Shown here: positions 1 through 64,000 of the stretch, in pieces
How positions within the stretch are numbered: the first letter of the stretch is position 1
Layout: each line of letters starts with the position of its first letter
NCBI GenBank assembly: GCA_022561055.1
Contig: JADFRY010000004.1
Location: 35,243 to 99,242 of the forward strand
Length of the DNA: 64,000 nucleotides
DNA from: Nanobdellota archaeon
GTDB taxonomy: Archaea; Nanobdellota; Nanobdellia; Pacearchaeales; GW2011-AR1
Direction of reading: 5' to 3'
Notes under the pieces: model-generated
Databases searched by the model: none
What the model was told of the DNA's origin: nothing
Seen by the model: the letters and a program-made list of their open reading frames with translations, nothing else
Translations under genes and position numbers: made by a program

Positions 1-71
1 ATGGAAAAGCGGCGATTATTGAAATTAATGATAAGGGAAAGGTGAAAGTTAAGTTTATTAAATAAAACTTA

Positions 72-872
72 TTAGGTTTTTTCCAAGAGAAGTGAGACAA
101 ACATAGAATTCCTAGGGAATTTTCTCACAGATAGTTGAAAGTTAGTTATGATGTACATTATTTTTTTTGAGAAGAGTTTTAATTTTGTTAATTTTCCTAG
201 ATCAAGAACTATCCCTTCTGATTTTTTCAGAGTAAATTTATTTTTCTTTAATATATTAATTAATTCTTTATAGTCCCACTCTGTTAGGTGTTCCGAAATA
301 GGAAAATATTTTCCTATTTTTGTTTTTATTTCCAATTTTGTTATTGTGCTTGTGTTTACTGTAGGATAAGTTAGTACGAGACTTCCTTTTGGTTTTAGAA
401 CACGATAGAATTCTTTCATCACTTTTTTTGGATGTAAGACATGTTCTAGAGTTTCTACGCAAACTATTTTATCGAAGTTTTTATTTTTAAAATTTAAATT
501 TTCTATATTCATTTCTTTGAAGAGCAGGTTTTTAGGAGCTTTTGTTTTCGCTTTTTTGAAAGCATTTTTTGTTATGTCTGCTCCATATATTTTTTTACAT
601 TTTTTGGATATTTTTAAAGTTAGTTTTCCATCTCCACATCCCGCATCTAATATTATTTCATCTTTTTTAGGTTCGAGGAATTTTAGAGCTGATTTTTGTC
701 TTTCTTTATGATAAATATTACTTATATTTACACCATGCAGGGTGTATCCTTTTTCGTATCCTCCTCTATTATATTTTTCTTCATAATATTTTTTTAGTTC
801 TTTTTGATTTTTGAACTTTAACATCTCTTTATTTAGTATATCTCCGAATTTTTCCTTTTTTGATTTTTTCAT
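72..872 (-). CDS. class I SAM-dependent methyltransferase
   Basis: 266-aa ORF with SAM-binding motif I ILDAGCGDGKLT, then IYGADI and VCVETLEHV, typical of the Methyltransf_11/25 fold. Confidence 0.8.
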   Translation of the reverse strand: MKKSKKEKFGDILNKEMLKFKNQKELKKYYEEKYNRGGYEKGYTLHGVNISNIYHKERQKSALKFLEPKKDEIILDAGCGDGKLTLKISKKCKKIYGADITKNAFKKAKTKAPKNLLFKEMNIENLNFKNKNFDKIVCVETLEHVLHPKKVMKEFYRVLKPKGSLVLTYPTVNTSTITKLEIKTKIGKYFPISEHLTEWDYKELINILKKNKFTLKKSEGIVLDLGKLTKLKLFSKKIMYIITNFQLSVRKFPRNSMFVSLLLEKT

Positions 873-922
873 ATTTTATTATGATTAAATAACTTTATAA
901 ATCATTCAAAATTTTGGTTAGT

Positions 923-1192
923 ATGGTAAAAATAAAATCTTCTAAGCCAATTTCTAAAATAAAGAAAGGCGATAAGATTAAAGTAGATGGAAAAGAATAT
1001 GAAGTGGATGCGCATTATGTTATGATTAATCATGGTAAGACAAGAGAAATGGTAATTGAATTGTTTGATTCTAAGACAGATAAGGATTATCAAGTAAGAT
1101 ATTTTGATAATAGAGTTGAAGAGAGTATTGATTTTTACGAATTGAAGGATATTGTTTATGATAAAGTTGAAATTGAGAAGATAGAGTGGTAG
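923..1192 (+). CDS. hypothetical small protein
   Basis: First ATG (923) in the 914..1192 ORF. Beta-rich, Lys-rich sequence (KKGDKIKVDGKEYEV). No domain recognised. Confidence 0.45.
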   Translation: MVKIKSSKPISKIKKGDKIKVDGKEYEVDAHYVMINHGKTREMVIELFDSKTDKDYQVRYFDNRVEESIDFYELKDIVYDKVEIEKIEW

Positions 1193-1233
1193 AATATTTT
1201 CTAGTATCTATTTGCAACAGAAAGGTTTAAATA

Positions 1234-2058
1234 ATGTTTAAACTTTGTATAAACATGAGATTGGAGAATGTTGCAGAGGTAAGGAAGTGGGGCAATAGTG
1301 GAGGAGTTTTACTACCCAGAGAATGGTTAGGAAAACAGGTAAAAGTAATTTTAATAGATAGAACTCTAGAAATAAAGAAAGAGGTATTAAGAATTCTTGA
1401 GCCATATTTAGAGGATATTATTGGGATTTATTTGGTTGGAAGTTATGCAAGAGGTGAACAGAGGAAAGATTCTGACATAGATGTTTTAGCTATTTCTGAA
1501 GAAACAAAGAAATTAATTAAATCCGGGAAGTATGAAATAGAGATAATTCCTCTTAGGATTATTATTAAAACTCTTGAGATTTATCCTGCTATGATTTATC
1601 CCAAGCTTATAGACGCCAAACCAATATTGAATAAAAGTCTTTTAGATGAGATTCAGGAAATTAAGTTATCTAGAGGTTCAATGAAAAGATATTTAGATGA
1701 CTGTAAAAGAATTATAAAAATAAATAGGGAATTTGTCGAGGAAGATAAACTAGAGGGGAATATTTTAGAATATGATACAGTTATTTATTCTTCTATTTTG
1801 AGATTAAGGTCATTATATATGATGAAATGTATATTTATGGATGAGAAGTATTTAAATAAGAAATTTAAAAGATGGTTGATTTCTGAATTAGAGATTGGTG
1901 ATGGAGAATATAAGAAAATTTATGAGGCTTACAGAGCAGTAAGAGATGATAGAAAATCAAAAGAAAAGATTAGTGTTGAGTTGGGAGAAAAACTTGTAAA
2001 TTTATTAGAAAAAGAGGTTAAAGAATATAAAATTGGTAAAAAGAAAAAAGAGACCTAA
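1234..2058 (+). CDS. AbrB/SpoVT-domain protein fused to a nucleotidyltransferase (MNT-like) domain
   Basis: N-terminus VAEVRKWGNSGGVLLPREWLGKQVKV (AbrB/SpoVT signature), followed by the NTase core LVGSYARGEQRKDSDIDVLAI. The C-terminal ~170 aa are helical. An alternative ATG lies at 1255. Confidence 0.7.
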   Translation: MFKLCINMRLENVAEVRKWGNSGGVLLPREWLGKQVKVILIDRTLEIKKEVLRILEPYLEDIIGIYLVGSYARGEQRKDSDIDVLAISEETKKLIKSGKYEIEIIPLRIIIKTLEIYPAMIYPKLIDAKPILNKSLLDEIQEIKLSRGSMKRYLDDCKRIIKINREFVEEDKLEGNILEYDTVIYSSILRLRSLYMMKCIFMDEKYLNKKFKRWLISELEIGDGEYKKIYEAYRAVRDDRKSKEKISVELGEKLVNLLEKEVKEYKIGKKKKET

Positions 2059-2233
2059 GAAAGGAATTAAGTCTTTGGAAAGGCAGATAGAATTGCACGA
2101 AGAAAAATTAAGAAAAACCATAGAAGAAGGAAATATATATTTAGAAAAATATTATGGTAAGGAAATAGCTTCACAAGAAAAGGCTAAGAAAAAAAAGGAA
2201 GAGAAATCGAGAAGAAAAGGAAAGAGAAGCTAA
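2033..2233 (+). CDS. possible small Lys/Glu-rich coiled-coil protein
   Basis: 66-codon ORF with only a TTG start. It overlaps the previous gene by 26 nt in another frame. Low complexity; may not be real. Confidence 0.2.
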   Translation: MVKRKKRPKKGIKSLERQIELHEEKLRKTIEEGNIYLEKYYGKEIASQEKAKKKKEEKSRRKGKRS

Positions 2234-2308
2234 AAAGATATAGTTGAGCAGTAGTTTTTAATACGAATAACCTTAAAAACCAGCTTGATTTTTGTTTTTC
2301 GTATTAAG

Positions 2309-2989
2309 ATGGAAATTGGAAATATTAAGATTGAATTTTTAGGACATTCAGGGTTTTTGATTAGTAGTAGTAATGGTTCTGGTAAGAAAATTGTGATAGA
2401 CCCTTATAATGTTTCTGGAAATGTAAATGAAAAGGCAGATGTCATTTTGATTACGCATAGTCATTATGACCATTGTAGTATTAAGGATATTGAAAAACTT
2501 TCAAAGAGAGGAACTGTAATTGTTATGCCTGCAGATTGTCAGAGTAAGGTTATGAAAATTGAAGGCGTGGATTTGCAAGTTGTTGAAGTTGGGGATGAAA
2601 TTGATTTGTCAGGATTAAAAATTGAAACTGTTCCTGCTTATAATAAAGATAAAGATTTCCATCCGAAAAGCGAGGGCTGGTTAGGGTATTTAATTAAGAT
2701 GGGCAATGTTATTGTTTATCATTCAGGTGATAGTGATTTTATTCCTGAGATGCAAAAACTCAGCGGATATGGAAAGCACGGGAATGAATTTATTTCTTTA
2801 TTGCCTGTTTCTGGAAAGTATGTTATGGATGCAGAGGAGGCCGCAGATGCTGCTTCTGTGATGAGTCCTGATTTAGCAATACCGATGCATTATGGTGCAG
2901 GAGTTGCCGGAACTATTGAGGACGCGCAAAGATTTGTTGAGCTTTGTAAAGAAAAGGGTTTGAAAGCGGAGATTTTAGAGAGGATTTAA
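2309..2989 (+). CDS. metallo-beta-lactamase fold hydrolase (UPF0173-like)
   Basis: HxHxDH motif (ITHSHYDHC), N-terminal IEFLGHSGFLI, later HSGDS and MHYG. ATG at 2309 within the 2285..2989 ORF. Confidence 0.8.
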   Translation: MEIGNIKIEFLGHSGFLISSSNGSGKKIVIDPYNVSGNVNEKADVILITHSHYDHCSIKDIEKLSKRGTVIVMPADCQSKVMKIEGVDLQVVEVGDEIDLSGLKIETVPAYNKDKDFHPKSEGWLGYLIKMGNVIVYHSGDSDFIPEMQKLSGYGKHGNEFISLLPVSGKYVMDAEEAADAASVMSPDLAIPMHYGAGVAGTIEDAQRFVELCKEKGLKAEILERI

Positions 2990-3025
2990 TACAAAGTTTT
3001 ATTAAGTCAATTGTATTTTTTGCTT

Positions 3026-3409
3026 ATGCGCGAAGAGGTGTTTGAGGTTGAGGGAGTTAAGTCTCCATGGGATGATAAGTTTTATCTTGGTTCTCTTATG
3101 GGTGCTGTAAATGAGTATCTTGGTTTTGGAGCTGATGTTTTTTATGCAAGGGAACCTGGTACTCTATCTGAAGTTGAAATAATGAGTATGGACAACGCTG
3201 ACGGGACTAGAAGGATTTGTATTAGAAGGATCGGAGAGGGACTCTATGGAATTACTGGGCTTCTAGAAAGTGAAGACTTTGATGTTTTTAAGTCAAATAT
3301 ACGAGATGTTTTAGATAATTATATTAGAAGGATTGGACCAGACAAGGACAAGGAGAGAAGTAAAGCTGGTTCTCTTGAAAGAAGAAGTGAAGAGCCTGTT
3401 AGGCAATAG
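3026..3409 (+). CDS. hypothetical protein (compositionally atypical orphan)
   Basis: ATG at 3026 in the 3011..3409 ORF. No recognised domain. Visibly more G+C-rich and Arg/Gly/Asp-rich than its neighbours. Confidence 0.5.
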   Translation: MREEVFEVEGVKSPWDDKFYLGSLMGAVNEYLGFGADVFYAREPGTLSEVEIMSMDNADGTRRICIRRIGEGLYGITGLLESEDFDVFKSNIRDVLDNYIRRIGPDKDKERSKAGSLERRSEEPVRQ

Positions 3410-3439
3410 ACTTAAAAACTTAATATTTTTCTGCTGATT

Positions 3440-4447
3440 ATGGAAGATAAGAAGAGTAGTGAAGAAGAAACCCATAGAAAAATTGTGTATCATGAGTATG
3501 TTGAGGAAATAGATGGTCCTGCTATTGAAGGATATGATTTTAATAATGGTGTTAATTATGATAAGATCATAAAAAGCTTTTATACTACTGGTTTTCAGGC
3601 CACACATTTATCAAAGGCTATAGGGATTGTTAATGAAATGATTAATAATAAGGCAAAGATTTTTTTAGGATATACTTCTAATATGGTTAGTTCTGGTTTG
3701 AGAGATATTTTTAGATATCTTGTTGAACATAAAAAAGTGGATGTTGTCTCGACAACAGGAGGAGCTATCGAGGAGGATATAATAAAGTGTTTGAAACCTT
3801 TTATTTTAGGGGATTTCCATGCTAAAAAAGGACAGGAGTTATGTTCGAAAGGCATAAACAGAATCGGAAATATTTATGTTCCTGATGATAGATATGTTCT
3901 TTTTGAAAAGTTTTTGATTCCTATCTTAGAAGAGATTTATGAAAAGCAGAAAGAAACTGGAAGGATTATTGGTCCTAGTGATTTAATTTGGAAACTTGGA
4001 GAGAAGATAAATGATGAAAAGAGTATTTGTTATTGGGCATGGAAGAATAAAATAAGATTTTATTGTCCTACGATACTAGATGGCTCTATTGGGGATATAA
4101 TTTATGTTTTTAGGAATAAACATCGCGACTTTCTTTTAGATGTTGTAGAAGATACGAAGAGATTAAACGACTCAACTATTGGATTGAATAAGTCGGGAGT
4201 TATAATTTTAGGCACCGGAGTGGTTAAACATTCTTTATTAAATGCGAATTTGTTTAGGAATGGTGCAGATTATGTTGTTTATATTAATAATGCCCAAGAA
4301 TTTGATGGAAGCGATGCGGGTGCGATGCCTGATGAGGCTGTTTCTTGGAAGAAAATTGCTGAAAATGGAAAGATGATCAAGGTTTTTGGGGATGCGACGA
4401 TTTTATTTCCCTTGTTAGTTGCGAGCACTTTCGCGAGCGGAAATTAA
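3440..4447 (+). CDS. dys: deoxyhypusine synthase
   Basis: GYTSNMVSSGLRDIFRYLVEHKKVDVVSTTGGAIEEDIIKC and DEAVSWKKI (catalytic Lys region). 335 aa, a typical length. Confidence 0.9.
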   Translation: MEDKKSSEEETHRKIVYHEYVEEIDGPAIEGYDFNNGVNYDKIIKSFYTTGFQATHLSKAIGIVNEMINNKAKIFLGYTSNMVSSGLRDIFRYLVEHKKVDVVSTTGGAIEEDIIKCLKPFILGDFHAKKGQELCSKGINRIGNIYVPDDRYVLFEKFLIPILEEIYEKQKETGRIIGPSDLIWKLGEKINDEKSICYWAWKNKIRFYCPTILDGSIGDIIYVFRNKHRDFLLDVVEDTKRLNDSTIGLNKSGVIILGTGVVKHSLLNANLFRNGADYVVYINNAQEFDGSDAGAMPDEAVSWKKIAENGKMIKVFGDATILFPLLVASTFASGN

Positions 4448-4487
4448 TTCTGTCATTTCGAGCGAGGGTGCGAGTTTAAGAGTTTTG

Positions 4488-5078
4488 CTAGGCAAGAGTA
4501 GGCTGGTTAGAAGTTAATTTATAGTATGCTTCTCGGTCACTTAGTCTTTCTCTAGCTCTTTTTAAGAAGCCAGATAGCCTTGATTTTACTGTTCCTAATG
4601 GGATGTTTAATTGATCTGCTACTACTGCTAGAGTGGCTCCATAAAGATAATGTAATCTTACTATTTCTGTTTGATTTGGAGTACATAAGATGTCTATCAG
4701 ACTTTCTATTCTTTTTCCAGATCCTTCTTGGGTTGGTTTATTTTCTGAGATTGATTCACCCATGAATGATTCGTCTAAACTTTTAGCAGATATTCTAGAT
4801 TTTCTTCTTCTTACCATGTCTATCCCAACTGACCTGGTTAACATTTTAACATAAGCTGTTAGTTTTGCTCTCTTTGGATCGTATTTGTCAAAGCCACATG
4901 GTCTAAGAGATTTCATTGTTACTTCTTGCCCTAATTCTTCAGGATCTATAGAAAATAATCTTGCATATCGATTAAATATTGGCTCAAAGGCTTCTCTAAA
5001 TTTACAATAAGCCGAATTGCTTTCGGCTGTGCCAGTTATTACAGCCCTTTTTACGTCTTCTTCTGTGAAAATTACCAT
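4488..5078 (-). CDS. sigma-70 family (ECF-like) protein
   Basis: Region-4 HTH NQTEIVRLHYLYGATLAVVADQLNIPLGTVKSRLSGFLKRARERL, and a region-2-like FEPIFNRYARLF...DPEELGQEV...AYVKMLTRSVGIDMVRRRK. Confidence 0.7.
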   Translation of the reverse strand: MVIFTEEDVKRAVITGTAESNSAYCKFREAFEPIFNRYARLFSIDPEELGQEVTMKSLRPCGFDKYDPKRAKLTAYVKMLTRSVGIDMVRRRKSRISAKSLDESFMGESISENKPTQEGSGKRIESLIDILCTPNQTEIVRLHYLYGATLAVVADQLNIPLGTVKSRLSGFLKRARERLSDREAYYKLTSNQPTLA

Positions 5079-5189
5079 AGTTCTCTTTTTTTATTTTTAA
5101 TCTTACTATTTCTGTTATTTTAGAGTATAGTCAAATATTTAAAGTATGTCCTTCTAGATTTCTTAACATATGAAAGGAGGTAACAGTGA

Positions 5190-6269
5190 ATGGTACTTGA
5201 TTTTGCGAAAGAGGCTATAGAAAATGTTCAGACTCACAGCATCAACTTTGATGAGTTAAGGGCTGGGAAAGCCAACATTAAGGTTTTTGGTTGTGGTGGT
5301 ATGGGAAATAATGCTGTGACTTGGCTGTTTAATAAGGGAATTAATGGCGCTACTGTTTATGCGATAAATTCTGATGCTTTGCATTTGAGTATAACAAAGG
5401 CTGATGAGAAGATTCTTATTGGAAAAGAGTTGACTCGTGGTTTAGGTGCAGGCGGTAGACCTCAAATTGGAAGAGAAGCAGCTAAAGAGTCTTTATCTGA
5501 ATTGAAGAAAGTAACAAGCAATGCTGATATGATATTTGTTCTTGCTGGAATGGGTGGCGGAACTGGAACTGGAGCAGCTCCCGTTGTTGCACAGTTGGCA
5601 AAAGAGAGCGGTTCAGTAGTAATTGGTGTTGTAACCATGCCGTTTGAATGTGAAAAAGCAAGGATGGACAAGGCAGAGTTTGGTTTACAAGAATTGAGAG
5701 AAGTTGCTGATACAGTAATTGTTATTGATAATAACAGACTTGTTGATATTGCTGGTAATTTGCCGATGGAACAGGCCTTTGCAGTAGCGAACGAGCTAGT
5801 CAGTACAATGATTAAGGGAATTGTGGAAACAATTACTCTTCCTTCATTGATTAACTTAGACTATGCTGATGTTTCTGCTATTATGCGAGGTGGAGAAGTC
5901 GCAGTTATTGGTGTTGGAGAATCTGATAGTCAGTCAGCGAGAGTTGATGAGGCAGTAAGACAGGCGTTAACGCACCCTTTATTAGATGTAGATTACAAAG
6001 GTGCGACAGGCGCTTTAGTTCACGTGACTTGTGGGCCTGACTTTAAATTAGAAGAGTTTGCCGGTGTTGGCCAGTTAGTTACAGAGAATATAAGTCCGGA
6101 TGCCCAAGTTATTATTGGTGCTAGGATAGATAAAGACTTTGGTAATAAAGTTAGAGTCATTACAATTATGACTGGAGTTTCGTCGCCTTATGTTTTAGGC
6201 AAAGAAACCCGTGCAGATGCTGCACCATCACCAGAGATATCTGACCTTGGTATAGAAGTCTTCAGATAA
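5190..6269 (+). CDS. ftsZ: cell division GTPase FtsZ
   Basis: GCGGMGNNAV and the tubulin signature GMGGGTGTGAAPVVA, plus NELV/T7-loop-like segments. GGAGG-like tract upstream. Confidence 0.95.
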   Translation: MVLDFAKEAIENVQTHSINFDELRAGKANIKVFGCGGMGNNAVTWLFNKGINGATVYAINSDALHLSITKADEKILIGKELTRGLGAGGRPQIGREAAKESLSELKKVTSNADMIFVLAGMGGGTGTGAAPVVAQLAKESGSVVIGVVTMPFECEKARMDKAEFGLQELREVADTVIVIDNNRLVDIAGNLPMEQAFAVANELVSTMIKGIVETITLPSLINLDYADVSAIMRGGEVAVIGVGESDSQSARVDEAVRQALTHPLLDVDYKGATGALVHVTCGPDFKLEEFAGVGQLVTENISPDAQVIIGARIDKDFGNKVRVITIMTGVSSPYVLGKETRADAAPSPEISDLGIEVFR

Positions 6270-6314
6270 TTTTTTATTTAGGAACATTTATTTTTGTTCC
6301 TTTTTTATTTTTTA

Positions 6315-6635
6315 TTAGTAGAAAATAGCTAACCAAATAGTTTCTTTTTGAGAGTCTGTTTTCTGCACTTTATGTTTTACATGTGCTGGAATATTAACAT
6401 AATCTCCTTCACACATTTTAACGACTTTATTATTTTCTTCGAATAATAACTCTGCATTTCCTTTGAGGACAATGATGAATTCATTTTTATTTTGATCATA
6501 CCATTTACATTTAGGTGTTGAATGACCACTTGATATAATTCTTTCAATTTTACAATTTTGTGAAGAGATAAGCTCTTCAAATGATTCATCTGATAATAGT
6601 TTAGGTATTCTTGAGAAAATATTTCCTACCTTCAT
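6315..6635 (-). CDS. cupin domain protein
   Basis: 106 aa with cupin motifs (SSGHSTP...EFIIVLKG and GDYVNIPAHVKHKV). Confidence 0.7.
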   Translation of the reverse strand: MKVGNIFSRIPKLLSDESFEELISSQNCKIERIISSGHSTPKCKWYDQNKNEFIIVLKGNAELLFEENNKVVKMCEGDYVNIPAHVKHKVQKTDSQKETIWLAIFY

Positions 6636-6642
6636 TTTACTT

Positions 6643-7203
6643 TCACCAGGTTGTGGGGTCTTTGGTTCTACTTGATTTTTTTGTTATGCCCCAGAACTCC
6701 CAGTTTATTATGTTTTCCAAAGCTGCTTTTCTTGTTTTTTTAATTGTACCCTTTCCATAACCAACAGGTAATATTGCTTCAATGTTAATGAACTCTGGAA
6801 TTTTCAGGACTTGTTTTATTAATTCGTCTGAGTAAGCTCCAACCCAACAACTTGATAGTCCTAAGTCTGTTATTTTTAATAAGAAGTTTTGAATTGCTGC
6901 GCCTGCTTGTTGTCTTGAATAGATTTTGCCTCGCTCGTTGTACATTTTTTCTAGTTTGGTTTCATCTGAACATACAACTATAATTATTTGGGCATCTGCA
7001 ATCCAAGTTTGTTGACAATGTTTTGTTATATTGTTTTTTAGTTCTTGATTCTCTACAATTATAAATTTTAGGTTGTTTATGTTACCTGCAAAAGGGACTT
7101 TAGATGCGGTATCAATGGCTTCTAGAATGTCAGCCCATTTTACTTTCTTCTCTTTAAATTCTCTGACAGAATGTCTTTTTTCTATTACTTCATTTAGTTT
7201 CAT
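6643..7203 (-). CDS. nitroreductase family protein
   Basis: N-terminal IEKRHSVREF and overall ~186-aa nitroreductase layout (SCWVGAY..., ILPVGYG). Confidence 0.8.
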   Translation of the reverse strand: MKLNEVIEKRHSVREFKEKKVKWADILEAIDTASKVPFAGNINNLKFIIVENQELKNNITKHCQQTWIADAQIIIVVCSDETKLEKMYNERGKIYSRQQAGAAIQNFLLKITDLGLSSCWVGAYSDELIKQVLKIPEFINIEAILPVGYGKGTIKKTRKAALENIINWEFWGITKKSSRTKDPTTW

Positions 7204-7240
7204 GCTTTTATTAAAGGAGTAAGATATAAAAAAGTTGTTA

Positions 7241-7527
7241 TGTCAAGGATTCTGGAGAGAACCACTTACTTTAGTGCGTGGATGAATCCTTGAGCACAAG
7301 AGAATTGCTCCAAGCTTTGCAATTCTCTGTGCAGAAAATTCTCTATTAAAAGAATTTTCTTGCATCCAAACCTCAAGAATGCTAACAATTGCATTCCGGG
7401 AGAATTCTCTAACATGAATTCTCCGGACCCGCGAATCCAAACTTACGAGGATTCGCACGGTCTTGATGGCACTCAAAAACTAAAAGTTTTTGATGAGTCC
7501 GAACAAAAAACGCAAAGACTTTTTGAT
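7241..7527 (+). repeat. multi-hairpin repeat element, expanded copy (candidate structured sRNA or MITE)
   Basis: Shares its 5' end and an identical 66-nt 3' end with copy 48003..48198. It carries extra palindromic modules at 7396-7426 and 7431-7456, plus a loop-1 insertion. Confidence 0.8.
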
Positions 7528-7580
7528 TAGTCTAATAATACATTCCAAATAATTTACTGTTAATTTAATTAAAGAGATTT

Positions 7581-8684
7581 TTATCCAAATCTAATCTCTC
7601 CCCCACCCAAGACTTGTTCGCCTTTATATATGACTGCTGATTGTCCTTCTGCAATTCCTTCTATTGATTTTTTGAGTGTGCAATTATATTTTTTATTATT
7701 ATATTCTATCGAAACAGGAATTAGTTCACCGAGATGTCTGATTCTTACTTTTATTTTAGTGAGAGGAAATTTTGGCCGGTCATTTATGAAATTTATTTTT
7801 CTCATTATGAATTTTTTGCGGAATGCTTCAGGATGATTCTTAGGAGCTGCGATTAATATGTTGCTTTTTATTTTTTTGTTAATTATATACCATTTTTTTC
7901 CAGTTTTATTTCTAAATTCTTTATCAATATCGAAACCGAGTCGTGGTCCTATTCTTTCGCCAATTGTGTAAAACATTGTTCCATTATGATAGCCAAGAAG
8001 CTTTCCTTCAGGGTTTAGGATTTTCCCTTTTTTTTGTTTTATTTTTTGTTTTAAAAATGCTTTCATATTTACTTTTCCAATAAAACAAATTCCCTTTGTT
8101 CCTGGTTTATTATAATTTGGAAAGTTGTTTTTATAAGCTATTTTTCTTATTTCTTTTTTTGTATAGTTTCCTATGGGGAATAATGTATGTGCGAGGTCTT
8201 TTTGAGTTAATTCATATAGAAAATATGATTGGTCTTTTGTTTTGTCCTTTGCTTTTAAGAGAGAGAAACTGGATTTAGTTTTTTTTATTTTTGCGTAATG
8301 TCCTGTCGCTATGTAGCTTGCTCCGAGTTTTTTTGCTTCTGTCCAAAGAAAGGGGAATTTTATTATTTTATTACATAAAGAGTCGGGATTAGGTGTTAAG
8401 CTGCGAGCATAAGCTTTAAACATTGGATCAATTACATATTTCTTATATTCTTTTTCGAAATTTAATGTTATAAAAGGGATTTTAAGAATTGCAGCTATTT
8501 TTTGGGCGTCTTTTTTGTCATTAACCCAATTACACTGGCCAGTTATTTTGTCTTTCGTTTCAGAGAAATTTTTCATGAAAGCTCCTATAACTTTGTATCC
8601 TTGTTTTTTAAGAAGAAGCGCAGCTACGGTAGAGTCTACTCCTCCTGAAAGACCGAGGAGGATAGTTTCTTGTTTTTGTTTCAT
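7581..8684 (-). CDS. mnmA: tRNA-specific 2-thiouridylase MnmA
   Basis: PP-loop LSGGVDSTVAA, catalytic Cys contexts NPDSLCNKIIKF and KGICFIG, 367 aa. Confidence 0.9.
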   Translation of the reverse strand: MKQKQETILLGLSGGVDSTVAALLLKKQGYKVIGAFMKNFSETKDKITGQCNWVNDKKDAQKIAAILKIPFITLNFEKEYKKYVIDPMFKAYARSLTPNPDSLCNKIIKFPFLWTEAKKLGASYIATGHYAKIKKTKSSFSLLKAKDKTKDQSYFLYELTQKDLAHTLFPIGNYTKKEIRKIAYKNNFPNYNKPGTKGICFIGKVNMKAFLKQKIKQKKGKILNPEGKLLGYHNGTMFYTIGERIGPRLGFDIDKEFRNKTGKKWYIINKKIKSNILIAAPKNHPEAFRKKFIMRKINFINDRPKFPLTKIKVRIRHLGELIPVSIEYNNKKYNCTLKKSIEGIAEGQSAVIYKGEQVLGGGEIRFG

Positions 8685-8718
8685 GATAACGGGAAGAAGT
8701 AATGGTTTTTAAATAAAA

Positions 8719-8841
8719 CGTCCCGGGCTGGACTCGAACCAACGACCCCACGGTTTCTGAAATCTGCCGATTTCCGAGCAGATCAAAAATTGGCATTTTT
8801 AATCTTAACAGCCGTGTGCTCTACCACTGAGCTACCGGGAC
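8719..8841 (-). tRNA. tRNA-Asn(GUU) with a ~51-nt intron in the anticodon loop
   Basis: Reverse complement folds by hand as GTCCCGG-TA-GCTC-AGTGGTA-GAGC-A-CACGG-CTGTTAA-[intron]-CCGTG-GGGTC-GTTGG-TTCGAGT-CCAGC-CCGGGAC-G. No encoded CCA. Confidence 0.85.
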
Positions 8842-8905
8842 TTAGAGAAAAAAACGGGTGAGCTTATTTAAAGATTCCTGTCTTGATTTTTGAGTTGTAA
8901 GATCA

Positions 8906-9103
8906 TGTCAAGATGCTTTCGAAAGAGCATCTTGAACACAAGAGAATTGCTGACAATTGCAATTCTCTGCGCAGAAAATTCTCTATTAAAAGAATTTTCT
9001 TGCATCCTAACCTCAAGAATGCTTAAAAGTTGCATTCTTGAGGGCATTCAAAAACTTTCAGTTTTTGATGAGTCCTAACAAAAAACGACAAGGACTTTTT
9101 GAT
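8906..9103 (+). repeat. multi-hairpin repeat element, copy 2
   Basis: Collinear with 48003..48198. Hairpin 1 stem is changed on both arms (caagatgct/agcatcttg versus caaggattc/gaatccttg). Confidence 0.8.
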
Positions 9104-9111
9104 TTTAAATA
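9104..9111 (+). promoter_or_regulatory. TATA-like box TTTAAATA upstream of the first basic mini-ORF
   Basis: TTTAAATA lies 40 nt upstream of ATG 9144. Confidence 0.4.
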
Positions 9112-9143
9112 TAAGTCTTGTTTCTAATTTACGAGAAAGAGGT

Positions 9144-9203
9144 ATGCTACCATGGCAAAAAAGAAAAAAGCTAAAAAAAGCTAAAAAGAGAAGAAGAAAA
9201 TAA
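9144..9203 (+). CDS. 19-aa polybasic peptide (weak L41e-like pattern)
   Basis: Encodes MLPWQKRKKLKKAKKRRRK. GAGGT sits immediately upstream. An alternative ATG at 9152 gives MAKKKKAKKS. Below the ORF-track size cut-off. Confidence 0.35.
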   Translation: MLPWQKRKKLKKAKKRRRK

Positions 9204-9284
9204 TTTTTTGAGACAATTTTATTTTTTATTTTATTTATTACTAATTTTCTTAAAAAGTTAAAATTTTTTATAAAAATGTTTTTA

Positions 9285-9298
9285 GAAAGTTTTAAATA
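9285..9298 (+). promoter_or_regulatory. BRE/TATA-like box GAAAGTTTTAAATA
   Basis: The same 14-mer is repeated at 9640..9653. It lies 47 nt upstream of ATG 9332. Confidence 0.5.
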
Positions 9299-9331
9299 GG
9301 AATTTGCTTTATATTTATTATAAAAAGAGGT

Positions 9332-9505
9332 ATGAACATGGTAGCAAGAAGAGCAACTACAGGAAGAACAACAAGAAGAGCAACTACAGGAAGAACAACA
9401 AGAAGAGCAACTACAGGAAGAACAACAAGAGAGACAACAAGAACAACAAGAGAGACAACAAGAAGAACAACGGCAAGAAGAGCAACTACAAGAAGGAGAA
9501 GATAA
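9332..9505 (+). CDS. 57-aa Arg/Thr-repeat peptide
   Basis: Encodes MNMVARRATTGRTTRRATTGRTTRRATTGRTTRETTRTTRETTRRTTARRATTRRRR. GAGGT precedes it, with a second in-frame ATG at 9338. Stop is TAA, followed by a T-run. Confidence 0.45.
   Translation: MNMVARRATTGRTTRRATTGRTTRRATTGRTTRETTRTTRETTRRTTARRATTRRRR
9347..9427 (+). repeat. 3 x 27-bp perfect tandem repeat (agaagagcaactacaggaagaacaaca)
   Basis: Units at 9347, 9374 and 9401 are identical by direct reading. They encode the RRATTGRTT repeats. Confidence 0.9.
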
Positions 9506-9639
9506 CTCTTTTTTGAAATAGTTTTTCTTTGAATATAATATTTTTTGTTTGTTTTAATGTGGAATATTAATTTATCGATGGTAAATAATTGATAATTTGT
9601 TATTGTTTTATTGATAATTATATTTTAACGACGATAAAC

Positions 9640-9653
9640 GAAAGTTTTAAATA
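9640..9653 (+). promoter_or_regulatory. BRE/TATA-like box GAAAGTTTTAAATA
   Basis: Identical 14-mer to 9285..9298. It lies 53 nt upstream of ATG 9693. Confidence 0.5.
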
Positions 9654-9692
9654 CTTATTATAGTTCGTTTTTTTTTGCATAGGAGACATACA

Positions 9693-9794
9693 ATGACAAC
9701 AAAAAGAAAAACAAGAAGAACAAGAAAAACTGCAAGAAAGACAGTAAGAAAAACAACCAGAAGAAAGACAACCGTCAGAAGAAAAAGAAGATAA
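9693..9794 (+). CDS. 33-aa Lys/Arg/Thr peptide
   Basis: Encodes MTTKRKTRRTRKTARKTVRKTTRRKTTVRRKRR. GGAG lies 7 nt upstream. Stop is TAA, followed by a T-run. Confidence 0.45.
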   Translation: MTTKRKTRRTRKTARKTVRKTTRRKTTVRRKRR

Positions 9795-9858
9795 TTTTTT
9801 TTTGAGTAGTTGTTTGATTTTGGATTTTTTTTAGTGGTTTTTTGATAAAAGAGGTGGT

Positions 9859-10350
9859 TTATTTTTCAGAAATTTTTCTTTTAGCATTAATTCTTTCTAG
9901 ATATTTGTATATGTTAGTTTGTTTTGTTCCACGAATTAAGTTTGTTATTGCTGTTAATGCATATTCTATTGATTCGGCCGGACCAATTATTCCGACTGTA
10001 TTATCTTTGATTGCAATTTCACATCCAGATATTTGTTCAATAGTTCGTTTTGTTCTGCCATGAGTTCCTATTAGTCTTCCTCTGACTACTTCTAAATTTT
10101 TTCTTCTTGTAAAATCTTTAATATTTATTTTTTCTAGTATTATATCTTCCTCTGTTAAGAGCGCTGCAGTTTTTGCAGAATATCCTAAGTTTATCGCATC
10201 AAGAACTAGAGAAAATTCATATTCTTCTATCGAGTCTCCATAAATTAAGACTTTTTTACCTTTTATTCTTATTTTGATATTTAATTTTTTTTCTAGAAAA
10301 TTTTTTTCTCTTTTTAACTCCAAAATATTCTTACAATAAAATGTTTCCAT
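9859..10350 (-). CDS. KH-domain RNA-binding protein (Dim2/Pno1-like)
   Basis: GRLIGTHGRTKRTIEQISGCEIAI (GXXG KH motif). Sits next to aIF-1A, as in many archaea. Confidence 0.75.
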   Translation of the reverse strand: METFYCKNILELKREKNFLEKKLNIKIRIKGKKVLIYGDSIEEYEFSLVLDAINLGYSAKTAALLTEEDIILEKINIKDFTRRKNLEVVRGRLIGTHGRTKRTIEQISGCEIAIKDNTVGIIGPAESIEYALTAITNLIRGTKQTNIYKYLERINAKRKISEK

Positions 10351-10351
10351 T

Positions 10352-10732
10352 TTAGAATTCTTCTTTTAAAATATCTAATATCCCCTTTTTCTTTAATTGG
10401 TTGACTGCTGAGAAATTATATTTGTATATGACATCTCCTTTTTTATCATCATACTCCCACGGAACTATGAGGATTATATCTTTTGGCCTTAACCATAATC
10501 TTCTTCTGTATCTTCCAGGAACTCTGCAATTTCTTGTTTTGCCGTCGGTAGTTTTTACATCCATTCTGTTTCCTCCGAGTCTTAGAACTATTATTCCTAT
10601 AATTTCTTTGCCTTTTGGCATTCTAACTCTTGTTGATATTTCTATAGTTTCTTTTTTGTCCAGCTCTGCTGATTTAGATTCTTCCTTTACTTCTTCAAAG
10701 TCTCCAAAATCTTTTTCTTGATTTTCTTGCAT
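10352..10732 (-). CDS. eif1a: translation initiation factor aIF-1A
   Basis: S1-like OB core RVRMPKGKEIIGIIVLRLGGNRMDVKTTDGKTRNCRVPGRYRRRLWLRPKDIILIVPWEY. Confidence 0.9.
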   Translation of the reverse strand: MQENQEKDFGDFEEVKEESKSAELDKKETIEISTRVRMPKGKEIIGIIVLRLGGNRMDVKTTDGKTRNCRVPGRYRRRLWLRPKDIILIVPWEYDDKKGDVIYKYNFSAVNQLKKKGILDILKEEF

Positions 10733-10768
10733 GATAGGTTTTTGTTAATCTGTTATTTAAATATGACT

Positions 10769-11068
10769 CTATGATAAAATAAGTGCATAAGGAATGTTCT
10801 GAATTTTTTCTATTCCTTTGTCATTTATTATACCTGCTTCTTTTGCTGCTTTAAGAGATTCTTGACCTACAATGTTAAATGAAGCATCTTCTCTTGCCTG
10901 AAATTGCATAAGTTCAATTGTCTCGTCATAAGACAATTCTTTATCTTTATAGAAACTTTCTCTTACTTCAAGTTGTTTAATTCCTTCTTCAAATTTTTTC
11001 CCTATTAGATTAGAATCACATATAGCCACTACCTCTCTGTAAGATTTGTGGACTTTTACACATATCAT
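10769..11068 (-). CDS. DUF424 family protein
   Basis: MICVKVHKSYREVVAICDSNLIGKKFEEG...LEVRESFY matches the archaeal DUF424 pattern from memory. Confidence 0.6.
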   Translation of the reverse strand: MICVKVHKSYREVVAICDSNLIGKKFEEGIKQLEVRESFYKDKELSYDETIELMQFQAREDASFNIVGQESLKAAKEAGIINDKGIEKIQNIPYALILS

Positions 11069-11086
11069 TTAAATTAAAGTAAATCT

Positions 11087-11239
11087 TTATTTTTGGATCC
11101 CTCCCATTCTACAAACTGTTATTCCACAATTCGGGCACTTTCCCTTTGCTATTTTTGTGCCTCTTTTTGTTTTGGATTCCTTTGGATTTTGTATTTCAAC
11201 TTTTTTTTTGCATTTAACGCAATATCCTTGTGTTGGCAT
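11087..11239 (-). CDS. 50-aa zinc-ribbon protein (DUF5679-like)
   Basis: Not in the ORF track. Encodes MPTQGYCVKCKKKVEIQNPKESKTKRGTKIAKGKCPNCGITVCRMGGIQK, with CxxC...CxxC and GGAGG 9 nt upstream. Confidence 0.6.
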   Translation of the reverse strand: MPTQGYCVKCKKKVEIQNPKESKTKRGTKIAKGKCPNCGITVCRMGGIQK

Positions 11240-11311
11240 TTATTGTTTCCTCCTTATTGTTTCTCCTTTGTTTTTTTAGATTATAAAGGTTTCTAAAGTT
11301 TTTGGGAAAGG

Positions 11312-11719
11312 CTAAATCTTGCTTTTAATTGGGTATTTGGCTCCGCAGGCAAGGCAGTGTTTGAATTTTATTCCTCTTTCTGAAATGATTTCTGTGTCTG
11401 GTTTTTTACATTCGTGGCAAAGAACAAATTCTTTTACATAGAGTGCTATTTTTTCATTTACTTTATTTGAGTTAACTCTTGTTTTTAGTGTGAGGCGGCC
11501 GTTCTCCAACTTTCCATAAACCGCAAGCTCTTTTTGCAAGAATTTTATAAGATGTTCTAATGGTCTTCTTATATAAGAAACTATTTCTCTTATATTGGTG
11601 ATTATCGTTTTATTTCCTGAGACAAAGCCTTTTACTTTTGGGATTTCAAATCTTTCTGAGTTTCCAACTACTGATTTTATATTCTTATATGCGTTTTCTA
11701 ATAACTGTTCGTATTCCAT
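11312..11719 (-). CDS. eif2b: translation initiation factor aIF-2 beta subunit
   Basis: C-terminal zinc ribbon YVKEFVLCHECKKPDTEIISERGIKFKHCLACGA and an N-terminal helical domain. Confidence 0.9.
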   Translation of the reverse strand: MEYEQLLENAYKNIKSVVGNSERFEIPKVKGFVSGNKTIITNIREIVSYIRRPLEHLIKFLQKELAVYGKLENGRLTLKTRVNSNKVNEKIALYVKEFVLCHECKKPDTEIISERGIKFKHCLACGAKYPIKSKI

Positions 11720-11810
11720 CTTTACGCTGAGAAGAAAGAGTTTTTAAGCCTATTGATGGTATATTTTGTGGTATAATAATGTTAATAAAGTAGAATTATT
11801 TTTATTCCAG

Positions 11811-12059
11811 ATGACCAATGTTAAACTTTTTACAGTTGAAGATGGGGATTGGGAGCAAAGAGAAATGTGGTTTTCTCGGTTAGAGTCAAAAGTTGGGATT
11901 TTTCTAACAGATGTTGTTGGTAGGGAGATTGTTAGTGTTAGTGCACCTAGTATTAACATAAGTTATACTCCTGAGGGAAAATGTAAAGTTTCTTATGGGG
12001 TTTCTGTTGTGTATCAAGATAAACCTGGCTCTGTTAGGGTTGGGCCTGATAGGGATTAA
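11811..12059 (+). CDS. hypothetical small protein
   Basis: First ATG in the 11766..12059 ORF (11766 is TTG). No domain recognised. Confidence 0.35.
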   Translation: MTNVKLFTVEDGDWEQREMWFSRLESKVGIFLTDVVGREIVSVSAPSINISYTPEGKCKVSYGVSVVYQDKPGSVRVGPDRD

Positions 12060-12094
12060 GTTATATTTATAAAGTTCTTTGATTGTGTTTTTTT

Positions 12095-12676
12095 ATGAAA
12101 GTGAAGAATTTAGTTCTTGGAATTGGTATTTTTATAGTTTTTATGCTTGCTTTGGGTTACGGCATTCAGGCGTTTTATCCTGAGCCGAAATATGATGATT
12201 ATTGTGATGTAAGTTTGAGAATTCCTGCTAGGATAGGAATTGAGGATTGTAAGTTTTCTCAAGGGTTAGAAATAAAACAGCAAGCATGCTATAAAGTTGG
12301 CGGAGAGTTTAGATATGAATATGATGAGCAAGGTTGCATTGTTGATGGTTATTGTGACGAATGCAAAATAGCTTATGATGAAGACAAGTCCAGACATGCA
12401 AAAATTGTTTTTGTTATTGCTTTAATTGTTGGAATATTGATTTTAATTGTTGGCTACGCAATTTTGTCTGTTGAGCCTGTTGGAAGCGCTTTAATGGCTT
12501 CTGGTGTTGGGGCAATATTTTATGGCTCTATTAGGAACTGGATTAATTTGAGCAATGTTTGGAGATTTTTGCTTTTGCTTTTGGTTTTGGCTCTTTTAAT
12601 TTGGATTGCAATAAGGTCAAATCGCAGGAAGAAAAAAGGATTTGGGTTTTCTTTTGGGTTTAAGTTTGGGAGATAG
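12095..12676 (+). CDS. membrane protein with Cys-rich extracellular segment
   Basis: N-terminal TM (LVLGIGIFIVFMLALGYGI), a segment with 8 Cys, then 3 further hydrophobic helices and a basic tail. Confidence 0.6.
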   Translation: MKVKNLVLGIGIFIVFMLALGYGIQAFYPEPKYDDYCDVSLRIPARIGIEDCKFSQGLEIKQQACYKVGGEFRYEYDEQGCIVDGYCDECKIAYDEDKSRHAKIVFVIALIVGILILIVGYAILSVEPVGSALMASGVGAIFYGSIRNWINLSNVWRFLLLLLVLALLIWIAIRSNRRKKKGFGFSFGFKFGR

Positions 12677-12706
12677 ATTTAATAATATCCTGTTTTAATA
12701 AATTTT

Positions 12707-13321
12707 ATGGAAGATTATAAAGAGATCACAAAAGAATCTTATGATAAAAATGCAGAATATTTTTCCGAATATTTTAGAAATGTATTTAATTTAGAAGAGA
12801 GGAAAGAATTTAGTAAATTTATTAAATCAATTAATGGAAATAAAATTTTAGACCTTGGTTGTGGCGATGGAGAGCATGGAATCTATTTTAAGAATCAAGG
12901 TTTTGATGTAGTGGGAATAGATATTTCGGAATCTTTTCTAAGGATTGCTAATGAAAAAGGTTTAAATGTATTAAAAATGGACATTGAGGATCTTAAATTT
13001 GATGATAATTTTTTCGATGGTATTTGGGCAGTTACTTCTCTGTTGCACGTGCCTAAAAGAAATTTTAGTAATGTTGTTAATAAGCTAACTAAAATTCTTA
13101 AATCCCGAGGAATTTTATATGTTTGTGTTAAGGAAGGTGAAGGAGAAGGATTTATTATTGATAAAAATGATGGATCTACTAAGAGGTTTTTTGCTTTTTG
13201 GGAAAAAGATGAAATTTTAAATTATTTTAGAGATTATTTTGATCTTTTGGATTTTAAGGAAGCCAAAGTAAATAATACTATTTTTTTAGAGTTCTTTTTT
13301 AGAAAAAAGTTATCTTCCTAG
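12707..13321 (+). CDS. class I SAM-dependent methyltransferase
   Basis: Motif I ILDLGCGDGEHG, motif II VVGIDIS, post-I/III segments FDGIWAVTSLLHV. Confidence 0.8.
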   Translation: MEDYKEITKESYDKNAEYFSEYFRNVFNLEERKEFSKFIKSINGNKILDLGCGDGEHGIYFKNQGFDVVGIDISESFLRIANEKGLNVLKMDIEDLKFDDNFFDGIWAVTSLLHVPKRNFSNVVNKLTKILKSRGILYVCVKEGEGEGFIIDKNDGSTKRFFAFWEKDEILNYFRDYFDLLDFKEAKVNNTIFLEFFFRKKLSS

Positions 13322-13732
13322 ATAAGATTTGAATGCAGGCTTAATTGTTTCTATTAAATTATAGTTTTGATAGTCTTTTGGGTCTATCCACAAGAACTCT
13401 TCGTGGTCTTCTCCGAGTTGTACATCATTAGACTCTGCTTCACATTCGAAGAAAGTTCCAACGATTTGCCATTTTTCTCCTTTAACAAAAGGTCTCCATT
13501 CTCCAACATGAAATGGCTTTCCAATTCTAACGCTGAGGCCTGTCTCTTCCTTTATCTCTCTGATTAGGCTTTCTTGGAAATGTTGTCCTGGTTCAACTCT
13601 TCCCCCAGGAACATCATACTTTCCTATGTTTGTTCCATCTTTATATTTAGGGGATTCTTTTAGAAGCAGAATTTTTCCATTATGTTTAATAAACGCTTTT
13701 GTTGCAACAAAGAGTTTTGATACCTCTTCCAT
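13310..13732 (-). CDS. NUDIX hydrolase
   Basis: Nudix box GGRVEPGQHFQESLIREIKEETGL. Confidence 0.85.
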   Translation of the reverse strand: MEEVSKLFVATKAFIKHNGKILLLKESPKYKDGTNIGKYDVPGGRVEPGQHFQESLIREIKEETGLSVRIGKPFHVGEWRPFVKGEKWQIVGTFFECEAESNDVQLGEDHEEFLWIDPKDYQNYNLIETIKPAFKSYLGR

Positions 13733-13791
13733 TAAAACCAGAGAGGATTTCTTTTTAAATAAATTTGTATATTTGATTAATTCTTATTGAG

Positions 13792-14481
13792 TTATATATT
13801 TGCATATGCGGTAGATGGATTTTGATATTTTCTGAACATTATTCTAGTTTCATCATAAGCATCGAATTCGTAGTATCCTGGAAATGGGTGTCTGACTCCT
13901 CCCACTAGTTTTATGGCATCTCTAATTAGTCTTTTTTCTGTAGATGTTGGTTCATTGTTTAGATACCTCATAGTTCTGAACCAATTTAATCCGGGAATTT
14001 CGATTGCTACTGTAACGGGAGTTTTTAAACCGTGGAGTAAGTCTTCTCCTGTTCCTTCTACTAATTCTATAATACATTTTCCTGGGTTTCCTGGGGAATC
14101 GTCTCTTGCTATGATTGAGCCTGAATGAGTTACATTTCCTTTTTCTACCAACATTACAGAATACTGAGATAGATCATATTTGGAACAAAATTCTCGCAGT
14201 TCTTCTGGAGAAGTTATGTTTACATTATATGGGCGACGAAGGTTTCTATCTTTTGGGACAAGACGACAGAAGCAACTATGTTCATTGAAAATTCTTTTTG
14301 TTCTTAAGGATTTTACCTGTGACCTTGTTGGGAAATAAACTCTTGTTCTTGGGACTCCAATACCATCTAAGACTTCAAACATTTTCGTTTCGTCTCTTCT
14401 TAGAAAATCTAGATTTAGACCCGCTTTTGTTGCTTCAGCTAGCCAGACAGAACTATTTTGATTTTTTCTTCTTTTAGCCAT
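13792..14481 (-). CDS. hypothetical protein (compositionally atypical orphan)
   Basis: 229-aa ORF with no confidently recognised domain. Confidence 0.5.
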   Translation of the reverse strand: MAKRRKNQNSSVWLAEATKAGLNLDFLRRDETKMFEVLDGIGVPRTRVYFPTRSQVKSLRTKRIFNEHSCFCRLVPKDRNLRRPYNVNITSPEELREFCSKYDLSQYSVMLVEKGNVTHSGSIIARDDSPGNPGKCIIELVEGTGEDLLHGLKTPVTVAIEIPGLNWFRTMRYLNNEPTSTEKRLIRDAIKLVGGVRHPFPGYYEFDAYDETRIMFRKYQNPSTAYANI

Positions 14482-14511
14482 GCTATTTATGCAGAGAAAT
14501 TGTTTAAAAAG

Positions 14512-15135
14512 TTATCCGAGATACCTAACCTTTCCTGGGCGTGGTTCATAAGCTATGCCTTCTTCGAGGAGTTTTTTAATTTCTTGGTTTATTGCTGTTG
14601 GGGGAGATTTTAACTCTAAGATTATAGATTCTATTTCTGCCCCGCCATTGGTTTCTTCCCTTTTAATAATCTGGGTTATTTGGTCTTTTAGGGCGTGAAG
14701 TTCTGACTTTTCTAAAGTTTTTGGTTTTTCTAAGTCGAGTTCAAGTTTTCTTACTAGGAGATAGGCGGGTTCCTTTTTTTTGATTATTTCAGGAAGAATG
14801 TATAGTTCGTTATTCCAAGAACGTAAGAGACCTATTATTTGAATAGTATCTCCTTGTGAAAGTGTAGAAAGTTTTTCAATGTCTTCGCCAAATGTTTTTA
14901 GGAGTATTTGTCCCGAGGCATCATCAAGAGTTAATGTTGCATATTTTTTTTCTTCATCTTGAACGAATTTTTCAATTATGTTTGCTATGACGTTTACTCT
15001 TACTATTTGTTTGTCTGTATATTCCAAAAATTTGAACCTTTCAGCTTCGAGAATTGGTTTTCCTGCTAAAATGTTACCTATTCTCATTTTGTAAGCTATG
15101 CGTCTTTTGAATTCTGGAAATTTTTCTTCTGGCAT
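14512..15135 (-). CDS. OB-fold nucleic-acid-binding protein with C-terminal winged helix (RPA32/Rpa2-like)
   Basis: OB-like core VRVNVIANIIEKF...ATLTLDDASGQILLKTFGED...GDTIQIIGLLRSWNNELYI and a C-terminal wH-like EIKKLLEEGIAYEPRPGKVRYL. Near mcm. Confidence 0.5.
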   Translation of the reverse strand: MPEEKFPEFKRRIAYKMRIGNILAGKPILEAERFKFLEYTDKQIVRVNVIANIIEKFVQDEEKKYATLTLDDASGQILLKTFGEDIEKLSTLSQGDTIQIIGLLRSWNNELYILPEIIKKKEPAYLLVRKLELDLEKPKTLEKSELHALKDQITQIIKREETNGGAEIESIILELKSPPTAINQEIKKLLEEGIAYEPRPGKVRYLG

Positions 15136-15228
15136 GTTGATGTTTGTAAAATGGATTTTATAAGGATTGTTATGATTGTTGAATGATATATTCTTTACTA
15201 TAATTAACTTTAAAAGTAAGTTGCCTAT

Positions 15229-15843
15229 ATGAATTTTATGGGATCTTGGGTTACGGAAAATATTAGAGGAATAGATGTTCAGTACTTTCCTATTAATTAT
15301 CAGGGGGAAAGTGTTAGGATTTATGCGCTCCCGGGAGTTCCTTTTAATGCAGGGAAGATAGAAAGAGATTCTCTAGCTGATCCAGAAAAAGCTGAAGAGG
15401 GCTTTTCTATAATAAGGAGTAGAATGCCTTCTGATGTTAGCGGTGAGGTTGTTGAAAGAACGAGAAAGATTTTTGATGCTTATAAAGGGAGGCAACTTGA
15501 CGTATTAAGTGTTCTTTGTTACGCCTTTGATAATGATAGATTTGAGGAATTTGCTAGTCGTTTGGAAAATTTTTGTAGTTCAACCATTAAGTATATTCAT
15601 CCAGGAGTAATGATGGCGAGAACTGATGTTACAGCTTTCTTTATGAAACAATTTATTGATTTTGGTGTGGGAGACAGAGCTGAAGCTGAGTGGTGGGTTG
15701 ATTTTAATGAAAGAAATGGGTCCGGTTTGTTAGTTTTCCCAGAACAGAGCCAGGATGACAAAAATCTAAGAAGTGGTAGAAGTTTAGTTGATATTAGTGG
15801 TGATCATCTAACTACTCCCAATGAGCTAATAACTAAAAATTAA
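15229..15843 (+). CDS. hypothetical protein (compositionally atypical orphan)
   Basis: 204-aa ORF, no recognised domain. A hand count over 15301-15360 gives 29/60 G+C. Confidence 0.5.
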   Translation: MNFMGSWVTENIRGIDVQYFPINYQGESVRIYALPGVPFNAGKIERDSLADPEKAEEGFSIIRSRMPSDVSGEVVERTRKIFDAYKGRQLDVLSVLCYAFDNDRFEEFASRLENFCSSTIKYIHPGVMMARTDVTAFFMKQFIDFGVGDRAEAEWWVDFNERNGSGLLVFPEQSQDDKNLRSGRSLVDISGDHLTTPNELITKN

Positions 15844-17853
15844 TTAAAGTTTCTGAATAAAACCTTTTTTTGGTTTGAAGATGTCTCCGGTTTTGGATAG
15901 TTGTTCGATAACTTCCTCTAATTCGTCTTTAGACATTTTATCCCCGATTTCTTTTTTTAGTTCTTCGAGAGGAATTAATTTTCCCAAACGGGATTCTAGT
16001 CTTGATATTGTTTCTTTTACTAAGATTATTTTTTCTCTTTTTGAGCTTGGGATTCCTGTTGTAACTCTATCAATATCGAAAGTTTTTGTTTCTTCATCAT
16101 AGCCAACTTGCATTAAGGAGTATTTTACTAGTTCTATGGCTCTTTTAGCGTCTTCTATTTTTACTTCTTCACTTAGTCGCACTTTGGCGCAAGCTTCTGA
16201 CAAACGAACTATAGCTTCCAGCTGTCTTGCTGTTATGGGTATTGGTTTTATCTCGGCATCTGATCGTACTGATTGGTTTCTTAGAGATATGTAAAAGTTT
16301 TTTATTTCTTTTATTGCTTCATCTGTAAGTTTTGGTTTTATTTTTTTTCTGGCAAAAGAGATGTATCTTCTTAATAATTTTGTGTCTATCACTTCTCTGA
16401 TTGTTTGTTGTTTATGTTCCTCTAAAACATGGGTGGCGATTGCTTCGTCTTGTACTTTATTTGGTAAGTCTCTTATGATGAAGATTACGTCAAACCTGCT
16501 TAATAGAGCAGGAGATATGTCAATTTGTTGAGGTATTGGGGTGAAAGGGTCGAATCTTCCTAGTTTTGGGTTTCCTGCTGCCAGTACAGAAGTTTCCGCT
16601 CTTAAACTTGCCTGTATGGTTGCTTTAGATATTGTAACTGTTTGCTGCTCCATTGCTTCATGCATTGTTGATCTGTCGTGTTCATCCATTTTTTCTATTT
16701 CATCGATGCAGACGATTCCTTTGTTTGATAAGACCATTGCTCCTGCTTCTAAAGACCATCCTCTGAGGAATTCGTCTCTTACTACTGCTGCTGTTAAACC
16801 AGCGCCTGTCGCAGCTTTTCCAGAAACATAGCGGCCCTTTGGAGCTATTGATGATATGAATTTTAGAATTACAGATTTAGCGACCCCAGGGTCTCCAACC
16901 AACAAAACATGTATGTCTCCTCTGGAGTTTACACCATCTGATTTTGTTTTTTTTACACCTGAGAATAATTGTAGAAGAAGAGCTTCTTTGATTTTTTCAA
17001 AACCATAAACGCTTGGGGCTATAGATTTAGCGAGTTTTGTGTATATATCTGGATCTGCAGCTAATTCTAAGATTTGTTTTTCTTCTTCCTCAGATACTTT
17101 CAAGTCTTCAAAAGTTTCTTCTAGTGGAATGGCATTGTTCGCTTCTATCGCTAGGTCAAACATTGTTGAAATTGAACCGCTTTGTAATGGAACAGGAACT
17201 TCTTTTAAAGTTCCTAGGATTTTAACTTTGCTTCCCGGAGTTGTTCTTTCTTCCATGCGAGGGTCTACTAAGTCTTCTTTTAGAAAGATATTTAGTCTTC
17301 TTGGTTGCTCTCCTCCTTCCAGAGAATCAGGTGATTCTTCAATTACGAGTCTTTGGGCATCCACCATTTCTTTGGACAAAAGTTTAAAGAAACCCTTTCT
17401 TCCGCAGGAGCAGCGAGATGGTTCGCGAAATTTTTTATCTATTTGCAAGACTGATAAGATTGCTCCACAGCTTGGGCATTCAAATCTTGCATTAACGACC
17501 TGAGGTCTTACGTCTGAAGCCTGCCTCACAATTCCTTCTACAGCTATAAACTGGTCAAGATGCTTCGCCCTGATTTTTCTGATTTTAACATTTGCTGATT
17601 CTGGTATGTCTGTCAATCTTATCCTTGGATTTTTCACGAGTCCTGATTCTTCTAGGGAGTTTTCTAAGAGGGCTATTGTTTCTTCAGAGGATTCTAACAA
17701 TCTTTCTGAAACCATTGGTGAGAATTCAGCGAGTCTGGAAAAGCTTAGATGGACGACATTTTCTCCTTCTCTGATAGACTGGCCTATTTCTTTTTTATAC
17801 GTTTCAAAGAATTTTTTGGCTTCTAATTCTAAGTCCTGCTTTTTTAACTCCAT
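15844..17853 (-). CDS. mcm: replicative helicase MCM
   Basis: Zn finger CPSCG...CSCG, Walker A LLVGDPGVAKS, Walker B GIVCIDEIEKMD, arginine finger SRFD, C-terminal wH. Confidence 0.95.
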   Translation of the reverse strand: MELKKQDLELEAKKFFETYKKEIGQSIREGENVVHLSFSRLAEFSPMVSERLLESSEETIALLENSLEESGLVKNPRIRLTDIPESANVKIRKIRAKHLDQFIAVEGIVRQASDVRPQVVNARFECPSCGAILSVLQIDKKFREPSRCSCGRKGFFKLLSKEMVDAQRLVIEESPDSLEGGEQPRRLNIFLKEDLVDPRMEERTTPGSKVKILGTLKEVPVPLQSGSISTMFDLAIEANNAIPLEETFEDLKVSEEEEKQILELAADPDIYTKLAKSIAPSVYGFEKIKEALLLQLFSGVKKTKSDGVNSRGDIHVLLVGDPGVAKSVILKFISSIAPKGRYVSGKAATGAGLTAAVVRDEFLRGWSLEAGAMVLSNKGIVCIDEIEKMDEHDRSTMHEAMEQQTVTISKATIQASLRAETSVLAAGNPKLGRFDPFTPIPQQIDISPALLSRFDVIFIIRDLPNKVQDEAIATHVLEEHKQQTIREVIDTKLLRRYISFARKKIKPKLTDEAIKEIKNFYISLRNQSVRSDAEIKPIPITARQLEAIVRLSEACAKVRLSEEVKIEDAKRAIELVKYSLMQVGYDEETKTFDIDRVTTGIPSSKREKIILVKETISRLESRLGKLIPLEELKKEIGDKMSKDELEEVIEQLSKTGDIFKPKKGFIQKL

Positions 17854-18043
17854 AGAAAAGGAGATATTTAGGCATTTATATTATTTATTGTTGTAGAAGG
17901 GTGATTTTATGGATCGGGCTTTTCTATTTTGGCTAGATAATTATATAAAATCTTTTTATTTATTTATTGTATGAAATGGAAGCGTTGGTATTTGCTTAAT
18001 AATTACGCTAGTTATTGTTGGAGTCATTGGCTGGGCGTTAGTA

Positions 18044-18343
18044 TTGTTTTCTAGTATCACAGGAAAGGTTGCTCTTCAATTTGTGCAAATACCTCCTGCA
18101 GACCCCTTTATAATACCCCGACTTGAGCCTTTTCCAGATGAGCCAGGGCTTAGTCCTCCGGAAGAGATAAGTGAATGTGAGGGGGCGAAATTAATAAGAG
18201 GATTTATATGTTCTGTTTATGAAGAGAGATATCCTAACGGGTGCAATTTTTGGTCTGGACGTTGTAGAGGAATTAGAGATATTTGTGAGCTAGCACAAGA
18301 AGGAGTTGAGGAAAACTGTTCTCTTTCTGGCTCAGAAGGGTAG
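18044..18343 (+). CDS. small Cys-rich, probably secreted protein (start unresolved)
   Basis: ORF has only a TTG start. An in-frame hydrophobic segment lies upstream without a start codon (see findings). Confidence 0.35.
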   Translation: MFSSITGKVALQFVQIPPADPFIIPRLEPFPDEPGLSPPEEISECEGAKLIRGFICSVYEERYPNGCNFWSGRCRGIRDICELAQEGVEENCSLSGSEG

Positions 18344-18587
18344 TTATTCTATTTTAATTAAATGCTGATGGGGTAAATTAAGTATAGCAACCTCACAGTC
18401 CACTGCCCGACTAACTCGACCACTCAGTTCTCATCATTAAATAACAATACTAAACTGGATAGTTTCACCCACCACGAAGTATCAGGTAATATGAGTCATG
18501 AAGGTGGAGGGGATTTGGTTGGAGATGATAATAGTGGTGTTGAGTCATAATTGAGCTTTGTATATTTTACTGTTTCTAAATAAAAAT

Positions 18588-19691
18588 TTATTCCAATGCA
18601 AATCTAAGTATTACACCCACACCCTTTGTGATGTTGTAAAATTGTTCTCCTTCTTCGGTTTCTGTTGATATTATGACAATTTTAGAACCGATGTTTTCTG
18701 CTTTTTTTTCTAGTTCTTCTGTTTTTTTTGGTTGCTCCTTTGCAAAGACTTTGGATATTAATAAGATTTCTACTGCGCCCCTTTCTAAGGCCGTTTCTAC
18801 TTTATCTTTTTTATAAGCTGCTTTGTCAGGTTCTTTGCCGAGGATATTGAAAAATCTTTCGAGTATTTTTTTCTCTTTTATTATTTCTTGTTCTGCTAGA
18901 TTTTCTTGCGAGGATTCTACTAAGAGGTCTAGACCATGTTCGTCAGCATATCCTATATCTTTGACTGCGATGACTTTTTCTTTTAGTTTTGTGACTAGAT
19001 GGCCTTCTTCTAAGAATTCTTCTTTTGTTGGTATTGGCCCTCCGATGAGGAGACCTTTTAATCGTGGCATGTCAAAGAATATTTCTTTCATTGCTTCTGC
19101 CACTCTTCTGAAAAATTCTTTCGCTAATCCCTCGGTAATTCTATAAAATCTTTGTGCCGATTGGCCCCCTGCCTTTATTTTTCCTGGGACACCAGAAGTT
19201 AATTTTCTGAGTACTTTAATTTGTTTTCCTTCTAATAAACCTATTGTAGCTTCTTTTCTGTCTATTGCTAGCAAGCCGTAAATTTCCTTGGTCTGGAGTA
19301 TTTCTTTTAAGGGCTCTAAAACAAAACTTTGGTCACAACGGTACATTCGGACATTTAAAGGACTTGGCGGTTCTATTGTCCAGAGTTCTATGTCTTGAGT
19401 GCCTTCTTTTTGAGAGACGTTTCCTGCAAATAGTGCTAAGCCATTTTTTGGAGTCTTTTTATAATTTTTTAATTCCCTGATTATTCTTTCTAAGGAATCA
19501 ATGACAGCGGTTCGTGTTTGTTTTGATTTAATATTAGCTGCAGTTGATTTTTCTGATTCTAGTTGTTTTGTTACAGTATTGATATTGAAACCTACTGGTA
19601 TCATAACCGTGACTAGCTCGGTATGTCTGCCTTTAATGGCTTCTAGTTCTTCAATCGTTACTTCAAGTTTTAATTTTTCTTTTTCGTCCAT
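18588..19691 (-). CDS. prf1: peptide chain release factor aRF1
   Basis: NIKS motif (AANIKSKQTR) and GGQ motif (KAGGQSAQRF). ATG at 19691 is preceded by GGAGGT. Confidence 0.9.
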   Translation of the reverse strand: MDEKEKLKLEVTIEELEAIKGRHTELVTVMIPVGFNINTVTKQLESEKSTAANIKSKQTRTAVIDSLERIIRELKNYKKTPKNGLALFAGNVSQKEGTQDIELWTIEPPSPLNVRMYRCDQSFVLEPLKEILQTKEIYGLLAIDRKEATIGLLEGKQIKVLRKLTSGVPGKIKAGGQSAQRFYRITEGLAKEFFRRVAEAMKEIFFDMPRLKGLLIGGPIPTKEEFLEEGHLVTKLKEKVIAVKDIGYADEHGLDLLVESSQENLAEQEIIKEKKILERFFNILGKEPDKAAYKKDKVETALERGAVEILLISKVFAKEQPKKTEELEKKAENIGSKIVIISTETEEGEQFYNITKGVGVILRFALE

Positions 19692-19830
19692 TCTACAAAC
19701 CTCCAACTGGTTTCTAGGAGTCCAGGTACATGAAAGTTCTAGGAGTTCTATAACCTTTTTAGAAAAGAGAGAAGGTATTAATAAAGGTTGAGGAGAAAGG
19801 TTTTTTATATTCTTTTTTTATTCTTTATAT

Positions 19831-20160
19831 ATGTTGAATTTTAAACAGGCTCTTTCTAATCAGGAAGGCATATTTAGATTGAAGTCATTGTTTATGGAGA
19901 TTACAATGCCAGAGTGGTGGATTGATAGTAGCTTATCTGATTTTATTGAGAATAGAGGTTTAGTAAATCCTACATTAAGTATACTTCCTATGACGGCTGT
20001 GCGCTTTAATGGTTGTGCTGTGATTAATATTAAAGAGTCTGTTAATTATGAGGGAATTGGGCCTTCTGTTGGGAATATTACTAGTTTAGATGGATCATCA
20101 TTAGATGTTAGCTTACATGCTTTAGATAATAAGCAGAGAAAGTCTTTAGAAGATTGTTGA
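19831..20160 (+). CDS. hypothetical protein
   Basis: 109-aa ORF. The frame stays open for 46 codons beyond its TGA (see findings). Confidence 0.4.
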   Translation: MLNFKQALSNQEGIFRLKSLFMEITMPEWWIDSSLSDFIENRGLVNPTLSILPMTAVRFNGCAVINIKESVNYEGIGPSVGNITSLDGSSLDVSLHALDNKQRKSLEDC

Positions 20161-20306
20161 CGATTGTATGATATTAATTTATTGTATTATCCTGGAAGGA
20201 GGAATTTTTGTGGTTTGATAACTTTTGAGACTCATGGTCCTTCTGCTTCAGATAGAGAAGAATCCGATGTTAGATTAGAAAGAAGGTTAGCATATGGCTA
20301 GATATT

Positions 20307-22673
20307 CTAGTTAAGACCATGACAAGCCCTTAAATCTTTTTCAAAATCTTTAAGGTATTTTGGAATTTTAATGTTTTTGATTTCTGCCCTGAGGGAAATG
20401 CCCTGGTCTTTTTTCTTTTTCCATATTTCTTTGTTGAATTGTATTATTCTATTAACAAGAGGAGAAATATTTGTCTTTGTCTTTTTTATTTTTGGATATT
20501 CATTGAATTTTATTTTTAATTCTTTTCCTATGACTGTTGTTAGTTGTGGGATTATTGGATACATTAAAGTTAGAAAGCGTTCAAGAAGGTAATGAAGAGT
20601 GTAATGGGCTGATAAGCTTTCAGTTTTTGTGAATTTGTTTTCTTTGTTATATGCGCGATTTTTTGTTAATTCTATGTAATGTGAGGCGAAGGTTTCCCAT
20701 AAGAAATGTCTTAGTTTTAATGCTGGATAATGGAAATCATATTGATCGTAATGTTCATCTGTAAACTTTGTTAGTTCTTCTATGTAATCTATGAATAGTT
20801 TATCTGTTTTTGTTAAATGTTTTGGAATTGGTTTTGGTTTTTTAAACTGCGTGACAAATTTCGCAACATTTAGGATTTTGTTTATTGTTTTTAATTCCGC
20901 TTTTATTCTTTCTCTTGAGAATGAGAGGTCTTGTTTTGTAATGTCTCCTTCAATTATTGACCATAAACGTAAGACTTCTGCGCCTTCATTTTTTAAAATG
21001 TCTTGTGGGTCTATTATATTATTGAGAGATTTAGACATTTTTCTTCCTTTTGCGTCGAGGATGTGTTGATGAATCCAGACATCTTTGAATGCTGGTTTTT
21101 TTGTTTCGAAATATCCTCTTAGAAGTGTGTAATAAAGCCAGGTTCTAACGATTTCTTTTCCTTGCGCTCTTAGTGAAACAGGGTATGCTTTTTTTGAAAA
21201 TGTTGAAGGATATTTTATTATGTTTAATTCTGAAATTGAAGAGTCAAACCAAGTGTCAAATACTCTTGTTTCTCCTTGCCATTTTTTGTCTGGAAAGTCT
21301 TTTACTTTGCCAATAAGACTGCCATTTTCAAAAACTTCTGCATTTTGTGGGACTGACTCTTTCCATGGTTCATAATATTTTCCTTTTTCTGGTAATGCGA
21401 TGAGAGCGCCAGAGCGCCAGAGCGGTATTGGTGTCGCATAGAATCTTCTTCTCGAGATTGGCCAGTCAATCGATATAGAGTCAAGCCATGACTCAAGAAT
21501 TTTTTTGGATTCTAGAGGATAGAAATTAATTTTATTTGCTATTTTTTGTACTTCTTTTTTGAAATCTAATTGTTTAAGGTAAAACTCAGACATTTCGATA
21601 AATTCAATTTCTGCGCCAGAGCGTTCAGAGAGCGGAGTGCGGTGCATTATTTGTTCTTGTTTGACTAAAAGATTTTCTTTTTTTAGCTCTCCAATAATTT
21701 TTTTTCTTGCTTCTTTTATTTTTAAGCCTTGTAAAAGGCCAGCATGTTCGTTCATTGTTCCGTCTTTATTGATAGCTATTGTTGGTTTGAGATTCATTTC
21801 TCTAAAGAATTGGATATCTGACAAATCTCCGGCAGAACACATCATTGCTAAACCTGTACCTTTTTCAATTTCTGCTAAAGGATGTTCTCTTATTGGAACT
21901 TCTTTTCCAAAGATTGGAGTTATTGCAGTTTTTCCATTTAAACTTTGATATCTTTTGTCTTTTTGATTGTATATGATCATACCGCATGTGCAAATTAACT
22001 CTGGCCTCGTTGTTCCTATTATGATTTCTTTTCCAGTTTCTTTAACTTTGAACTTTATGTAATTAAATATTGAAGATATTTCTTTGTATTCAATTTCAGA
22101 GTCCGCAATTGTTGTTTGTAGTTTTGGGTCATAATTGTTTATTCTTGTGTCTTCGTAAATTAGTTCTTTTCTAAATAAATCTATGAATGTATTTTGCGTA
22201 AGTGTTCTGTATTCTGGAGAGTCTGTTAAATAAATTTCTCCTATTTTATCTCCTTCATTGTAAGAGTTGAAAGAGATTCCTAGTCTTGAAAATGTATCTA
22301 TTGATTCTGATGTTGTTTCTTCAAGAAGTTTTTTACAATATTCTATGAATTTATCTCTTCCTAGTTTGAATGGTGAAATCTTAAATTTTTTCTCGGTGGC
22401 TATTTCGATTGGAATTCCGTTTCTATCGATACCTAATGGGAAAAGTACTTCAAATCCTTTCATTCTTTTGTAGCGAGCGAAGAAATCCATGTATGAATAA
22501 GTTATTGCATGCCCTATATGTATAGTAGTATTAACATATGGCGGAGGAGTATCTATAGAATAAATTGGTTTTTTTGTATTCGAATTGAATTTAAACTGTT
22601 CTGAGTTAGTCCAATGTTGAGTTATTTTTTTCTCTATTTCTGGAGACCAGTTTTTGATTTCTTTTAATTTCAT
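20307..22673 (-). CDS. valS: valine--tRNA ligase (class I aaRS)
   Basis: HIGH region PPPYVNTTIHIGHA, KMSKS (RKMSKSLNN), DTWFDSS. The 788-aa size fits archaeal ValRS. Confidence 0.8.
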   Translation of the reverse strand: MKLKEIKNWSPEIEKKITQHWTNSEQFKFNSNTKKPIYSIDTPPPYVNTTIHIGHAITYSYMDFFARYKRMKGFEVLFPLGIDRNGIPIEIATEKKFKISPFKLGRDKFIEYCKKLLEETTSESIDTFSRLGISFNSYNEGDKIGEIYLTDSPEYRTLTQNTFIDLFRKELIYEDTRINNYDPKLQTTIADSEIEYKEISSIFNYIKFKVKETGKEIIIGTTRPELICTCGMIIYNQKDKRYQSLNGKTAITPIFGKEVPIREHPLAEIEKGTGLAMMCSAGDLSDIQFFREMNLKPTIAINKDGTMNEHAGLLQGLKIKEARKKIIGELKKENLLVKQEQIMHRTPLSERSGAEIEFIEMSEFYLKQLDFKKEVQKIANKINFYPLESKKILESWLDSISIDWPISRRRFYATPIPLWRSGALIALPEKGKYYEPWKESVPQNAEVFENGSLIGKVKDFPDKKWQGETRVFDTWFDSSISELNIIKYPSTFSKKAYPVSLRAQGKEIVRTWLYYTLLRGYFETKKPAFKDVWIHQHILDAKGRKMSKSLNNIIDPQDILKNEGAEVLRLWSIIEGDITKQDLSFSRERIKAELKTINKILNVAKFVTQFKKPKPIPKHLTKTDKLFIDYIEELTKFTDEHYDQYDFHYPALKLRHFLWETFASHYIELTKNRAYNKENKFTKTESLSAHYTLHYLLERFLTLMYPIIPQLTTVIGKELKIKFNEYPKIKKTKTNISPLVNRIIQFNKEIWKKKKDQGISLRAEIKNIKIPKYLKDFEKDLRACHGLN

Positions 22674-22722
22674 TAAATAATTAAGGAGAAAGGTATTTTA
22701 AGGGTTTTGGAGATTATATTTC

Positions 22723-23337
22723 ATGAACAAAAAACAATACTTCTTAAAAATCTTTAAAAAAGTGCAGAAGAAATATGGAGATGAGGATAAAAGGCTTGCT
22801 GCTGAAGGTTGGGGTCCTCCATGGAGAACTTTGGTTGTTACAATAATGTCTGCGCAATCCCGTGATGAGACTACTATTTCAATCGCTGAGAAATTATTTA
22901 AAAAATATCCGAAATTGGAAAACTTAGCAAAGGCTAAGTTTTCAGATGTATTGAAGATATTGAAAAGTATGAATTATAATAGGACTAAGAGTAGGAATGT
23001 TATAGAGGCTGCTAAAATGTTAGTTAATGAGTTTAAAGGAAAAGTGCCAAGGAATATTGATGAGCTTGTTAAGATTCCTGGTGTTGGTCGCAAAACCGCC
23101 AATTTAGTTTTATCTGAAGTTTATGGCGAGGACACAATAACTATAGACACCCATTGTCACCGGATACCTAATGCTATAGGATTGGTTAAAACTAAAACTC
23201 CTATGGAAACAGAGCTGGCTTTACAAAAAATAGTACCTAAAAAGTATTGGAATCGTATTAATCGTTTGTTTGTTCTTTGGGGTAAAGATTGTCTCGGGCA
23301 TGACAAGAAAAAATTATTGGCTAAGCTTGATGAGTGA
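22723..23337 (+). CDS. nth: endonuclease III-like HhH-GPD DNA glycosylase (no Fe-S cluster motif seen)
   Basis: HhH IPGVGRKTANLVL with catalytic Lys, DTHCHRI Asp. No C-terminal Cx6Cx2Cx5C. Confidence 0.8.
   Translation: MNKKQYFLKIFKKVQKKYGDEDKRLAAEGWGPPWRTLVVTIMSAQSRDETTISIAEKLFKKYPKLENLAKAKFSDVLKILKSMNYNRTKSRNVIEAAKMLVNEFKGKVPRNIDELVKIPGVGRKTANLVLSEVYGEDTITIDTHCHRIPNAIGLVKTKTPMETELALQKIVPKKYWNRINRLFVLWGKDCLGHDKKKLLAKLDE
23296..23337. repeat. proximal copy of the duplicated nth 3' end
   Basis: Encodes GHDKKKLLAKLDE*. Compare 24395..24448, which encodes GRDKERLLKKLEEGKDV*. Confidence 0.65.
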
Positions 23338-24316
23338 TTATTAAATCTAGTTTACTTTCTTTTTTAGGTGAGGTGAATCCTATTTTCTTTCTAAATAGTT
23401 TCAAGTTTTCTTCTTTACTAATATTAAAATAATATCTCTTTTTATCTCCCTTTATATAACATTTGATTTCTCTAGGAATTATATTAAATTCTTTTAGTAA
23501 TGTTCTAAAATCTTCTAGTATATCAACTCTGTCTTGAAATATTCTGATATATCTGCTTTTAATATCAACTGTGGCTTCATCATCAAAGAACGCCCTGATT
23601 AATCCTTTTTTGAATTCACTATTAGCAGCCAGTATTTTTTTAGTTATTCTTTTATTTTTCCCTACTGCAAAATTATCAAAAATAGAGTTAAGGAGTAGCC
23701 CACAAATAGATGGATAAAAAAGCCCGCAATTTCTTCCATATTCTAATTCATCTATATTATTTAATCTTTTATCCCATTTAGTGTTTCCGAAATCTGGAGA
23801 TTTCTGCATCCAGATTCTTGGCTTTATGCTAAATATTTCTCTCATATGGTCCTTGAATTCATGTAGCAGAAATTTATCAGAATTTGAAAAGGATATTTGC
23901 TGATATTTTTTATCTATAGCGCCATCACCTAATATATGCCCCACTATTGTTCCAAGGTTCTTGTTTATTTTTATGGGAAAATTAGGTTTAATTTCTCCTT
24001 TCTTTTGCCCTGCTTTAATAGAAAAAATATTTGATTCTACTTCTTTCCAACTAACCCTAGAAAGCTTTATGATTTTAGCTAATTTGTTTAGTGGTATTGT
24101 TTTTTCATATGTGGTCCATCCATATATTGTTTTACAATGGTCTCTATTTTTTGTAAACTTCATTCCTAATTGAATAATTAATTTTTTATTATAGTGCGGT
24201 TTATCATCTTTGGCAGCCTTTACAAGAAGTTCTTTTAAAAATAGCTTATCCATTTTTGTGTGAAAATACCCAAAATCATTCACAAAGTCTTCCAATCCAA
24301 ACCTCTCTTTTTTCAT
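23321..24316 (-). CDS. LAGLIDADG-family homing endonuclease (double-motif)
   Basis: Two LAGLIDADG-type motifs, LGTIVGHILGDGAI and GLIRAFFDDEATV. ATG at 24316 (24331 is TTG). Confidence 0.8.
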   Translation of the reverse strand: MKKERFGLEDFVNDFGYFHTKMDKLFLKELLVKAAKDDKPHYNKKLIIQLGMKFTKNRDHCKTIYGWTTYEKTIPLNKLAKIIKLSRVSWKEVESNIFSIKAGQKKGEIKPNFPIKINKNLGTIVGHILGDGAIDKKYQQISFSNSDKFLLHEFKDHMREIFSIKPRIWMQKSPDFGNTKWDKRLNNIDELEYGRNCGLFYPSICGLLLNSIFDNFAVGKNKRITKKILAANSEFKKGLIRAFFDDEATVDIKSRYIRIFQDRVDILEDFRTLLKEFNIIPREIKCYIKGDKKRYYFNISKEENLKLFRKKIGFTSPKKESKLDLIITHQA

Positions 24317-24394
24317 TATTAACGAAGGCAACCAATATATTTATACTTTTCTATAACTCATGTTCATAGATTTTTTAAAAGAAAGGAAGTTCCT
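23338..24394 (-). mobile_element. free-standing LAGLIDADG homing-endonuclease cassette
   Basis: Segment bounded by the two copies of the nth terminus. It contains a single LAGLIDADG ORF on the opposite strand. Confidence 0.6.
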
Positions 24395-24448
24395 GGAAGA
24401 GATAAAGAAAGGTTACTAAAAAAGCTTGAGGAAGGGAAGGACGTCTAA
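24395..24448. repeat. distal, start-less copy of the nth 3' end
   Basis: This frame is open from 24323 but has no start codon. It ends ...GRDKERLLKKLEEGKDV*. Confidence 0.65.
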
Positions 24449-24449
24449 T

Positions 24450-25088
24450 TTATAGTATTTTATTTTTAATTAAATAATCTTTTATTATTTCAAACATTAT
24501 TTTATGTCCTTCTGAATTTGGATGAACTCCGTCATCAAGAGTTTTTATAAAATCCTTGTTATTTAATTTGTTAAATACATCAATGAATGAGACTTTTTTT
24601 TTACTGCATACATCTTTTATTGTTTCATTATACTTTTTTAAATCTTTATTCTTATAGCTTATATTTTCATCCCAAGAGACAGGATTTGTTTTAGATTCTT
24701 CATGTGGAACAGTTCCGACAAAAATAACTTTCTTTGTAAATTTATCGGCTTTTTCGATTAATTTTTCAATATTCTTCTTGAAAATATTGATTGAAGTTCT
24801 GTTCTTACCTTTATCAATTTCTATTAAAGCGTCATTAGCACCTGTGGAGAAGATAATTATGGTTTCCTCACCAGGCCATAATCTTCTTCTAGTTTCATCT
24901 TCAAAATGTTCTAATAACTTAGTTGAATCTCCCCCATCAATTCCTAAATTATATACCATGTAATAATATTCTTCGGTGTTCTTAATTTGTTTTTCGTCTA
25001 GTAGTTTTCTTAGCCTTTGTACCCACCCACCCTCAAGATCCCATGCTCCGTAAGTAATGCTGTCTCCAAAAAATAACATTATAACCAT
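24450..25088 (-). CDS. SGNH/GDSL hydrolase
   Basis: Blocks FGDSITYG, GANDA, DGVHPN. Confidence 0.85.
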   Translation of the reverse strand: MVIMLFFGDSITYGAWDLEGGWVQRLRKLLDEKQIKNTEEYYYMVYNLGIDGGDSTKLLEHFEDETRRRLWPGEETIIIFSTGANDALIEIDKGKNRTSINIFKKNIEKLIEKADKFTKKVIFVGTVPHEESKTNPVSWDENISYKNKDLKKYNETIKDVCSKKKVSFIDVFNKLNNKDFIKTLDDGVHPNSEGHKIMFEIIKDYLIKNKIL

Positions 25089-25161
25089 TATATTACATGT
25101 AGATTGATATTTATAAACTTTGTAATAATGTTTATATAGTTTAAGTTAAGATGCTAAATTG

Positions 25162-25734
25162 ATGAAGCGGGTATTCTTAATTCATAAATGGGAAGGAAAA
25201 CCAGATAGCCATTGGTTTCCTTGGTTAAGGGAAAAGCTTGAAGCAGAGGGTTTTGAGGTTCATGTTCTTGAAATGCCGGATACTAAAAATCCAAAGATAG
25301 AACCTTGGGTTGGCAAATTACAAGAAGAAGTTGGAGAAGTCGATGAGGAGACTTATTTTATTGGACATAGTATTGGAGGCCAGGCAATCTTAAGATATTT
25401 AGAAAGACAAGATGGTAAATGCGGTGGAGTCGTATTGGTTGCTCCTTGGATGCATTTAGATGAGCAGACAATCAAGGAAGAAGGTGAGGAATTTGCCGAA
25501 ATTGCGAGGCCTTGGATAGAGACACCGATTAATTTTTCTAAGGTTAAAGAAAATTCAGATAGGTTTGTCTGTTTATTTTCTGACAATGATCCTTATGTTC
25601 CTTTGAGCGATAGGGATATATTTAGGGAGCTCTTGGGTTCAAGGATTTTAACCTTGCATGAGAGAGCACATTTTGATGAAGAGAAGGACTTTCCTGAGTT
25701 GTTGGAAGAGTTTTTGAAGTTAGCGAGAGAGTAA
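25162..25734 (+). CDS. alpha/beta serine hydrolase (YdeN/RBBP9-like)
   Basis: Nucleophile elbow GHSIGG, ~190-aa size, C-terminal H in ERAHF. Confidence 0.7.
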   Translation: MKRVFLIHKWEGKPDSHWFPWLREKLEAEGFEVHVLEMPDTKNPKIEPWVGKLQEEVGEVDEETYFIGHSIGGQAILRYLERQDGKCGGVVLVAPWMHLDEQTIKEEGEEFAEIARPWIETPINFSKVKENSDRFVCLFSDNDPYVPLSDRDIFRELLGSRILTLHERAHFDEEKDFPELLEEFLKLARE

Positions 25735-25768
25735 TAAGGTTTTTATACTTTTAATTTCTAGTTTAGTT

Positions 25769-25945
25769 ATGGCTCAACAAGATAACAGGATTCAAATGCC
25801 AGGAGTTTTTGGCGGGTTGATGAGATATGATTCAGAGTATAAGAGTAAATTTATGTTCTCTCCTATCGCAGTTATTGTATTTGTGATATTGGTTGTAGTT
25901 TTTGTTTTGGCGTTAAAAATATTTTTTCCTCTTCCTGGTTCTTGA
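25769..25945 (+). CDS. preprotein translocase Sec61 beta subunit
   Basis: Not in the ORF track. 58 aa, MAQQDNRIQMPGVFGGLMRYDSEY...SPIAVIVFVILVVVFVLALKIFF (GL-RY motif plus C-terminal TM anchor). Confidence 0.7.
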   Translation: MAQQDNRIQMPGVFGGLMRYDSEYKSKFMFSPIAVIVFVILVVVFVLALKIFFPLPGS

Positions 25946-26005
25946 AGATAACTAGCACAAACTGGAATTAGTAAGGTTTAAAAAGGAAGTTTATGTTAAA
26001 AATTT

Positions 26006-26215
26006 ATGAAGTTATTTGAAGGAATTGTCGGAAAATTAACGTCCAGAATGGTTCATGGAGAAGTAGTTTTAGCTATTCCTAGATATGGTCCAGTTGGTGA
26101 TATACAGGTTAAGTTGTTACATAAGTTATTTTTGGGATATGAGCTAGATGGAACTCCTATAAACGCATGTAGAGAATCAGGGGTACTTAGCAGCGTGAGA
26201 AGAAAGATATTATGA
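26006..26215 (+). CDS. hypothetical protein, possibly the 5' part of a disrupted gene
   Basis: 69-aa ORF. An adjacent start-less open frame at 26217..26355 may be its continuation. Confidence 0.3.
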   Translation: MKLFEGIVGKLTSRMVHGEVVLAIPRYGPVGDIQVKLLHKLFLGYELDGTPINACRESGVLSSVRRKIL

Positions 26216-26384
26216 TGTTTTATTGAGAGATGATAGTGGTCAAATTAGAGCTTTTAGGCATGGTGTCACAAGTAATCCTCCACAAGAAGGATCTAGAATA
26301 AGTTATAGGCGTTCCAGAGAAATTAATCCATTGCCCCAGGTGGTTTTCCAATAATTATTTATACTCTTTTTTCTCTGCAGTTTC

Positions 26385-26714
26385 ATGTTTCCAGGATTAG
26401 GCGGGATGAATCCCAAGAAGATGCAAGGAATGATGAAACAGCTTGGCATTAAGCAAGAAGAGGTAGAAGCAAGAAGAGTTGTGATTGAGCGTGACGAGGG
26501 TAATATTATTATTGAGAATCCTAACGTAGTTAAAATAGAGATGCAAGGGCAAGAGAGTTGGCAAATTACTGGCAATGTTATAGAAGAAGTTGGTATTTCT
26601 GAAGAGGATATTAAGTTAGTCATGGAAAAAACTGGGAAATCTGAGAAGGAAGTTAGAAAGATTTTAGATGAGACTAAAGATATTGCGGAAGCGATTGTGA
26701 AGTTGGGCGGATAA
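26385..26714 (+). CDS. nac: nascent polypeptide-associated complex protein (NAC)
   Basis: MNPKKMQGMMKQLGI N-terminus, NAC beta-barrel, C-terminal UBA-like EEDIKLVMEKTGKSEKEVRKILDETKDIAEAI. Confidence 0.85.
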   Translation: MFPGLGGMNPKKMQGMMKQLGIKQEEVEARRVVIERDEGNIIIENPNVVKIEMQGQESWQITGNVIEEVGISEEDIKLVMEKTGKSEKEVRKILDETKDIAEAIVKLGG

Positions 26715-26829
26715 TTTTTTACAGGGATTGTCTAAAATTACTGTTAGTATTCTTGCGTGACTTTTCAGAAAAGTATAAATAGTTATTTTTCTTAGTGACA
26801 TATGCTTCTAATAGAGGTGAATTTTGGGA

Positions 26830-27264
26830 ATGGCTGGAATGGACAACATTATCAAAGAGAAAATAAGTGCAGACCATCTTTTATATGTAAGTTTAAAATA
26901 TACTAAGACGTGTGACGTGATTATTAATCTGCTTCTTAGATGGAAAGTTATGATTGAGATGGCTATGGATGTGCTTATTGAGAAAGCTAAAAAAAAGAAA
27001 AAGTGGAAACCTGTGCCAGATGCGCCAAGAGCAAGACTTGTTCAGTTGGAAAAAATTTATGCTTCTGTTCCTGATATTGCTGATGCTTTGGAATTATATG
27101 AATTATTTAGAGATATTGAGAAGCTTGATAAAATCAGGGAGAATGAGTTTAGGAAAGGCGTAAATTTAAAGGTAACTTACCGGGGCGAGACCGTAAATAT
27201 TAATCTTGACAAACTGAAAGAATATTCTGATGTCTTAGAAAGATTTATAAGCTATTTGAAATAA
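26830..27264 (+). CDS. hypothetical helical protein upstream of minD
   Basis: ATG at 26830 in the 26824..27264 ORF. No domain recognised. Confidence 0.5.
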   Translation: MAGMDNIIKEKISADHLLYVSLKYTKTCDVIINLLLRWKVMIEMAMDVLIEKAKKKKKWKPVPDAPRARLVQLEKIYASVPDIADALELYELFRDIEKLDKIRENEFRKGVNLKVTYRGETVNINLDKLKEYSDVLERFISYLK

Positions 27265-27322
27265 ACTCTTTTACTTTAGACTGATAAATCACTTTATATG
27301 GTTTGCAAGTTAATAAAATAGG

Positions 27323-28072
27323 ATGAAATTAATTACAATAACTTCAGGTAAGGGTGGTGTTGGAAAAACCACTACTGCTATTAATTTGGGCGCGGCATTG
27401 AATCAATTTGGTAAAGAGGTTATTATAGTAGATGCTAATCTTACAACACCGAATATTGGCTTGCATTTAGGAGCCCCAATTGTTCCTGTAAATTTGAATC
27501 ATGTGTTGCTTGGTAAAGCAAAAGTTATAGATGCTATTTATGAGCATGAATCAGGAACTAAAATTATTCCTAGTTCTTTATCTGTTAAAGAATTAAGGAG
27601 ATTAAATAGTACTAAATTGAAAGAAGTTGGGAAAAAATTGAGGAAGATGGCAGATTATGTTATTTATGATTCTGCTGCAGGGTTGGGCGAGGAGGCTATT
27701 AGTGCTATGGAGGCTGCTGATGAGTTGATTGTGGTTACTAATCCTGAGATTCCTGCAGTTACTGATGCTTTGAAAACTATAAAGCTTGCTGAGGAATTAG
27801 GCAAAGAAGTTAAGGGAATTATAGTTGCGAGAGTTAAAGGAACGCGTAATGAGATGTCAGTTTCTAATATTAGAGATATGTTAGAGTTGCCTATTTTAGG
27901 TGTTATTCCAGAAGATAAACATGTTCAGGGCGCATTGGTAAGAAAAGATGCATTGTTGCATGTTTATCCTAATTCTAGAGCAGCAATAGCTTATAAGAAA
28001 ATTGCTGCGCGAATTGCGAGAGTTAAATATGAAGAGCCTAGTTTGTTGGTGAGAGTTTTTGCCAGAATATAG
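27323..28072 (+). CDS. minD: MinD/ParA-family P-loop ATPase
   Basis: Deviant Walker A SGKGGVGKTTT, Walker B YVIYDSAAG. Confidence 0.85.
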   Translation: MKLITITSGKGGVGKTTTAINLGAALNQFGKEVIIVDANLTTPNIGLHLGAPIVPVNLNHVLLGKAKVIDAIYEHESGTKIIPSSLSVKELRRLNSTKLKEVGKKLRKMADYVIYDSAAGLGEEAISAMEAADELIVVTNPEIPAVTDALKTIKLAEELGKEVKGIIVARVKGTRNEMSVSNIRDMLELPILGVIPEDKHVQGALVRKDALLHVYPNSRAAIAYKKIAARIARVKYEEPSLLVRVFARI

Positions 28073-28114
28073 GTTTTAGGAACATTTAAAACCTTAGAGG
28101 TTAGCTATCTTTTT

Positions 28115-28633
28115 ATGGAAATATTAGCACAAGCAATGTTAGATCGAGGTTTGGGAGAGATTGGGAACAGATGGGTTTTCGCGAAAGATCTGGTTCGGCG
28201 CCGACAGGTTGCTGTGGCTTGGGCTGTTGAGGATGTTGTTAGCTTACATTTTGCTGTTGGCACATTAGATATAGAATGGGCTCTATTAAATTTGTATGAA
28301 GAACATGGGATTATGGTATGCGATAGAAGTCATCCGGAAGCGATATCAACTTTAATAAGATATTCTACTATTTCAGAGAATTCTCATTTGAAGCATCGCC
28401 TGGAGAACATAAATTATTGGGGGCTTAGCACATCAACTGATACGATGCATCCAGAGATTAACGGTTTGAAGGTTGTTTTTGATAAAAATCCATGGCATAG
28501 GAAACCGGATGAAAGGGATGAAATACATTTTAGAGATCCGGATCAGGTTGTAAAATATTTATCAGATAGATTGCAGGGTCCGGATCTTTCTGTAAAAGGA
28601 CAGGCAAGGTACGTTTTAAAGAGTGCGGATTAA
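28115..28633 (+). CDS. hypothetical protein (compositionally atypical orphan)
   Basis: 172-aa ORF, no recognised domain. A hand count over 28141-28200 gives 31/60 G+C. Confidence 0.5.
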   Translation: MEILAQAMLDRGLGEIGNRWVFAKDLVRRRQVAVAWAVEDVVSLHFAVGTLDIEWALLNLYEEHGIMVCDRSHPEAISTLIRYSTISENSHLKHRLENINYWGLSTSTDTMHPEINGLKVVFDKNPWHRKPDERDEIHFRDPDQVVKYLSDRLQGPDLSVKGQARYVLKSAD

Positions 28634-28971
28634 CTAATTTTACTTCCAATATCAATATCTTTTTCTGGTGCGAGGATTACTATTTTGTTTTCGTCGTCAT
28701 TGATTGCTGCTAAAATCATGCCATCGCTTTCTATACCTCTCACTTTTCGTGGTTCTAAATTGGTTATAAAAATTGCTTTTTTGTTTTCAAGTTCTTCTTT
28801 TTTGTAGTAGTCTTTTAAACCAGTAACTATTTTTCTGGGGATTTTTTCAGCTAAGTCTACTGTGATTACATAAAGTTTGTCTGCATTAGGGTGATCTTCG
28901 ACTTTTAGGATTTTTCCTACTCTCAAATCTGATTTTTGGAAGTCAGAGAGGGGGATTTTTTCAGAGGTCAT
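28630..28971 (-). CDS. stand-alone tRNA-binding domain protein (Trbp111/CsaA/EMAP-like)
   Basis: DLRVGKILKVEDHPNADKLYVITVDL...FITNLEPRKVRGIESDGMILAA. Confidence 0.8.
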   Translation of the reverse strand: MTSEKIPLSDFQKSDLRVGKILKVEDHPNADKLYVITVDLAEKIPRKIVTGLKDYYKKEELENKKAIFITNLEPRKVRGIESDGMILAAINDDENKIVILAPEKDIDIGSKIS

Positions 28972-28972
28972 T

Positions 28973-29716
28973 TCAGGCCTTGTATCCTCCGTCTACTAAC
29001 ACATTGCTGCCCGTCATGAAGCTTGCTTCATCTGAAGCTAGAAAGAGGGCAACATTTGCTATCTCTTCTGGTTTTGCGAATCTTTTCATAAAAGTTTTCT
29101 TTTTTTCTTCTTCAATAAAATCTTTTGGTAAATCTTTGTTCATCTTTGTATCAACCCATCCCGGAGCAATTGCATTTACCCTAATATTTGGAGCCAATTC
29201 TTCTGCTAAGTTTTTAGTTAAATTAATAACAGCAGCTTTTGAGGCGTCATAATCAGCTGATTCCGGACTTGTTGTGTTTAATCCATTACTTGAAGAGATA
29301 TTTATAATGACGCCAGAGTCATTTTTCTTCATGTTTTCTGAGGCGTATTTTGAGCATAAGAATACACCTTTCAAATTAACGTCAAGCGTTCTATCCCATT
29401 GTTCTAATGTTTTTTTGAAAAGTGGAATATCATAAACTATTCCAGCGTTATTTACTAAGATGTCTATTTTACCAAATTTTTTAATTGCTTTATTTATCAT
29501 CTTTTTTACTTCTTTCTCGTTAGATACATCACATTTGATAGCTATTGCCTCAGAGCCAATCTTTTTAATTTTTTCAACGACTTCTTTTGCCTGATTTTCG
29601 GATTTTGAACAGTTAACAATTACTTTTGCTCCTTCTCTCGCAAATAAGAGTGCAATAGCTCGACCTATTCCTCTACTTGAGCCTGTTATTAGAGCAACTT
29701 TATTTTTTAGTTTCAT
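28973..29716 (-). CDS. short-chain dehydrogenase/reductase (FabG-like)
   Basis: TGSSRGIGRAIA cofactor motif, NNAG, catalytic YDASKAA. Confidence 0.85.
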   Translation of the reverse strand: MKLKNKVALITGSSRGIGRAIALLFAREGAKVIVNCSKSENQAKEVVEKIKKIGSEAIAIKCDVSNEKEVKKMINKAIKKFGKIDILVNNAGIVYDIPLFKKTLEQWDRTLDVNLKGVFLCSKYASENMKKNDSGVIINISSSNGLNTTSPESADYDASKAAVINLTKNLAEELAPNIRVNAIAPGWVDTKMNKDLPKDFIEEEKKKTFMKRFAKPEEIANVALFLASDEASFMTGSNVLVDGGYKA

Positions 29717-31125
29717 TTTATCTTTTTAAACAAAATTTCAGACTTTTTAATTTTACCTATTTTTAGAGGTTTGTCTAATTCTTTTAGAGAGATTTTGAAA
29801 TTAAATGTCTTGGCTATTTTTTCTGAAGTTTCTGGGATGAATGGTGAGAGAAGAATTGCTATTAATCTTATTCCTGTTACAAGTTCATAGAGATCCTTTT
29901 TGCTATGAGTCTCCCATGGTTTTTTATCTTGTATCCATTGGTTTAGTGTGTCAATGAAAGCAAAAATTGTGTTCAATGCTTTGTCTAATTCGTATCTTTC
30001 AATAGATTCCTTAAAATCTTCTACAATATTTGAAGTGTGAATGTTTACATCTACCTTTTCAATTCCATATTTTTCTACGAGAGCCGAAACTCTACTGACT
30101 AAGTTTCCCAGTTTGTCAGCTAATTCATTATTATTTCTTTCTATAAGGATTTCTTCAGAGTAGTCTGCATCTTCAAAGGTAGAGCAACGCAATAGCGAAT
30201 ATCTTACTGAATCAGAGCCGTATTTTTCAATAAGAGATATAGGATTGGTTGTATTTCCTAAAGATTTTGATATTTTTTGACCTTTGAGGTTTAGAAAACC
30301 GTGGACGAGAAGAGTTTTAGGCAATTCTTGTTTTGTCGAGATTAATATAGCAGGCCAAATTACAGAATGGAACCAGTTAATGTCTTTTCCGATTACATGA
30401 ACATCTGCTGGCCAGTTGTTGTCAGAGCCAGAAATATAGTTAATTAATGCGTCAAACCAGACATAGATTGTATGTTTTTTATCTATTGGAACTGGTATTC
30501 CCCATTCTAATTTTTGTCTTGAAACTGATAAATCTTTAAGGTCCTCGTTTTTTAATCTTGACAGGATTTCTTTTTTTCTTTTTTTAGGGATTATGTAGTC
30601 GTCGATGAATTTTGTTAATTGTTTTTGGTATTTAGACAGTTTGAAAAAGTAAGCTTCTTCTTTTAGCCAAGTTGGTTTTTTATTATGTTCAGGGCATTTT
30701 CCATTTACGAGTTCTCTTTCTGTTTTAAAACCCTCACAGCCCGTACAATAAAATCCCTCATAGGTCCCTTTGTAAATTTCTCCTTTATCGTAGACTTTTT
30801 TGAAAATTTCTTGTACTTTTTTTACATGTTCTTTTTCTGTTGTTCTTATGAATCTGTCGTAGGAGATATTTAATCTATCACAAAGTTCTATGAATTTTTT
30901 TGAATTCTTGTCTATGAATTGTTTTACTGGGATTTTTGCTTCTTTAGCGGCTTGATAGTTTTTTTGTGCGTTTTCATCTGTTCCTGTTAGGAAATAGACT
31001 TTTTCCCCTTGTAGTCTGTGCCAGCGAGCTAGAGCATCTGCTATAACTTTTTCGAATGCGTGCCCTATATGTGGTTCTGCATTTACATAGTCTATTGCTG
31101 TTGTTATGTAAAATTTCTTTGTCAT
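29713..31125 (-). CDS. metG: methionine--tRNA ligase (core, without C-terminal tRNA-binding domain)
   Basis: HIGH (EPHIGHAFE), KISKS (QKISKSLGN), zinc knuckle CTGCEGF...GKCPEH. Confidence 0.9.
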   Translation of the reverse strand: MTKKFYITTAIDYVNAEPHIGHAFEKVIADALARWHRLQGEKVYFLTGTDENAQKNYQAAKEAKIPVKQFIDKNSKKFIELCDRLNISYDRFIRTTEKEHVKKVQEIFKKVYDKGEIYKGTYEGFYCTGCEGFKTERELVNGKCPEHNKKPTWLKEEAYFFKLSKYQKQLTKFIDDYIIPKKRKKEILSRLKNEDLKDLSVSRQKLEWGIPVPIDKKHTIYVWFDALINYISGSDNNWPADVHVIGKDINWFHSVIWPAILISTKQELPKTLLVHGFLNLKGQKISKSLGNTTNPISLIEKYGSDSVRYSLLRCSTFEDADYSEEILIERNNNELADKLGNLVSRVSALVEKYGIEKVDVNIHTSNIVEDFKESIERYELDKALNTIFAFIDTLNQWIQDKKPWETHSKKDLYELVTGIRLIAILLSPFIPETSEKIAKTFNFKISLKELDKPLKIGKIKKSEILFKKIK

Positions 31126-31155
31126 GAATAAGAGAAAAAGGAGGGATATAAAAGG

Positions 31156-32220
31156 TTAACTGAGAGGTCGCTGTTCGAATTGCATTCCTGGAGTGTCTGG
31201 AGACCAGATATAGTCTCTCATTTTCTTTCCTTTTCTTGAAGGTCCCGAAGAGTAAGTTTTTGTTTGAGTTGGTACAAATAATGTTGGTGCGTCTCCTTTT
31301 GTCAACCAAGCGTCCATTAATACTGCGTCTATTTCTGGAAAAGTCGGTGGCCTGGTTCTTGAGGTTGGTTTACCTCCTTTAATTTCTGTATCTACTATTA
31401 CTGTATGATAAGCAAGTCCAAAGAATAATCTTAAGTATGGTTCTGTAAATAATGGGAATGGTTGGAATATAACTCTTCTTTTCTCTTCTCCTACTCTTCT
31501 TGAATGGGCAGCATATGCCGCTGTATCGTGTGGGCAGTATGTAACTGTTTTTTTGAATCTAAAGCTGAAGTCATTTCTTTTATGAGGGCATTCATGTCTT
31601 GTCTCGAGTCTGGTCCATTCGACGAATCTTTCAGGATCATCTAAATCTGTGACATGTTCGATTACCACTTCATGTTTTTTTTCTCCGGATCTAGATGGAA
31701 CAAGAGCTTTTATTGTTCTTAGGTTGCTATCACTCGCACTGTAGACTCTTAGTTCAATTTGGTCCCTTATGCTTCTTGATTTTAATGCATACATGTGTAT
31801 CCTGTGACCTTCGATTACTGTTGTTGGGTGTACTATGTGGTTTCTTCCTTCTGGATCTATCCAAGTCCAACCAACGAAAGGACCGTCTTCTGGAGAGTAT
31901 TTTCCCGACTTCTCCGCTTCTTCTCTAGCTCTTCTCGGACTTAATTTTTCTTCAATTAGTCTCGCTTCATCTCCGTTAAAAGTATCTAGCTCTACTAGCG
32001 CCCCTCTCTTAGAAAAATTTTGTGCACTGTAAAATCCTGGAGGAATTATTTTGAAACTGTGTAGAACTATAGCCTCTGTGCTTTTTCTTTTTTCATGTGT
32101 TGGAACTATGTCACTGAAAGAGGTTACTTCTAGAAGTCTTCTGCCTTTTTGTATTTCTTTTAGCGTCTTCGGCCGTCGAAAGATTTGTTTTCTATCATCA
32201 ACAAGTTCTGATAATGTCAT
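31156..32220 (-). CDS. hypothetical protein (compositionally atypical orphan, CPH motifs)
   Basis: 354-aa ORF, no recognised domain. Contains HECPHK and YCPHD ~20 aa apart. Confidence 0.55.
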   Translation of the reverse strand: MTLSELVDDRKQIFRRPKTLKEIQKGRRLLEVTSFSDIVPTHEKRKSTEAIVLHSFKIIPPGFYSAQNFSKRGALVELDTFNGDEARLIEEKLSPRRAREEAEKSGKYSPEDGPFVGWTWIDPEGRNHIVHPTTVIEGHRIHMYALKSRSIRDQIELRVYSASDSNLRTIKALVPSRSGEKKHEVVIEHVTDLDDPERFVEWTRLETRHECPHKRNDFSFRFKKTVTYCPHDTAAYAAHSRRVGEEKRRVIFQPFPLFTEPYLRLFFGLAYHTVIVDTEIKGGKPTSRTRPPTFPEIDAVLMDAWLTKGDAPTLFVPTQTKTYSSGPSRKGKKMRDYIWSPDTPGMQFEQRPLS

Positions 32221-32281
32221 GTATTTCGTTTATTTGTTGAATATATAAAGATTTATTTAATGTAAAGATTGTTTTTTTAAA

Positions 32282-32403
32282 GCGTTGTTAGTATAGTGGC
32301 AGAATGCAAGCTTCCCAACTACAACCTTTAAAAAAGGTTCTAGGAGTCCAAAACGGCTTTATGGAAAAAGCTTGAGACGCGGGTTCGATTCCCGCACAGC
32401 GCA
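32282..32403 (+). tRNA. tRNA-Gly(CCC) with a ~51-nt intron in the anticodon loop
   Basis: Hand fold is GCGTTGT-TA-GTAT-AGTGGCA-GAAT-G-CAAGC-TTCCCAA-[intron]-GCTTG-AGAC-GCGGG-TTCGATT-CCCGC-ACAGCGC-A. The D-stem is weak. Confidence 0.7.
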
Positions 32404-32433
32404 TATGTATGCTTTTTAAAGGAAAGTAAAGAA

Positions 32434-33048
32434 CTAGCATATCTCTTTTTGTGGAATACTTAAAATTCTATAAAAACAAGTTAGATCTTTGTTTGCATTT
32501 CCGTTTTCTCCCTGGCTTTGTACATTGAAAGTTCCCTCAAAAGTTTGTTGAGAACCGGGTTCTAAAAATGATTCTGAGAATGTAGAATGAATTATATTCT
32601 CCTCATTTTCTCTTTCAAAGAATCTGAAAGCTAATTTAAAAATACCTCCTATTTCGTCGTCAAGATTGGTTATTGTTATAGAACATGTGACTGTCTTGTC
32701 AATGCAAATCCCATTTTCATATTGATTGCATACAGACTCTGCATTAAAGTTGGAAGCAGAATAAGATATTTTTAGTATTTCGCATTTAGAGCTGGAAGTT
32801 ATTAAACCTGTAATTCCTGAAGAGGGTTCTCCAGTTGTCACTCCTGCTCCGCCTGACCCAGAGGCTCCCCCGCTTCCTGTTTTAGATGAAACACCAGATT
32901 CTTCTTCTATATCTATGTTTTCAGAATCTTTAAAGGCTCCTTGATCTGGTTCTTTATCAGTCCCAGGATTTATGATTTGGAAGAAAATAACTACTACAAA
33001 TAAAATCGCAACAATAAGTATAGGAATGAGCAATACTCTTGTTTTCAT
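32434..33048 (-). CDS. membrane-anchored/secreted protein
   Basis: N-terminal TM (VLLIPILIVAILFVVVIFF), Gly/Ser-rich linker, Cys-containing beta-rich C-terminal domain. Confidence 0.55.
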   Translation of the reverse strand: MKTRVLLIPILIVAILFVVVIFFQIINPGTDKEPDQGAFKDSENIDIEEESGVSSKTGSGGASGSGGAGVTTGEPSSGITGLITSSSKCEILKISYSASNFNAESVCNQYENGICIDKTVTCSITITNLDDEIGGIFKLAFRFFERENEENIIHSTFSESFLEPGSQQTFEGTFNVQSQGENGNANKDLTCFYRILSIPQKEIC

Positions 33049-33191
33049 AATTAGTAATAATAAGCTTTTTTTATAAATGTTTATAATTGTAATGAAAGAA
33101 TTAGATTTTTTAGATTACAGACTATTTGCCATGTTAACGTTTATATTTCTTTATTAATAAGGTTTATTAATTAGATTCATGTTTTTATAAA

Positions 33192-34568
33192 ATGCCGAGA
33201 AAAAAAGAAGAGATTGTGATTAAGGATAGTCCTTATATAGCGCATTCTAAAGAGCGTGCCCTGAGAAAAAGTATTGTGGAGGGCTCTTTGTATTCAACAT
33301 CTCATAGTTTTAGTACATCTTTTATTACGCCGTTTGCTCTTGCGATAGGTTCTAATAGTTTTCATATTGGGGTTTTAAGTTCTTTTTCTGGTTTGGTTGC
33401 CCCTCTTGGACAATTGCGTAGTAGCAAGTTAATGGAAAAATATTCTCGGAAGAGCATTATAATAAAGAGTAAATTTCTTCAGGCTTTTTTTTGGTTAGCT
33501 ATAATTGGCGTGGCTTATTTATTTTGGAAAGGAATTGTGACTATTTATTTGCCTTATGTTTTGATTTTGCTTTATGTTATTTTGACTTTTCTTGGCGGAC
33601 TCATAGCTCCTGCTTGGTTTTCGTGGATGGGAGATATTGTTCCTGAGAAAGAGAGGGGAAAATATTTTGCTAAGAGAAATAGGATTATTGGTTTTGTCGG
33701 CGTGATTTCTTTTATTATTGGAGCTTTTCTGCTTGATTTTTTCAAAACAAAGGGTTATATCTTATTGGGCTTTGGTGTAATTTTCGGAGTTGCAATAATT
33801 TTTCAGTTTATTTCTCGTGCAGTTATGAAAACAGTTTTTAATCCAAATTTTAGAGTTGGGAAAGGATATTATTTCTCGTTCTGGAATTTTCTGAAGACTT
33901 ATGATAATTATGGGAAATTTGCCGTTTTTCAAGCAGTGTTTTTCTTTTCTGTTATGATTTCGGCTCCTTTTTTCACTGTTTATATGCTAAATGATTTAGG
34001 ATTTAGTTATGTAACTTTTACGATGGTTATTTTGAGCTCAACTGTTTTTTATCTTATTTTCACTCCGTTGGCTGGGAAGTTTTCAGACAGATATGGAAAT
34101 GTTAAATTGCTTTATGTAGCAGGGTTTTTGTTCCCATTAGTTCCGTTATTGTGGATATTTTTTAGAAGTCCTATATTTTTGATATTATTTCCAGGTTTGA
34201 TTTCCGGAGTTGCAAATGCTGCTTTTAGTTTGGGTATTACTAATTTTACTTATGATTCTGTTTCGCCGCAGAAAAGAGGATTGTGCGTGGCTTATACTTC
34301 ATTGTTAGTTGGGGTTGGCGTGTTCGGAGGAGGGATTATTGGTGGTACTTTAGTACAATACTTACATATTACATTTATGAAACCAATTTTATTCGTATTT
34401 TTAATTTCCACTATTTTAATGATTATGACTGCTTTGTTTTTCCTGCCGCAAATTAAGGAAGAGAGACACACAGAAAGAATGAAAGGGTTTTCAGTTGATT
34501 TTCATCATCCATTTAGGACAGTTCATTCAGATGTAGTTTGGTTTAAGAATTTTCTGCATGAGAAGTGA
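33192..34568 (+). CDS. MFS-type transporter
   Basis: About 12 hydrophobic helices. Loop motif AGKFSDRYGN resembles MFS motif A. Confidence 0.75.
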   Translation: MPRKKEEIVIKDSPYIAHSKERALRKSIVEGSLYSTSHSFSTSFITPFALAIGSNSFHIGVLSSFSGLVAPLGQLRSSKLMEKYSRKSIIIKSKFLQAFFWLAIIGVAYLFWKGIVTIYLPYVLILLYVILTFLGGLIAPAWFSWMGDIVPEKERGKYFAKRNRIIGFVGVISFIIGAFLLDFFKTKGYILLGFGVIFGVAIIFQFISRAVMKTVFNPNFRVGKGYYFSFWNFLKTYDNYGKFAVFQAVFFFSVMISAPFFTVYMLNDLGFSYVTFTMVILSSTVFYLIFTPLAGKFSDRYGNVKLLYVAGFLFPLVPLLWIFFRSPIFLILFPGLISGVANAAFSLGITNFTYDSVSPQKRGLCVAYTSLLVGVGVFGGGIIGGTLVQYLHITFMKPILFVFLISTILMIMTALFFLPQIKEERHTERMKGFSVDFHHPFRTVHSDVVWFKNFLHEK

Positions 34569-34739
34569 ATTGTAGAAGGTATTTTATTGACATAAATTAA
34601 AGGAAATCTGATATTCATTATTCATTGAAGGATATTTAATTAAAAGCTAAATGGTCAAGGTTTACTAATGATAATTTTCAAATTTAAATATAGAATGTTA
34701 TATAGTAATATTTAAAAACGTTTGAGTGTTATAAGGACT

Positions 34740-35357
34740 ATGTTTAAAGGAAAGATGAAATGTATGCAGTGTAAGAGTAAAATTAGTGATAGCTTTGATT
34801 TTTGTCCTTATTGCGGGCTTGATTTGAGGAATCCTGAGAGTGATATGCGGGAGTTTGGCATGCTTGGCAAAAATGAAATTGTGGGATATCCCTTGACTGG
34901 TGGTTTTGGTGGTTTTGGGATAACTGATAAAATGTTGAGTTCTTTATTTGGAAGTCTTGTTAAGACTTTAGAAAAACAAATGAAAAATGTTGATGCAGAA
35001 GTGGAGAGTTTGCCTAATGGAATTAAGATTAGGTTTGGAGTTCCTGTAGAGAAAAAGAAAGCTAGCAGAAAAGATAAGAGAGGCATAACTACAGAGCAAA
35101 TTGAGAGAATGGCTGGTTTGCCGAGGGTTGAGGCAAAGACCAATATTAGAAGATTGAGTGATAAAGTTATTTATGAATTAAAGTCTCCTGGAATAGAGTC
35201 TGTTAACGACGTGTTTGTTTCTAAACTTGAGTCAGGATATGAGGTTAAATCTATTGGTAAGAAAAAAGTTTATGTAAATAGTTTACCGGTTAATTTGCCT
35301 TTGAAAGGTTATTCTATAACTGATAAGGGATTGACGATTGAGTTTGGGTTAGGTTAG
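34740..35357 (+). CDS. zinc-ribbon domain protein
   Basis: N-terminal CMQCKSKISDSFDFCPYCG. The rest is unassigned. ATG at 34740. Confidence 0.55.
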   Translation: MFKGKMKCMQCKSKISDSFDFCPYCGLDLRNPESDMREFGMLGKNEIVGYPLTGGFGGFGITDKMLSSLFGSLVKTLEKQMKNVDAEVESLPNGIKIRFGVPVEKKKASRKDKRGITTEQIERMAGLPRVEAKTNIRRLSDKVIYELKSPGIESVNDVFVSKLESGYEVKSIGKKKVYVNSLPVNLPLKGYSITDKGLTIEFGLG

Positions 35358-35558
35358 TTTATTGATTAATCTAGCTTTATTAGTATTAATATTGATTAAT
35401 TTTATTACCATAATTATTCTATAGAAGCCTTTAAAGTTTCAAATTTGGATATTTTGTCCCTTGTAGTAGCTTTTTATAGCATTTATGTAAAGGGTTATCT
35501 TAATAAGTTTACTTTAAATTACCAAAAACTTAAAAACATTCTTTCTTAATCTTTTTAG

Positions 35559-35633
35559 GATCGCGTAGCTCAGTCTGGTTAGAGCGCTGTGCTGATAACG
35601 CAGAGGTCCCAGGTTCAAATCCTGGCGCGATCA
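35559..35633 (+). tRNA. tRNA-Ile(GAU)
   Basis: Hand fold is GATCGCG-TA-GCTC-AGTCTGGTTA-GAGC-G-CTGTG-CTGATAA-CGCAG-AGGTC-CCAGG-TTCAAAT-CCTGG-CGCGATC-A. Confidence 0.9.
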
Positions 35634-35670
35634 TTTGTAAATAAGAGAATAAGATATATTTATGGTTGAT

Positions 35671-36141
35671 TTAATCGTCTCCTCCCCCTCCCTGGTCTGC
35701 TGCTGCTGGTTCTCTGACCTTGTCAGTCATCGTTCCTGTCGATGTTAAGTCAAGAGCGCTACCTGCTTTTCTGTATGTTATTGTTATGTCGGCTTTAAAA
35801 TTGTCTCCAGAACCTTGTCCTGTGCATAAGATAGTTATAGTGTCCATCGAGCCAGAAGGAATTGTCACACACAATATTGCTCGTGCCACAACTAACTCCT
35901 GATGGAAGGTTACTGAGTTGAGTGTAGCTTCTATACTAGTATATGTCTCTTCACCACTATTTCTTATCTCTATTTTTACGTTATTCGTGTCTACGCTCCA
36001 GGCATTTGCATGAAAAGGCGGGGATAATATTGTTGCTGCTGGTGAATATTGTCCTGGCGTGAAAACACCGAAGTACGCGAGTACGCCAATTGCAATGATT
36101 GCTGCCAGGATAGCCCAGCCATAAGTCATCAAGAACTCCAT
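35671..36141 (-). CDS. archaeal type IV pilin-like protein, paralog A (no start codon for a leader peptide)
   Basis: MEFLMTYGWAILAAIIAIGVLAYFGVF hydrophobic N-terminus, identical to paralog B. The in-frame upstream ..RKARGQAA has no ATG/GTG/TTG. Confidence 0.65.
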   Translation of the reverse strand: MEFLMTYGWAILAAIIAIGVLAYFGVFTPGQYSPAATILSPPFHANAWSVDTNNVKIEIRNSGEETYTSIEATLNSVTFHQELVVARAILCVTIPSGSMDTITILCTGQGSGDNFKADITITYRKAGSALDLTSTGTMTDKVREPAAADQGGGGDD

Positions 36142-36150
36142 GGCTGCTTG
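36052..36150. repeat. 99-nt block identical to 36821..36919
   Basis: Compared base by base. Covers the leader junction and N-terminal helix of both pilin genes. Confidence 0.9.
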
Positions 36151-36475
36151 TCCCCTTGCTTTTCTCTGCCTTGCTGCAGCGCCAATAAAGCAATTCCTCC
36201 AATAGTAAGCCAGAAACCGATGAAACCACTTGCCGGCCTGCTTGAGTCTTCAGCAATGATAAAACCAGTTATGCCAGAAATTGAACTCAGCAATAAATAA
36301 ATCCAAGTAATATAAAACTGAAGCCTAATATTGAGTATATGCCTTTCCTTATATTAAATGTTTTTTCATTCATTTGTTAATATAATTATACAATCTTTAT
36401 AAATTTGTCCGAAGGATAAATTTTATTTATTATTATTAGAAATAAGTAATGAACAATAAAAATAAAAATATTTAT

Positions 36476-36952
36476 TTAACCACCAGCTACAACTTTCTCA
36501 GTTATAGAGCCTGTCGATGTTAAGTCAAGAGCGCTACCTGATTTTCTGTATGTTATTGTTATATCACCTTTGAAATTGTCTCCTTCTGCTAGAGCAGTAG
36601 GGCCACACGGAGTAATTGCAAAGCTACTTGCATTGCCTGCAGCCATGATGAAATCAACAGGAGTAATTGTAGCACAGTTTTCAACATCAATTGATATTAT
36701 GGTAAAGGCCTCACCACCGTTATTTCTTAACTCTAGATTTACAGCATTAGCGGTTGCTTGTACGTTCCACGCATTAACATAGAAAGGTGCGGTGACTATT
36801 GCAGAGCCTCCTACAAATTTTCCTGGCGTGAAAACACCGAAGTACGCGAGTACGCCAATTGCAATGATTGCTGCCAGGATAGCCCAGCCATAAGTCATCA
36901 AGAACTCCATGGCTGCTTGCCCTTTTTTATCTTGCAGTCTCTTTATGTGCAT
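36476..36952 (-). CDS. archaeal type IV pilin-like protein, paralog B (class III signal peptide)
   Basis: MHIKRLQDKKGQAAMEFLMTYGWAILAAIIAIGVLAYFGVF, that is a basic leader, G/Q site and hydrophobic helix. Confidence 0.8.
   Translation of the reverse strand: MHIKRLQDKKGQAAMEFLMTYGWAILAAIIAIGVLAYFGVFTPGKFVGGSAIVTAPFYVNAWNVQATANAVNLELRNNGGEAFTIISIDVENCATITPVDFIMAAGNASSFAITPCGPTALAEGDNFKGDITITYRKSGSALDLTSTGSITEKVVAGG
36821..36919. repeat. 99-nt block identical to 36052..36150
   Basis: Compared base by base. Confidence 0.9.
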
Positions 36953-37265
36953 CCTTTACCTCTTTTTTATTATTTAAATTTTAAAGTAAAATTTATTAAT
37001 TATTTAAGACAAAAAGGGTTTATAAATATTTCTTATTTAGTTTGTGTGGTGTTTTTAGTAATTTGTAGAATTTATGATTATTTTCAATAGATTGTTAATA
37101 TTTAAATTGTTTATTATAGATGTTATTTAAAGGCGTAAAATTATTAATTAGTCTTAAGGATGAAATTTGGGTAGATGATGGATTTATGCTGGTATTTGAG
37201 TTAATAATATATTATTACTAGAAGGAAGAGCTGCAGGAATATTATTAATATATATTAAGTTTTTA

Positions 37266-38246
37266 TTAAGTGCATTGGTATAACGCTCGATGTGCTGTGT
37301 CTATTAAGAACCAAGAAGGTAAAGGAGGAGAAGAACAGGGTGTTCCTGCGGTTGGAGGTTGTGAGAAATACTCATGGTCTACTATAGATCTTCCTGAGAA
37401 AGATTGTAGCTTTGGCACTGCTAATGATTCTATTCCATTTGGATTTGCCACATTTATATTTCCTTCTAATCTATCGAGAAAGCTTGGAGCATCTGTATTA
37501 TTGGTATAATATGTATTTTCTGCATGGTCTTGGAGCTCACTAGGAATATTAAATGTTTCATAAGGCGTTCTATTTATGACATTAGACTCACCACTTCCTG
37601 CTAAAAAATATGTCGGGTCTTCGAAGCCTTCTATAGAGACATAAGCAACTATAATTTCAGTTTTATTCCATGAAGCGAGGCCGCCTTCATCTTGCATTAT
37701 TAAATTAACTGTCAGAATAAATTTAACATTCCAAGGATCATCTTGAGTTATTTCTACTATTGGATTTGAAAGATTGATTTTAACATTGATTTCTTTTGAT
37801 TTTTCGTTTATTGCTTCTACAATATCAGGAAAAGTAGCACCATTCATTAGTATTGTAATATTTGAACCTGTTTGACCTTCAATAGTCCCATTGAAAAAAG
37901 CTTCTTGAAAGCTAGCATCGATATCATCTATATAACCTTGTTTTTCTAATATTCTTTGTTCAAATAGAAAAATTATTCTAAAACCTGATATGAAAAGTTG
38001 TCTTGGGAGGTCCCTTTCAATTGAAAGAAGAAAATTGTTCATGGTTTCTATTCTTTTTTGTATTACTTTTCTTTCTTTCGCTACAGAATAAAAAGTATAT
38101 GACATGAGAAAAAGAGAGAGGATTATTATGACCAGGACTGTGAAAAATATCCCTTTTTTATTTCTTAGGAAATGTCTTTGTTGATTGGTTAAACGTCTTT
38201 GTTGTTTAATTAATTCCATATTCTTGCTTCTACTTTTGTTGACCAT
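37266..38246 (-). CDS. pilus-locus membrane-anchored protein (possible minor pilin)
   Basis: Basic N-terminus, then KKGIFFTVLVIIILSLFLMSYTF. Overlaps the end of the upstream gene. An alternative ATG lies at 38219. Confidence 0.55.
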   Translation of the reverse strand: MVNKSRSKNMELIKQQRRLTNQQRHFLRNKKGIFFTVLVIIILSLFLMSYTFYSVAKERKVIQKRIETMNNFLLSIERDLPRQLFISGFRIIFLFEQRILEKQGYIDDIDASFQEAFFNGTIEGQTGSNITILMNGATFPDIVEAINEKSKEINVKINLSNPIVEITQDDPWNVKFILTVNLIMQDEGGLASWNKTEIIVAYVSIEGFEDPTYFLAGSGESNVINRTPYETFNIPSELQDHAENTYYTNNTDAPSFLDRLEGNINVANPNGIESLAVPKLQSFSGRSIVDHEYFSQPPTAGTPCSSPPLPSWFLIDTAHRALYQCT

Positions 38247-40699
38247 ACGAAAGGTATTCCTGTGAGTTGAGTTAGTGATATTTGGAAATCTTGTTCTGTG
38301 AATTTTATGTCTACTTTATTATTCCAGGGGCTATCCAAGTCTAGTTCCCGTAATAAATTTCTTACAGCTATCTGAAAGGCGTCATTTCCATTAGCTACTC
38401 GCCCTCCCGAGGGTGTCGATGAGCCATCTGGGAGGGTTATATTATAATAACAATGATCCTCTGAACCACTTGGCACTCCTACTTCTATTTCTGTGTCGTC
38501 CTCGAATTGAATATGCCAAATACAACCATTTGCCGAAGCAGAAATTGGGGAAAATCCAGAAACATTTTTTGCTATAGTGTAAATTATTTTGTTAGACAGA
38601 GAGCCAAAGGTTGAATTTTCTGGTGAAATTCCTGTTGTGATTATGATATTGTTATTTTCTTGGATGAGTGAATTTGGTATGTTTATTGCATGAGGGTCTC
38701 CGAGTTTTATGTATTCTTGTCCGTAATCACTGAGTTTGTATACTTCAATGTTATTTGCTTCGACATAATCTGTCCACCGTGGGCCAGAATAAGAAATTGC
38801 TATTGTTTCCAGTATTGCAGAACCTTCAGGAAGAGAAAAACTTCCGGAATATTCATTGTCAAATTGTTTTTCAGAGGTGATAATCAGACCATGTGGCACA
38901 GGTATTGGTGTGTAATTAAATTGAATGTAAGAATCTGAGTAAAGTTTTGTTGTTATGTTTCCCGTAACATTTATTGTTTGTCTGGAATAGGTCGCTTGAA
39001 TTATGTTTCGTGCGATTTCTCGATAGAGTTGCGCTAATTGGCTAATATCGGCAAAGTAATATGTTCCATTGCCGCATGCTGCTATCGCCTGAAGAGTTAT
39101 TTCATCAACATTACTTCCAAAACCTACTGCGTGAACAGTTATATTATAATTATTATAAGCATTACAAGCTGCTTGTATTGCATCTTCTTCAGCATTATTC
39201 GCGTTTGGTTCATTGCATCTTTCGTTAGCTCCACCGTCAGATGAAACAACCATCGATTGTGATTTTTCAGCAGTAGAGTTTTCTTGCATTCCTGTGATTG
39301 CCTTGTTTATCCCACAGCAAATACAAGTCGGTCCCCCAGTATTGCCATCCCAGCTTGCTATCGAAGCGTTCAATGATTCCTTATCATTTGATAGCTCATG
39401 GTAAAGTTCATCGGGTACTGTTTTTTTGAAAGGAGCAAGGCCTAAACGGTTACTTGATATATTTAATAATATCTCGGCAAAATCTTGATTTGCAAGAACG
39501 ATAAGCTCGATAATCTTGTATGTTCCTCCGCCGGGTTTTGAAACATTCGTGTTTGCGTTTTTACTTCCAGAAATATCTGCGACAGAGAAAACATCTGCTT
39601 CTGTCGCATTAGTTATAAAAGAGACATTTTCCATTCCTAATCTCAGAGGGATTGTTTTTTGACTTAACTCACTGTAAGTAAGCAATGAGGAGAGTTCAGA
39701 GTTTGATAGAGTGATTGTTTGTTCTCCGCTTGTTGCATTTCTAAACACAGTTGTGTTTCCGATTGTTAGAAAAGTTATAAAACTACTATTGAGATGAAGA
39801 GAAATATCCATTGTTTGTAATTGTCCTGGGATATAGAATCCATCATATAGATTGATAATTCCGTCGATTCCTGGGAAAGAGTATTTTGTCGGTTGTGCAA
39901 ATTGGACATTGCTTTGGTAAGTTATTTTTATAAAGCCGCCAGCAATATGGAGATTATCTCCTTTTAATTCTACTAAATTTATACCTGAGCTGAAGTGTGC
40001 TAGATCTGTTTCATTTATTGTGTAAGTTACTGGGGTAAAATCATCGGGTGAGGATTGGTATGTACTTATGAAGTTATTATTAATATAAAGTTCAAAGTCG
40101 TTGTTTATTGTTAGTTCCATTTTTGCGGAAGTTATGTTTCCGTTGTATTCTATTCTTACTGTTATATTCCCGTCCCCGACATAACCGCCGAAGTAAGCGT
40201 ATTTGTTTTGCTGGCTGCTTGTCAAGAAGGCTCGCGCAGCGAATCCGGTTGCGCTTGCATTTCCGGTTCCTCCAATTCCGCTTATGATTTGTCGTGTTAT
40301 TTCAATATTCTGCGCTGTTTCATAAGGTGTTGAGTTTTTTAGATAGATTGGTAAATTTCCATACCAGAGTCCTATGTTTAGGTTTGTTTTTAAATCTGAA
40401 AGGACCGCGTCTGCGAGAGACCTTGCTAAAGTTATATTTGTCACATAAAATTCACCTATTTGCTCTAATACAGATTTGTCTAAGTCAGTTATTTTGCCTT
40501 GAGAAATAAGTGATTGAACAACTGGATTATTTATTTCTCCTATTTTTAAAGAAGAAAGTGTGGCAAGAACATCACTGTGCAATTCTGTTGTATATTGAGA
40601 TTGTCTTACTATTGGAAAAGCAATTAAAATTATGAAGAAGATTATCGTCAATGCAATTAAGGCATCTGTGCTGAAAAATACAGCTCTTTTATTTTTCAT
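38210..40699 (-). CDS. 829-aa pilin-like protein with vWA domain (candidate adhesin)
   Basis: Class III-like N-terminus MKNKRAVFFSTDALIALTIIFFIILIAF. MIDAS-like DISGS...T...SSDGGAN...VHAVGFG. Confidence 0.7.
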   Translation of the reverse strand: MKNKRAVFFSTDALIALTIIFFIILIAFPIVRQSQYTTELHSDVLATLSSLKIGEINNPVVQSLISQGKITDLDKSVLEQIGEFYVTNITLARSLADAVLSDLKTNLNIGLWYGNLPIYLKNSTPYETAQNIEITRQIISGIGGTGNASATGFAARAFLTSSQQNKYAYFGGYVGDGNITVRIEYNGNITSAKMELTINNDFELYINNNFISTYQSSPDDFTPVTYTINETDLAHFSSGINLVELKGDNLHIAGGFIKITYQSNVQFAQPTKYSFPGIDGIINLYDGFYIPGQLQTMDISLHLNSSFITFLTIGNTTVFRNATSGEQTITLSNSELSSLLTYSELSQKTIPLRLGMENVSFITNATEADVFSVADISGSKNANTNVSKPGGGTYKIIELIVLANQDFAEILLNISSNRLGLAPFKKTVPDELYHELSNDKESLNASIASWDGNTGGPTCICCGINKAITGMQENSTAEKSQSMVVSSDGGANERCNEPNANNAEEDAIQAACNAYNNYNITVHAVGFGSNVDEITLQAIAACGNGTYYFADISQLAQLYREIARNIIQATYSRQTINVTGNITTKLYSDSYIQFNYTPIPVPHGLIITSEKQFDNEYSGSFSLPEGSAILETIAISYSGPRWTDYVEANNIEVYKLSDYGQEYIKLGDPHAINIPNSLIQENNNIIITTGISPENSTFGSLSNKIIYTIAKNVSGFSPISASANGCIWHIQFEDDTEIEVGVPSGSEDHCYYNITLPDGSSTPSGGRVANGNDAFQIAVRNLLRELDLDSPWNNKVDIKFTEQDFQISLTQLTGIPFVWSTKVEARIWN

Positions 40700-40765
40700 T
40701 CTGTCAAAGATAATTGTTATTCTTTATATTTAATCTTTTGGAATTTTTGTTTTAGGCTGCTCATT

Positions 40766-41263
40766 TTATTCCCAAATATAAACATATAGTGTAGTTGGTT
40801 TATTTTGATAGCTTACAAAGCGAGTTATTTTGATTAGATTTTTAGTATCGGTTGGCTGTTTGCCGATGCCGTCTATTTCTCCGCCTGATATGTTCATTTG
40901 TGTTGAAAAATTGACATAGTATTCATATTTTGTGTTGAAAAGAGATTTTGTTTTGGCATATCCTCCAGGAGTGAGAGTCTCATTAGTTAATGTATAAAAT
41001 CTTTCAAGTTTTGTTTCATTTATTTTATCATTTGTTAATATTCCTACCCTAACTACATTATTTTGGTCCCAGTTATCGGGATAACCGTCAGAGAGAAGAG
41101 TGCCTGCTATTATATCTCCTTCGTAGAATAAAGAATCTAAGATTTCTCCGCCTTCAGTTGGGTAGTTAAGTGAGTAGAAATAAAATACGACTATGCCCAT
41201 TAGAAATAGTGTCGATGCTATTATTAAATCGAATCCCCATGCCTGGGCTTTTTTTGATCTCAT
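40766..41263 (-). CDS. pilin-like protein (class III signal peptide)
   Basis: MRSKKAQAWGFDLIIASTLFLMGIVVFYF. Confidence 0.65.
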   Translation of the reverse strand: MRSKKAQAWGFDLIIASTLFLMGIVVFYFYSLNYPTEGGEILDSLFYEGDIIAGTLLSDGYPDNWDQNNVVRVGILTNDKINETKLERFYTLTNETLTPGGYAKTKSLFNTKYEYYVNFSTQMNISGGEIDGIGKQPTDTKNLIKITRFVSYQNKPTTLYVYIWE

Positions 41264-41339
41264 TGCCTCTTTTTCTAATTTAACAGGAATAGAAACGGAA
41301 TTATTTAAAGATATTGAGTCGAGTTAAATTATTCGACAT

Positions 41340-42191
41340 TTATAAACGCAGAGGAAGAGTGCATGGTTTTTTATCAATAGACATTCCTGACTTATCAATA
41401 TGGAATCTATAGATTTTCTTTGAGTGCTTTGTTCCTCTCATTTTTAGTATTTCTAAATATCTATGTCTTTCATTCTTGTGTCTGATAAAGTAAAGAAGAG
41501 TTATAGAGTCTGATTCAAATTCTAATGTTCTTGAAACCATTTTTTCATCTCTGAGAGGTTTTCCTTCGAGGGTAAGCATAGAAGTACAGTTCCATTTGCT
41601 TATCATGTTAAACAAAGAAAGCGCGGCTTCTCTTTTTTCAAGTTCATCTTCAAATAGTAATGCAAAAGAGGTTATGCTATCTATGACTATTCTTGAAATT
41701 TTCTTTTTTAGTATAATATTTTCAATTGCTCCACCACCTTCTTCAAGCATTGTTTTTACTTTTGCTGGTGTATATTCCAAAAAAGTAAACATCCCTTTTT
41801 TTTCATATTCGTTGAGGTCCCACCCAAATCTTAGCATGTTTGCATAAAATCGTTCTTTTTTCTCTTCAAATGTTACATAAAGACATTTCTCTCCTTTTTT
41901 CATTCCTCCAACTAAGAATTGAGTGGCAAAGATTGATTTTCCGCTTCCAGAGCCACCTACTAATAAATTTGTTGAGTTTTTAGAAAAGCCGCCTTCTGTA
42001 AGTCTGTCAAAGTTTGGTATATATGTAAGAATTTTTGTTTTTATTTTTTTCGTCCTCGCTTTTACAGCTTTGGAGGTTGTTCTCTTTCTTGTTTTTATTT
42101 TTCTTGTCTTTGCAGTTTTAGAAGCTGTTTTCTTTCTTATTTTTGTCCTCTTTTTTTTAACAACTCTTTTTTTCTTTGCTTTTTTTCTCAT
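41340..42191 (-). CDS. KaiC/RecA-superfamily ATPase (ArlH/FlaH-like) with polybasic N-terminal tail
   Basis: Walker A GGSGSGKS, Walker B RIVIDSIT, KaiC-like LEILKMRGTKH. The first ~55 aa are K/R/T only. Confidence 0.8.
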   Translation of the reverse strand: MRKKAKKKRVVKKKRTKIRKKTASKTAKTRKIKTRKRTTSKAVKARTKKIKTKILTYIPNFDRLTEGGFSKNSTNLLVGGSGSGKSIFATQFLVGGMKKGEKCLYVTFEEKKERFYANMLRFGWDLNEYEKKGMFTFLEYTPAKVKTMLEEGGGAIENIILKKKISRIVIDSITSFALLFEDELEKREAALSLFNMISKWNCTSMLTLEGKPLRDEKMVSRTLEFESDSITLLYFIRHKNERHRYLEILKMRGTKHSKKIYRFHIDKSGMSIDKKPCTLPLRL

Positions 42192-42213
42192 GTTTATTAA
42201 AAAGAGAAAGAGT

Positions 42214-42333
42214 ATAAAAAGATTCCTACGGAATCTTTAATTCTCGCTTGTAAAACAAGCTTCGAATAAAAAGATTTTCTCAATCATATGAGAAGAAACT
42301 TCGAATAAAAAGATTTGCTCCGCGAATCTTTAA
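42214..42333 (+). repeat. cluster of four short hairpins with repeated AAAAGATT motif
   Basis: Stems aaagattcc/ggaatcttt, gcttgt/acaagc, ttctc/gagaa and aaagatt/aatcttt. cttcgaataaaaagatt occurs twice. Confidence 0.7.
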
Positions 42334-42356
42334 TTTTTTCTATGAAAAAGAATCAT

Positions 42357-43391
42357 CTAACCTAAAATTCCTGAGGAAAAGTAGCTCAATAAAATGAATC
42401 TGGATGCGAGAAAGATTGAAACGCTTATTGCTATTAGTGGTAAGATAAACTTAATTCCTGCTTTTTCTTCTCCTTTACTGACTAAGCCTAATATAAGCGA
42501 TCCGAGAATGTCCATCGTGATTAGGAAAACTAATGAAAAGTACGTGACAAAGGTGACAGAAACGCCTACTTTTGTTAAGGTAAAAGGCAAGCCGACATTA
42601 CCGCTTGTTTCAATAGGTGGCAAGTTTGACAGTAGGTTAGTTAGTATTTGAACCAATACTGATGAAAATCCGAATAAGATAGGAGCACCGACCGAAACCG
42701 CGAAGAATATAAATATAACATACATTAAGACATTTGAGGCTGCTCTTTTTTCAACAAAATTTCTTTCTCTCATGCTGACTGCAGTTTCTTCGAGAAGTAT
42801 TGCGAGATTTCCTCCCGACCTAATTCCTGAAATTATGAGATTTATTGTTTTATGTATTTTTTCTGAATTTATTTTTTTTGACATGTTTGATAAAGCGTGG
42901 CTTATTTCTGTTCCGGTAAATATCTCTTTTCCGAGTTTTAGGATCTCTTTATCAAGGGGAGCGAATTCTTTTCTTGAGCTCATTAATAGTGCTCTGTCTA
43001 TTGTTATTCCTGCTCTTAAGTTACTGGACATGAGTTGAAGAAAATCTGGAAAAACAGATTCCATTTTTTTAATCTCGGCATCAACTTTTAATTTTGCTTT
43101 AATGAAAAGAGATAATTGAAGTAGAATAAATATGGAAGCAATAGAAACGAGAGAGGTTATTGCATTTTTTGTATAAAAGAAAATAATTACTCCTAAAATT
43201 AAGGCGAGTATTATGTTTATAACCAGGCGTCTTTTTGTTTTTTTAATTTCTTTTTGTTTTTTGACTTTTATTTTTTTAGTTTCTTCGTGATCTTTCAGTT
43301 CTTCGGAAACATGTTTAGACTTTTCTTTATCTTTCTTTATATTGAAAATTCTTATTAGTTTCTTTATATTGAAAATTCTTTTTAGTTTCAT
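42357..43391 (-). CDS. T2SS-F domain membrane protein (TadC/FlaJ-half-like)
   Basis: Cytoplasmic helical T2SSF-like segment (FPDFLQLMSSNLRAGITIDRAL) flanked by TM helices. Confidence 0.7.
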   Translation of the reverse strand: MKLKRIFNIKKLIRIFNIKKDKEKSKHVSEELKDHEETKKIKVKKQKEIKKTKRRLVINIILALILGVIIFFYTKNAITSLVSIASIFILLQLSLFIKAKLKVDAEIKKMESVFPDFLQLMSSNLRAGITIDRALLMSSRKEFAPLDKEILKLGKEIFTGTEISHALSNMSKKINSEKIHKTINLIISGIRSGGNLAILLEETAVSMRERNFVEKRAASNVLMYVIFIFFAVSVGAPILFGFSSVLVQILTNLLSNLPPIETSGNVGLPFTLTKVGVSVTFVTYFSLVFLITMDILGSLILGLVSKGEEKAGIKFILPLIAISVSIFLASRFILLSYFSSGILG

Positions 43392-43395
43392 TTTA

Positions 43396-44313
43396 TTAAA
43401 GCAGGGTTGGTCTTGCAGATTTTATTACACCTAAAAACATTATTTGAAGGAATACGACAAATATGAATAGTCCAAGATAAAGCATGATAGATGTTGCTTG
43501 CGGAAGATTAACAATAGATGAGATTATTGTTAGGAATGTTATTGCCAAAGCAGGCAATATGACCGACGTCAGCATATAAAACATAATTAGAGGATTTAAT
43601 TTGTTTCCGTAGTTTTGTATTTGAATTAACTGTTCTTCATTCAGTGACTTGATGCTGTCCTTTATTACAATTGCTATGTCGCTTCCTGCTTTCATTCCAT
43701 TGCTTAATTGCCATAATGTTCTTCTGAAGAATATTGAAGGGTTTTTCTCTCCTAGTTCTTCTAGAACTTCTATCTCGGGAAGGCCTGCGTTTATTTTCCT
43801 TACAGCTTTTTTGAATTCATTGGATAACTCTCCATAATCTGCGGAAGAAATGTTTACCAGAATACTAAATAGAGGTATACCTGAATTTAGTTGGACGAGC
43901 ATGTCTTCTAGAGCTGGAATGAGATTTTTTTCTATGTTCTTTTGTTTTCTAGTTGTGTAAATTTTTGGATAGACTAATTGACTGAATAAGACAAAAGAAG
44001 AGAAAACCAGAGCAATTCCTAGAGATAATAAGTAGAATAGTCTGACATTTAAGAAAGCGAGAACAGTTGTTGAAATTACGTATAATATGATAAAAGAAAA
44101 GAGAAAACCCTTGATGCAGATGGAGAGGTATTCTTCGCGGGTAAGACCTGTTTCAGTATTGTTTAGGTAATATTGCAGTTTAGATTTTTTTTTATGTTTT
44201 ATAAAAGATTTAAAAATTCTTTTTTTCTTCCTTAATTTTTCTACACTGGATATTGTAAATGGTATGTGAAATTTCATTTTTCGAGGAACGCCTTTATTAA
44301 CGGTGTTTTTCAC
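43396..44313 (-). CDS. T2SS-F domain membrane protein (TadB/FlaJ-half-like)
   Basis: LIPALEDMLVQLNSGIPLFSIL... and TM helices at both ends. Confidence 0.7.
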   Translation of the reverse strand: MKNTVNKGVPRKMKFHIPFTISSVEKLRKKKRIFKSFIKHKKKSKLQYYLNNTETGLTREEYLSICIKGFLFSFIILYVISTTVLAFLNVRLFYLLSLGIALVFSSFVLFSQLVYPKIYTTRKQKNIEKNLIPALEDMLVQLNSGIPLFSILVNISSADYGELSNEFKKAVRKINAGLPEIEVLEELGEKNPSIFFRRTLWQLSNGMKAGSDIAIVIKDSIKSLNEEQLIQIQNYGNKLNPLIMFYMLTSVILPALAITFLTIISSIVNLPQATSIMLYLGLFIFVVFLQIMFLGVIKSARPTLL

Positions 44314-46476
44314 CTATTGGTTTATTATTTTTAACTTTTTTTCTTTTTCAACTTTCTTTTCAACTAGTTGGTCTCCAAGAATTGATTTTATTTCGTTTTT
44401 ATTAATTAATTTTATTAAGGTTTCTTTATTTTTATAATAGAAATTCATTACTTTGCCAAATTCGTTTAGGCTTCTGATTTTGTTTTTTAGAAGCCAAGAA
44501 AGAATTTTCTTTTTTTCTTCCATGTCTTTATTTATCTCTGTTTGTGGCATTCCTGTGTGTCTGCTTATGTTTTCAAAAAATCCAGAACTTTCGCTGTGCT
44601 TTATAATTTTGTCTTCTTCTGGTAACCATCGATAAAGTATATTTGCTTTGGCTCTATCTTCTTCTGCTTCAAATTCAGCAATTTGTAATATTCTTCTTAT
44701 TCCTTTTTTTCTGTCTCTGAACATTACAACGTTCAGATCAACGGCCTTTAGCAAGTTGGGTGGTACATTAATTGGAGGGTTAGTTAATCTTGAGATAGTT
44801 TCGGCTGCAGAATCTGCGTGAACAGTCGCGTAGACTGAATGCCCTGTGTGCATAGCTTCAAATAAAACCATGGCTTCTTCGTGTCTTCTCATCTCTCCGA
44901 GAACAATTCTGTCTGGCCTCATTCTTAATGAATTCACAAGCAAGTCAAGCATGCTTACTTCTCCCTTTCCTTCTGGGTTTGGAGTTCTTGTAGTTAAGGG
45001 TGTCCAATAAAGGAAATCTGGGAGCATTAATTCTCGTGTGTCCTCTATGCTGATTATTCTATGGTTTGGAGGTATGAAAGGCATGCATGCATTTAAAAAA
45101 ACAGTTTTTCCCGACGCTGTGCCTCCTGAAATTAATACATTCATTTCATATTCTATTGCAAGCCATAGTAAGGCAGCCGTGTCTAAGTCACATGTTTTAT
45201 TTTGTATTAAGTCTATTATAGTGTAAGGATCCCGTGCAAATTTTCTTATTGTTATAGTATTGCCTTTTGTATTTATAGGAAAAAGAACTGCGTTTATTCT
45301 ATCTCCTGTGACAAGATGGGCATCTAACAATGGAGTCAAAATAGTAATTTGTCTTCCGACTCTCCTTGCAATTATGTTTGCATAATTGATTATTTCTTCT
45401 TCTGTTTGTATTTTTAAGTTTGTAATTAACCAGCCGTATTTTTTGGTATAAACTCTTACAGGTTCTTTAGATGAGGGAATTACAATTTCTTCTAAATTTG
45501 GGTCATTTATTAAGAATTCTATTTTTCCCAATCCAAGCATTTCTTGCATTAGCGTTCCTACTAAAAACTCCTCTGTTTCTTTTCCAATTTTTGGAAGTTT
45601 TTCTTTTAGGAGTTTAGCTGTGTCTTTCATAAATCTCTCCTTTATTACAGAAAGCGCTTTTGGGTCAGTAAGTTCTTTCATGCTTATTGTCGTGATAGAG
45701 ATTAATTCGTTTCTTATATCGCTTAAAAGAATCTTTGTAGCAACATCTATTTTTGGGACATTTAAATTATATATAATTCCAAATTCATCCTTTTTTAGTT
45801 CTACATTAACTTTAGCTTTATCAACTTCAATTTCATATTTTTCTAAGAGTTCTCCTTCAATTTTTTGTTCTTGTTTTTTAGTAATTTTTTTTAAATGAGG
45901 TTGTTTTTTAGATACTGATTTTATTTTTGTAGTTTTAGGAGCTGGGGGAGGACCAGGTTTTTTGTAGGAGATTGGTTTTTCTTTTTTTGGTCGGACTGCT
46001 TTTTTTAAACTGTCTGATTTTTTAGTACTGCTAATTGAATCCAGAAGCTTTTCACCTTTTGATATTTCGTCTGATAGTTCTATAATTTTTGAGGAATCTT
46101 TTCTATATTTTTTGACTTTTTCAGAAATAATTTTTTTATAATTTTCTAGTTTTTTAAGATTTTTTTTATCACCTTTTAGTTCTACATCGTCGTAAATCTC
46201 TTTAAAAGATTTTTGTAATTCTATGTAAGAGTCCATTACGTGGTCTTTATTCAATACAGGAGTTTTTTTAATGAGCTTATTTTTTTCTATTTTATTTTTT
46301 GGCACTATTTTCTTTTGCTTTTTTTGTTTAGGAAATTTCCTTTGCTTTTTTTGCAATTCTTTTTTTATTTTAGGTTTAGCTTTTATTTTAGCTCTAACTC
46401 TGTATTTTTTCTTTTGCTTTTTTTGCAATTCTTTTTTTATTTTAGGTTTAGCTTTTATTTTAGTTTTTTTTCTCAT
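44314..46476 (-). CDS. FlaI/VirB11/GspE-family secretion ATPase with long Lys-rich N-terminal extension
   Basis: Walker A SGGTASGKTV, Asp box IISIEDTRELML, Walker B RPDRIVLGEMR, His box TGHSVYATVHA. Confidence 0.9.
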   Translation of the reverse strand: MRKKTKIKAKPKIKKELQKKQKKKYRVRAKIKAKPKIKKELQKKQRKFPKQKKQKKIVPKNKIEKNKLIKKTPVLNKDHVMDSYIELQKSFKEIYDDVELKGDKKNLKKLENYKKIISEKVKKYRKDSSKIIELSDEISKGEKLLDSISSTKKSDSLKKAVRPKKEKPISYKKPGPPPAPKTTKIKSVSKKQPHLKKITKKQEQKIEGELLEKYEIEVDKAKVNVELKKDEFGIIYNLNVPKIDVATKILLSDIRNELISITTISMKELTDPKALSVIKERFMKDTAKLLKEKLPKIGKETEEFLVGTLMQEMLGLGKIEFLINDPNLEEIVIPSSKEPVRVYTKKYGWLITNLKIQTEEEIINYANIIARRVGRQITILTPLLDAHLVTGDRINAVLFPINTKGNTITIRKFARDPYTIIDLIQNKTCDLDTAALLWLAIEYEMNVLISGGTASGKTVFLNACMPFIPPNHRIISIEDTRELMLPDFLYWTPLTTRTPNPEGKGEVSMLDLLVNSLRMRPDRIVLGEMRRHEEAMVLFEAMHTGHSVYATVHADSAAETISRLTNPPINVPPNLLKAVDLNVVMFRDRKKGIRRILQIAEFEAEEDRAKANILYRWLPEEDKIIKHSESSGFFENISRHTGMPQTEINKDMEEKKKILSWLLKNKIRSLNEFGKVMNFYYKNKETLIKLINKNEIKSILGDQLVEKKVEKEKKLKIINQ
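46341..46463. repeat. 51-nt block repeated identically with 72-bp period at the 5' end of the ATPase gene
   Basis: 46341..46391 equals 46413..46463 by direct reading. Encodes KAKPKIKKELQKKQ twice. Confidence 0.9.
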
Positions 46477-46482
46477 TTTTAG

Positions 46483-47028
46483 TTATTTTTCATTTAAGAT
46501 TATTTCAGGCTCGCCTACTGTTGGGTATTTGACAGTTGCAAGATCCCCTTCTTCTAAAATTTTGCACCAATCCATGACTGTGTTTTTATTGACGCCAAAA
46601 AGTTTTGATATGGCTGACATTCTTAGCATTTTCTTTTCTTTTAGGATGTCATATAAGACGTCTAAGTCTGTTTTTGATTTTGATTTTGCATACTGACTCT
46701 TTTCATTTAGATTTATCTTTATACTTTGTATGTCTTTTTTTAGTTCTATTTTTCCTTTTATGAGTGTTATAACTATTATGACTATGACAAAAATCCATTC
46801 GCCAGCAATAAATATTTTAGATATTGGGGACATGTTAGAGTAATTTTCTTTTAGTCCTTCAAACAGTGCGAATTTGCCTATTGCTAGTCCAGAAATTCCT
46901 GATTCGCCCAGTCCAGAAATTCCTGTTCCGTAAATCATAATATGTAGGGTTGTATGCACTAAAGCAATTAGAATTATAAGAGTGAGAAGTATGCTAAGAA
47001 AATTTATTCTTCCTCTTTTTTTCACCAT
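46483..47028 (-). CDS. membrane protein with C-terminal winged-helix/HTH domain
   Basis: ATG at 47028. Two TM segments, then MLRMSAISKLFGVNKNTVMDWCKILEEGDLATV. First gene of the minus-strand pilus operon. Confidence 0.55.
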   Translation of the reverse strand: MVKKRGRINFLSILLTLIILIALVHTTLHIMIYGTGISGLGESGISGLAIGKFALFEGLKENYSNMSPISKIFIAGEWIFVIVIIVITLIKGKIELKKDIQSIKINLNEKSQYAKSKSKTDLDVLYDILKEKKMLRMSAISKLFGVNKNTVMDWCKILEEGDLATVKYPTVGEPEIILNEK

Positions 47029-47142
47029 TTGATTTAGAGAACAAGTTACTGCTTTAAGCAACTTTTAAATATTCTCTTATATTTAAAACAATATTACCTT
47101 ATAAATTTTGCCAAATGAAAAATTTAGGTATTAGGAGGAATA

Positions 47143-47565
47143 ATGGGAAAAAGAGGGCAGATAAGTGTTGAATATTTGATTGTAGTAGGATTTGTGACTT
47201 TTCTTATAGTTGGTATTTTGGGCGTGGCTTTTTTTTACGCGTCAGGAATAAGAGACGAGATTAAAATTAATCAGTTAAATAATTTTGCAAATAAAATAAT
47301 TTCTAGTTCAGAATCTGTTTTTTATGCTGGATCGCCGTCAAAGGTTACAATAAATGCTTATCTTCCTGCAGGCGTTAAAGTTATTGAAATAACAAGCAGT
47401 GAGCTGATTTTTGATATAGAAATAAGCTCTGGACTAAATAGGATTTCTTTCTCGAGTAATGTTCCTTTGGACGATACACAAGGCAGCAGTTTATCAGTTT
47501 CAGAGGGATTAAAGAGGATAGAGATTGCCGCACAATTAGATAGAGTTTCTTTTCGAGAGGTTTAG
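47143..47565 (+). CDS. pilin-like protein (class III signal peptide)
   Basis: MGKRGQISVEYLIVVGFVTFLIVGILGVAFFY. Confidence 0.7.
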   Translation: MGKRGQISVEYLIVVGFVTFLIVGILGVAFFYASGIRDEIKINQLNNFANKIISSSESVFYAGSPSKVTINAYLPAGVKVIEITSSELIFDIEISSGLNRISFSSNVPLDDTQGSSLSVSEGLKRIEIAAQLDRVSFREV

Positions 47566-47577
47566 GAGATGATATAA

Positions 47578-47976
47578 ATGACGACAATAAGAAAAGCGCA
47601 GTCAGCTATAGAATTTGTTATATTGGTTGGGGCTGTTTTCTTTTTCTTTATAATTTTTCTTTTTGCTATTCAGTCGAATATAAGTGACAAGATTAGAGAA
47701 AATCTAAATTTAGCTGTTCAAGAAATTGCTTTAACAGTTCAAGATGAAATTAATCTTGCTTCAGAATCAAGCGATGGTTATTATCGGAAGTTTAATATTC
47801 CTGAAAAGGTAATAAATTTAGATTACGAGATTAATGTTACAGAAGGATTGGTTTATGTTAGGACGTCGAATGGGAAATATGCGATTGTTTTGCCAGTTGC
47901 GGATGTTAGTGGTGAAATCCAGAAAGGAGATAATGTGATTAGGAAAGAAAGCGGTGCCGTGAGTTTGAATGAGTGA
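47578..47976 (+). CDS. pilin-like protein (class III signal peptide)
   Basis: MTTIRKAQSAIEFVILVGAVFFFFIIFLFAI. Confidence 0.7.
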   Translation: MTTIRKAQSAIEFVILVGAVFFFFIIFLFAIQSNISDKIRENLNLAVQEIALTVQDEINLASESSDGYYRKFNIPEKVINLDYEINVTEGLVYVRTSNGKYAIVLPVADVSGEIQKGDNVIRKESGAVSLNE

Positions 47977-48002
47977 GCATTTATAAAAATTATGATGGAT
48001 TA

Positions 48003-48198
48003 TGTCAAGGATTCTGGAGAAAGAATCCTTGAACACAAGAGAATTGCTTACAATTGCAATTCTCTGTGCAGAAAATTCCTTTCAGGAGGAATTTTCTTGC
48101 ATCCAAACCTCAAGAATGCTAACAATTGCATTCTTGATGGCACTCAAAAACTAAAAGTTTTTGATGAGTCCGAACAAAAAACGCAAAGACTTTTTGAT
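48003..48198 (+). repeat. multi-hairpin repeat element, compact copy (candidate structured sRNA or MITE)
   Basis: Hairpins at 48006-48031, 48038-48065, 48068-48100, 48111-48136 and 48144-48164, plus an A/T-clamped tail ending in a T-run. Confidence 0.8.
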
Positions 48199-48254
48199 GT
48201 TAGGACAAATTTCTATTTGAAAAGATTTAAAAACCGTTTTCCTTAGTTTTAGTC

Positions 48255-48830
48255 ATGGCGAAGGGAATGTATTATTATTTGAGGCAGGCATGGCAGAAGC
48301 CTTCTTCTGAAATGTTGAGGGAAAGATTGATTGAGTGGAGAAAAGGTAATGTTTTTGTGAAAGTTGATAAGCCTTTGAGAATCGATAAGGCTCGTGCCTT
48401 AGGATATAAAGCTAAAAAAGGTTTTGTTATTGTGAGGATTAGAATTAGGAGGGGCGGAAGGAAGAGGAAGAGGGCAGGAGTTAAAGGAAGAAAAACAACA
48501 AAACAGCATATTAGAAAAACTTTAAAAATGAATTACAAATGGGTTGCGGAGATTAGGGTTGCCAGGAAATATAAAAATTTAGAAGTTTTGAATTCTTATT
48601 GGATTGGAAAAGACGGAAAGCATTATTTTTTTGAGGTTATTATGGTTGACCCTTCTGCGGCAGAGATTAGGAATGATAGGATTATGAGTTGGATTACTTC
48701 TGGAAAAAATAAAAAAAGAGCTGAGAGAGGTTTGACTTCTGCTGCTAAAAAGTCTCGTGGCTTGAGAAGTAAGAGTCATAAATTGAAAGTTAGACCGAGT
48801 TTGAGATCATGGCATAGGCGAGGGAAGTAG
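48255..48830 (+). CDS. rpl15e: ribosomal protein L15e
   Basis: MAKGMYYYLRQAWQKP...LGYKAKKGFVIVRIRIRRGGRKR. Confidence 0.9.
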   Translation: MAKGMYYYLRQAWQKPSSEMLRERLIEWRKGNVFVKVDKPLRIDKARALGYKAKKGFVIVRIRIRRGGRKRKRAGVKGRKTTKQHIRKTLKMNYKWVAEIRVARKYKNLEVLNSYWIGKDGKHYFFEVIMVDPSAAEIRNDRIMSWITSGKNKKRAERGLTSAAKKSRGLRSKSHKLKVRPSLRSWHRRGK

Positions 48831-48935
48831 ATAGCTGAATTTGATGGAGGAGAGTTAGAGGATATGATTGAAAGAATTTCTTTGGGTTATGGAAATGGAG
48901 GGACCATGGAGAGGGCTAGCGTTGAATCCCTTTGG

Positions 48936-49940
48936 TTAAGCGGCTTTAGATCCTTCTATTAATTCTATCCACTCTCTTTTAAAAGTTTTGGGATCATGAT
49001 AAGTACGGAAGTAATCTAGTGCTTGTTTTGAGTATTTCTTTCTATTGCCTACGATCTCTAAATGTCTTTCTAAAAATTCATCTATATTATCAACACTACC
49101 AACAACAAATTCTGGAATAACATTTCTAATATCTGCTCCATAACCAACTGGAGTTGTCAATACAGGACACCTACAAGCCATGGCTTCAAGAAGAGTCAAT
49201 TGCCCCGCATCATATCTAGGAGTAATTATTGAAACTTGCGCCTGACTATATTCTTTTCCCAGGAGTCTATTATCTAAAAAAGGTCTAGACTCTATATTTG
49301 GATTATCGATCGCATCACCGGCATCACTAAAAATTCTTATTTTTACTCCTCTATCAGCAAGTTTTTCTAAAACATCAAAGCCTTTTCTATAATACTGAAA
49401 CCTACCAAGACTTAAAGAATGATCTGATAAATCTATTTCTCTTGGATAAAACAGAGAAGGATCAACAGAATTGTTAATTACTCCATCGACATTAATGCCA
49501 AATTCCTCTAGTTCCTCTTTTGTAAAATTTGAGACCGTGATAACATGTTTTCCTTCAGCAGAAATTTTTTGTTTTTTTGATGTTATTCCTTTTTGGTCGA
49601 TATCTTCTTGCGACATATATTTTCTCAGTAGTTTTACATATCCATAATAGCTTCCATGAAAAACATTGATCGCATTTGGGTGGTCAACGGCATAGCCCAT
49701 TTCTCCATTACATACGACGACATCAAATTCTTTTTCTTTATTTAAATTTGTAAAAAATTCACCTACTACGGTTTCAAGATCAGTTGTTGCTAGATCCTCT
49801 CTTCTTTCAGGAGGGAGAGATTCTTCACCTATTACTGAAACTATGTGCCCACGTTCTCGTAAGATGCGTGAGAGGTCTCGTGTAAATATTTGAACGCCTC
49901 CAGTTGATTCTATTTTGCTTGTTACCAGTGCTATTTTCAT
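48936..49940 (-). CDS. GT-B glycosyltransferase (GT4-like)
   Basis: N-terminal MKIALVTSK...GGV. C-terminal LLEAMACRCPVLTTPVG, typical of the Glycos_transf_1 family. Confidence 0.8.
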   Translation of the reverse strand: MKIALVTSKIESTGGVQIFTRDLSRILRERGHIVSVIGEESLPPERREDLATTDLETVVGEFFTNLNKEKEFDVVVCNGEMGYAVDHPNAINVFHGSYYGYVKLLRKYMSQEDIDQKGITSKKQKISAEGKHVITVSNFTKEELEEFGINVDGVINNSVDPSLFYPREIDLSDHSLSLGRFQYYRKGFDVLEKLADRGVKIRIFSDAGDAIDNPNIESRPFLDNRLLGKEYSQAQVSIITPRYDAGQLTLLEAMACRCPVLTTPVGYGADIRNVIPEFVVGSVDNIDEFLERHLEIVGNRKKYSKQALDYFRTYHDPKTFKREWIELIEGSKAA

Positions 49941-51121
49941 TATGCTGTTTTTAATCCTCCTATGAATTTTTTTGCGTCAGAGATGGCTTGGTCATAAATC
50001 ATTAGTCTTTTTGGTTCCCCTTCTATTTTTGTTCCAACACCAGAAACTGCAAAATCATTGTCTACTACAAATTTTTTGTACATTCTTTTTAAATACTCTT
50101 CTGCAGCCGAAGGACTTCTTCTAGCGAGAGTGACGTAAGTACTCATGAGAACGTTGCTAAACCATTCCACTGGTCCTACCCTGTTGCCTGTATCAATTCT
50201 TGCAATGTTACTTTGGCTTATTTGATAATTTATCTTTCCATTTACTTTCGAACCAGCGTCTTGTTCAGGTGCGCCGTATTTAAAATGAATTGAACTGAAT
50301 TTTGGATCTGGTGTGAAGAAAAGGGAATAGCCACTCTTTGCGAGCCGTAAAGCCAAATCTGTTTCTTCACGAAAGGAATTTCTCCATGCCAGATTTTCAG
50401 GAAAACCTCCAACTTCTTGGAATTCTCTTTTTTTTGCTAGAAATACTCCTCCAAGATTTTGAATTTGAATTGGATTAAATATTCTTAAATCGGCATCTAG
50501 GAGGTGTTCTTCTGGATTTGACAAAAATTCTCTTGGGAAGCCATCGTAATTTCCAGTAATAATACCTCTTTCCAGATCGAGCACACCTATTTCTCCTACA
50601 TCGACTAATTTTGGATGTCTTTTTCTATGATAGACAGGCACATGAACTGCTGCGGCCCTCTCGGGAAGTCTCTCCAACGTGAATGTTGCTCCAAAAAGCA
50701 TACGATTATCGAATATACAGTCATCATCGACAAACATTAATAAGTCATTTCTACTTTCTGCTACCCCTATATTTCTACTAATGGAAGAGCCTCTATTTTT
50801 CTTGTTTCTTATGGAGGTTATTAAAATGCCTTTTCTTTTTGCTTGCTCTACGAAGAAGCTGATTACGTCTTTTGTATGATCTTCCGATCCATCATCGATT
50901 ACTACAATTTCATCTAGAGTTGAATGTTCTTGAGCTATTAGAGATTCTAAACACCAAGCTAGAGGGTTTGAGTCTTCTTCTACTGTGTGAGGTGCACGGT
51001 TGTATGTTGGAACAATAGCGCTAATTGGAGAGGAGGTTCTTTGACCATTAAAATTAACATCTACAAAGTAGTTTGGTAAATGGACTTCTTCTTGTAATTC
51101 CCTTTCTGATTCTTTGCTCAT
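49940..51121 (-). CDS. GT-A glycosyltransferase (family 2-like)
   Basis: SAIVPTYNR, IVVIDDGSEDHT, DxD region FVDDDC. Start/stop overlap with the downstream GT4 gene. Confidence 0.8.
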   Translation of the reverse strand: MSKESERELQEEVHLPNYFVDVNFNGQRTSSPISAIVPTYNRAPHTVEEDSNPLAWCLESLIAQEHSTLDEIVVIDDGSEDHTKDVISFFVEQAKRKGILITSIRNKKNRGSSISRNIGVAESRNDLLMFVDDDCIFDNRMLFGATFTLERLPERAAAVHVPVYHRKRHPKLVDVGEIGVLDLERGIITGNYDGFPREFLSNPEEHLLDADLRIFNPIQIQNLGGVFLAKKREFQEVGGFPENLAWRNSFREETDLALRLAKSGYSLFFTPDPKFSSIHFKYGAPEQDAGSKVNGKINYQISQSNIARIDTGNRVGPVEWFSNVLMSTYVTLARRSPSAAEEYLKRMYKKFVVDNDFAVSGVGTKIEGEPKRLMIYDQAISDAKKFIGGLKTA

Positions 51122-51287
51122 TTCGTTTATACCCTTCCCCGTTGTCTTTTTCCATGTTACTTAGTAGTTGTTACCAAACCTTTATATATCTTATGTTTTT
51201 TAACATAGATATCTATAATATTTTTAGAAATATTAGTTTAAAAAAGTATCTGTTTAAGAAGATTTTTACTTTTCTTTTGTTTTTTTT

Positions 51288-53540
51288 CTATTTTTCAGTC
51301 TTTTTCTCTTGTTTTTCTTTCCAATTTGGGTCGAACGGGAATTCCCAAGGTCTTTTTCCTTTCCTTATGGCCATTAGAATTGGGAGGCCTTCGGGAGTTG
51401 TTTTGTCAGTTTTTTTGATTAGGGCGTTTGGCGGTAAATTGTAAGTCGCTGTGCAGTCAGGGTATTGGTCGCAGGCTACGAATTGTTTTCTTGTTTTCTT
51501 GGAGTATTTTATCGTTAAAGAGCCTTTGTTGCAAACTGGGCAGGGCATTATTTTGTTGTTTTCTCTTTGCATTTCTCTGAGTTGTTCTGTGCCTTCGAGC
51601 AAGGATCTGCCAATTTCAATTTCATGGACTTTGAATTCTTTAGAGATGTCTCCTATGAGAATTTCGACGTTTTTAATTATCTTTTCTTCTTTCTCTTTGA
51701 AACCAGAGGAGCCGGTTAGGATGTCTTCCATTTTTTCTTCTAAGTCACGGGTAAGGTTTTCATCTATTATGATTGGGGAATATTTTTCTAGAGCTTCTAT
51801 TAGTTTAAGGCCTAAGGGTGTTGCTTTGATTGATTTTCCTTCGAGGTAGCCACGGTCGAATAAGATTTCGATTATTAAAGATCGGGTGGTTTTCGTTCCA
51901 AGGCTTTTTTTCTCTAGGATTGTTATTAGAGATGCTGGAGTGTAACGCTTAGGAGGTTGAGTTTTTTTTCCTTCGAAGTTTATTTTTTCTATATCTACTT
52001 TGCCTTTCAAATCAGGGAGATTTCTTTCTTCCATTTTTATAGGATAGACATTTGTCCAGCCTTTTTCTAAAACCCGAAGACCGGAGGCAGAAAACTTTTT
52101 TCCATCTGCGTCTATTGAAATTGTTTTTCTTTCTACTTTTACATTTTGAGCGAAGGCAGAGATGAATCTTTTTACAATTAATTCGTAGATTTTTTGTTCT
52201 TCATTGTCTTTAAAAGAAGAGAATTCTCCAGTTGGATAGATGGAAGGATGCGCAGGATCTGACTTTTTACCTTCTACCGGATTTTTTCTTGTTGCAAACT
52301 TTGTTTGTTCGTAATTTTTAGATAATTTTTTTAGTATTTCTTTTGGCTTTATCTCGTCCGGGATTTTTTGAGATGAAGTTCTTGGGTATGAGATTAAACC
52401 ATCTAAATAAAGCGATTGTGCTATCCTTAGAGTTCTTGAAGGTGGAATTCTATGTAAGTTATAAGATTCTCTTTGCAATGTAGTTAGGTCGAAAGGATGT
52501 GGAGGTTCTATAGTTTCTTTTCTTTTTCTTGTTGTAGCTTCTCCTGATTTTATGTTTTCGAAAGCAGAGAGCTCTTCTTTTTTGAAAATGTCTTTAGGAT
52601 GTTTAAATCTACAACCTTCAGCTGGTTCTAGGAGTCCAGCGGTCTTCCAATCTAAGTAGGCGAAGACTTGCCAATAAGGTTTAGATTTGAAATTGGAAAT
52701 TTCTTTTTCTCTATTTACTATTATTTTTAACGTAGGTCCTTGTACACGACCTATCGAAAGTATTTTGAAAGAGCCGGTTTTTTTAATTGCAGACATTAAA
52801 GCACGGGATAAGTTAATTCCATAAAGCCAATCTATTTTATGTCTGGTTTCTCCTGCATAGGCTTGTCCCCAGTTTAGCGTTGGGAGAGAGTTCTCAAAAG
52901 ATTTTTCTAACTCTGTCTTTGTTAGAGTCGAATACTTCATTCTTTTTGCGTCTTCTTGTTTTGCTATGAATCTGAGAACATTCCAGCCTATTACTTCTCC
53001 TTCTATGTCGTAGTCTGTAGCTATGATGAATTCTTTAGCTCTTTTGGATAATTTCTTTAGAAGGTTGTAGTAATTTCTTGTGAAAGGATTTTTTTTATAA
53101 GAAGGAATCCATTCCATTTTGTAAATTGGCCAGCCTGTTTGTCCTGCTATGTAGCTTAGGTTAAAAAGATGTCCGACTGCAGAAGCCACGATTATTTTTT
53201 TATCTCCTCTAAGAACTTCGTAAAAAGAAACTTTGTTTTCTGAGTATTTGTTTGCTTTTCCTAAAGCAGAGGCTATTTTCATTGCTGCTTGTGGTTTTTC
53301 TGTGATTATTAGAATAGAATCTTTTTTAGGCTGAGTTATTGTGACTTCTTTGTTGGAAGCTTTTGTTTTTTCTCTCGCTTTTCTTCTAGGTTTGTAAGGT
53401 TTTCTTTCTAGTCTAGAGGCAGGCATTGGTCTTCCAGGAGACTCCACAGTAGTAAGCTCTTCTGTTGTGGGCTTTTTCTTAACTGCTTTCTCAACAGTTC
53501 TCTTTACATCTGTCGGCGGTAAAAAAGATTCAATTGCCAT
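51288..53540 (-). CDS. topA: type IA DNA topoisomerase
   Basis: Toprim ILIITEKPQAA and ATDYDIEGE, active-site ISYPRTSSQ, C-terminal zinc ribbon CPVCNKG...CDQYPDC. Confidence 0.9.
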   Translation of the reverse strand: MAIESFLPPTDVKRTVEKAVKKKPTTEELTTVESPGRPMPASRLERKPYKPRRKAREKTKASNKEVTITQPKKDSILIITEKPQAAMKIASALGKANKYSENKVSFYEVLRGDKKIIVASAVGHLFNLSYIAGQTGWPIYKMEWIPSYKKNPFTRNYYNLLKKLSKRAKEFIIATDYDIEGEVIGWNVLRFIAKQEDAKRMKYSTLTKTELEKSFENSLPTLNWGQAYAGETRHKIDWLYGINLSRALMSAIKKTGSFKILSIGRVQGPTLKIIVNREKEISNFKSKPYWQVFAYLDWKTAGLLEPAEGCRFKHPKDIFKKEELSAFENIKSGEATTRKRKETIEPPHPFDLTTLQRESYNLHRIPPSRTLRIAQSLYLDGLISYPRTSSQKIPDEIKPKEILKKLSKNYEQTKFATRKNPVEGKKSDPAHPSIYPTGEFSSFKDNEEQKIYELIVKRFISAFAQNVKVERKTISIDADGKKFSASGLRVLEKGWTNVYPIKMEERNLPDLKGKVDIEKINFEGKKTQPPKRYTPASLITILEKKSLGTKTTRSLIIEILFDRGYLEGKSIKATPLGLKLIEALEKYSPIIIDENLTRDLEEKMEDILTGSSGFKEKEEKIIKNVEILIGDISKEFKVHEIEIGRSLLEGTEQLREMQRENNKIMPCPVCNKGSLTIKYSKKTRKQFVACDQYPDCTATYNLPPNALIKKTDKTTPEGLPILMAIRKGKRPWEFPFDPNWKEKQEKKTEK

Positions 53541-53734
53541 TTTAATTTGTTAGACAATAAAAGAAGGGGTTTTAAATATATAGTTTTATTGATGGGGGAG
53601 TTTTTGGTAGGAGAAGAAGGTTATAGGAGGGAGTTAGTATCTATATTTCTATTTAATTGGGCGGGAACGAAAACAAAGAAAACTTTATATCCTTCTCCAC
53701 ATCAACTCCCATATAACAGAGAACAAATATAAAA

Positions 53735-55741
53735 ATGGAATTATTATTAAAGAAATATTTTGGCTATGATGAATTTAGACCAATGCAGCTAGATATTATT
53801 AAAAATGTTCTTCAAAAAAAGGACTCCCTAGTTCTAATGCCAACAGGAGGAGGAAAGTCACTTTGTTATCAAATTCCTGCTATTCAACTTGAAGGACTCA
53901 CAATTGTAATTTCTCCCCTTATTTCTTTAATGAAGGATCAGGTTGACAATTTAAAGGCAAATGGAATTAGTGCAGAATATATTAACTCCACTCTTTCATT
54001 TAGTGAGATTGAAAATATTAAGAAAAAAATTCGGGAAAAAGAAGTTAAAATTGTCTATATTGCTCCAGAAAGATTGGCACTGGAAGATTTTAAAATATTT
54101 TTAACAACGCTTCAAATAAGCTTAATTGCAATTGATGAAGCACATTGTATTTCTGAATGGGGACATGATTTTCGTAAAGATTATCGAAATTTGAAATTCC
54201 TAAAAACGTTTTTTCCGAATGTTCCCATAATTGCTTTAACTGCAACCGCCACATTAAAAGTAAGAAAGGATATTTTAAAACAATTATCTTTAATAAATCC
54301 ACAAATTTTTATTTCAAGTTTTAATAGAGAAAATCTTAATCTAATTATTATGCAAAAAAAGAATACATTCAATAAAATTTTAAGTTTAATTAAAAAACAT
54401 AAAAATGAATCTGTCATTATTTATTGTTTTTCCCGCAAAGATACAGAAAAAATTGCTCAAAGGTTAAAAGAAAATGGGTTTGAAGCTCTCCCATATCATG
54501 CGGGGCTTTCTAATCAAGTAAGAAAACAAAATCAAGAATTATTTATTAAAGATAAAGTTAACATTATAGTAGCTACGATTGCTTTTGGTATGGGAATAGA
54601 TAAACCAGATGTTAGACTAGTTATCCATCATACATTTCCAAAATCAATTGAAGGATATTATCAAGAAATAGGGCGGGCAGGACGTGATGGGCTTTCGAGT
54701 GATTGTGTTTTGTTCTATTCAAAAGGAGACAAAAGAAAACATGAATTTTTTCTTGACCAAATTCAAGAGGATATGATTCGAAGTAGTGCACTAGATAAGC
54801 TAAATAAAATGATGATATACTGCGAAAATACATCATGTAGAAGAAGAGATATACTAGGATATTTTGGAGAATCATTTTTAGAACTCAATTGTAATGGATG
54901 TGACATTTGTTTAAAACTTCCAGAAATAAAAGGAGCTATTACAGACAAAAGCTTAATTTTTGAAGAAGTAAAAGGAGGTATTGATTATGATCAAGTTTTA
55001 TTCGAAAAACTGAGGGTTCTAAGAAAACAAATTGCCGATGACAGAAATTTCCCCCCGTTTATTATATTTGGAGATGTTTCTCTGAGAGAAATGTCTTTCT
55101 ACTTTCCAAAAGATGACAAGGAGTTTTTGAGGATTAATGGGGTTGGACAACAAAAGTTAAATGATTTTGGGGAATCATTTTTGAAAGTAATAAATGACTA
55201 TACAAGGGAAAATAGCATTGTTCCTGAAAAAAATCTCAGGATGAATCATAAAAGAAGAATACGACATTTATCAAGAAATTATCAAAAAACAAAAGAGATG
55301 ATTTTAAAGAGAATTTCAATAGAAAAAATAGCCAAAGTGCAAGAGTTAAAAGAAAGAACAATAATTAATCATTTTGAGAAAATTATAGATATTGGAGAAA
55401 AAATAGATATTAATTATCTTATTCCCTCAAAAGAAAAGTTTGAGATTATAAAATCTGCTTTTGAAAAAATTGGCATTGAACGACTTGCACCAATTTATAA
55501 TTATCTTGGTGAAGAATATTCTTATGAAGAGATTAGATTAGTAAGGATGATTATAAAGTCAGAAAAAGATGTTATTGGAAATAATATGAAAACAAATTAT
55601 CATAAAAGATTGGAACGAATTAAAGAAAAATTTCCAAATGCTTATGAACCTTGGAAAGAAGAAGAGGACAATAAATTAAAAAATCTATATATTGGAAATA
55701 CTTCTATTGATGATAGAGCTAAATTAAAGGATTCGGACTAA
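53735..55741 (+). CDS. recQ: ATP-dependent DNA helicase RecQ
   Basis: FGYDEFRPMQ, MPTGGGKSLCYQ, DEAHCISEWGHDFR, YYQEIGRAGRDG, Zn-binding CENTSCRR...CNGCDIC, HRDC-like region, extra C-terminal HTH-like domain. Confidence 0.9.
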   Translation: MELLLKKYFGYDEFRPMQLDIIKNVLQKKDSLVLMPTGGGKSLCYQIPAIQLEGLTIVISPLISLMKDQVDNLKANGISAEYINSTLSFSEIENIKKKIREKEVKIVYIAPERLALEDFKIFLTTLQISLIAIDEAHCISEWGHDFRKDYRNLKFLKTFFPNVPIIALTATATLKVRKDILKQLSLINPQIFISSFNRENLNLIIMQKKNTFNKILSLIKKHKNESVIIYCFSRKDTEKIAQRLKENGFEALPYHAGLSNQVRKQNQELFIKDKVNIIVATIAFGMGIDKPDVRLVIHHTFPKSIEGYYQEIGRAGRDGLSSDCVLFYSKGDKRKHEFFLDQIQEDMIRSSALDKLNKMMIYCENTSCRRRDILGYFGESFLELNCNGCDICLKLPEIKGAITDKSLIFEEVKGGIDYDQVLFEKLRVLRKQIADDRNFPPFIIFGDVSLREMSFYFPKDDKEFLRINGVGQQKLNDFGESFLKVINDYTRENSIVPEKNLRMNHKRRIRHLSRNYQKTKEMILKRISIEKIAKVQELKERTIINHFEKIIDIGEKIDINYLIPSKEKFEIIKSAFEKIGIERLAPIYNYLGEEYSYEEIRLVRMIIKSEKDVIGNNMKTNYHKRLERIKEKFPNAYEPWKEEEDNKLKNLYIGNTSIDDRAKLKDSD

Positions 55742-55759
55742 AAATTAGAAACTAAAGAT

Positions 55760-56278
55760 TTATTCTCTTGGCACGTATAATTGTGCTGTTGGATGAAGAA
55801 CAAACTCTAATGGTCCTTTTGGTTTATCTTTTGGTTTATCAGTTATACTCTCTAAAGAATATTCACTCTTAAATGTTTTCTGTTGCCATAATTTATCTAT
55901 TTCGGTAAAGTCCCAAGTTCTATCTTTATCTGTTTGGATAACGCTTACTGCAAAATATGGAACGCCTTCTCTTTTTGCGGCTTCTTCTGCAAGACCTATT
56001 ATTCCAGAAGCTATTCCATGACTATCTTGTCTCATTCTTTGAGACTCGCCTATACTTAAAGAACGTCCTAACCGCTCTTCGATGATATTTATTGGTCCAA
56101 GATAAATAGAACTTACTAAATTTAATGATTTTGGAGAGATTTCTTGTTCTCCCAATTCTATATTTCTTTCTAAATCATAGCCTAAACTATGTTCAGGCAT
56201 TTTCAATTCAGCAGGTCTGAAAACTTCTGCTTCTCTTACCCAAAAGATAAATTGAGGTTGTGTTTGTTCTTTTGCCAT
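55760..56278 (-). CDS. hypothetical protein (compositionally atypical orphan)
   Basis: 172-aa ORF, no recognised domain. Confidence 0.5.
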   Translation of the reverse strand: MAKEQTQPQFIFWVREAEVFRPAELKMPEHSLGYDLERNIELGEQEISPKSLNLVSSIYLGPINIIEERLGRSLSIGESQRMRQDSHGIASGIIGLAEEAAKREGVPYFAVSVIQTDKDRTWDFTEIDKLWQQKTFKSEYSLESITDKPKDKPKGPLEFVLHPTAQLYVPRE

Positions 56279-56495
56279 GTTAACATTATAATAAATAGGT
56301 GCTTTATAAAGCTTTCGCTTTATTTACCACTTTTAAGTTAATAACTTATCTTTGCATTGCTATTTTATCCTAAAAACGTCAACCCAATGTTATTAAATCT
56401 AGGCTAAAAAAGCAAGAATCAGATTAAAAAAAGTTCTACCCCCATCTTCTTTTTCTAGAACACAAAACTTATAATCCTTTTTCCCATATATTTTT

Positions 56496-57011
56496 ATGAC
56501 AAAAGAAAGAGTAGCCATTTTTATTGATGGAAGTAATCTTTATCACAATCTGAAAAGATTCAATATAAAAACTACTTTTGAAGAAATAATAAAGAGAGTA
56601 GAAACTCAGAGACAAGTTGTCGATATTTTTTATTATACTGCTTTATTGGATAAATCAATAAATGAAGAAAGATACGAAGAACATAGAAGATTTTTAGAGA
56701 AAATAAAGAAGATTTCAAATTTTCATGTTGTTCTTTGCAATTTAAGAAAAGTGATTTTAGAAGACGGCTCTGTTGATTTTACAATAAAAGGCGATGATGT
56801 TTATTTAGCCGTTGATTTGGTTTCAGGTGCTTACGAAGATTTATATGATGTCGCCATAATTGTTTCTGGAGATGCAGATTTTATTCCCGCAATAAAACTT
56901 GTTCAAAAAAATGGTAAAAAGGTCATCAATGCTTTCTTTCCAAAAAGTTCTTCTTATCTCCTTAGAAATTGTTGTGATGGTTCAATAAATTTAAAGAAAG
57001 CTTTATTATAA
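56496..57011 (+). CDS. NYN/LabA-like (PIN-related) domain protein
   Basis: VAIFIDGSNLYH and IIVSGDADFIPAI. Confidence 0.8.
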   Translation: MTKERVAIFIDGSNLYHNLKRFNIKTTFEEIIKRVETQRQVVDIFYYTALLDKSINEERYEEHRRFLEKIKKISNFHVVLCNLRKVILEDGSVDFTIKGDDVYLAVDLVSGAYEDLYDVAIIVSGDADFIPAIKLVQKNGKKVINAFFPKSSSYLLRNCCDGSINLKKALL

Positions 57012-57163
57012 AAAGAAGTCCCAATATGGCGAACCATACGGGACAGTTATTGATTATATTTTATCTCTAAACTTTAAAAAACCTTCGGTTGCCTAGATTT
57101 TGGATAATTTCTTCTTTTAGAAAAAGAAGCAAAATAAGGCTCCTTTACTATTAATCAAAAACA

Positions 57164-57205
57164 CTTAAAACCTCTATTTCTTTGTTGTTTTGATGAGATA
57201 TGAGA
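57164..57205. repeat. decayed copy of the promoter/5' end of the NSUN gene
   Basis: 34 of 42 nt identical to 58112..58153 by hand alignment, including cttaaaacc, atttctttg and atgagata. Confidence 0.65.
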
Positions 57206-58111
57206 GGGGGTCACTTAATGATCTAACAAAAGTGATTCAAACTTTACATTAAATTCCTTTTCTAAGAAAGTTAACGTTTTCTTTTGATTTTGAAGGGATG
57301 CCTTTATCAGTGGTGTTGTGAACATATCTGATTTTTTTGACCATTTTGCATCTTTTTTTTCAACTGATTCTATCCATTCTACTTTCAGAACATATTCTGA
57401 TTTTTCATTATCCGAATTTACAAACATATCTCTACATGTTAATGGAATTTGATGTAACGATTGATTTTTATATCTAAAATTGTTAATACGAATTGCTTTC
57501 TCTACTACTTTACCAATGCCAACATATCCATATTTTTTGAGGTACGCTACAATTACATCTCCTATTTCAAGTGTTTTTAATGGGTCGCTATATTGCTTGC
57601 CTTGTCCAGCGGATAAGAACTCATATTTACGACAATCTTTCCAAGAACGATTTTTCCCTTCTCCTATGTTTACATAGTAAATTCCGTTTTGATAGTCAAA
57701 TCCAAATAGCCTTTGGTGGAACGTGTCGTGTGGTCTGAATTTGTCTGCAAATTTTCCAGATGATATGTTTGTTAGATTCCTCCCCAACTTCCAAATTAAT
57801 GTTTTTTCAACTAAAAACGCCTCTTGTTCGGTTAAATTTTTAGCAATTACTTTTACTATAGGATCTTCTTCAGCTTTTTCTATTGCCTTAATTATTTTGC
57901 CTTTTTCAGTATCACTATCATCTCTTAAATGAGCTTCTTTACGATTTCCTTTCCCTTTCCCATAGTAGAATTCTTCAAAATTTCTAGGGTCAATATAAAC
58001 GTATACATAATATTCATTATCCTTTTTCATAAATGCTTTATTGTTCTCACATTTAAATATTTTTTCTAAGATAATAATAGTAAAATATACTTTACACTAA
58101 ATTCCAATAGT
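57206..58111 (-). mobile_element. free-standing GIY-YIG endonuclease cassette
   Basis: Segment bounded by the 42-nt imperfect direct repeats. It contains only the GIY-YIG ORF. Confidence 0.6.
57215..58030 (-). CDS. GIY-YIG nuclease domain protein with uncharacterised C-terminal domain
   Basis: YYVYVYIDPRNFEEFYYGKGKGNRKEAH (GIY-x10-YIG plus Arg), downstream EQEAFLVEKTLI. C-terminal ~170 aa are unassigned. Confidence 0.75.
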   Translation of the reverse strand: MKKDNEYYVYVYIDPRNFEEFYYGKGKGNRKEAHLRDDSDTEKGKIIKAIEKAEEDPIVKVIAKNLTEQEAFLVEKTLIWKLGRNLTNISSGKFADKFRPHDTFHQRLFGFDYQNGIYYVNIGEGKNRSWKDCRKYEFLSAGQGKQYSDPLKTLEIGDVIVAYLKKYGYVGIGKVVEKAIRINNFRYKNQSLHQIPLTCRDMFVNSDNEKSEYVLKVEWIESVEKKDAKWSKKSDMFTTPLIKASLQNQKKTLTFLEKEFNVKFESLLLDH

Positions 58112-58153
58112 CTTAAAACCCCCATTTCTTTGATACTTTTATGAGATACGAAA
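58112..58153. repeat. functional copy of the duplicated segment (promoter and first codons of the NSUN gene)
   Basis: See 57164..57205. Confidence 0.65.
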
Positions 58154-59112
58154 TGAAACCTCTCTTTGAAGAACGTATGAGAAAGCTATTGCCAGATGAG
58201 AAGGACTTCGAGGAGTTTAATAAAATTGTTCATGAAAGACCCTTGAAATTTATTAGATGTAATACTCTAAAAATGGATTGTGATGAGCTTTTCTCTAGGT
58301 TAAGGAAAAAATGGGATGTGAAACAACCTTTTTCTGAATATCCTGAAATATTACTAATTGAGAGTGAGTTAGAACCTGGCGAATTAGGGAATGCATTAGA
58401 GCATTTGTTAGGATATTATTATGTTCAGGAGATTTCGAGTATGATGCCTATTTTGGCTTTGAGGCCAGAGCGAGGTGATTTTGTTTTGGATTTGACTGCA
58501 TCTCCTGGAAGCAAAACGACACAGATGGCTGCTATGATGAATAATGAGGGAACAATTATTGCAAATGATATTAAACTCGATAGAATAAAAATTTTGGCTG
58601 CGAATTTAGAAAGGTGCGGCGTGATGAATACGATTGCGACGAGGAATGATGGTGTTGGTTTGTGCATTCGTTTAGCGAAGGCTGGTTTTAAGTTTGATAA
58701 AATTTTGTTAGATGCTCCTTGTTCTGGAGAAGGAACTTTAAGGTCGAGTCCTAAAACATTTAAGATGTGGAATATAAAAATGATTAGGAAGTTTTCAGGG
58801 CAGCAGAAAAAATTACTTGCCAATGCTTTGAAGTGTTTGAAAGTTGGTGGTTCGCTTGTATATTCTACATGCACGCATGCTCCTGAAGAGAATGAAGGGG
58901 TTGTTGATTTTGCATTAAAGAATTTTCCAGTCAATGTCGAGAAAATTAAGTTGCCTTTGATTTGTAGAAAAGGTATAATTAGTTGGGAAGGCAAGAGGTA
59001 TGGTAAAGATGTTGAGAGGTCATGCAGGATTTATCCGCATGATAATGATAGCGAAGGTTTTTTTGTTGTGAAGTTTAAGTTGATGGGGGAAATTGAGGAG
59101 GAGGGAAAATGA
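58141..59112 (+). CDS. NOL1/NOP2/Sun-family RNA cytosine-C5 methyltransferase
   Basis: DLTASPGSKTTQ (SAM), DAPCSGEG (motif IV), YSTCTHAPEENE (motif VI). Confidence 0.85.
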   Translation: MRYEMKPLFEERMRKLLPDEKDFEEFNKIVHERPLKFIRCNTLKMDCDELFSRLRKKWDVKQPFSEYPEILLIESELEPGELGNALEHLLGYYYVQEISSMMPILALRPERGDFVLDLTASPGSKTTQMAAMMNNEGTIIANDIKLDRIKILAANLERCGVMNTIATRNDGVGLCIRLAKAGFKFDKILLDAPCSGEGTLRSSPKTFKMWNIKMIRKFSGQQKKLLANALKCLKVGGSLVYSTCTHAPEENEGVVDFALKNFPVNVEKIKLPLICRKGIISWEGKRYGKDVERSCRIYPHDNDSEGFFVVKFKLMGEIEEEGK

Positions 59113-59558
59113 ACATAAAATTTTTAAGAGCAAGCAATAAGAAAAAAATTGTAAGAGAACTGGAAGAACAGTTTGGGGTTACCGAGTTACCCTACATTTT
59201 AATTGAGACAGGGAAGGAAAAAATCAGGGGTTTTTCTGGTAATATGACTAAAGATGAGATTTTAGAGTTAAGCAAGATTGCTAATGTTGAGATTATTGGT
59301 TTGTATTTATTAAAAAAGGAAAGAGATTTGCGATTAAGTTTGGATGCGACGCAAGTTTTGGCGTCACAAATTAGTAAGAATATTATTGAGATTAATAATG
59401 AGCAATTTAATTTTTGGATTAGGGGCAAAAATTTAGATATTAGAACTAAGGAAGGAGTTTATGTTGTGAAATATAAGAGTGATTTTGTTGGATGCGGGGT
59501 TTCAAATGGTAAGAAGATTTTTAATTATGTTCCAAAGGAAAGAAGGATAAGGAATTAG
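59109..59558 (+). CDS. putative PUA-like RNA-binding protein (Nip7-like, tentative)
   Basis: Translationally coupled to the NSUN gene (ATGA overlap). The C-terminal YVVKYKSDFVGCGVSNGKKIFNYVPKERRI resembles PUA-domain ends. Confidence 0.4.
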   Translation: MNIKFLRASNKKKIVRELEEQFGVTELPYILIETGKEKIRGFSGNMTKDEILELSKIANVEIIGLYLLKKERDLRLSLDATQVLASQISKNIIEINNEQFNFWIRGKNLDIRTKEGVYVVKYKSDFVGCGVSNGKKIFNYVPKERRIRN

Positions 59559-59620
59559 AAAGGGTCACAGCCTTTTTCATTTATTAAATATATTAGCGCG
59601 TTGTCGAAGTCCCCCCCTTT

Positions 59621-60025
59621 TTAAGCTGCTTCTCCATAAAATCTTGATATTCTTTTTAATGTTTTTCGTTGGTCGCTTAACATTCTTAATGCTTTTTCTA
59701 TTTGCAGTTTTTCTATTATTAGGCCTGGAAGTGTAGCTTCTTGATCGGCTCTATATCCTTCTGAGAGTTTTCTAGCTAAGGCATTCATTACTCTTGTTTT
59801 ATCTTTATCCTCTGCAGATACTTCTAAGCCAAGTCTTCTTAGTTCTCTAGTATGTTTGTGGAAGTCACTTTCTGATATTTTATTCCCTTCATATGCTAGT
59901 TTTAGAAGTCCATAGGTTTTTTCTAAACTTTCTTCTACACCAATATCACAAGTGGCTATTACTCTCTTATTTTTATCGTGATAGATTATTTCTATTCTTT
60001 GAGTGTCATCATATTCTCTTTCCAT
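59621..60025 (-). CDS. hypothetical protein (compositionally atypical orphan)
   Basis: 134-aa ORF, helical, no recognised domain. Confidence 0.5.
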   Translation of the reverse strand: MEREYDDTQRIEIIYHDKNKRVIATCDIGVEESLEKTYGLLKLAYEGNKISESDFHKHTRELRRLGLEVSAEDKDKTRVMNALARKLSEGYRADQEATLPGLIIEKLQIEKALRMLSDQRKTLKRISRFYGEAA

Positions 60026-60120
60026 ATAATTCTCTTTGTTTTAGGGTTTTTAAAGCTTTCTGTTGTATTTACTAAATAGGAGTGAAATTTCCTGAGAGGG
60101 TTTATAAGTAGCTTTTTGTG

Positions 60121-61431
60121 ATGGTGTTTATGGTAAATCAAAATGGAAAAGTAGTAATTACGGGAATGGGTGCTTTAACTCCTATTGGTAATTATGGAGT
60201 TATGCCAAATGGTGTAGAAGTAGATACGTTTCTTAGTGGATTAAGGGAAGGTAGAAATGGTATTAGTTCTCTTGAGGATAGATTTGGAGAGGATTTTCCT
60301 ATAAAAGTTGCTGGGCAGATTGAAGAATTCAATCCAACTGATTACGGTATTGATGGAACAGAAATTAGAAAGTTAGATAGAACTGCTCTGCTTGGCATTG
60401 CTGCTACGGAGCTTGCGATAGGAGACGCAGGAATTGTTTTTGGTGAAGGGAATGAGAAGGTTTCTCCTGGAAATTTGGGTATTAGTTTGGGTATTGGCGT
60501 TGGTAGTGCTAATACAACCTATGACCAAGCAAAGAGACATTTTAGAGGGAAAAGATTAAAATCTCAAACTGTTCCGCGAATTATGCAAAACTCTGCGGCT
60601 GCTCAAATAAGTATCCATTATGGTTTGAAAGGGGCTGTGGATACGCTTAGTTCTGCATGTGCTTCTGGAGGAAGTGCAATACGTCATGGATGCAATCGTT
60701 TAAAGTTTGAGAATGAGGGAATTATAGTTGTCGGTGGACTTGATTCATGTTTGACACCATTTGCATTCGAAGGGTTTTACATGATGGGAGCTTTGTCCCC
60801 CACTACTGAGCCAATATATCGGGTTTATTGCAAAAAAAAGAGAATTCCAAGAGGCAGGGGTGGGTTTGTGATGGGAGAAGGATCTGGGATCTTAATTCTT
60901 GAGAGTGAGGAACATGCTTTACAACGTAAAGCTAGAATTTATGCAGAAATTGCTGGCTATGCAGAAACTGCCGATGCCATGGATATTGCTCACCCTGATG
61001 AGAAGGGTGGAGGACTTGTTAGAGCTATTCAATCAGCTTTTGAGATGGCGGGCGTTGGCCCCGAAGATATTGATTATGTGAACTCTCATGGTACTGGAAC
61101 TATGAATGATTATATTGAAAATGAAGTAATGCATAAGATTTTCGGAGAGCGGGCAGAAAGTGTGCCTATTAGTTCAACAAAACCGATGATAGGTCATTTG
61201 ATTGGAGGAGGTACTTCTGTTGAGATTATTGCTTCAGTTTTAGGAATGTACAAACATTTCATTCATCCTTTAATTAATCTTAGAAATCCAATTAATGATT
61301 TAAATTATGTTAGAGAAGTCAGAGAGAATGTTGATTTAAAATATATTTTGAAATTTTCTTCAGGTTTTGGTGGTCATAATGTCGCCTTTGTTTTGAAATA
61401 TTATGAGCCTAATATCCATAGGGCAGTTTGA
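60121..61431 (+). CDS. fabF: beta-ketoacyl synthase (FabF/KAS II-like)
   Basis: Active-site Cys LSSACASGG, His motifs NSHGTGT and GHLIGGG, C-terminal SSGFGGHN. ATG at 60121. Confidence 0.9.
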   Translation: MVFMVNQNGKVVITGMGALTPIGNYGVMPNGVEVDTFLSGLREGRNGISSLEDRFGEDFPIKVAGQIEEFNPTDYGIDGTEIRKLDRTALLGIAATELAIGDAGIVFGEGNEKVSPGNLGISLGIGVGSANTTYDQAKRHFRGKRLKSQTVPRIMQNSAAAQISIHYGLKGAVDTLSSACASGGSAIRHGCNRLKFENEGIIVVGGLDSCLTPFAFEGFYMMGALSPTTEPIYRVYCKKKRIPRGRGGFVMGEGSGILILESEEHALQRKARIYAEIAGYAETADAMDIAHPDEKGGGLVRAIQSAFEMAGVGPEDIDYVNSHGTGTMNDYIENEVMHKIFGERAESVPISSTKPMIGHLIGGGTSVEIIASVLGMYKHFIHPLINLRNPINDLNYVREVRENVDLKYILKFSSGFGGHNVAFVLKYYEPNIHRAV

Positions 61432-61470
61432 AGTAGTTAAAGTTTTAAATGAGCTTTTTTAAGTTATAAC

Positions 61471-62361
61471 ATGAATAGCGAGGAAGTCGAGAAGATAAAA
61501 CAAGCTGGTGAAATTGCGAGGCAGGTTGTAGTTTATGCTAAGGAAGTTGTTAAGTCTGGAATGCTTTTATTGGAGGTAGTTAACAAGATTGAGGATAAGA
61601 TAGTTGAATTAGGAGCTAAGCCGGCTTTTCCTGTGAATTTGTCTGTTAATGAAATAGCTGCGCATTGCACTCCGAGTTTTAATGATTCTGAAGTTGCTTT
61701 TGGATTACTAAAAGTAGATATCGGCGTGCATATTAAAGGTTATGTAGCAGATACTGCCTTCTCTTTAGATTTGGAAGATAGTGATGAAAATAAAAGATTG
61801 ATTGAAGCTGCTGAAGCTGGTTTGAAAGCTGGTTTGGAGAAGATTGGTTATGGCGTTAAGTTAGGTGAGATAGGGAAAAATGTACAGGAAGCTATTTCAT
61901 CTTATGGTTTTTCTCCAATTCAAAACTTGTCAGGGCATGAAATAAAGCAATATGATTTACATGCGGGATTGAATATACCTAATTATGACAATAAAAGTGA
62001 TATTGAATTAGATGAAGGGCTTTATGCTGTTGAGCCCTTTGCTACAAATGGTTCGGGAAAAGTAAGAGATGGTAAGCCTTCTGGGATTTATCATTTAATT
62101 AAAGAAAGCAATGTTAGAGATAATTTTGCTCGTGAAGTTTTGAAATTTATTGTTGAGGAATATGATAGTTTGCCATTTTGTTCAAGATGGATTTATAAAA
62201 AATTTGGTAGTCGAGGTTTATTAGCTTTGAGGCAGATAGAGCAGGCAGGTGTTTTACATCAGTATCCGCAACTCGTTGAAGTTAATAGAGGAAAAGTTGC
62301 ACAGGCAGAGCATAGTGTTTTGATTACAAAAGAAGTGAAAATTGTTACGACGAATGTGTAA
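61471..62361 (+). CDS. map: methionine aminopeptidase, type 2 (archaeal)
   Basis: FPVNLSVNEIAAHCTP, VDIGVHIKGYVADTAF, SGHEI, AQAEHSV. Confidence 0.9.
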   Translation: MNSEEVEKIKQAGEIARQVVVYAKEVVKSGMLLLEVVNKIEDKIVELGAKPAFPVNLSVNEIAAHCTPSFNDSEVAFGLLKVDIGVHIKGYVADTAFSLDLEDSDENKRLIEAAEAGLKAGLEKIGYGVKLGEIGKNVQEAISSYGFSPIQNLSGHEIKQYDLHAGLNIPNYDNKSDIELDEGLYAVEPFATNGSGKVRDGKPSGIYHLIKESNVRDNFAREVLKFIVEEYDSLPFCSRWIYKKFGSRGLLALRQIEQAGVLHQYPQLVEVNRGKVAQAEHSVLITKEVKIVTTNV

Positions 62362-62397
62362 GATAAGTAAAAAAGAAAAAATCTTTCTAGTTAGATT

Positions 62398-62461
62398 GTA
62401 AGATAAGTAAAAGGCAATATTTATAAATTTCTTTTTCTTTATTATTTAGGACTTATCTTAC
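62398..62461 (+). promoter_or_regulatory. 11-bp perfect inverted repeat bracketing a TATA-like box upstream of the large surface-protein gene
   Basis: gtaagataagt (62398-62408) and acttatcttac (62451-62461) flank atatttataaat. A third, direct copy of the arm lies at 62358-62368. Confidence 0.6.
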
Positions 62462-62473
62462 AAAAAAGCGGTG

Positions 62474-64000
62474 ATGGTGCATAAAAAATATATTAAGCAG
62501 GGTAAAAGGAAATATGGGCCCTATCTATATGAAACTAAAAGAGTCAATGGTAGAGTTATAACAACTTATATTGGGAAAGTAAATGAAAAGAAAAGAAAAT
62601 TTGCTTTTTATTATCTTTTTCTTGGTTTACTTTTAGTTCTCTTACTTTTATTTTTATTTTTTCCAGTGAGTTTTACAGGATATGTTATTTCTGATAATTC
62701 TGAAGTTAAGGATACTGCTGATTTAGAGGCAATAAGAGAAAGTAAATCTATAGAAAAAGCGAAAATACAAAATAAAGTTGTTAAAGTTGTAGGAGTGATA
62801 GATAGCACCGAAACAACGCAATACGATGCTATTTTAGGAAAACCAGTAAAGTGGAGAAAAAATGTTAAATTATCGAGTCCAGGAATTGTTTCTATTGCCA
62901 TTCCATTGAGCGCAGTAAACATTTCTATTGTGAAAATTATCAGAGTTAATAAGACAATTGCTCAAGCAGGTAATAGAAATATTAATGCAACTTCTAACAA
63001 ACCCGATAAGATTACTAATAAGTCTAGTGTTATAATTGCTAAGAATAAATCTGAGCAAGATGCTGACGAACATGATTTTACAGATGCTCAGGAAGAAGTA
63101 GTGATAGGGGATACAGATGTTCAGGAAGAAGTATTGATTGAAGAAGAAGAAATAAAGGAAAAAACAGAGGAGAAATCTGAGGAAGAAAGCGAATCTGAAG
63201 AGTTTGATGAAAATATTGTTTCTGAATTAGGGAATTTAATAATTAATAATGTTTTCGTTAGTTTTTTTAATCGTTTTGTTAGATTTACAGGTCTTACAAT
63301 TATAGGAGATGAAATTGTTGTTAAACAGGATAAACAAATAATCGAAATTAATGAAATTGTTGAAGAAGTTGAAATTGAGTATTATACTGATGCTCCTTAT
63401 GTAGTTGAAGAAGCAATAGAAAATGGGAAAAGAGTTCAAATTATAGGACCAGAAGATGTTCATTATGAAAATGTTTTAGCTTTTACTAAATTAAGTGAGA
63501 GTTTGAATGTTAGAAATCCTTCACAAGTAAAAATTTATTGGGTGGAAAATAATACTTATATTTCTCATTTGAATATTATTGATAATAATAAAAATGGAAT
63601 TTACGATTATATCGAATGGATTGCTCCTTTTTTAAGTAACCAAACTTTCAATATAATTGTTATAACAAAAGCAGAGCATTTGGATGAAAATAGAACTTTC
63701 ATAAGTGATGTTTTCAAAGAAGTAAGAGAACTTGATGGAATTTGGAGCGAAACTATTCCAAATACACATTATGTTAGAGTTACTTTTGAAATTAATCTTA
63801 CTTCTGATAGAGATATTACTTTATATCCGAGGACTGTTTCAGGGACGCCGAGGATTGAAGTTTATGAAATTAATGGTAATAAATTAATTGCTGAGTTTAC
63901 TTCTCTTATTGATAATCAATATAATAAAGTTTTCTTGACGAATTTACAAGGCTCTCAAGATACTTTTGATTTACTTATTCTTGATGGGGATATTGAATTT
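62474..64000 (+). CDS. large membrane-anchored surface protein, 5' part (runs off the window)
   Basis: Not in the ORF track. Hand translation from ATG 62474 shows no stop through 64000 (509 codons). It has a basic N-terminus, the TM segment FAFYYLFLGLLLVLLLLFLFF, an acidic linker, then a beta-rich Asn-rich region. Confidence 0.65.
   Translation, partial: MVHKKYIKQGKRKYGPYLYETKRVNGRVITTYIGKVNEKKRKFAFYYLFLGLLLVLLLLFLFFPVSFTGYVISDNSEVKDTADLEAIRESKSIEKAKIQNKVVKVVGVIDSTETTQYDAILGKPVKWRKNVKLSSPGIVSIAIPLSAVNISIVKIIRVNKTIAQAGNRNINATSNKPDKITNKSSVIIAKNKSEQDADEHDFTDAQEEVVIGDTDVQEEVLIEEEEIKEKTEEKSEEESESEEFDENIVSELGNLIINNVFVSFFNRFVRFTGLTIIGDEIVVKQDKQIIEINEIVEEVEIEYYTDAPYVVEEAIENGKRVQIIGPEDVHYENVLAFTKLSESLNVRNPSQVKIYWVENNTYISHLNIIDNNKNGIYDYIEWIAPFLSNQTFNIIVITKAEHLDENRTFISDVFKEVRELDGIWSETIPNTHYVRVTFEINLTSDRDITLYPRTVSGTPRIEVYEINGNKLIAEFTSLIDNQYNKVFLTNLQGSQDTFDLLILDGDIEF

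Follow-up and report, generated by a model that had tools for sequence, protein, structure and literature searches.

Three copies of a chain of hairpins lie in the 64-kb window (the whole stretch of DNA analysed here, 64,000 nt). The second copy had drawn attention by stems that differ from those of the other two copies on both arms and are nevertheless paired. The question is whether such an element is a gene for a structured RNA, or a DNA element whose folding is preserved for another reason. The window has the gene content of an archaeon, with intron-bearing tRNAs, L15e, MCM, eIF-1A, archaeal type IV pilus genes and deoxyhypusine synthase. With moderate confidence, we take the three copies to be members of a family of non-autonomous mobile DNA elements of DPANN archaea that insert in the manner of IS200/IS605 (PATE-like).

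The three copies are collinear and all lie on the plus strand (Table 1); with regard to a strand-specific single-stranded DNA intermediate, this shared orientation is only suggestive. Copy 1 is neighboured by the genes for MnmA and a nitroreductase, both on the opposite strand, and copy 3 by a pilin-like gene and the gene for ribosomal protein L15e. Copy 2 is flanked by an intron-containing tRNA-Asn(GUU) gene (8719-8841, minus strand; detected by Rfam and missed by ARAGORN, with an ortholog typed Asn) and a basic mini-ORF (ATG at 9152), and it has a T-run at its end, just as originally described. The extent first assigned to it, 8906-9103, was correct at the end but reached one base into the flank at the start, the element beginning at 8907.

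Comparison of the copies bore out the compensatory changes reported for two of the hairpins. Hairpin 1 has the arms CAAGATGCT/AGCATCTTG in copy 2, where both other copies have CAAGGATTCT/AGAATCCTTG; at the top of hairpin 3, copy 3 has a C-G pair and the other two copies have T-A. The loops of hairpin 2 do differ freely among the three copies (TTACAA, TGACAA and TCCAAGCTTT). In the outer extension of this hairpin, pairing is complete in copies 1 and 3, and copy 2 has one A:C mismatch (A8938/C8970). Hairpin 2 is an optional module, and many family members do without it. An ATG-initiated ORF of 50-57 aa runs through copies 2 and 3. In copy 1 it is destroyed by a 23-nt indel that leads to an in-frame TGA, and the region is therefore not coding; in relatives the ORF is out of frame as well, and the coding reading was rejected.

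Table 1. Coordinates of the element copies in the window, of the parts of copy 2 and of the two promoters beside it.
Feature	Position	Strand	Length	Description	Core-model match
Copy 1	7242-7527	+	286 nt	left flank TTAT (7238-7241)	115 bits
Copy 2	8907-9103	+	197 nt	GTCAAG...TTTTTGAT; exact inserted segment	146 bits
Copy 3	48004-48198	+	195 nt	left flank TTAT (48000-48003)	153 bits
TATA box of tRNA-Asn, cttatttaaag (cttatttaaagatt)	8863-8873	-		outside the element; kept in element-free L130
Left-flank tetranucleotide TCAT, copy 2	8903-8906	+		putative target motif, consensus T-N-A-T; no duplicate at right side
Hairpin 1 (P1), copy 2	8908-8935	+		TCAAGATGCT / AGCATCTTGA; begins 1 nt from left end
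Hairpin 2, copy 2	8937-8971	+		AGAGAATTGC / GCAATTCTCT plus outer CAC/GYG extension
Hairpin 3, copy 2	8972-9002	+		CAGAAAATTCT / AGAATTTTCTTG with bulged T; optional module
Hairpin 4, copy 2	9011-9044	+		CC-TCAAGAATGC...GCATTCTTGA-(bulge)-GG; most conserved part of the family
Hairpin 5, copy 2	9045-9070	+		CA-(bulge)-TCAAAAACT...AGTTTTTGA-TG; abuts hairpin 4 with zero linker
Hairpin 6, copy 2	9071-9096	+		AGTCC / GGACT; right sub-terminal hairpin; ends 7-8 nt before right end
Right terminal motif TTTTTGAT, copy 2	9096-9103	+		last bases of the element are TGAT
TATA box of conserved basic mini-ORF, TTTAAATATA	9104-9113	+		outside the element; kept in L130 with the mini-ORF
Two-hairpin insertion, copy 1	7397-7462	+	66 nt	in 3' arm of hairpin 4; limits ambiguous by a TC dinucleotide

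Relatives of the element were collected in two scans. A metagenome scan with the junction motif returned 14 true relatives, chiefly on groundwater contigs. A one-genome-per-species scan, employing a pattern independent of the junction motif, returned 80 loci; 72 were confirmed by a covariance model of the core (137 positions), reverse-strand 'shadow' matches (up to 72 bits) having been filtered before counting, and the remaining eight, which come from other organisms and have no model match, are chance matches. All but one of the 72 confirmed loci are in metagenome-assembled genomes (MAGs) labelled Woesearchaeota, Pacearchaeota or Nanoarchaeota. The exception (L087, labelled Liptonbacteria) is probably mis-binned, because over both element and tRNA its sequence is the same as that of L079, a locus labelled Pacearchaeota. 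The family is carried by about 30 species-representative MAGs (~72 loci), several of them with matches on 5-8 contigs, and there are several near-identical copies in unrelated flanks (for example L010, L019 and L022). Copies are strictly intergenic, often between promoters, and oriented independently of the flanking genes. We found no earlier description of such elements in the literature on DPANN archaea of the Pacearchaeota and Woesearchaeota type.

The element unit spans 100-350 nt with defined ends and consists of 5-8 consecutive hairpins. The left part of the consensus is P1 (GUCAAG..CUUGAG) and then an optional H2-H3 pair, which is present in the window copies. It is followed by a highly conserved double hairpin, H4-H5, in which CC-UCAAGAAU..AUUCUUGA-U-GG directly adjoins CA-Y-UCAAG..CUUGA-UG, and then by a variable right hairpin and the tail UUUUUGAU. 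H4-H5 is more conserved than the element termini and is common to three sub-families with different ends; each of its two helices has one conserved bulged nucleotide. The motif TCAAG...CTTGA occurs at least three times per element, at spacings of 11 nt (P1 to H4) and 6 nt (H4 to H5). Type A has a run of 5-7 T before the element end. Sub-family C, with TATA as the left flank and ..CACTATA as the right end, has no T-run, and the hairpin at its left resembles the one at its right (GTCAAAGAC..GTCTTTGAC versus GGGAAAGAC..GTCTTTCAC). The hairpins themselves vary: a nested hairpin is often present in hairpin 6 of relatives, and one contig (L014) has the H2-H3-H4 module in triplicate.

Known RNA classes did not account for the family. 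Searches against Rfam gave no match at the gathering score or at E <= 10, except noise (snoRNA, FasX and IS009; E ~1-10). The resemblance to a hammerhead (UGAUGA-GUCC...GGAC) was rejected, the stem being followed by UUUUUGAU instead of GAAA. Box C/D (K-turn) and H/ACA RNAs were also rejected, since most members have no CUGA D box and the stems have no internal loops; neither these nor the hammerhead had an Rfam match. Resemblances to SRP RNA and RNase P were likewise dismissed after inspection of 100 family members. As for a viral origin, two IMG/VR scans gave chance matches or none, and BLAST against phages and plasmids gave none.

Pairing was examined in a MAFFT alignment of 68 distinct H4-H5 cores, made with no fitting to structure. 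In this alignment 96.6% of the cells are paired, versus 85.9% in shuffles, and 19 of the 23 core pairs change on both sides. Compensatory cells numbered 202, versus 61 +/- 6.5 in shuffles, none of the 500 coming up to that number, and no more than 28 in controls with slid partners. Helix 1 (hairpin 4) is 97.7% paired, with double changes in 10 of 12 pairs, and helix 2 (hairpin 5) is 95.3% paired, with double changes in 9 of 11. The window copies also fold strongly, the RNA fold z-scores of the three being -9.0, -10.0 and -8.2. The original prediction had named a lack of supported covariation in a larger alignment as the outcome that would speak against it; the 68 members gave the opposite result. 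Together with the broken ORF, the family-wide covariation upholds the view that pairing rather than sequence is conserved and that the element is non-coding.

The kind of pairing, on the other hand, is not the one expected of an RNA. RNA families normally carry a clear excess of G:U on the transcribed strand. In the core helices we counted 11 G:T versus 14 A:C among 1537 cells, and in the H2/H3 helices 10 versus 12 among 586 cells. Folded as DNA, the two strands of copy 2 behave alike (-49.0 and -48.4 kcal/mol; z -8.2 and -8.6). Neither tolerance of G:U nor preference for one strand was thus found in the core, in H2/H3 or in the strands of copy 2, and pairing of this sort appears unlike the usual trace of RNA-level selection. 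Watson-Crick-only pairing that is equal on both strands would be explained by selection at the level of single-stranded DNA or, just as well, by templated repair within the hairpins.

The ends of the element are sharply defined. In 32 unique copies the left flank has T at -4 (31/32), A at -2 (28/32) and T at -1 (29/32), followed by GTCAAG, so that T-N-A-T stands directly to the left of 27-31 of the 32 copies, where chance would give about 4%. In a second extraction (31 unique copies) no conservation was found from -5 to -70. The right end always reads ..TGAT and is followed by unconserved bases; 36 of the 40 listed right ends are true termini, and in the other four the pattern used to find ends had matched an internal TGAT. 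At the left the motif takes several forms (TTAT, TCAT, TAAT and others), at the right it is TGAT throughout, and flank and right-end motif differ only at -3 (TTAT versus TGAT). There are no terminal inverted repeats, the ends GTCAAG... and ...TTTTTGAT being non-complementary. Tandem copies stand head to tail, with TTTTTGAT followed immediately by GTCAAG at the junction (L036 and L065), and some copies start 4 nt past the 3' end of a tRNA or immediately behind another copy.

An empty counterpart of the copy 2 site is present on a related contig, L130 (72% identity in MnmA). L130 reads ...GTTGTAAGATGGGTTTAAATATAAG..., and the filled site in the window reads ...GTTGTAAGATCAT, then the 197 nt of the element, then TTTAAATATAAG... 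Deletion of 8907-9103 makes the window equal in length to L130, and there is no target-site duplication: copy 2 is a discrete insertion bounded at these positions. In this single clean empty site, T-N-A-T may be either target sequence or the opening 4 nt of the element. A second pair of filled and empty sites was found (L111/L071). The gene order eIF1A-KH-(tRNA-Asn)-MnmA-nitroreductase-FtsZ is kept in the five closest available relatives (L130-L135; MnmA identity 66-72%), and none of these five has the element in the syntenic locus, copies 1 and 2 both being absent there.

The combination of no terminal inverted repeats, no duplication, an AT-rich target, a target-like end, sub-terminal hairpins and stacking of copies is the signature of IS200/IS605-type elements and of their derivatives that lack a transposase. 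The element goes in as one discrete unit directly 3' of T-N-A-T, and it can also insert behind the TGAT of another copy, which gives head-to-tail arrays. From this signature we infer a single-stranded intermediate and an enzyme of the corresponding type. A single DNA strand would fold into hairpins recognised by an IS200/IS605-type ('peel-and-paste') transposase. The compensatory changes would then keep intact the hairpins on which propagation as single-stranded DNA depends, or they may instead arise from templated repair within a hairpin. As a variant of this mechanism, an IS607-like recombinase could make use of the shared AT core.

Several observations count against a mechanism of this type. 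In IS608, a spacer with the guide tetranucleotide sets the hairpin back from the left end. The left hairpin of the DPANN element lies 1 nt from the boundary and therefore leaves no room for an IS608-style guide spacer. The interior of the element is more conserved than its termini, whereas the opposite is predicted for a MITE defined purely by a transposase, and no partner transposase was seen in ~0.8 Mb around the copies.

The search for a mobilising enzyme or a partner gene covered about 100 copies (~0.8 Mb including the window), and no protein family recurs in their neighbourhood. In all-versus-all clustering of 552 ORFs from 83 loci, no family was found in more than 5 loci, and in the clusters that reached 5 (a GTPase and a DisA-like protein) the element lies at different intergenic sites. 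Near the copies, no ORF of 280-650 aa had a C-terminal zinc finger of the TnpB type, no long ORF extended into the element, and no tnpB or iscB was adjacent; HEARO or other Rfam families gave no match. Nor was an autonomous element with a Y1 (HUH) TnpA and/or TnpB found in the ~0.8 Mb around the copies. A tblastn search with an IS608-TnpA-like query gave no match, a result that is only a lead. In the window, no transposase-like protein appeared among the best 25 of 106 families.

Palindrome-associated transposable elements (PATEs) are transposase-less derivatives of the IS200/IS605 type in Haloquadratum walsbyi (PMC3119063). Like PATEs, the DPANN element has no inverted terminal repeats, palindromes near both termini and no target duplication; its 5' boundary has a short targeting oligonucleotide (4-6 bp in PATEs), and its 3' end is formed by a conserved one. 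It is also multi-copy and heterogeneous, and in its sub-family C the left and right palindromes resemble each other, as is described for PATEs (PMC3119063). Unlike PATEs, which have two hairpins and are found in haloarchaea, it has 5-8 consecutive hairpins, is hosted by DPANN archaea and is more conserved inside than at its ends. In PATEs the 5' palindrome is the one with the longer distance to the end (PMC3119063), whereas here the 5' hairpin starts 1 nt from it. No related autonomous IS605/IS1341 element, tnpA or tnpB was found with the DPANN element in ~0.8 Mb around the copies. Because this defining link to an autonomous IS605-type partner was looked for and not found, membership in the PATEs is incomplete.

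The conserved interior of the element also occurs within transcribed RNA. An 'intronic' version of H4-H5, closed by a CUUAAG/CUUAAG helix, was found in three places: H4-H5 lies in the 150-nt intron of a tRNA-Lys gene (L079), in a 16S-tRNA-Ala spacer (L064), where it ends exactly at the tRNA 5' end, and in a 23S insertion, again in L064, whose 3' end it occupies at an LSU/2593-type site. Sites of the LSU/2593 type are known group I sites in these phyla (PMC6125680). The L064 23S insertion matches Intron_gpI weakly, with 21 bits and E 0.003 (the Rfam gathering score is 50). In L064, 100 nt are identical between the two sites, with a left flank ending in AT, and the versions in introns and spacers resemble discrete insertions themselves. 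They show that the module is tolerated in RNA, and it is perhaps used there; an RNA-level role is possible.

For this reason the main rival explanation is a mobile element whose interior (H4-H5 and the flanking helices) is conserved as a functional RNA, either a guide-RNA-like scaffold for a nuclease encoded elsewhere or a platform for a host RNA-binding or processing protein. It would account for conservation being highest in H4-H5 throughout three sub-families whose termini differ, for its presence in contexts that are certainly transcribed (the tRNA-Lys intron and the 16S-tRNA-Ala spacer), and for its position at the 3' end of a weakly group-I-like insertion at a known group I site. One conserved bulge per helix and abutting helices are a geometry typical of protein recognition, and the 3' flank is unconserved, as expected of a guide. 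These points are set against the finding that neither tnpB, iscB nor any other recurrent gene stands beside any copy, that HEARO and other Rfam families do not match, and that the helices show neither a G:U excess nor strand asymmetry. Moreover, the run of 5-7 T in type A would terminate archaeal transcription before a flank-derived guide, and the intron and spacer versions have the appearance of insertions. We therefore regard a functional-RNA interior as a tentative possibility, on the unlikely side.

A precedent for such an arrangement is the IStron, in which a group I intron is joined to an IS605/IS607 transposon whose right end encodes omega-RNA (10.1101/2023.11.20.567912). In IStrons of the IS607 type, target and right end read TGGG and TCGG, respectively (10.1101/2023.11.20.567912), and TTAT versus TGAT in the DPANN element parallels this pair. 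A TTGAT/TGGG-like motif at the left end with a near-identical motif closing the right end is likewise a shared feature, as is the coincidence of element boundaries with RNA processing sites; in L064, a group-I-like intron of the 23S rRNA has H4-H5 as its 3' end. The differences are that the window copies are intergenic and have no ribozyme core, tnpB or recognisable omega-RNA, and that the group I match of L064 is below the Rfam threshold (21 vs 50 bits). For the window copies, an IStron was rejected: they are chains of hairpins without a P3/P7 pseudoknot, and Intron_gpI does not match them. A TnpB/IscB omega-RNA was rejected too, there being no adjacent tnpB or iscB gene, a T-run before the end and no match to HEARO or Rfam.

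A bolder proposal, which we think unlikely, is that H4-H5 is a new functional DPANN RNA module that travels on transposon-like ends into tRNA introns, rRNA spacers and group I introns. There it would serve as a scaffold, either guide-RNA-like or recruiting proteins, and by its position mark sites of RNA processing. If this were true, the module would be an archaeal, transposase-free cousin of the IStron/omega-RNA systems.

That the copies are independently transcribed genes for small regulatory or structural RNAs, each with a TATA promoter and an oligo-T terminator and with stems under RNA-level selection, seems improbable. Such genes would fit the very stable folds and strong covariation, the T-run at the 3' end of type-A copies, the modular hairpin expansions (as in many RNAs) and the lack of a conserved ORF. 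What fails is the promoter. The original prediction noted cttatttaaagatt ~30 nt upstream of the element. This box is found 23-33 nt upstream of the minus-strand tRNA-Asn gene and is therefore the TATA box of that gene. It persists at the empty site in L130, as does the box of the mini-ORF. The TATA boxes on its two sides being those of tRNA-Asn and of the mini-ORF, copy 2 came to lie between two divergent promoters; if it is a mobile element, its apparent promoter and its neighbourhood are incidental. Across 31 unique copies there is no positional signal upstream, neither TATA nor BRE standing at a fixed distance and TATA-like words occurring at random distances. The absence of copies from the syntenic loci of relatives, the abutment of some on a tRNA 3' end or on another copy, a G:U count no higher than that of A:C, the missing T-run in type-C members and the lack of an Rfam match all argue in the same direction. 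Of the functional RNA or DNA structure first proposed, the structure stands, whereas a transcription unit with its own promoter does not.

A check for target-site duplications had been suggested as a way to tell a MITE from a gene for a small RNA. Lineage-specific insertion, sharp ends, no promoter of its own and no RNA-type pairing signature decide this comparison in favour of a mobile element. In being small, non-coding, multi-copy, strongly folding and polymorphic in presence or absence, the DPANN element resembles classical MITEs. It is nevertheless of another type, as tests for both terminal inverted repeats and a target-site duplication were negative.

Conserved hairpins are also known in DNA. 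In REP/BIME repeats and integron attC sites, the hairpin structure and not the sequence is conserved, since the recombinase recognises folded single-stranded DNA. The DPANN element is similar to these in being extragenic and multi-copy, in showing covariation without RNA function, and in its imperfect palindromes, in which the foot is conserved, the tops vary and single bases are extrahelical. It is different in that its hairpins have one orientation and conserved linkers and form one unit of 100-350 nt with defined ends, and no RAYT or integrase was found with it. A domesticated repeat that acts as double-stranded DNA or a cruciform (REP/BIME-like), its arrays of TCAAG/CTTGA half-sites being bound by a dimeric protein for nucleoid organisation, insulation or termination, would agree with the regular spacing of at least three motifs per element (11 and 6 nt), the symmetry across both strands and the strictly intergenic position often between promoters, but we judge it very unlikely, as covariation extends to variable distal stem parts on which a protein binding half-sites would place no constraint, the element is distributed patchily among relatives, and sharp ends, a target-like motif and presence/absence polymorphism point to mobility.

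With the three copies read as mobile DNA of the IS200/IS605 kind, compensatory stem changes are seen to accompany a mobile DNA element, which is a caution for the discovery of non-coding RNAs by covariation. In a multi-copy hairpin element, clean compensatory substitutions are not enough on their own to indicate an RNA gene; the balance of G:U and A:C, together with tests for empty sites, separates the RNA-gene reading from the mobile-DNA reading. For the archaea concerned, the result means that very small genomes of the Pacearchaeota and Woesearchaeota type harbour a hairpin-rich repeat family, with up to 8 matched contigs per genome, and that its conserved core, present in tRNA and rRNA introns and spacers, links intron biology with mobile DNA in DPANN archaea.

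Among 78 copies of the multi-hairpin element (those in the fetched loci plus those in the window), the 5' end of the element is faced by a divergently transcribed gene in 51 and is co-oriented with the gene in 27. This skew may reflect a preference for insertion in AT-rich promoter regions, where TNAT, the putative target motif found immediately left of the element, is common inside TATA boxes. At the site of copy 2, the element-free relative L130 keeps the first very basic mini-ORF together with its TATA box and encodes MAKRKKKAKKKAKKRKKKR*. This mini-ORF probably specifies a real tiny basic protein, and a poly-A frameshift may affect its version in the window.

Features in the window and in related loci
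Feature	Location	Strand	Remarks
Closed H4-H5 versions	L064 1520-1612 and 5430-5526		mutually identical over about 100 nt
Relative of the L064 closed H4-H5 version	L079 7720-7810	-	makes up most of tRNA-Lys(CUU) intron
66-nt insertion in copy 1	window 7397-7462		lies in hairpin 4 (3' arm); consists of two more GAAT-rich hairpins
Intron-bearing tRNA-Asn	window 8719-8841	-	Rfam; missed by ARAGORN
Intron-bearing tRNA	window 32282-32403	+	Rfam; missed by ARAGORN
First very basic mini-ORF	window 9144-9203		MAKKKKAKKS*, or MLPWQKRKKLKKAKKRRRK* in other frame
Second very basic mini-ORF	window 9340-9505		RRATTGRTT repeats
Third very basic mini-ORF	window 9694-9795		MTTKRKTRRTRKT...
Adjacent paralogous ORFs	window 35674-36141 and 36479-36952	-, -	
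72-nt tandem repeat	window 46336-46479		N-terminal part of FlaI/T2SSE-type ATPase gene, 44314-46476 (-)

The introns of the two window tRNAs are each ~50 nt long. The ortholog of tRNA-Asn in L130 (~1700-1900) carries 37 additional nt inserted in the D-arm region, and those in the syntenic relatives L134 (9893-9965) and L135 have no intron; therefore, the same tRNA gene varies in intron content among close relatives. An intron-bearing tRNA also occurs in the Pacearchaeota contig L079. Over this gene and the element, L079 is sequence-identical to L087, a contig binned as 'Candidatus Liptonbacteria' (a CPR bacterium), and the latter assignment is probably a mis-binning.

The tandem repeat in the ATPase gene corresponds to a lysine-rich segment (KIKAKPKIKKELQKKQ..) that occurs twice at the N-terminus of the protein. 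The paralogous ORFs share 86-88% identity across the detected repeat segments (families D3 and D5).

H4-H5, the double hairpin that is the most conserved part of the element family, also exists as a closed version of roughly 100 nt (CUUAAG...GAACCGUAGGUGUCUUAAG), present twice in one Pacearchaeota rRNA operon (L064). Of these, one runs up to the 5' end of tRNA-Ala, and its counterpart stops 3 nt (TAC) short of the putative 3' boundary of a group-I-like insertion in the 23S gene, the placement of this junction being ambiguous. Within elements, the additional hairpins of copy 1 may have arisen by internal duplication or as a nested insertion. In L014, the H2-H3-H4 module is present in three tandem copies inside one element (minus strand, ~500-860). 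Module number is therefore polymorphic in the element family.

Follow-up and report, generated by a model that had tools for sequence, protein, structure and literature searches.

A previously undescribed family of modular multi-hairpin repeats in intergenic DNA of Pacearchaeota

The window analyzed here, a stretch of 64,000 nt from a Nanobdellota archaeon contig, carries three copies of a multi-hairpin repeat that is a real, previously undescribed family; a literature search found no description of it. Compensatory substitution preserves the stems of the repeat, and entire hairpins have been gained or lost, duplicated, nested, or turned around; the copies occupy intergenic sites that are not orthologous, and close relatives lack them at the same sites. 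With moderate confidence, we read the repeat as a non-autonomous, modular, non-coding insertion element of Pacearchaeota (DPANN), resembling BOX or REP/BIME repeats. The best named matches of the mnmA and L15e genes of the source contig, an ENA scaffold of 81.4 kb, are in Candidatus Pacearchaeota.

Copies in the window and in related contigs

The focal copy (48002–48198, + strand, 197 nt) begins with ATGTCA, comprises hairpins H1–H6, and ends in GACTTTTTGAT. The second copy (7240–7527, +, 288 nt) is the focal copy with a 23-nt hairpin added at the tip of H1 (7261–7283) and a 66-nt two-hairpin insertion inside the 3′ arm of H4 (7395–7460). In the third (8905–9103, +, 199 nt), the whole stem of H1 is changed by compensatory substitutions (GATGCT/AGCATC). 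The initial annotation, made from the sequence alone, had placed three intergenic copies on one strand with starts at 7241, 8906, and 48003; the copies are real, share a strand, and are all intergenic, and their exact starts lie one base earlier. Their neighbors are also as it described them, namely mnmA and a nitroreductase gene, an intron-bearing tRNA gene with anticodon GTT, and L15e.

R1, a covariance model built for the 3′ core, scores 101 bits on the core of the focal copy and was run over the window with filters off. The scan, of a kind that the initial annotation had proposed, returns only these three copies in the window and further ones in the loci of relatives; it detects none in the 17 kb by which the source contig extends beyond the window, and the density is three copies in 81 kb.

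Relatives were gathered by DNA-pattern scans requiring 21 exact bases and then by R1. The family so assembled has ~20 copies at at least 17 loci in Pacearchaeota/Nanoarchaeota contigs from groundwater and sediment, across several samples: a Nanoarchaeota MAG from Hainich groundwater (L011, L035), other Hainich contigs (L016, L121, L122, L130, L131), and JGI contigs (L123–L129), with further copies found by R1 at L122 7309–7497, L011 ~1965–2201, and L133 18540–18636 and a relic copy at L133 7131–7209. In a 16-mer scan of GTDB genomes the matches listed are mostly chance, pattern scans of IMG/VR give nothing or one chance match inside a coding region, and phage and plasmid collections contain no match to the repeat. 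One repeat-bearing contig, L016 (JBBTVE010000004.1, 1276 bp), comes from the same Hainich sample and has been assigned to a Patescibacteria bin; it is probably a mis-binned fragment carrying the archaeal repeat. In L133, the relic adjoins a split reverse transcriptase gene (7240–8518, two ORFs matching RVT_1 positions 8–106 and 134–204); AAC-rich DNA immediately precedes this gene, and the arrangement resembles a diversity-generating retroelement.

Copy length ranges from 89 to 376 nt by whole-hairpin differences. The 5′ terminus is constant, ATGTCA(A/C)G followed by H1 and GA(A/G)CA, with ATACAGAG in that place in one lineage, and so is the 3′ terminus, GAGTCC...GGACTTTTTGAT (elsewhere given as GAGTCC...CAAGGACTTTTTGAT). 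Between the termini every hairpin is optional, and copies hold from 0 to 8 or more. The window copies, L123, and L127 contain H2 and H3; L124, L126, L129, L130, and L131 (119–171 nt) lack them, and the minimal L133 copy (18540–18636; given as 89 nt) consists of H1 and the combined P0/H6 stem only, without H4 and H5. GC-rich mini-hairpins of the form AAACC-ACNCC-loop-GGNGT-GGTAAAAC are gained and lost at the tips of H1 and H6. Rearrangement of modules goes further: four are nested in the loop of a tip hairpin in L011b, a block is inverted in L016, and L122 carries a tandem duplication of the H4-H2-H3 block relative to the same locus in L011, so that module number is polymorphic. In L128, ~80 nt downstream of a full copy, two tandem 51-nt units (2041–2142, −) each end in the 3′ module GGTAAAACGAAAGGACTTTGTGAT.

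The repeat does not code for protein. The 84-aa ORF at the focal copy (47992..48246), already suspected to be spurious in the initial annotation, is indeed so, the copies differing by indels of 23 and 66 nt. The ORF that starts at the conserved ATG varies from 4 to 116 aa depending on the copy, and on these grounds, together with the indels, coding potential was rejected; no conserved ORF was found among the copies. A protein database search with the 84-aa ORF as bait returned one similar protein, at a locus that had already been found.

The repeat also lies outside known RNA families, as the initial annotation had supposed. At the gathering threshold of Rfam only tRNAs pass in the window, permissive searches of the repeat give at best 9.6–13.9 bits (E > 5), and the hammerhead, C/D, H/ACA, IS605-orfB, and HEARO models show no match to it. 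A hammerhead reading was rejected: UGAUGAGUCC...GGAC resembles stem II, but C3 and the GAAA core are missing.

Several other features of the window were recorded. Two tRNA genes of ~122 nt with introns, at 8719–8841 (−) and 32282–32403 (+), are found by Rfam and missed by ARAGORN; the first reads by eye as tRNA-Asn (anticodon GTT). An AAC/AAG-rich tandem repeat with a period of ~27 nt lies to the right of copy 8905 (9332–9512 and 9690–9783), within a 750-nt gene-poor gap, and overlaps a 70-aa K/N-rich ORF. A 196-aa protein encoded at 4488–5078 (−) matches Sigma70 region 4 (E 4e-8) and, weakly, region 2, which is unusual for an archaeal contig. Adjacent paralogues of ~156 aa (35671–36141 and 36476–36952, −) share 86–88% DNA identity, and the gene at 62474–64000 (+), which runs off the end of the window into L139, encodes a protein of 1732 aa for which Pfam records no entry.

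Fold, covariation, and the long-range helix P0

The + strand of the focal copy opens with the 5′ terminal hairpin H1 (48005..48032), whose arms, 48006–48015 and 48022–48031, read TCAAGGATTCT and AGAATCCTTGA. Two optional modules follow, H2 (48038–48047/48056–48065) and H3 (48068–48079/48088–48100), which has a bulged T. Together they form a block (48034..48100, +) inserted at GAGCA|TCC, and both follow the general module plan of stem, one-base bulge, and 3-bp clamp. The 3′ domain (48101..48198, +) comprises H4 (48108–48140, arms 48111–48119/48128–48136), H5 (48144–48164, arms 48144–48151/48157–48164), H6 (48166–48192), in which GAGTCC pairs with GGACTT, and a long-range helix, P0, that pairs 48101–48106 with 48193–48198 on the + strand. 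In P0, the terminal UUUGAU pairs with AUCCAAA, a linker lying between H1 and H4, thereby closing H4, H5, and H6 into a four-way junction with H6 stacked on P0; in the minimal L133 copy, P0 and H6 fold as one continuous hairpin.

All five stems that had been drawn by eye in the initial annotation are perfect stems and lie at exactly its coordinates. Its sixth, a clamp between an A-run and a T-run, is not a conserved pairing, the A-run being missing in relatives or split by insertion of a GC-rich hairpin; H6 and P0 take its place. The T-run at the 3′ end, which had been likened to a terminator, is one strand of P0 and not a free tail.

The minimum free energy of the focal copy is −81.3 kcal/mol, compared with −41.7 ± 4.0 kcal/mol in dinucleotide shuffles (z = −10.0). 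In a composite alignment built from 12 copies, a small set that the search pattern biases, pairing holds in 96.5% of cells, and both sides have changed in eight pairs. None of 500 shuffles reaches the observed covariation score, and slid registers drop to 29–56% paired. Double compensatory changes affect 6 of the 10 pairs of H1 among the 12 copies, and compensatory pairs are also seen in H4. Helix P0 has one compensatory change, from A-U to C-G: L125 and L128 end in TTTGTG, and their linkers carry the matching C. This change is the reason why an alternative C/D-like K-turn (UGA|GUCC with GGAC-U5-GAU) was dropped in favor of P0. Hairpin H5 shows one compensatory change, TCAAAGAC/GTCTTTGA, in L122b (L122 7309–7497); its otherwise invariant appearance is an artifact, because the search pattern demanded those bases.

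Covariation of this kind, a distant helix that closes the domain, conserved loops and junctions rich in A, and variable hairpin tips are all typical of functional RNAs, and the initial annotation had preferred a family of independently transcribed structured sRNAs. The product would be a + strand RNA of ~120–380 nt, made of H1 and the four-way junction and acting in trans, for example as a protein-binding platform. By a hand count, G-U pairs outnumber A-C appositions ~7 to 2 in the consensus helices, a leaning toward RNA that is equivocal, because the folding program yields spurious G-U pairs on either strand; the fold energies of the two strands do not set them apart either. Against an sRNA, H4 and H5, the most conserved hairpins, are dispensable in the minimal L133 copy, modules are nested and inverted, and copies are not syntenic. 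A T5 run tends to terminate archaeal RNA polymerase, and the internal T5 of H5 would tend to do so within the proposed transcript. These features, and the promoter positions described below, make this reading very unlikely in our estimation.

Promoters, gene context, and empty sites

Promoter geometry was calibrated on 109 protein genes from the window, L133, L126, L129, L011, L122, L141, and L142. The starts of TATA-like hexamers are tightly concentrated between −30 and −27 relative to the ATG, with 94 matches in that bin and at most 9 in any other 2-nt bin, and the mRNAs are therefore mostly leaderless. The repeat shows no such regularity: a hexamer occupies the gene-like position in only 1 of 19 copies (L126, at −27), 9 of the 19 lack any TATA-like hexamer over the scanned upstream DNA of up to 60 nt, and the remaining copies have boxes at −10 to −23. 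The copy in L125 lies directly against the stop codon of the upstream gene.

The TATA-like boxes that had been noted beside all three window copies are present in the sequence; their position is wrong for promoters of the repeat, and two of the three serve divergent genes. The hexamer beside copy 7240 (7225..7230, −) is 27 nt upstream of the nitroreductase ATG (7203), at promoter spacing, and is therefore the promoter of that gene and not of the repeat. The hexamer beside copy 8905 (8867..8872, −) precedes the 5′ end of tRNA-Asn (8841) by 31 nt. For the box TTTATAAAAA (47980..47989, +), situated 13–22 nt upstream of the focal copy, no other client gene is obvious, and this otherwise unemployed box is a point in favor of an sRNA. 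However, it is 7–9 nt too close, such that transcription would start 7–9 nt inside H1, and the relative L144, in which the site is empty, has two TATA-like boxes in the same spacer between the pilin-like gene and L15e. The repeat is without a promoter of its own; promoter position, the paired T-run, and the lack of synteny all weigh against independently transcribed sRNAs.

A second alternative is that the repeat is a cis element of benefit to the host, an array that ends or insulates the transcripts on either side or protects mRNA 3′ ends, its spread being secondary. Both strands are suited to such a role: the minus strand of the focal copy folds equally well against shuffles (z = −9.4), and runs of T5–T6 are present on both strands. 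All three window copies lie downstream of the 3′ end of some gene (mnmA at 53 nt, a pilin-like gene at 25 nt, KH at 755 nt). The T-runs vary, however, with GTCTTTGA in H5 of L122b and TTTGTG at the 3′ ends of L125 and L128, and a symmetric terminator role leaves the conserved asymmetric termini unexplained. Of 11 loci with two classifiable neighbors, eight are in tandem contexts, none is convergent, and three are between divergent genes, where no transcript arrives. In the tandem contexts, four copies run along the gene direction and four against it; orientation is thus unrelated to transcription of the neighbors.

The closest L15e relative, L144/L145 (82% identical), has the same order of a 176-aa gene, two pilin-like genes, and L15e; its pilin–L15e spacer is 76 nt, versus 25 + 197 + 56 nt in the window (81 nt without the repeat). 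In L141 (mnmA 72%) and L142 (mnmA 69%), the order eIF1A-KH-...-mnmA-nitroreductase-FtsZ is kept, and the mnmA–nitroreductase gap, 53 + 288 + 36 nt in the window, is 34 nt in L142 and 20 + 50 nt around an extra gene in L141. A scan with R1 over ~64 kb of these empty-site relatives detects no copy in L141 or L142 and reaches at best an unconvincing 15.6 bits (E 0.09) in L144–L147. Because the sites are empty in syntenic relatives at both loci tested, the window copies at these loci are clean, lineage-specific insertions. For a host-beneficial cis element, it is an adverse finding that the same gene pairs manage in close relatives with spacers of 34–76 nt and no repeat.

Sequence conservation bears on the same alternative. 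In the 3′ core, the focal copy shares 87% identity with copy 8905, 92% with a Hainich copy, and 84% with L128, figures that are inflated by a search requiring 21 exact bases; the L15e genes of L128 and the window share 75% DNA identity. The core is thus better conserved between lineages than L15e DNA, which may reflect selection for a host function. That a within-genome value (87%) is lower than a between-genome value (92%) does not fit the pattern of a recent burst, and the conservation suggests either constraint or exchange between lineages. A cis element of this sort is compatible with the insertion-element explanation; as the primary account of the repeat, we judge it unlikely.

Mobility and likeness to known elements

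Terminal inverted repeats are absent, the 5′ end ATGTCAAG mismatching the reverse complement of the 3′ end, ATCAAAAAG, and all copies have the same asymmetric ends. Target-site duplications, proposed in the initial annotation as a mark of transposition, do not occur between the left and right flanks of 19 copies. There is no conserved target motif (left flanks read GGATT, TTGTT, AGATC, GAGTT, TTACG, etc.), and beyond a T at position −1, shared by 12 of 15 copies, the flanks show no preference. The alternative that the initial annotation had entertained, a MITE or REP-like element, is closer to the evidence than its sRNA reading, although the inverted repeats and duplications that define MITEs are absent.

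Pfam lists of the 81-kb contig contain no transposase, RAYT, TnpB, or integrase, and neither tnpA nor tnpB is present at the other loci examined. A search of these loci for a parent element, in the form of unpaired 5′ and 3′ ends separated by an ORF, gave only noise. Together with the missing target motif and duplications, the small number of copies in the contig, the identity values within and between genomes, and the equivocal strand comparison, these negatives weigh against the insertion-element reading that we favor. Genes of mobile or toxin type in the 81-kb contig encode a LAGLIDADG endonuclease, a GIY-YIG protein, an NYN nuclease, and a ParE toxin; the segments ~23321–24331 (−), 57215–58030 (−), and 56496–57011 (+) hold free-standing genes for LAGLIDADG_3 and GIY-YIG (LEM-3) proteins and a gene for an NYN-domain nuclease. 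An integron attC/cassette reading, prompted by pairs of copies that flank single genes, was rejected because mnmA and its neighbors are syntenic core genes.

The architecture is, by description, close to that of BOX of Streptococcus pneumoniae (boxA-boxB(n)-boxC). Like BOX, the repeat is non-coding, intergenic, and ~100–400 bp long, with constant ends, variable internal modules, a predicted stable structure, and no encoded transposase. Unlike BOX, it closes a multi-branch domain by pairing its 3′ end with a linker inside the repeat, and its modules can nest in one another's loops. The host here is an archaeon, and membership of BOX is not claimed. The REP/BIME and REPIN elements of bacteria, which are mobilized by RAYT, share with the repeat short, bulged, extragenic palindromes of 25–35 nt with a conserved foot (CAAG...CTTG in the repeat), the assembly of units in mosaics, hairpins kept by compensatory change, and possible side effects on termination or mRNA stability. 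The repeat differs from them in the asymmetric termini, ATGTCA ... GGACTTTTTGAT, that enclose its array, in the absence of a RAYT from the 81-kb contig, and in its modest density of three copies in 81 kb. The RepRanger paper reports REP-like palindromes in archaea and does not mention DPANN (PMC12306157). With archaeal and bacterial MITEs, the repeat has in common that it is small, non-coding, multi-copy, intergenic, and present or absent between relatives; it departs from them in lacking terminal inverted repeats and target-site duplications, and no related IS with the same ends was found at the loci examined.

A third alternative derives the repeat from an IS200/IS605-type element, as a PATE-like orphan guide-RNA or end fragment that carries an omega-RNA scaffold; its right end would be ...TTGAT, and the DNA beside it would act as guide. 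The PATEs and omega-RNAs of these elements resemble the repeat in having no terminal inverted repeats or target-site duplications, a strand-specific architecture, and hairpins near both ends. Extrahelical bases matter for TnpA recognition in IS608, and each hairpin of the repeat has a one-base bulge. However, the left end shows no fixed target of 4–5 nt, tnpA and tnpB are missing from the 81-kb contig and from the other loci examined, the IS605- and HEARO-type models of Rfam are without a match, and no bias in orientation relative to the replication strand is seen by GC skew (12 positive versus 7 negative, the copies not being independent). We consider this origin highly improbable.

The plan of the repeat is a constant 5′ module, zero to many interchangeable hairpins, and a constant 3′ module. 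Under the insertion-element explanation, spread would occur by insertion of a folded single strand, through an ssDNA or RNA intermediate, with the terminal hairpins recognized by a trans-acting enzyme not encoded nearby. Selection would then keep the structure and the termini because the folded single strand would be the substrate for spread, and an inserted copy would be transcribed by read-through only. Given stable hairpins and T5–T6 runs on both strands, a copy would probably act as an incidental two-way transcript end or insulator between packed genes; such a secondary role is plausible and is not required by the explanation. A more radical reading, which we consider quite unlikely, is that the repeat represents a new DPANN mobile unit, either a hairpin array, free of terminal inverted repeats, target-site duplications, and a fixed target, whose modules copy into each other's loops and which is moved by an enzyme acting on folded ssDNA or RNA, or a mobile structured RNA that acts in trans.

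The genomes of DPANN archaea are very small and gene-dense, and little is known of their non-coding DNA and mobile elements. In such genomes, a conserved and structured modular repeat costing 120–380 bp per copy is unexpected baggage, and it inserts cleanly into spacers of ~34–80 nt. The repeat can serve to track strain-level variation and horizontal exchange among Pacearchaeota, is likely to break assemblies and to misplace contigs during binning, and gives a handle for finding the enzyme that would recognize its terminal hairpins. The TATA calibration, with its leaderless mRNAs and very regular promoter geometry, provides in addition a precise promoter ruler that aids annotation of these genomes.
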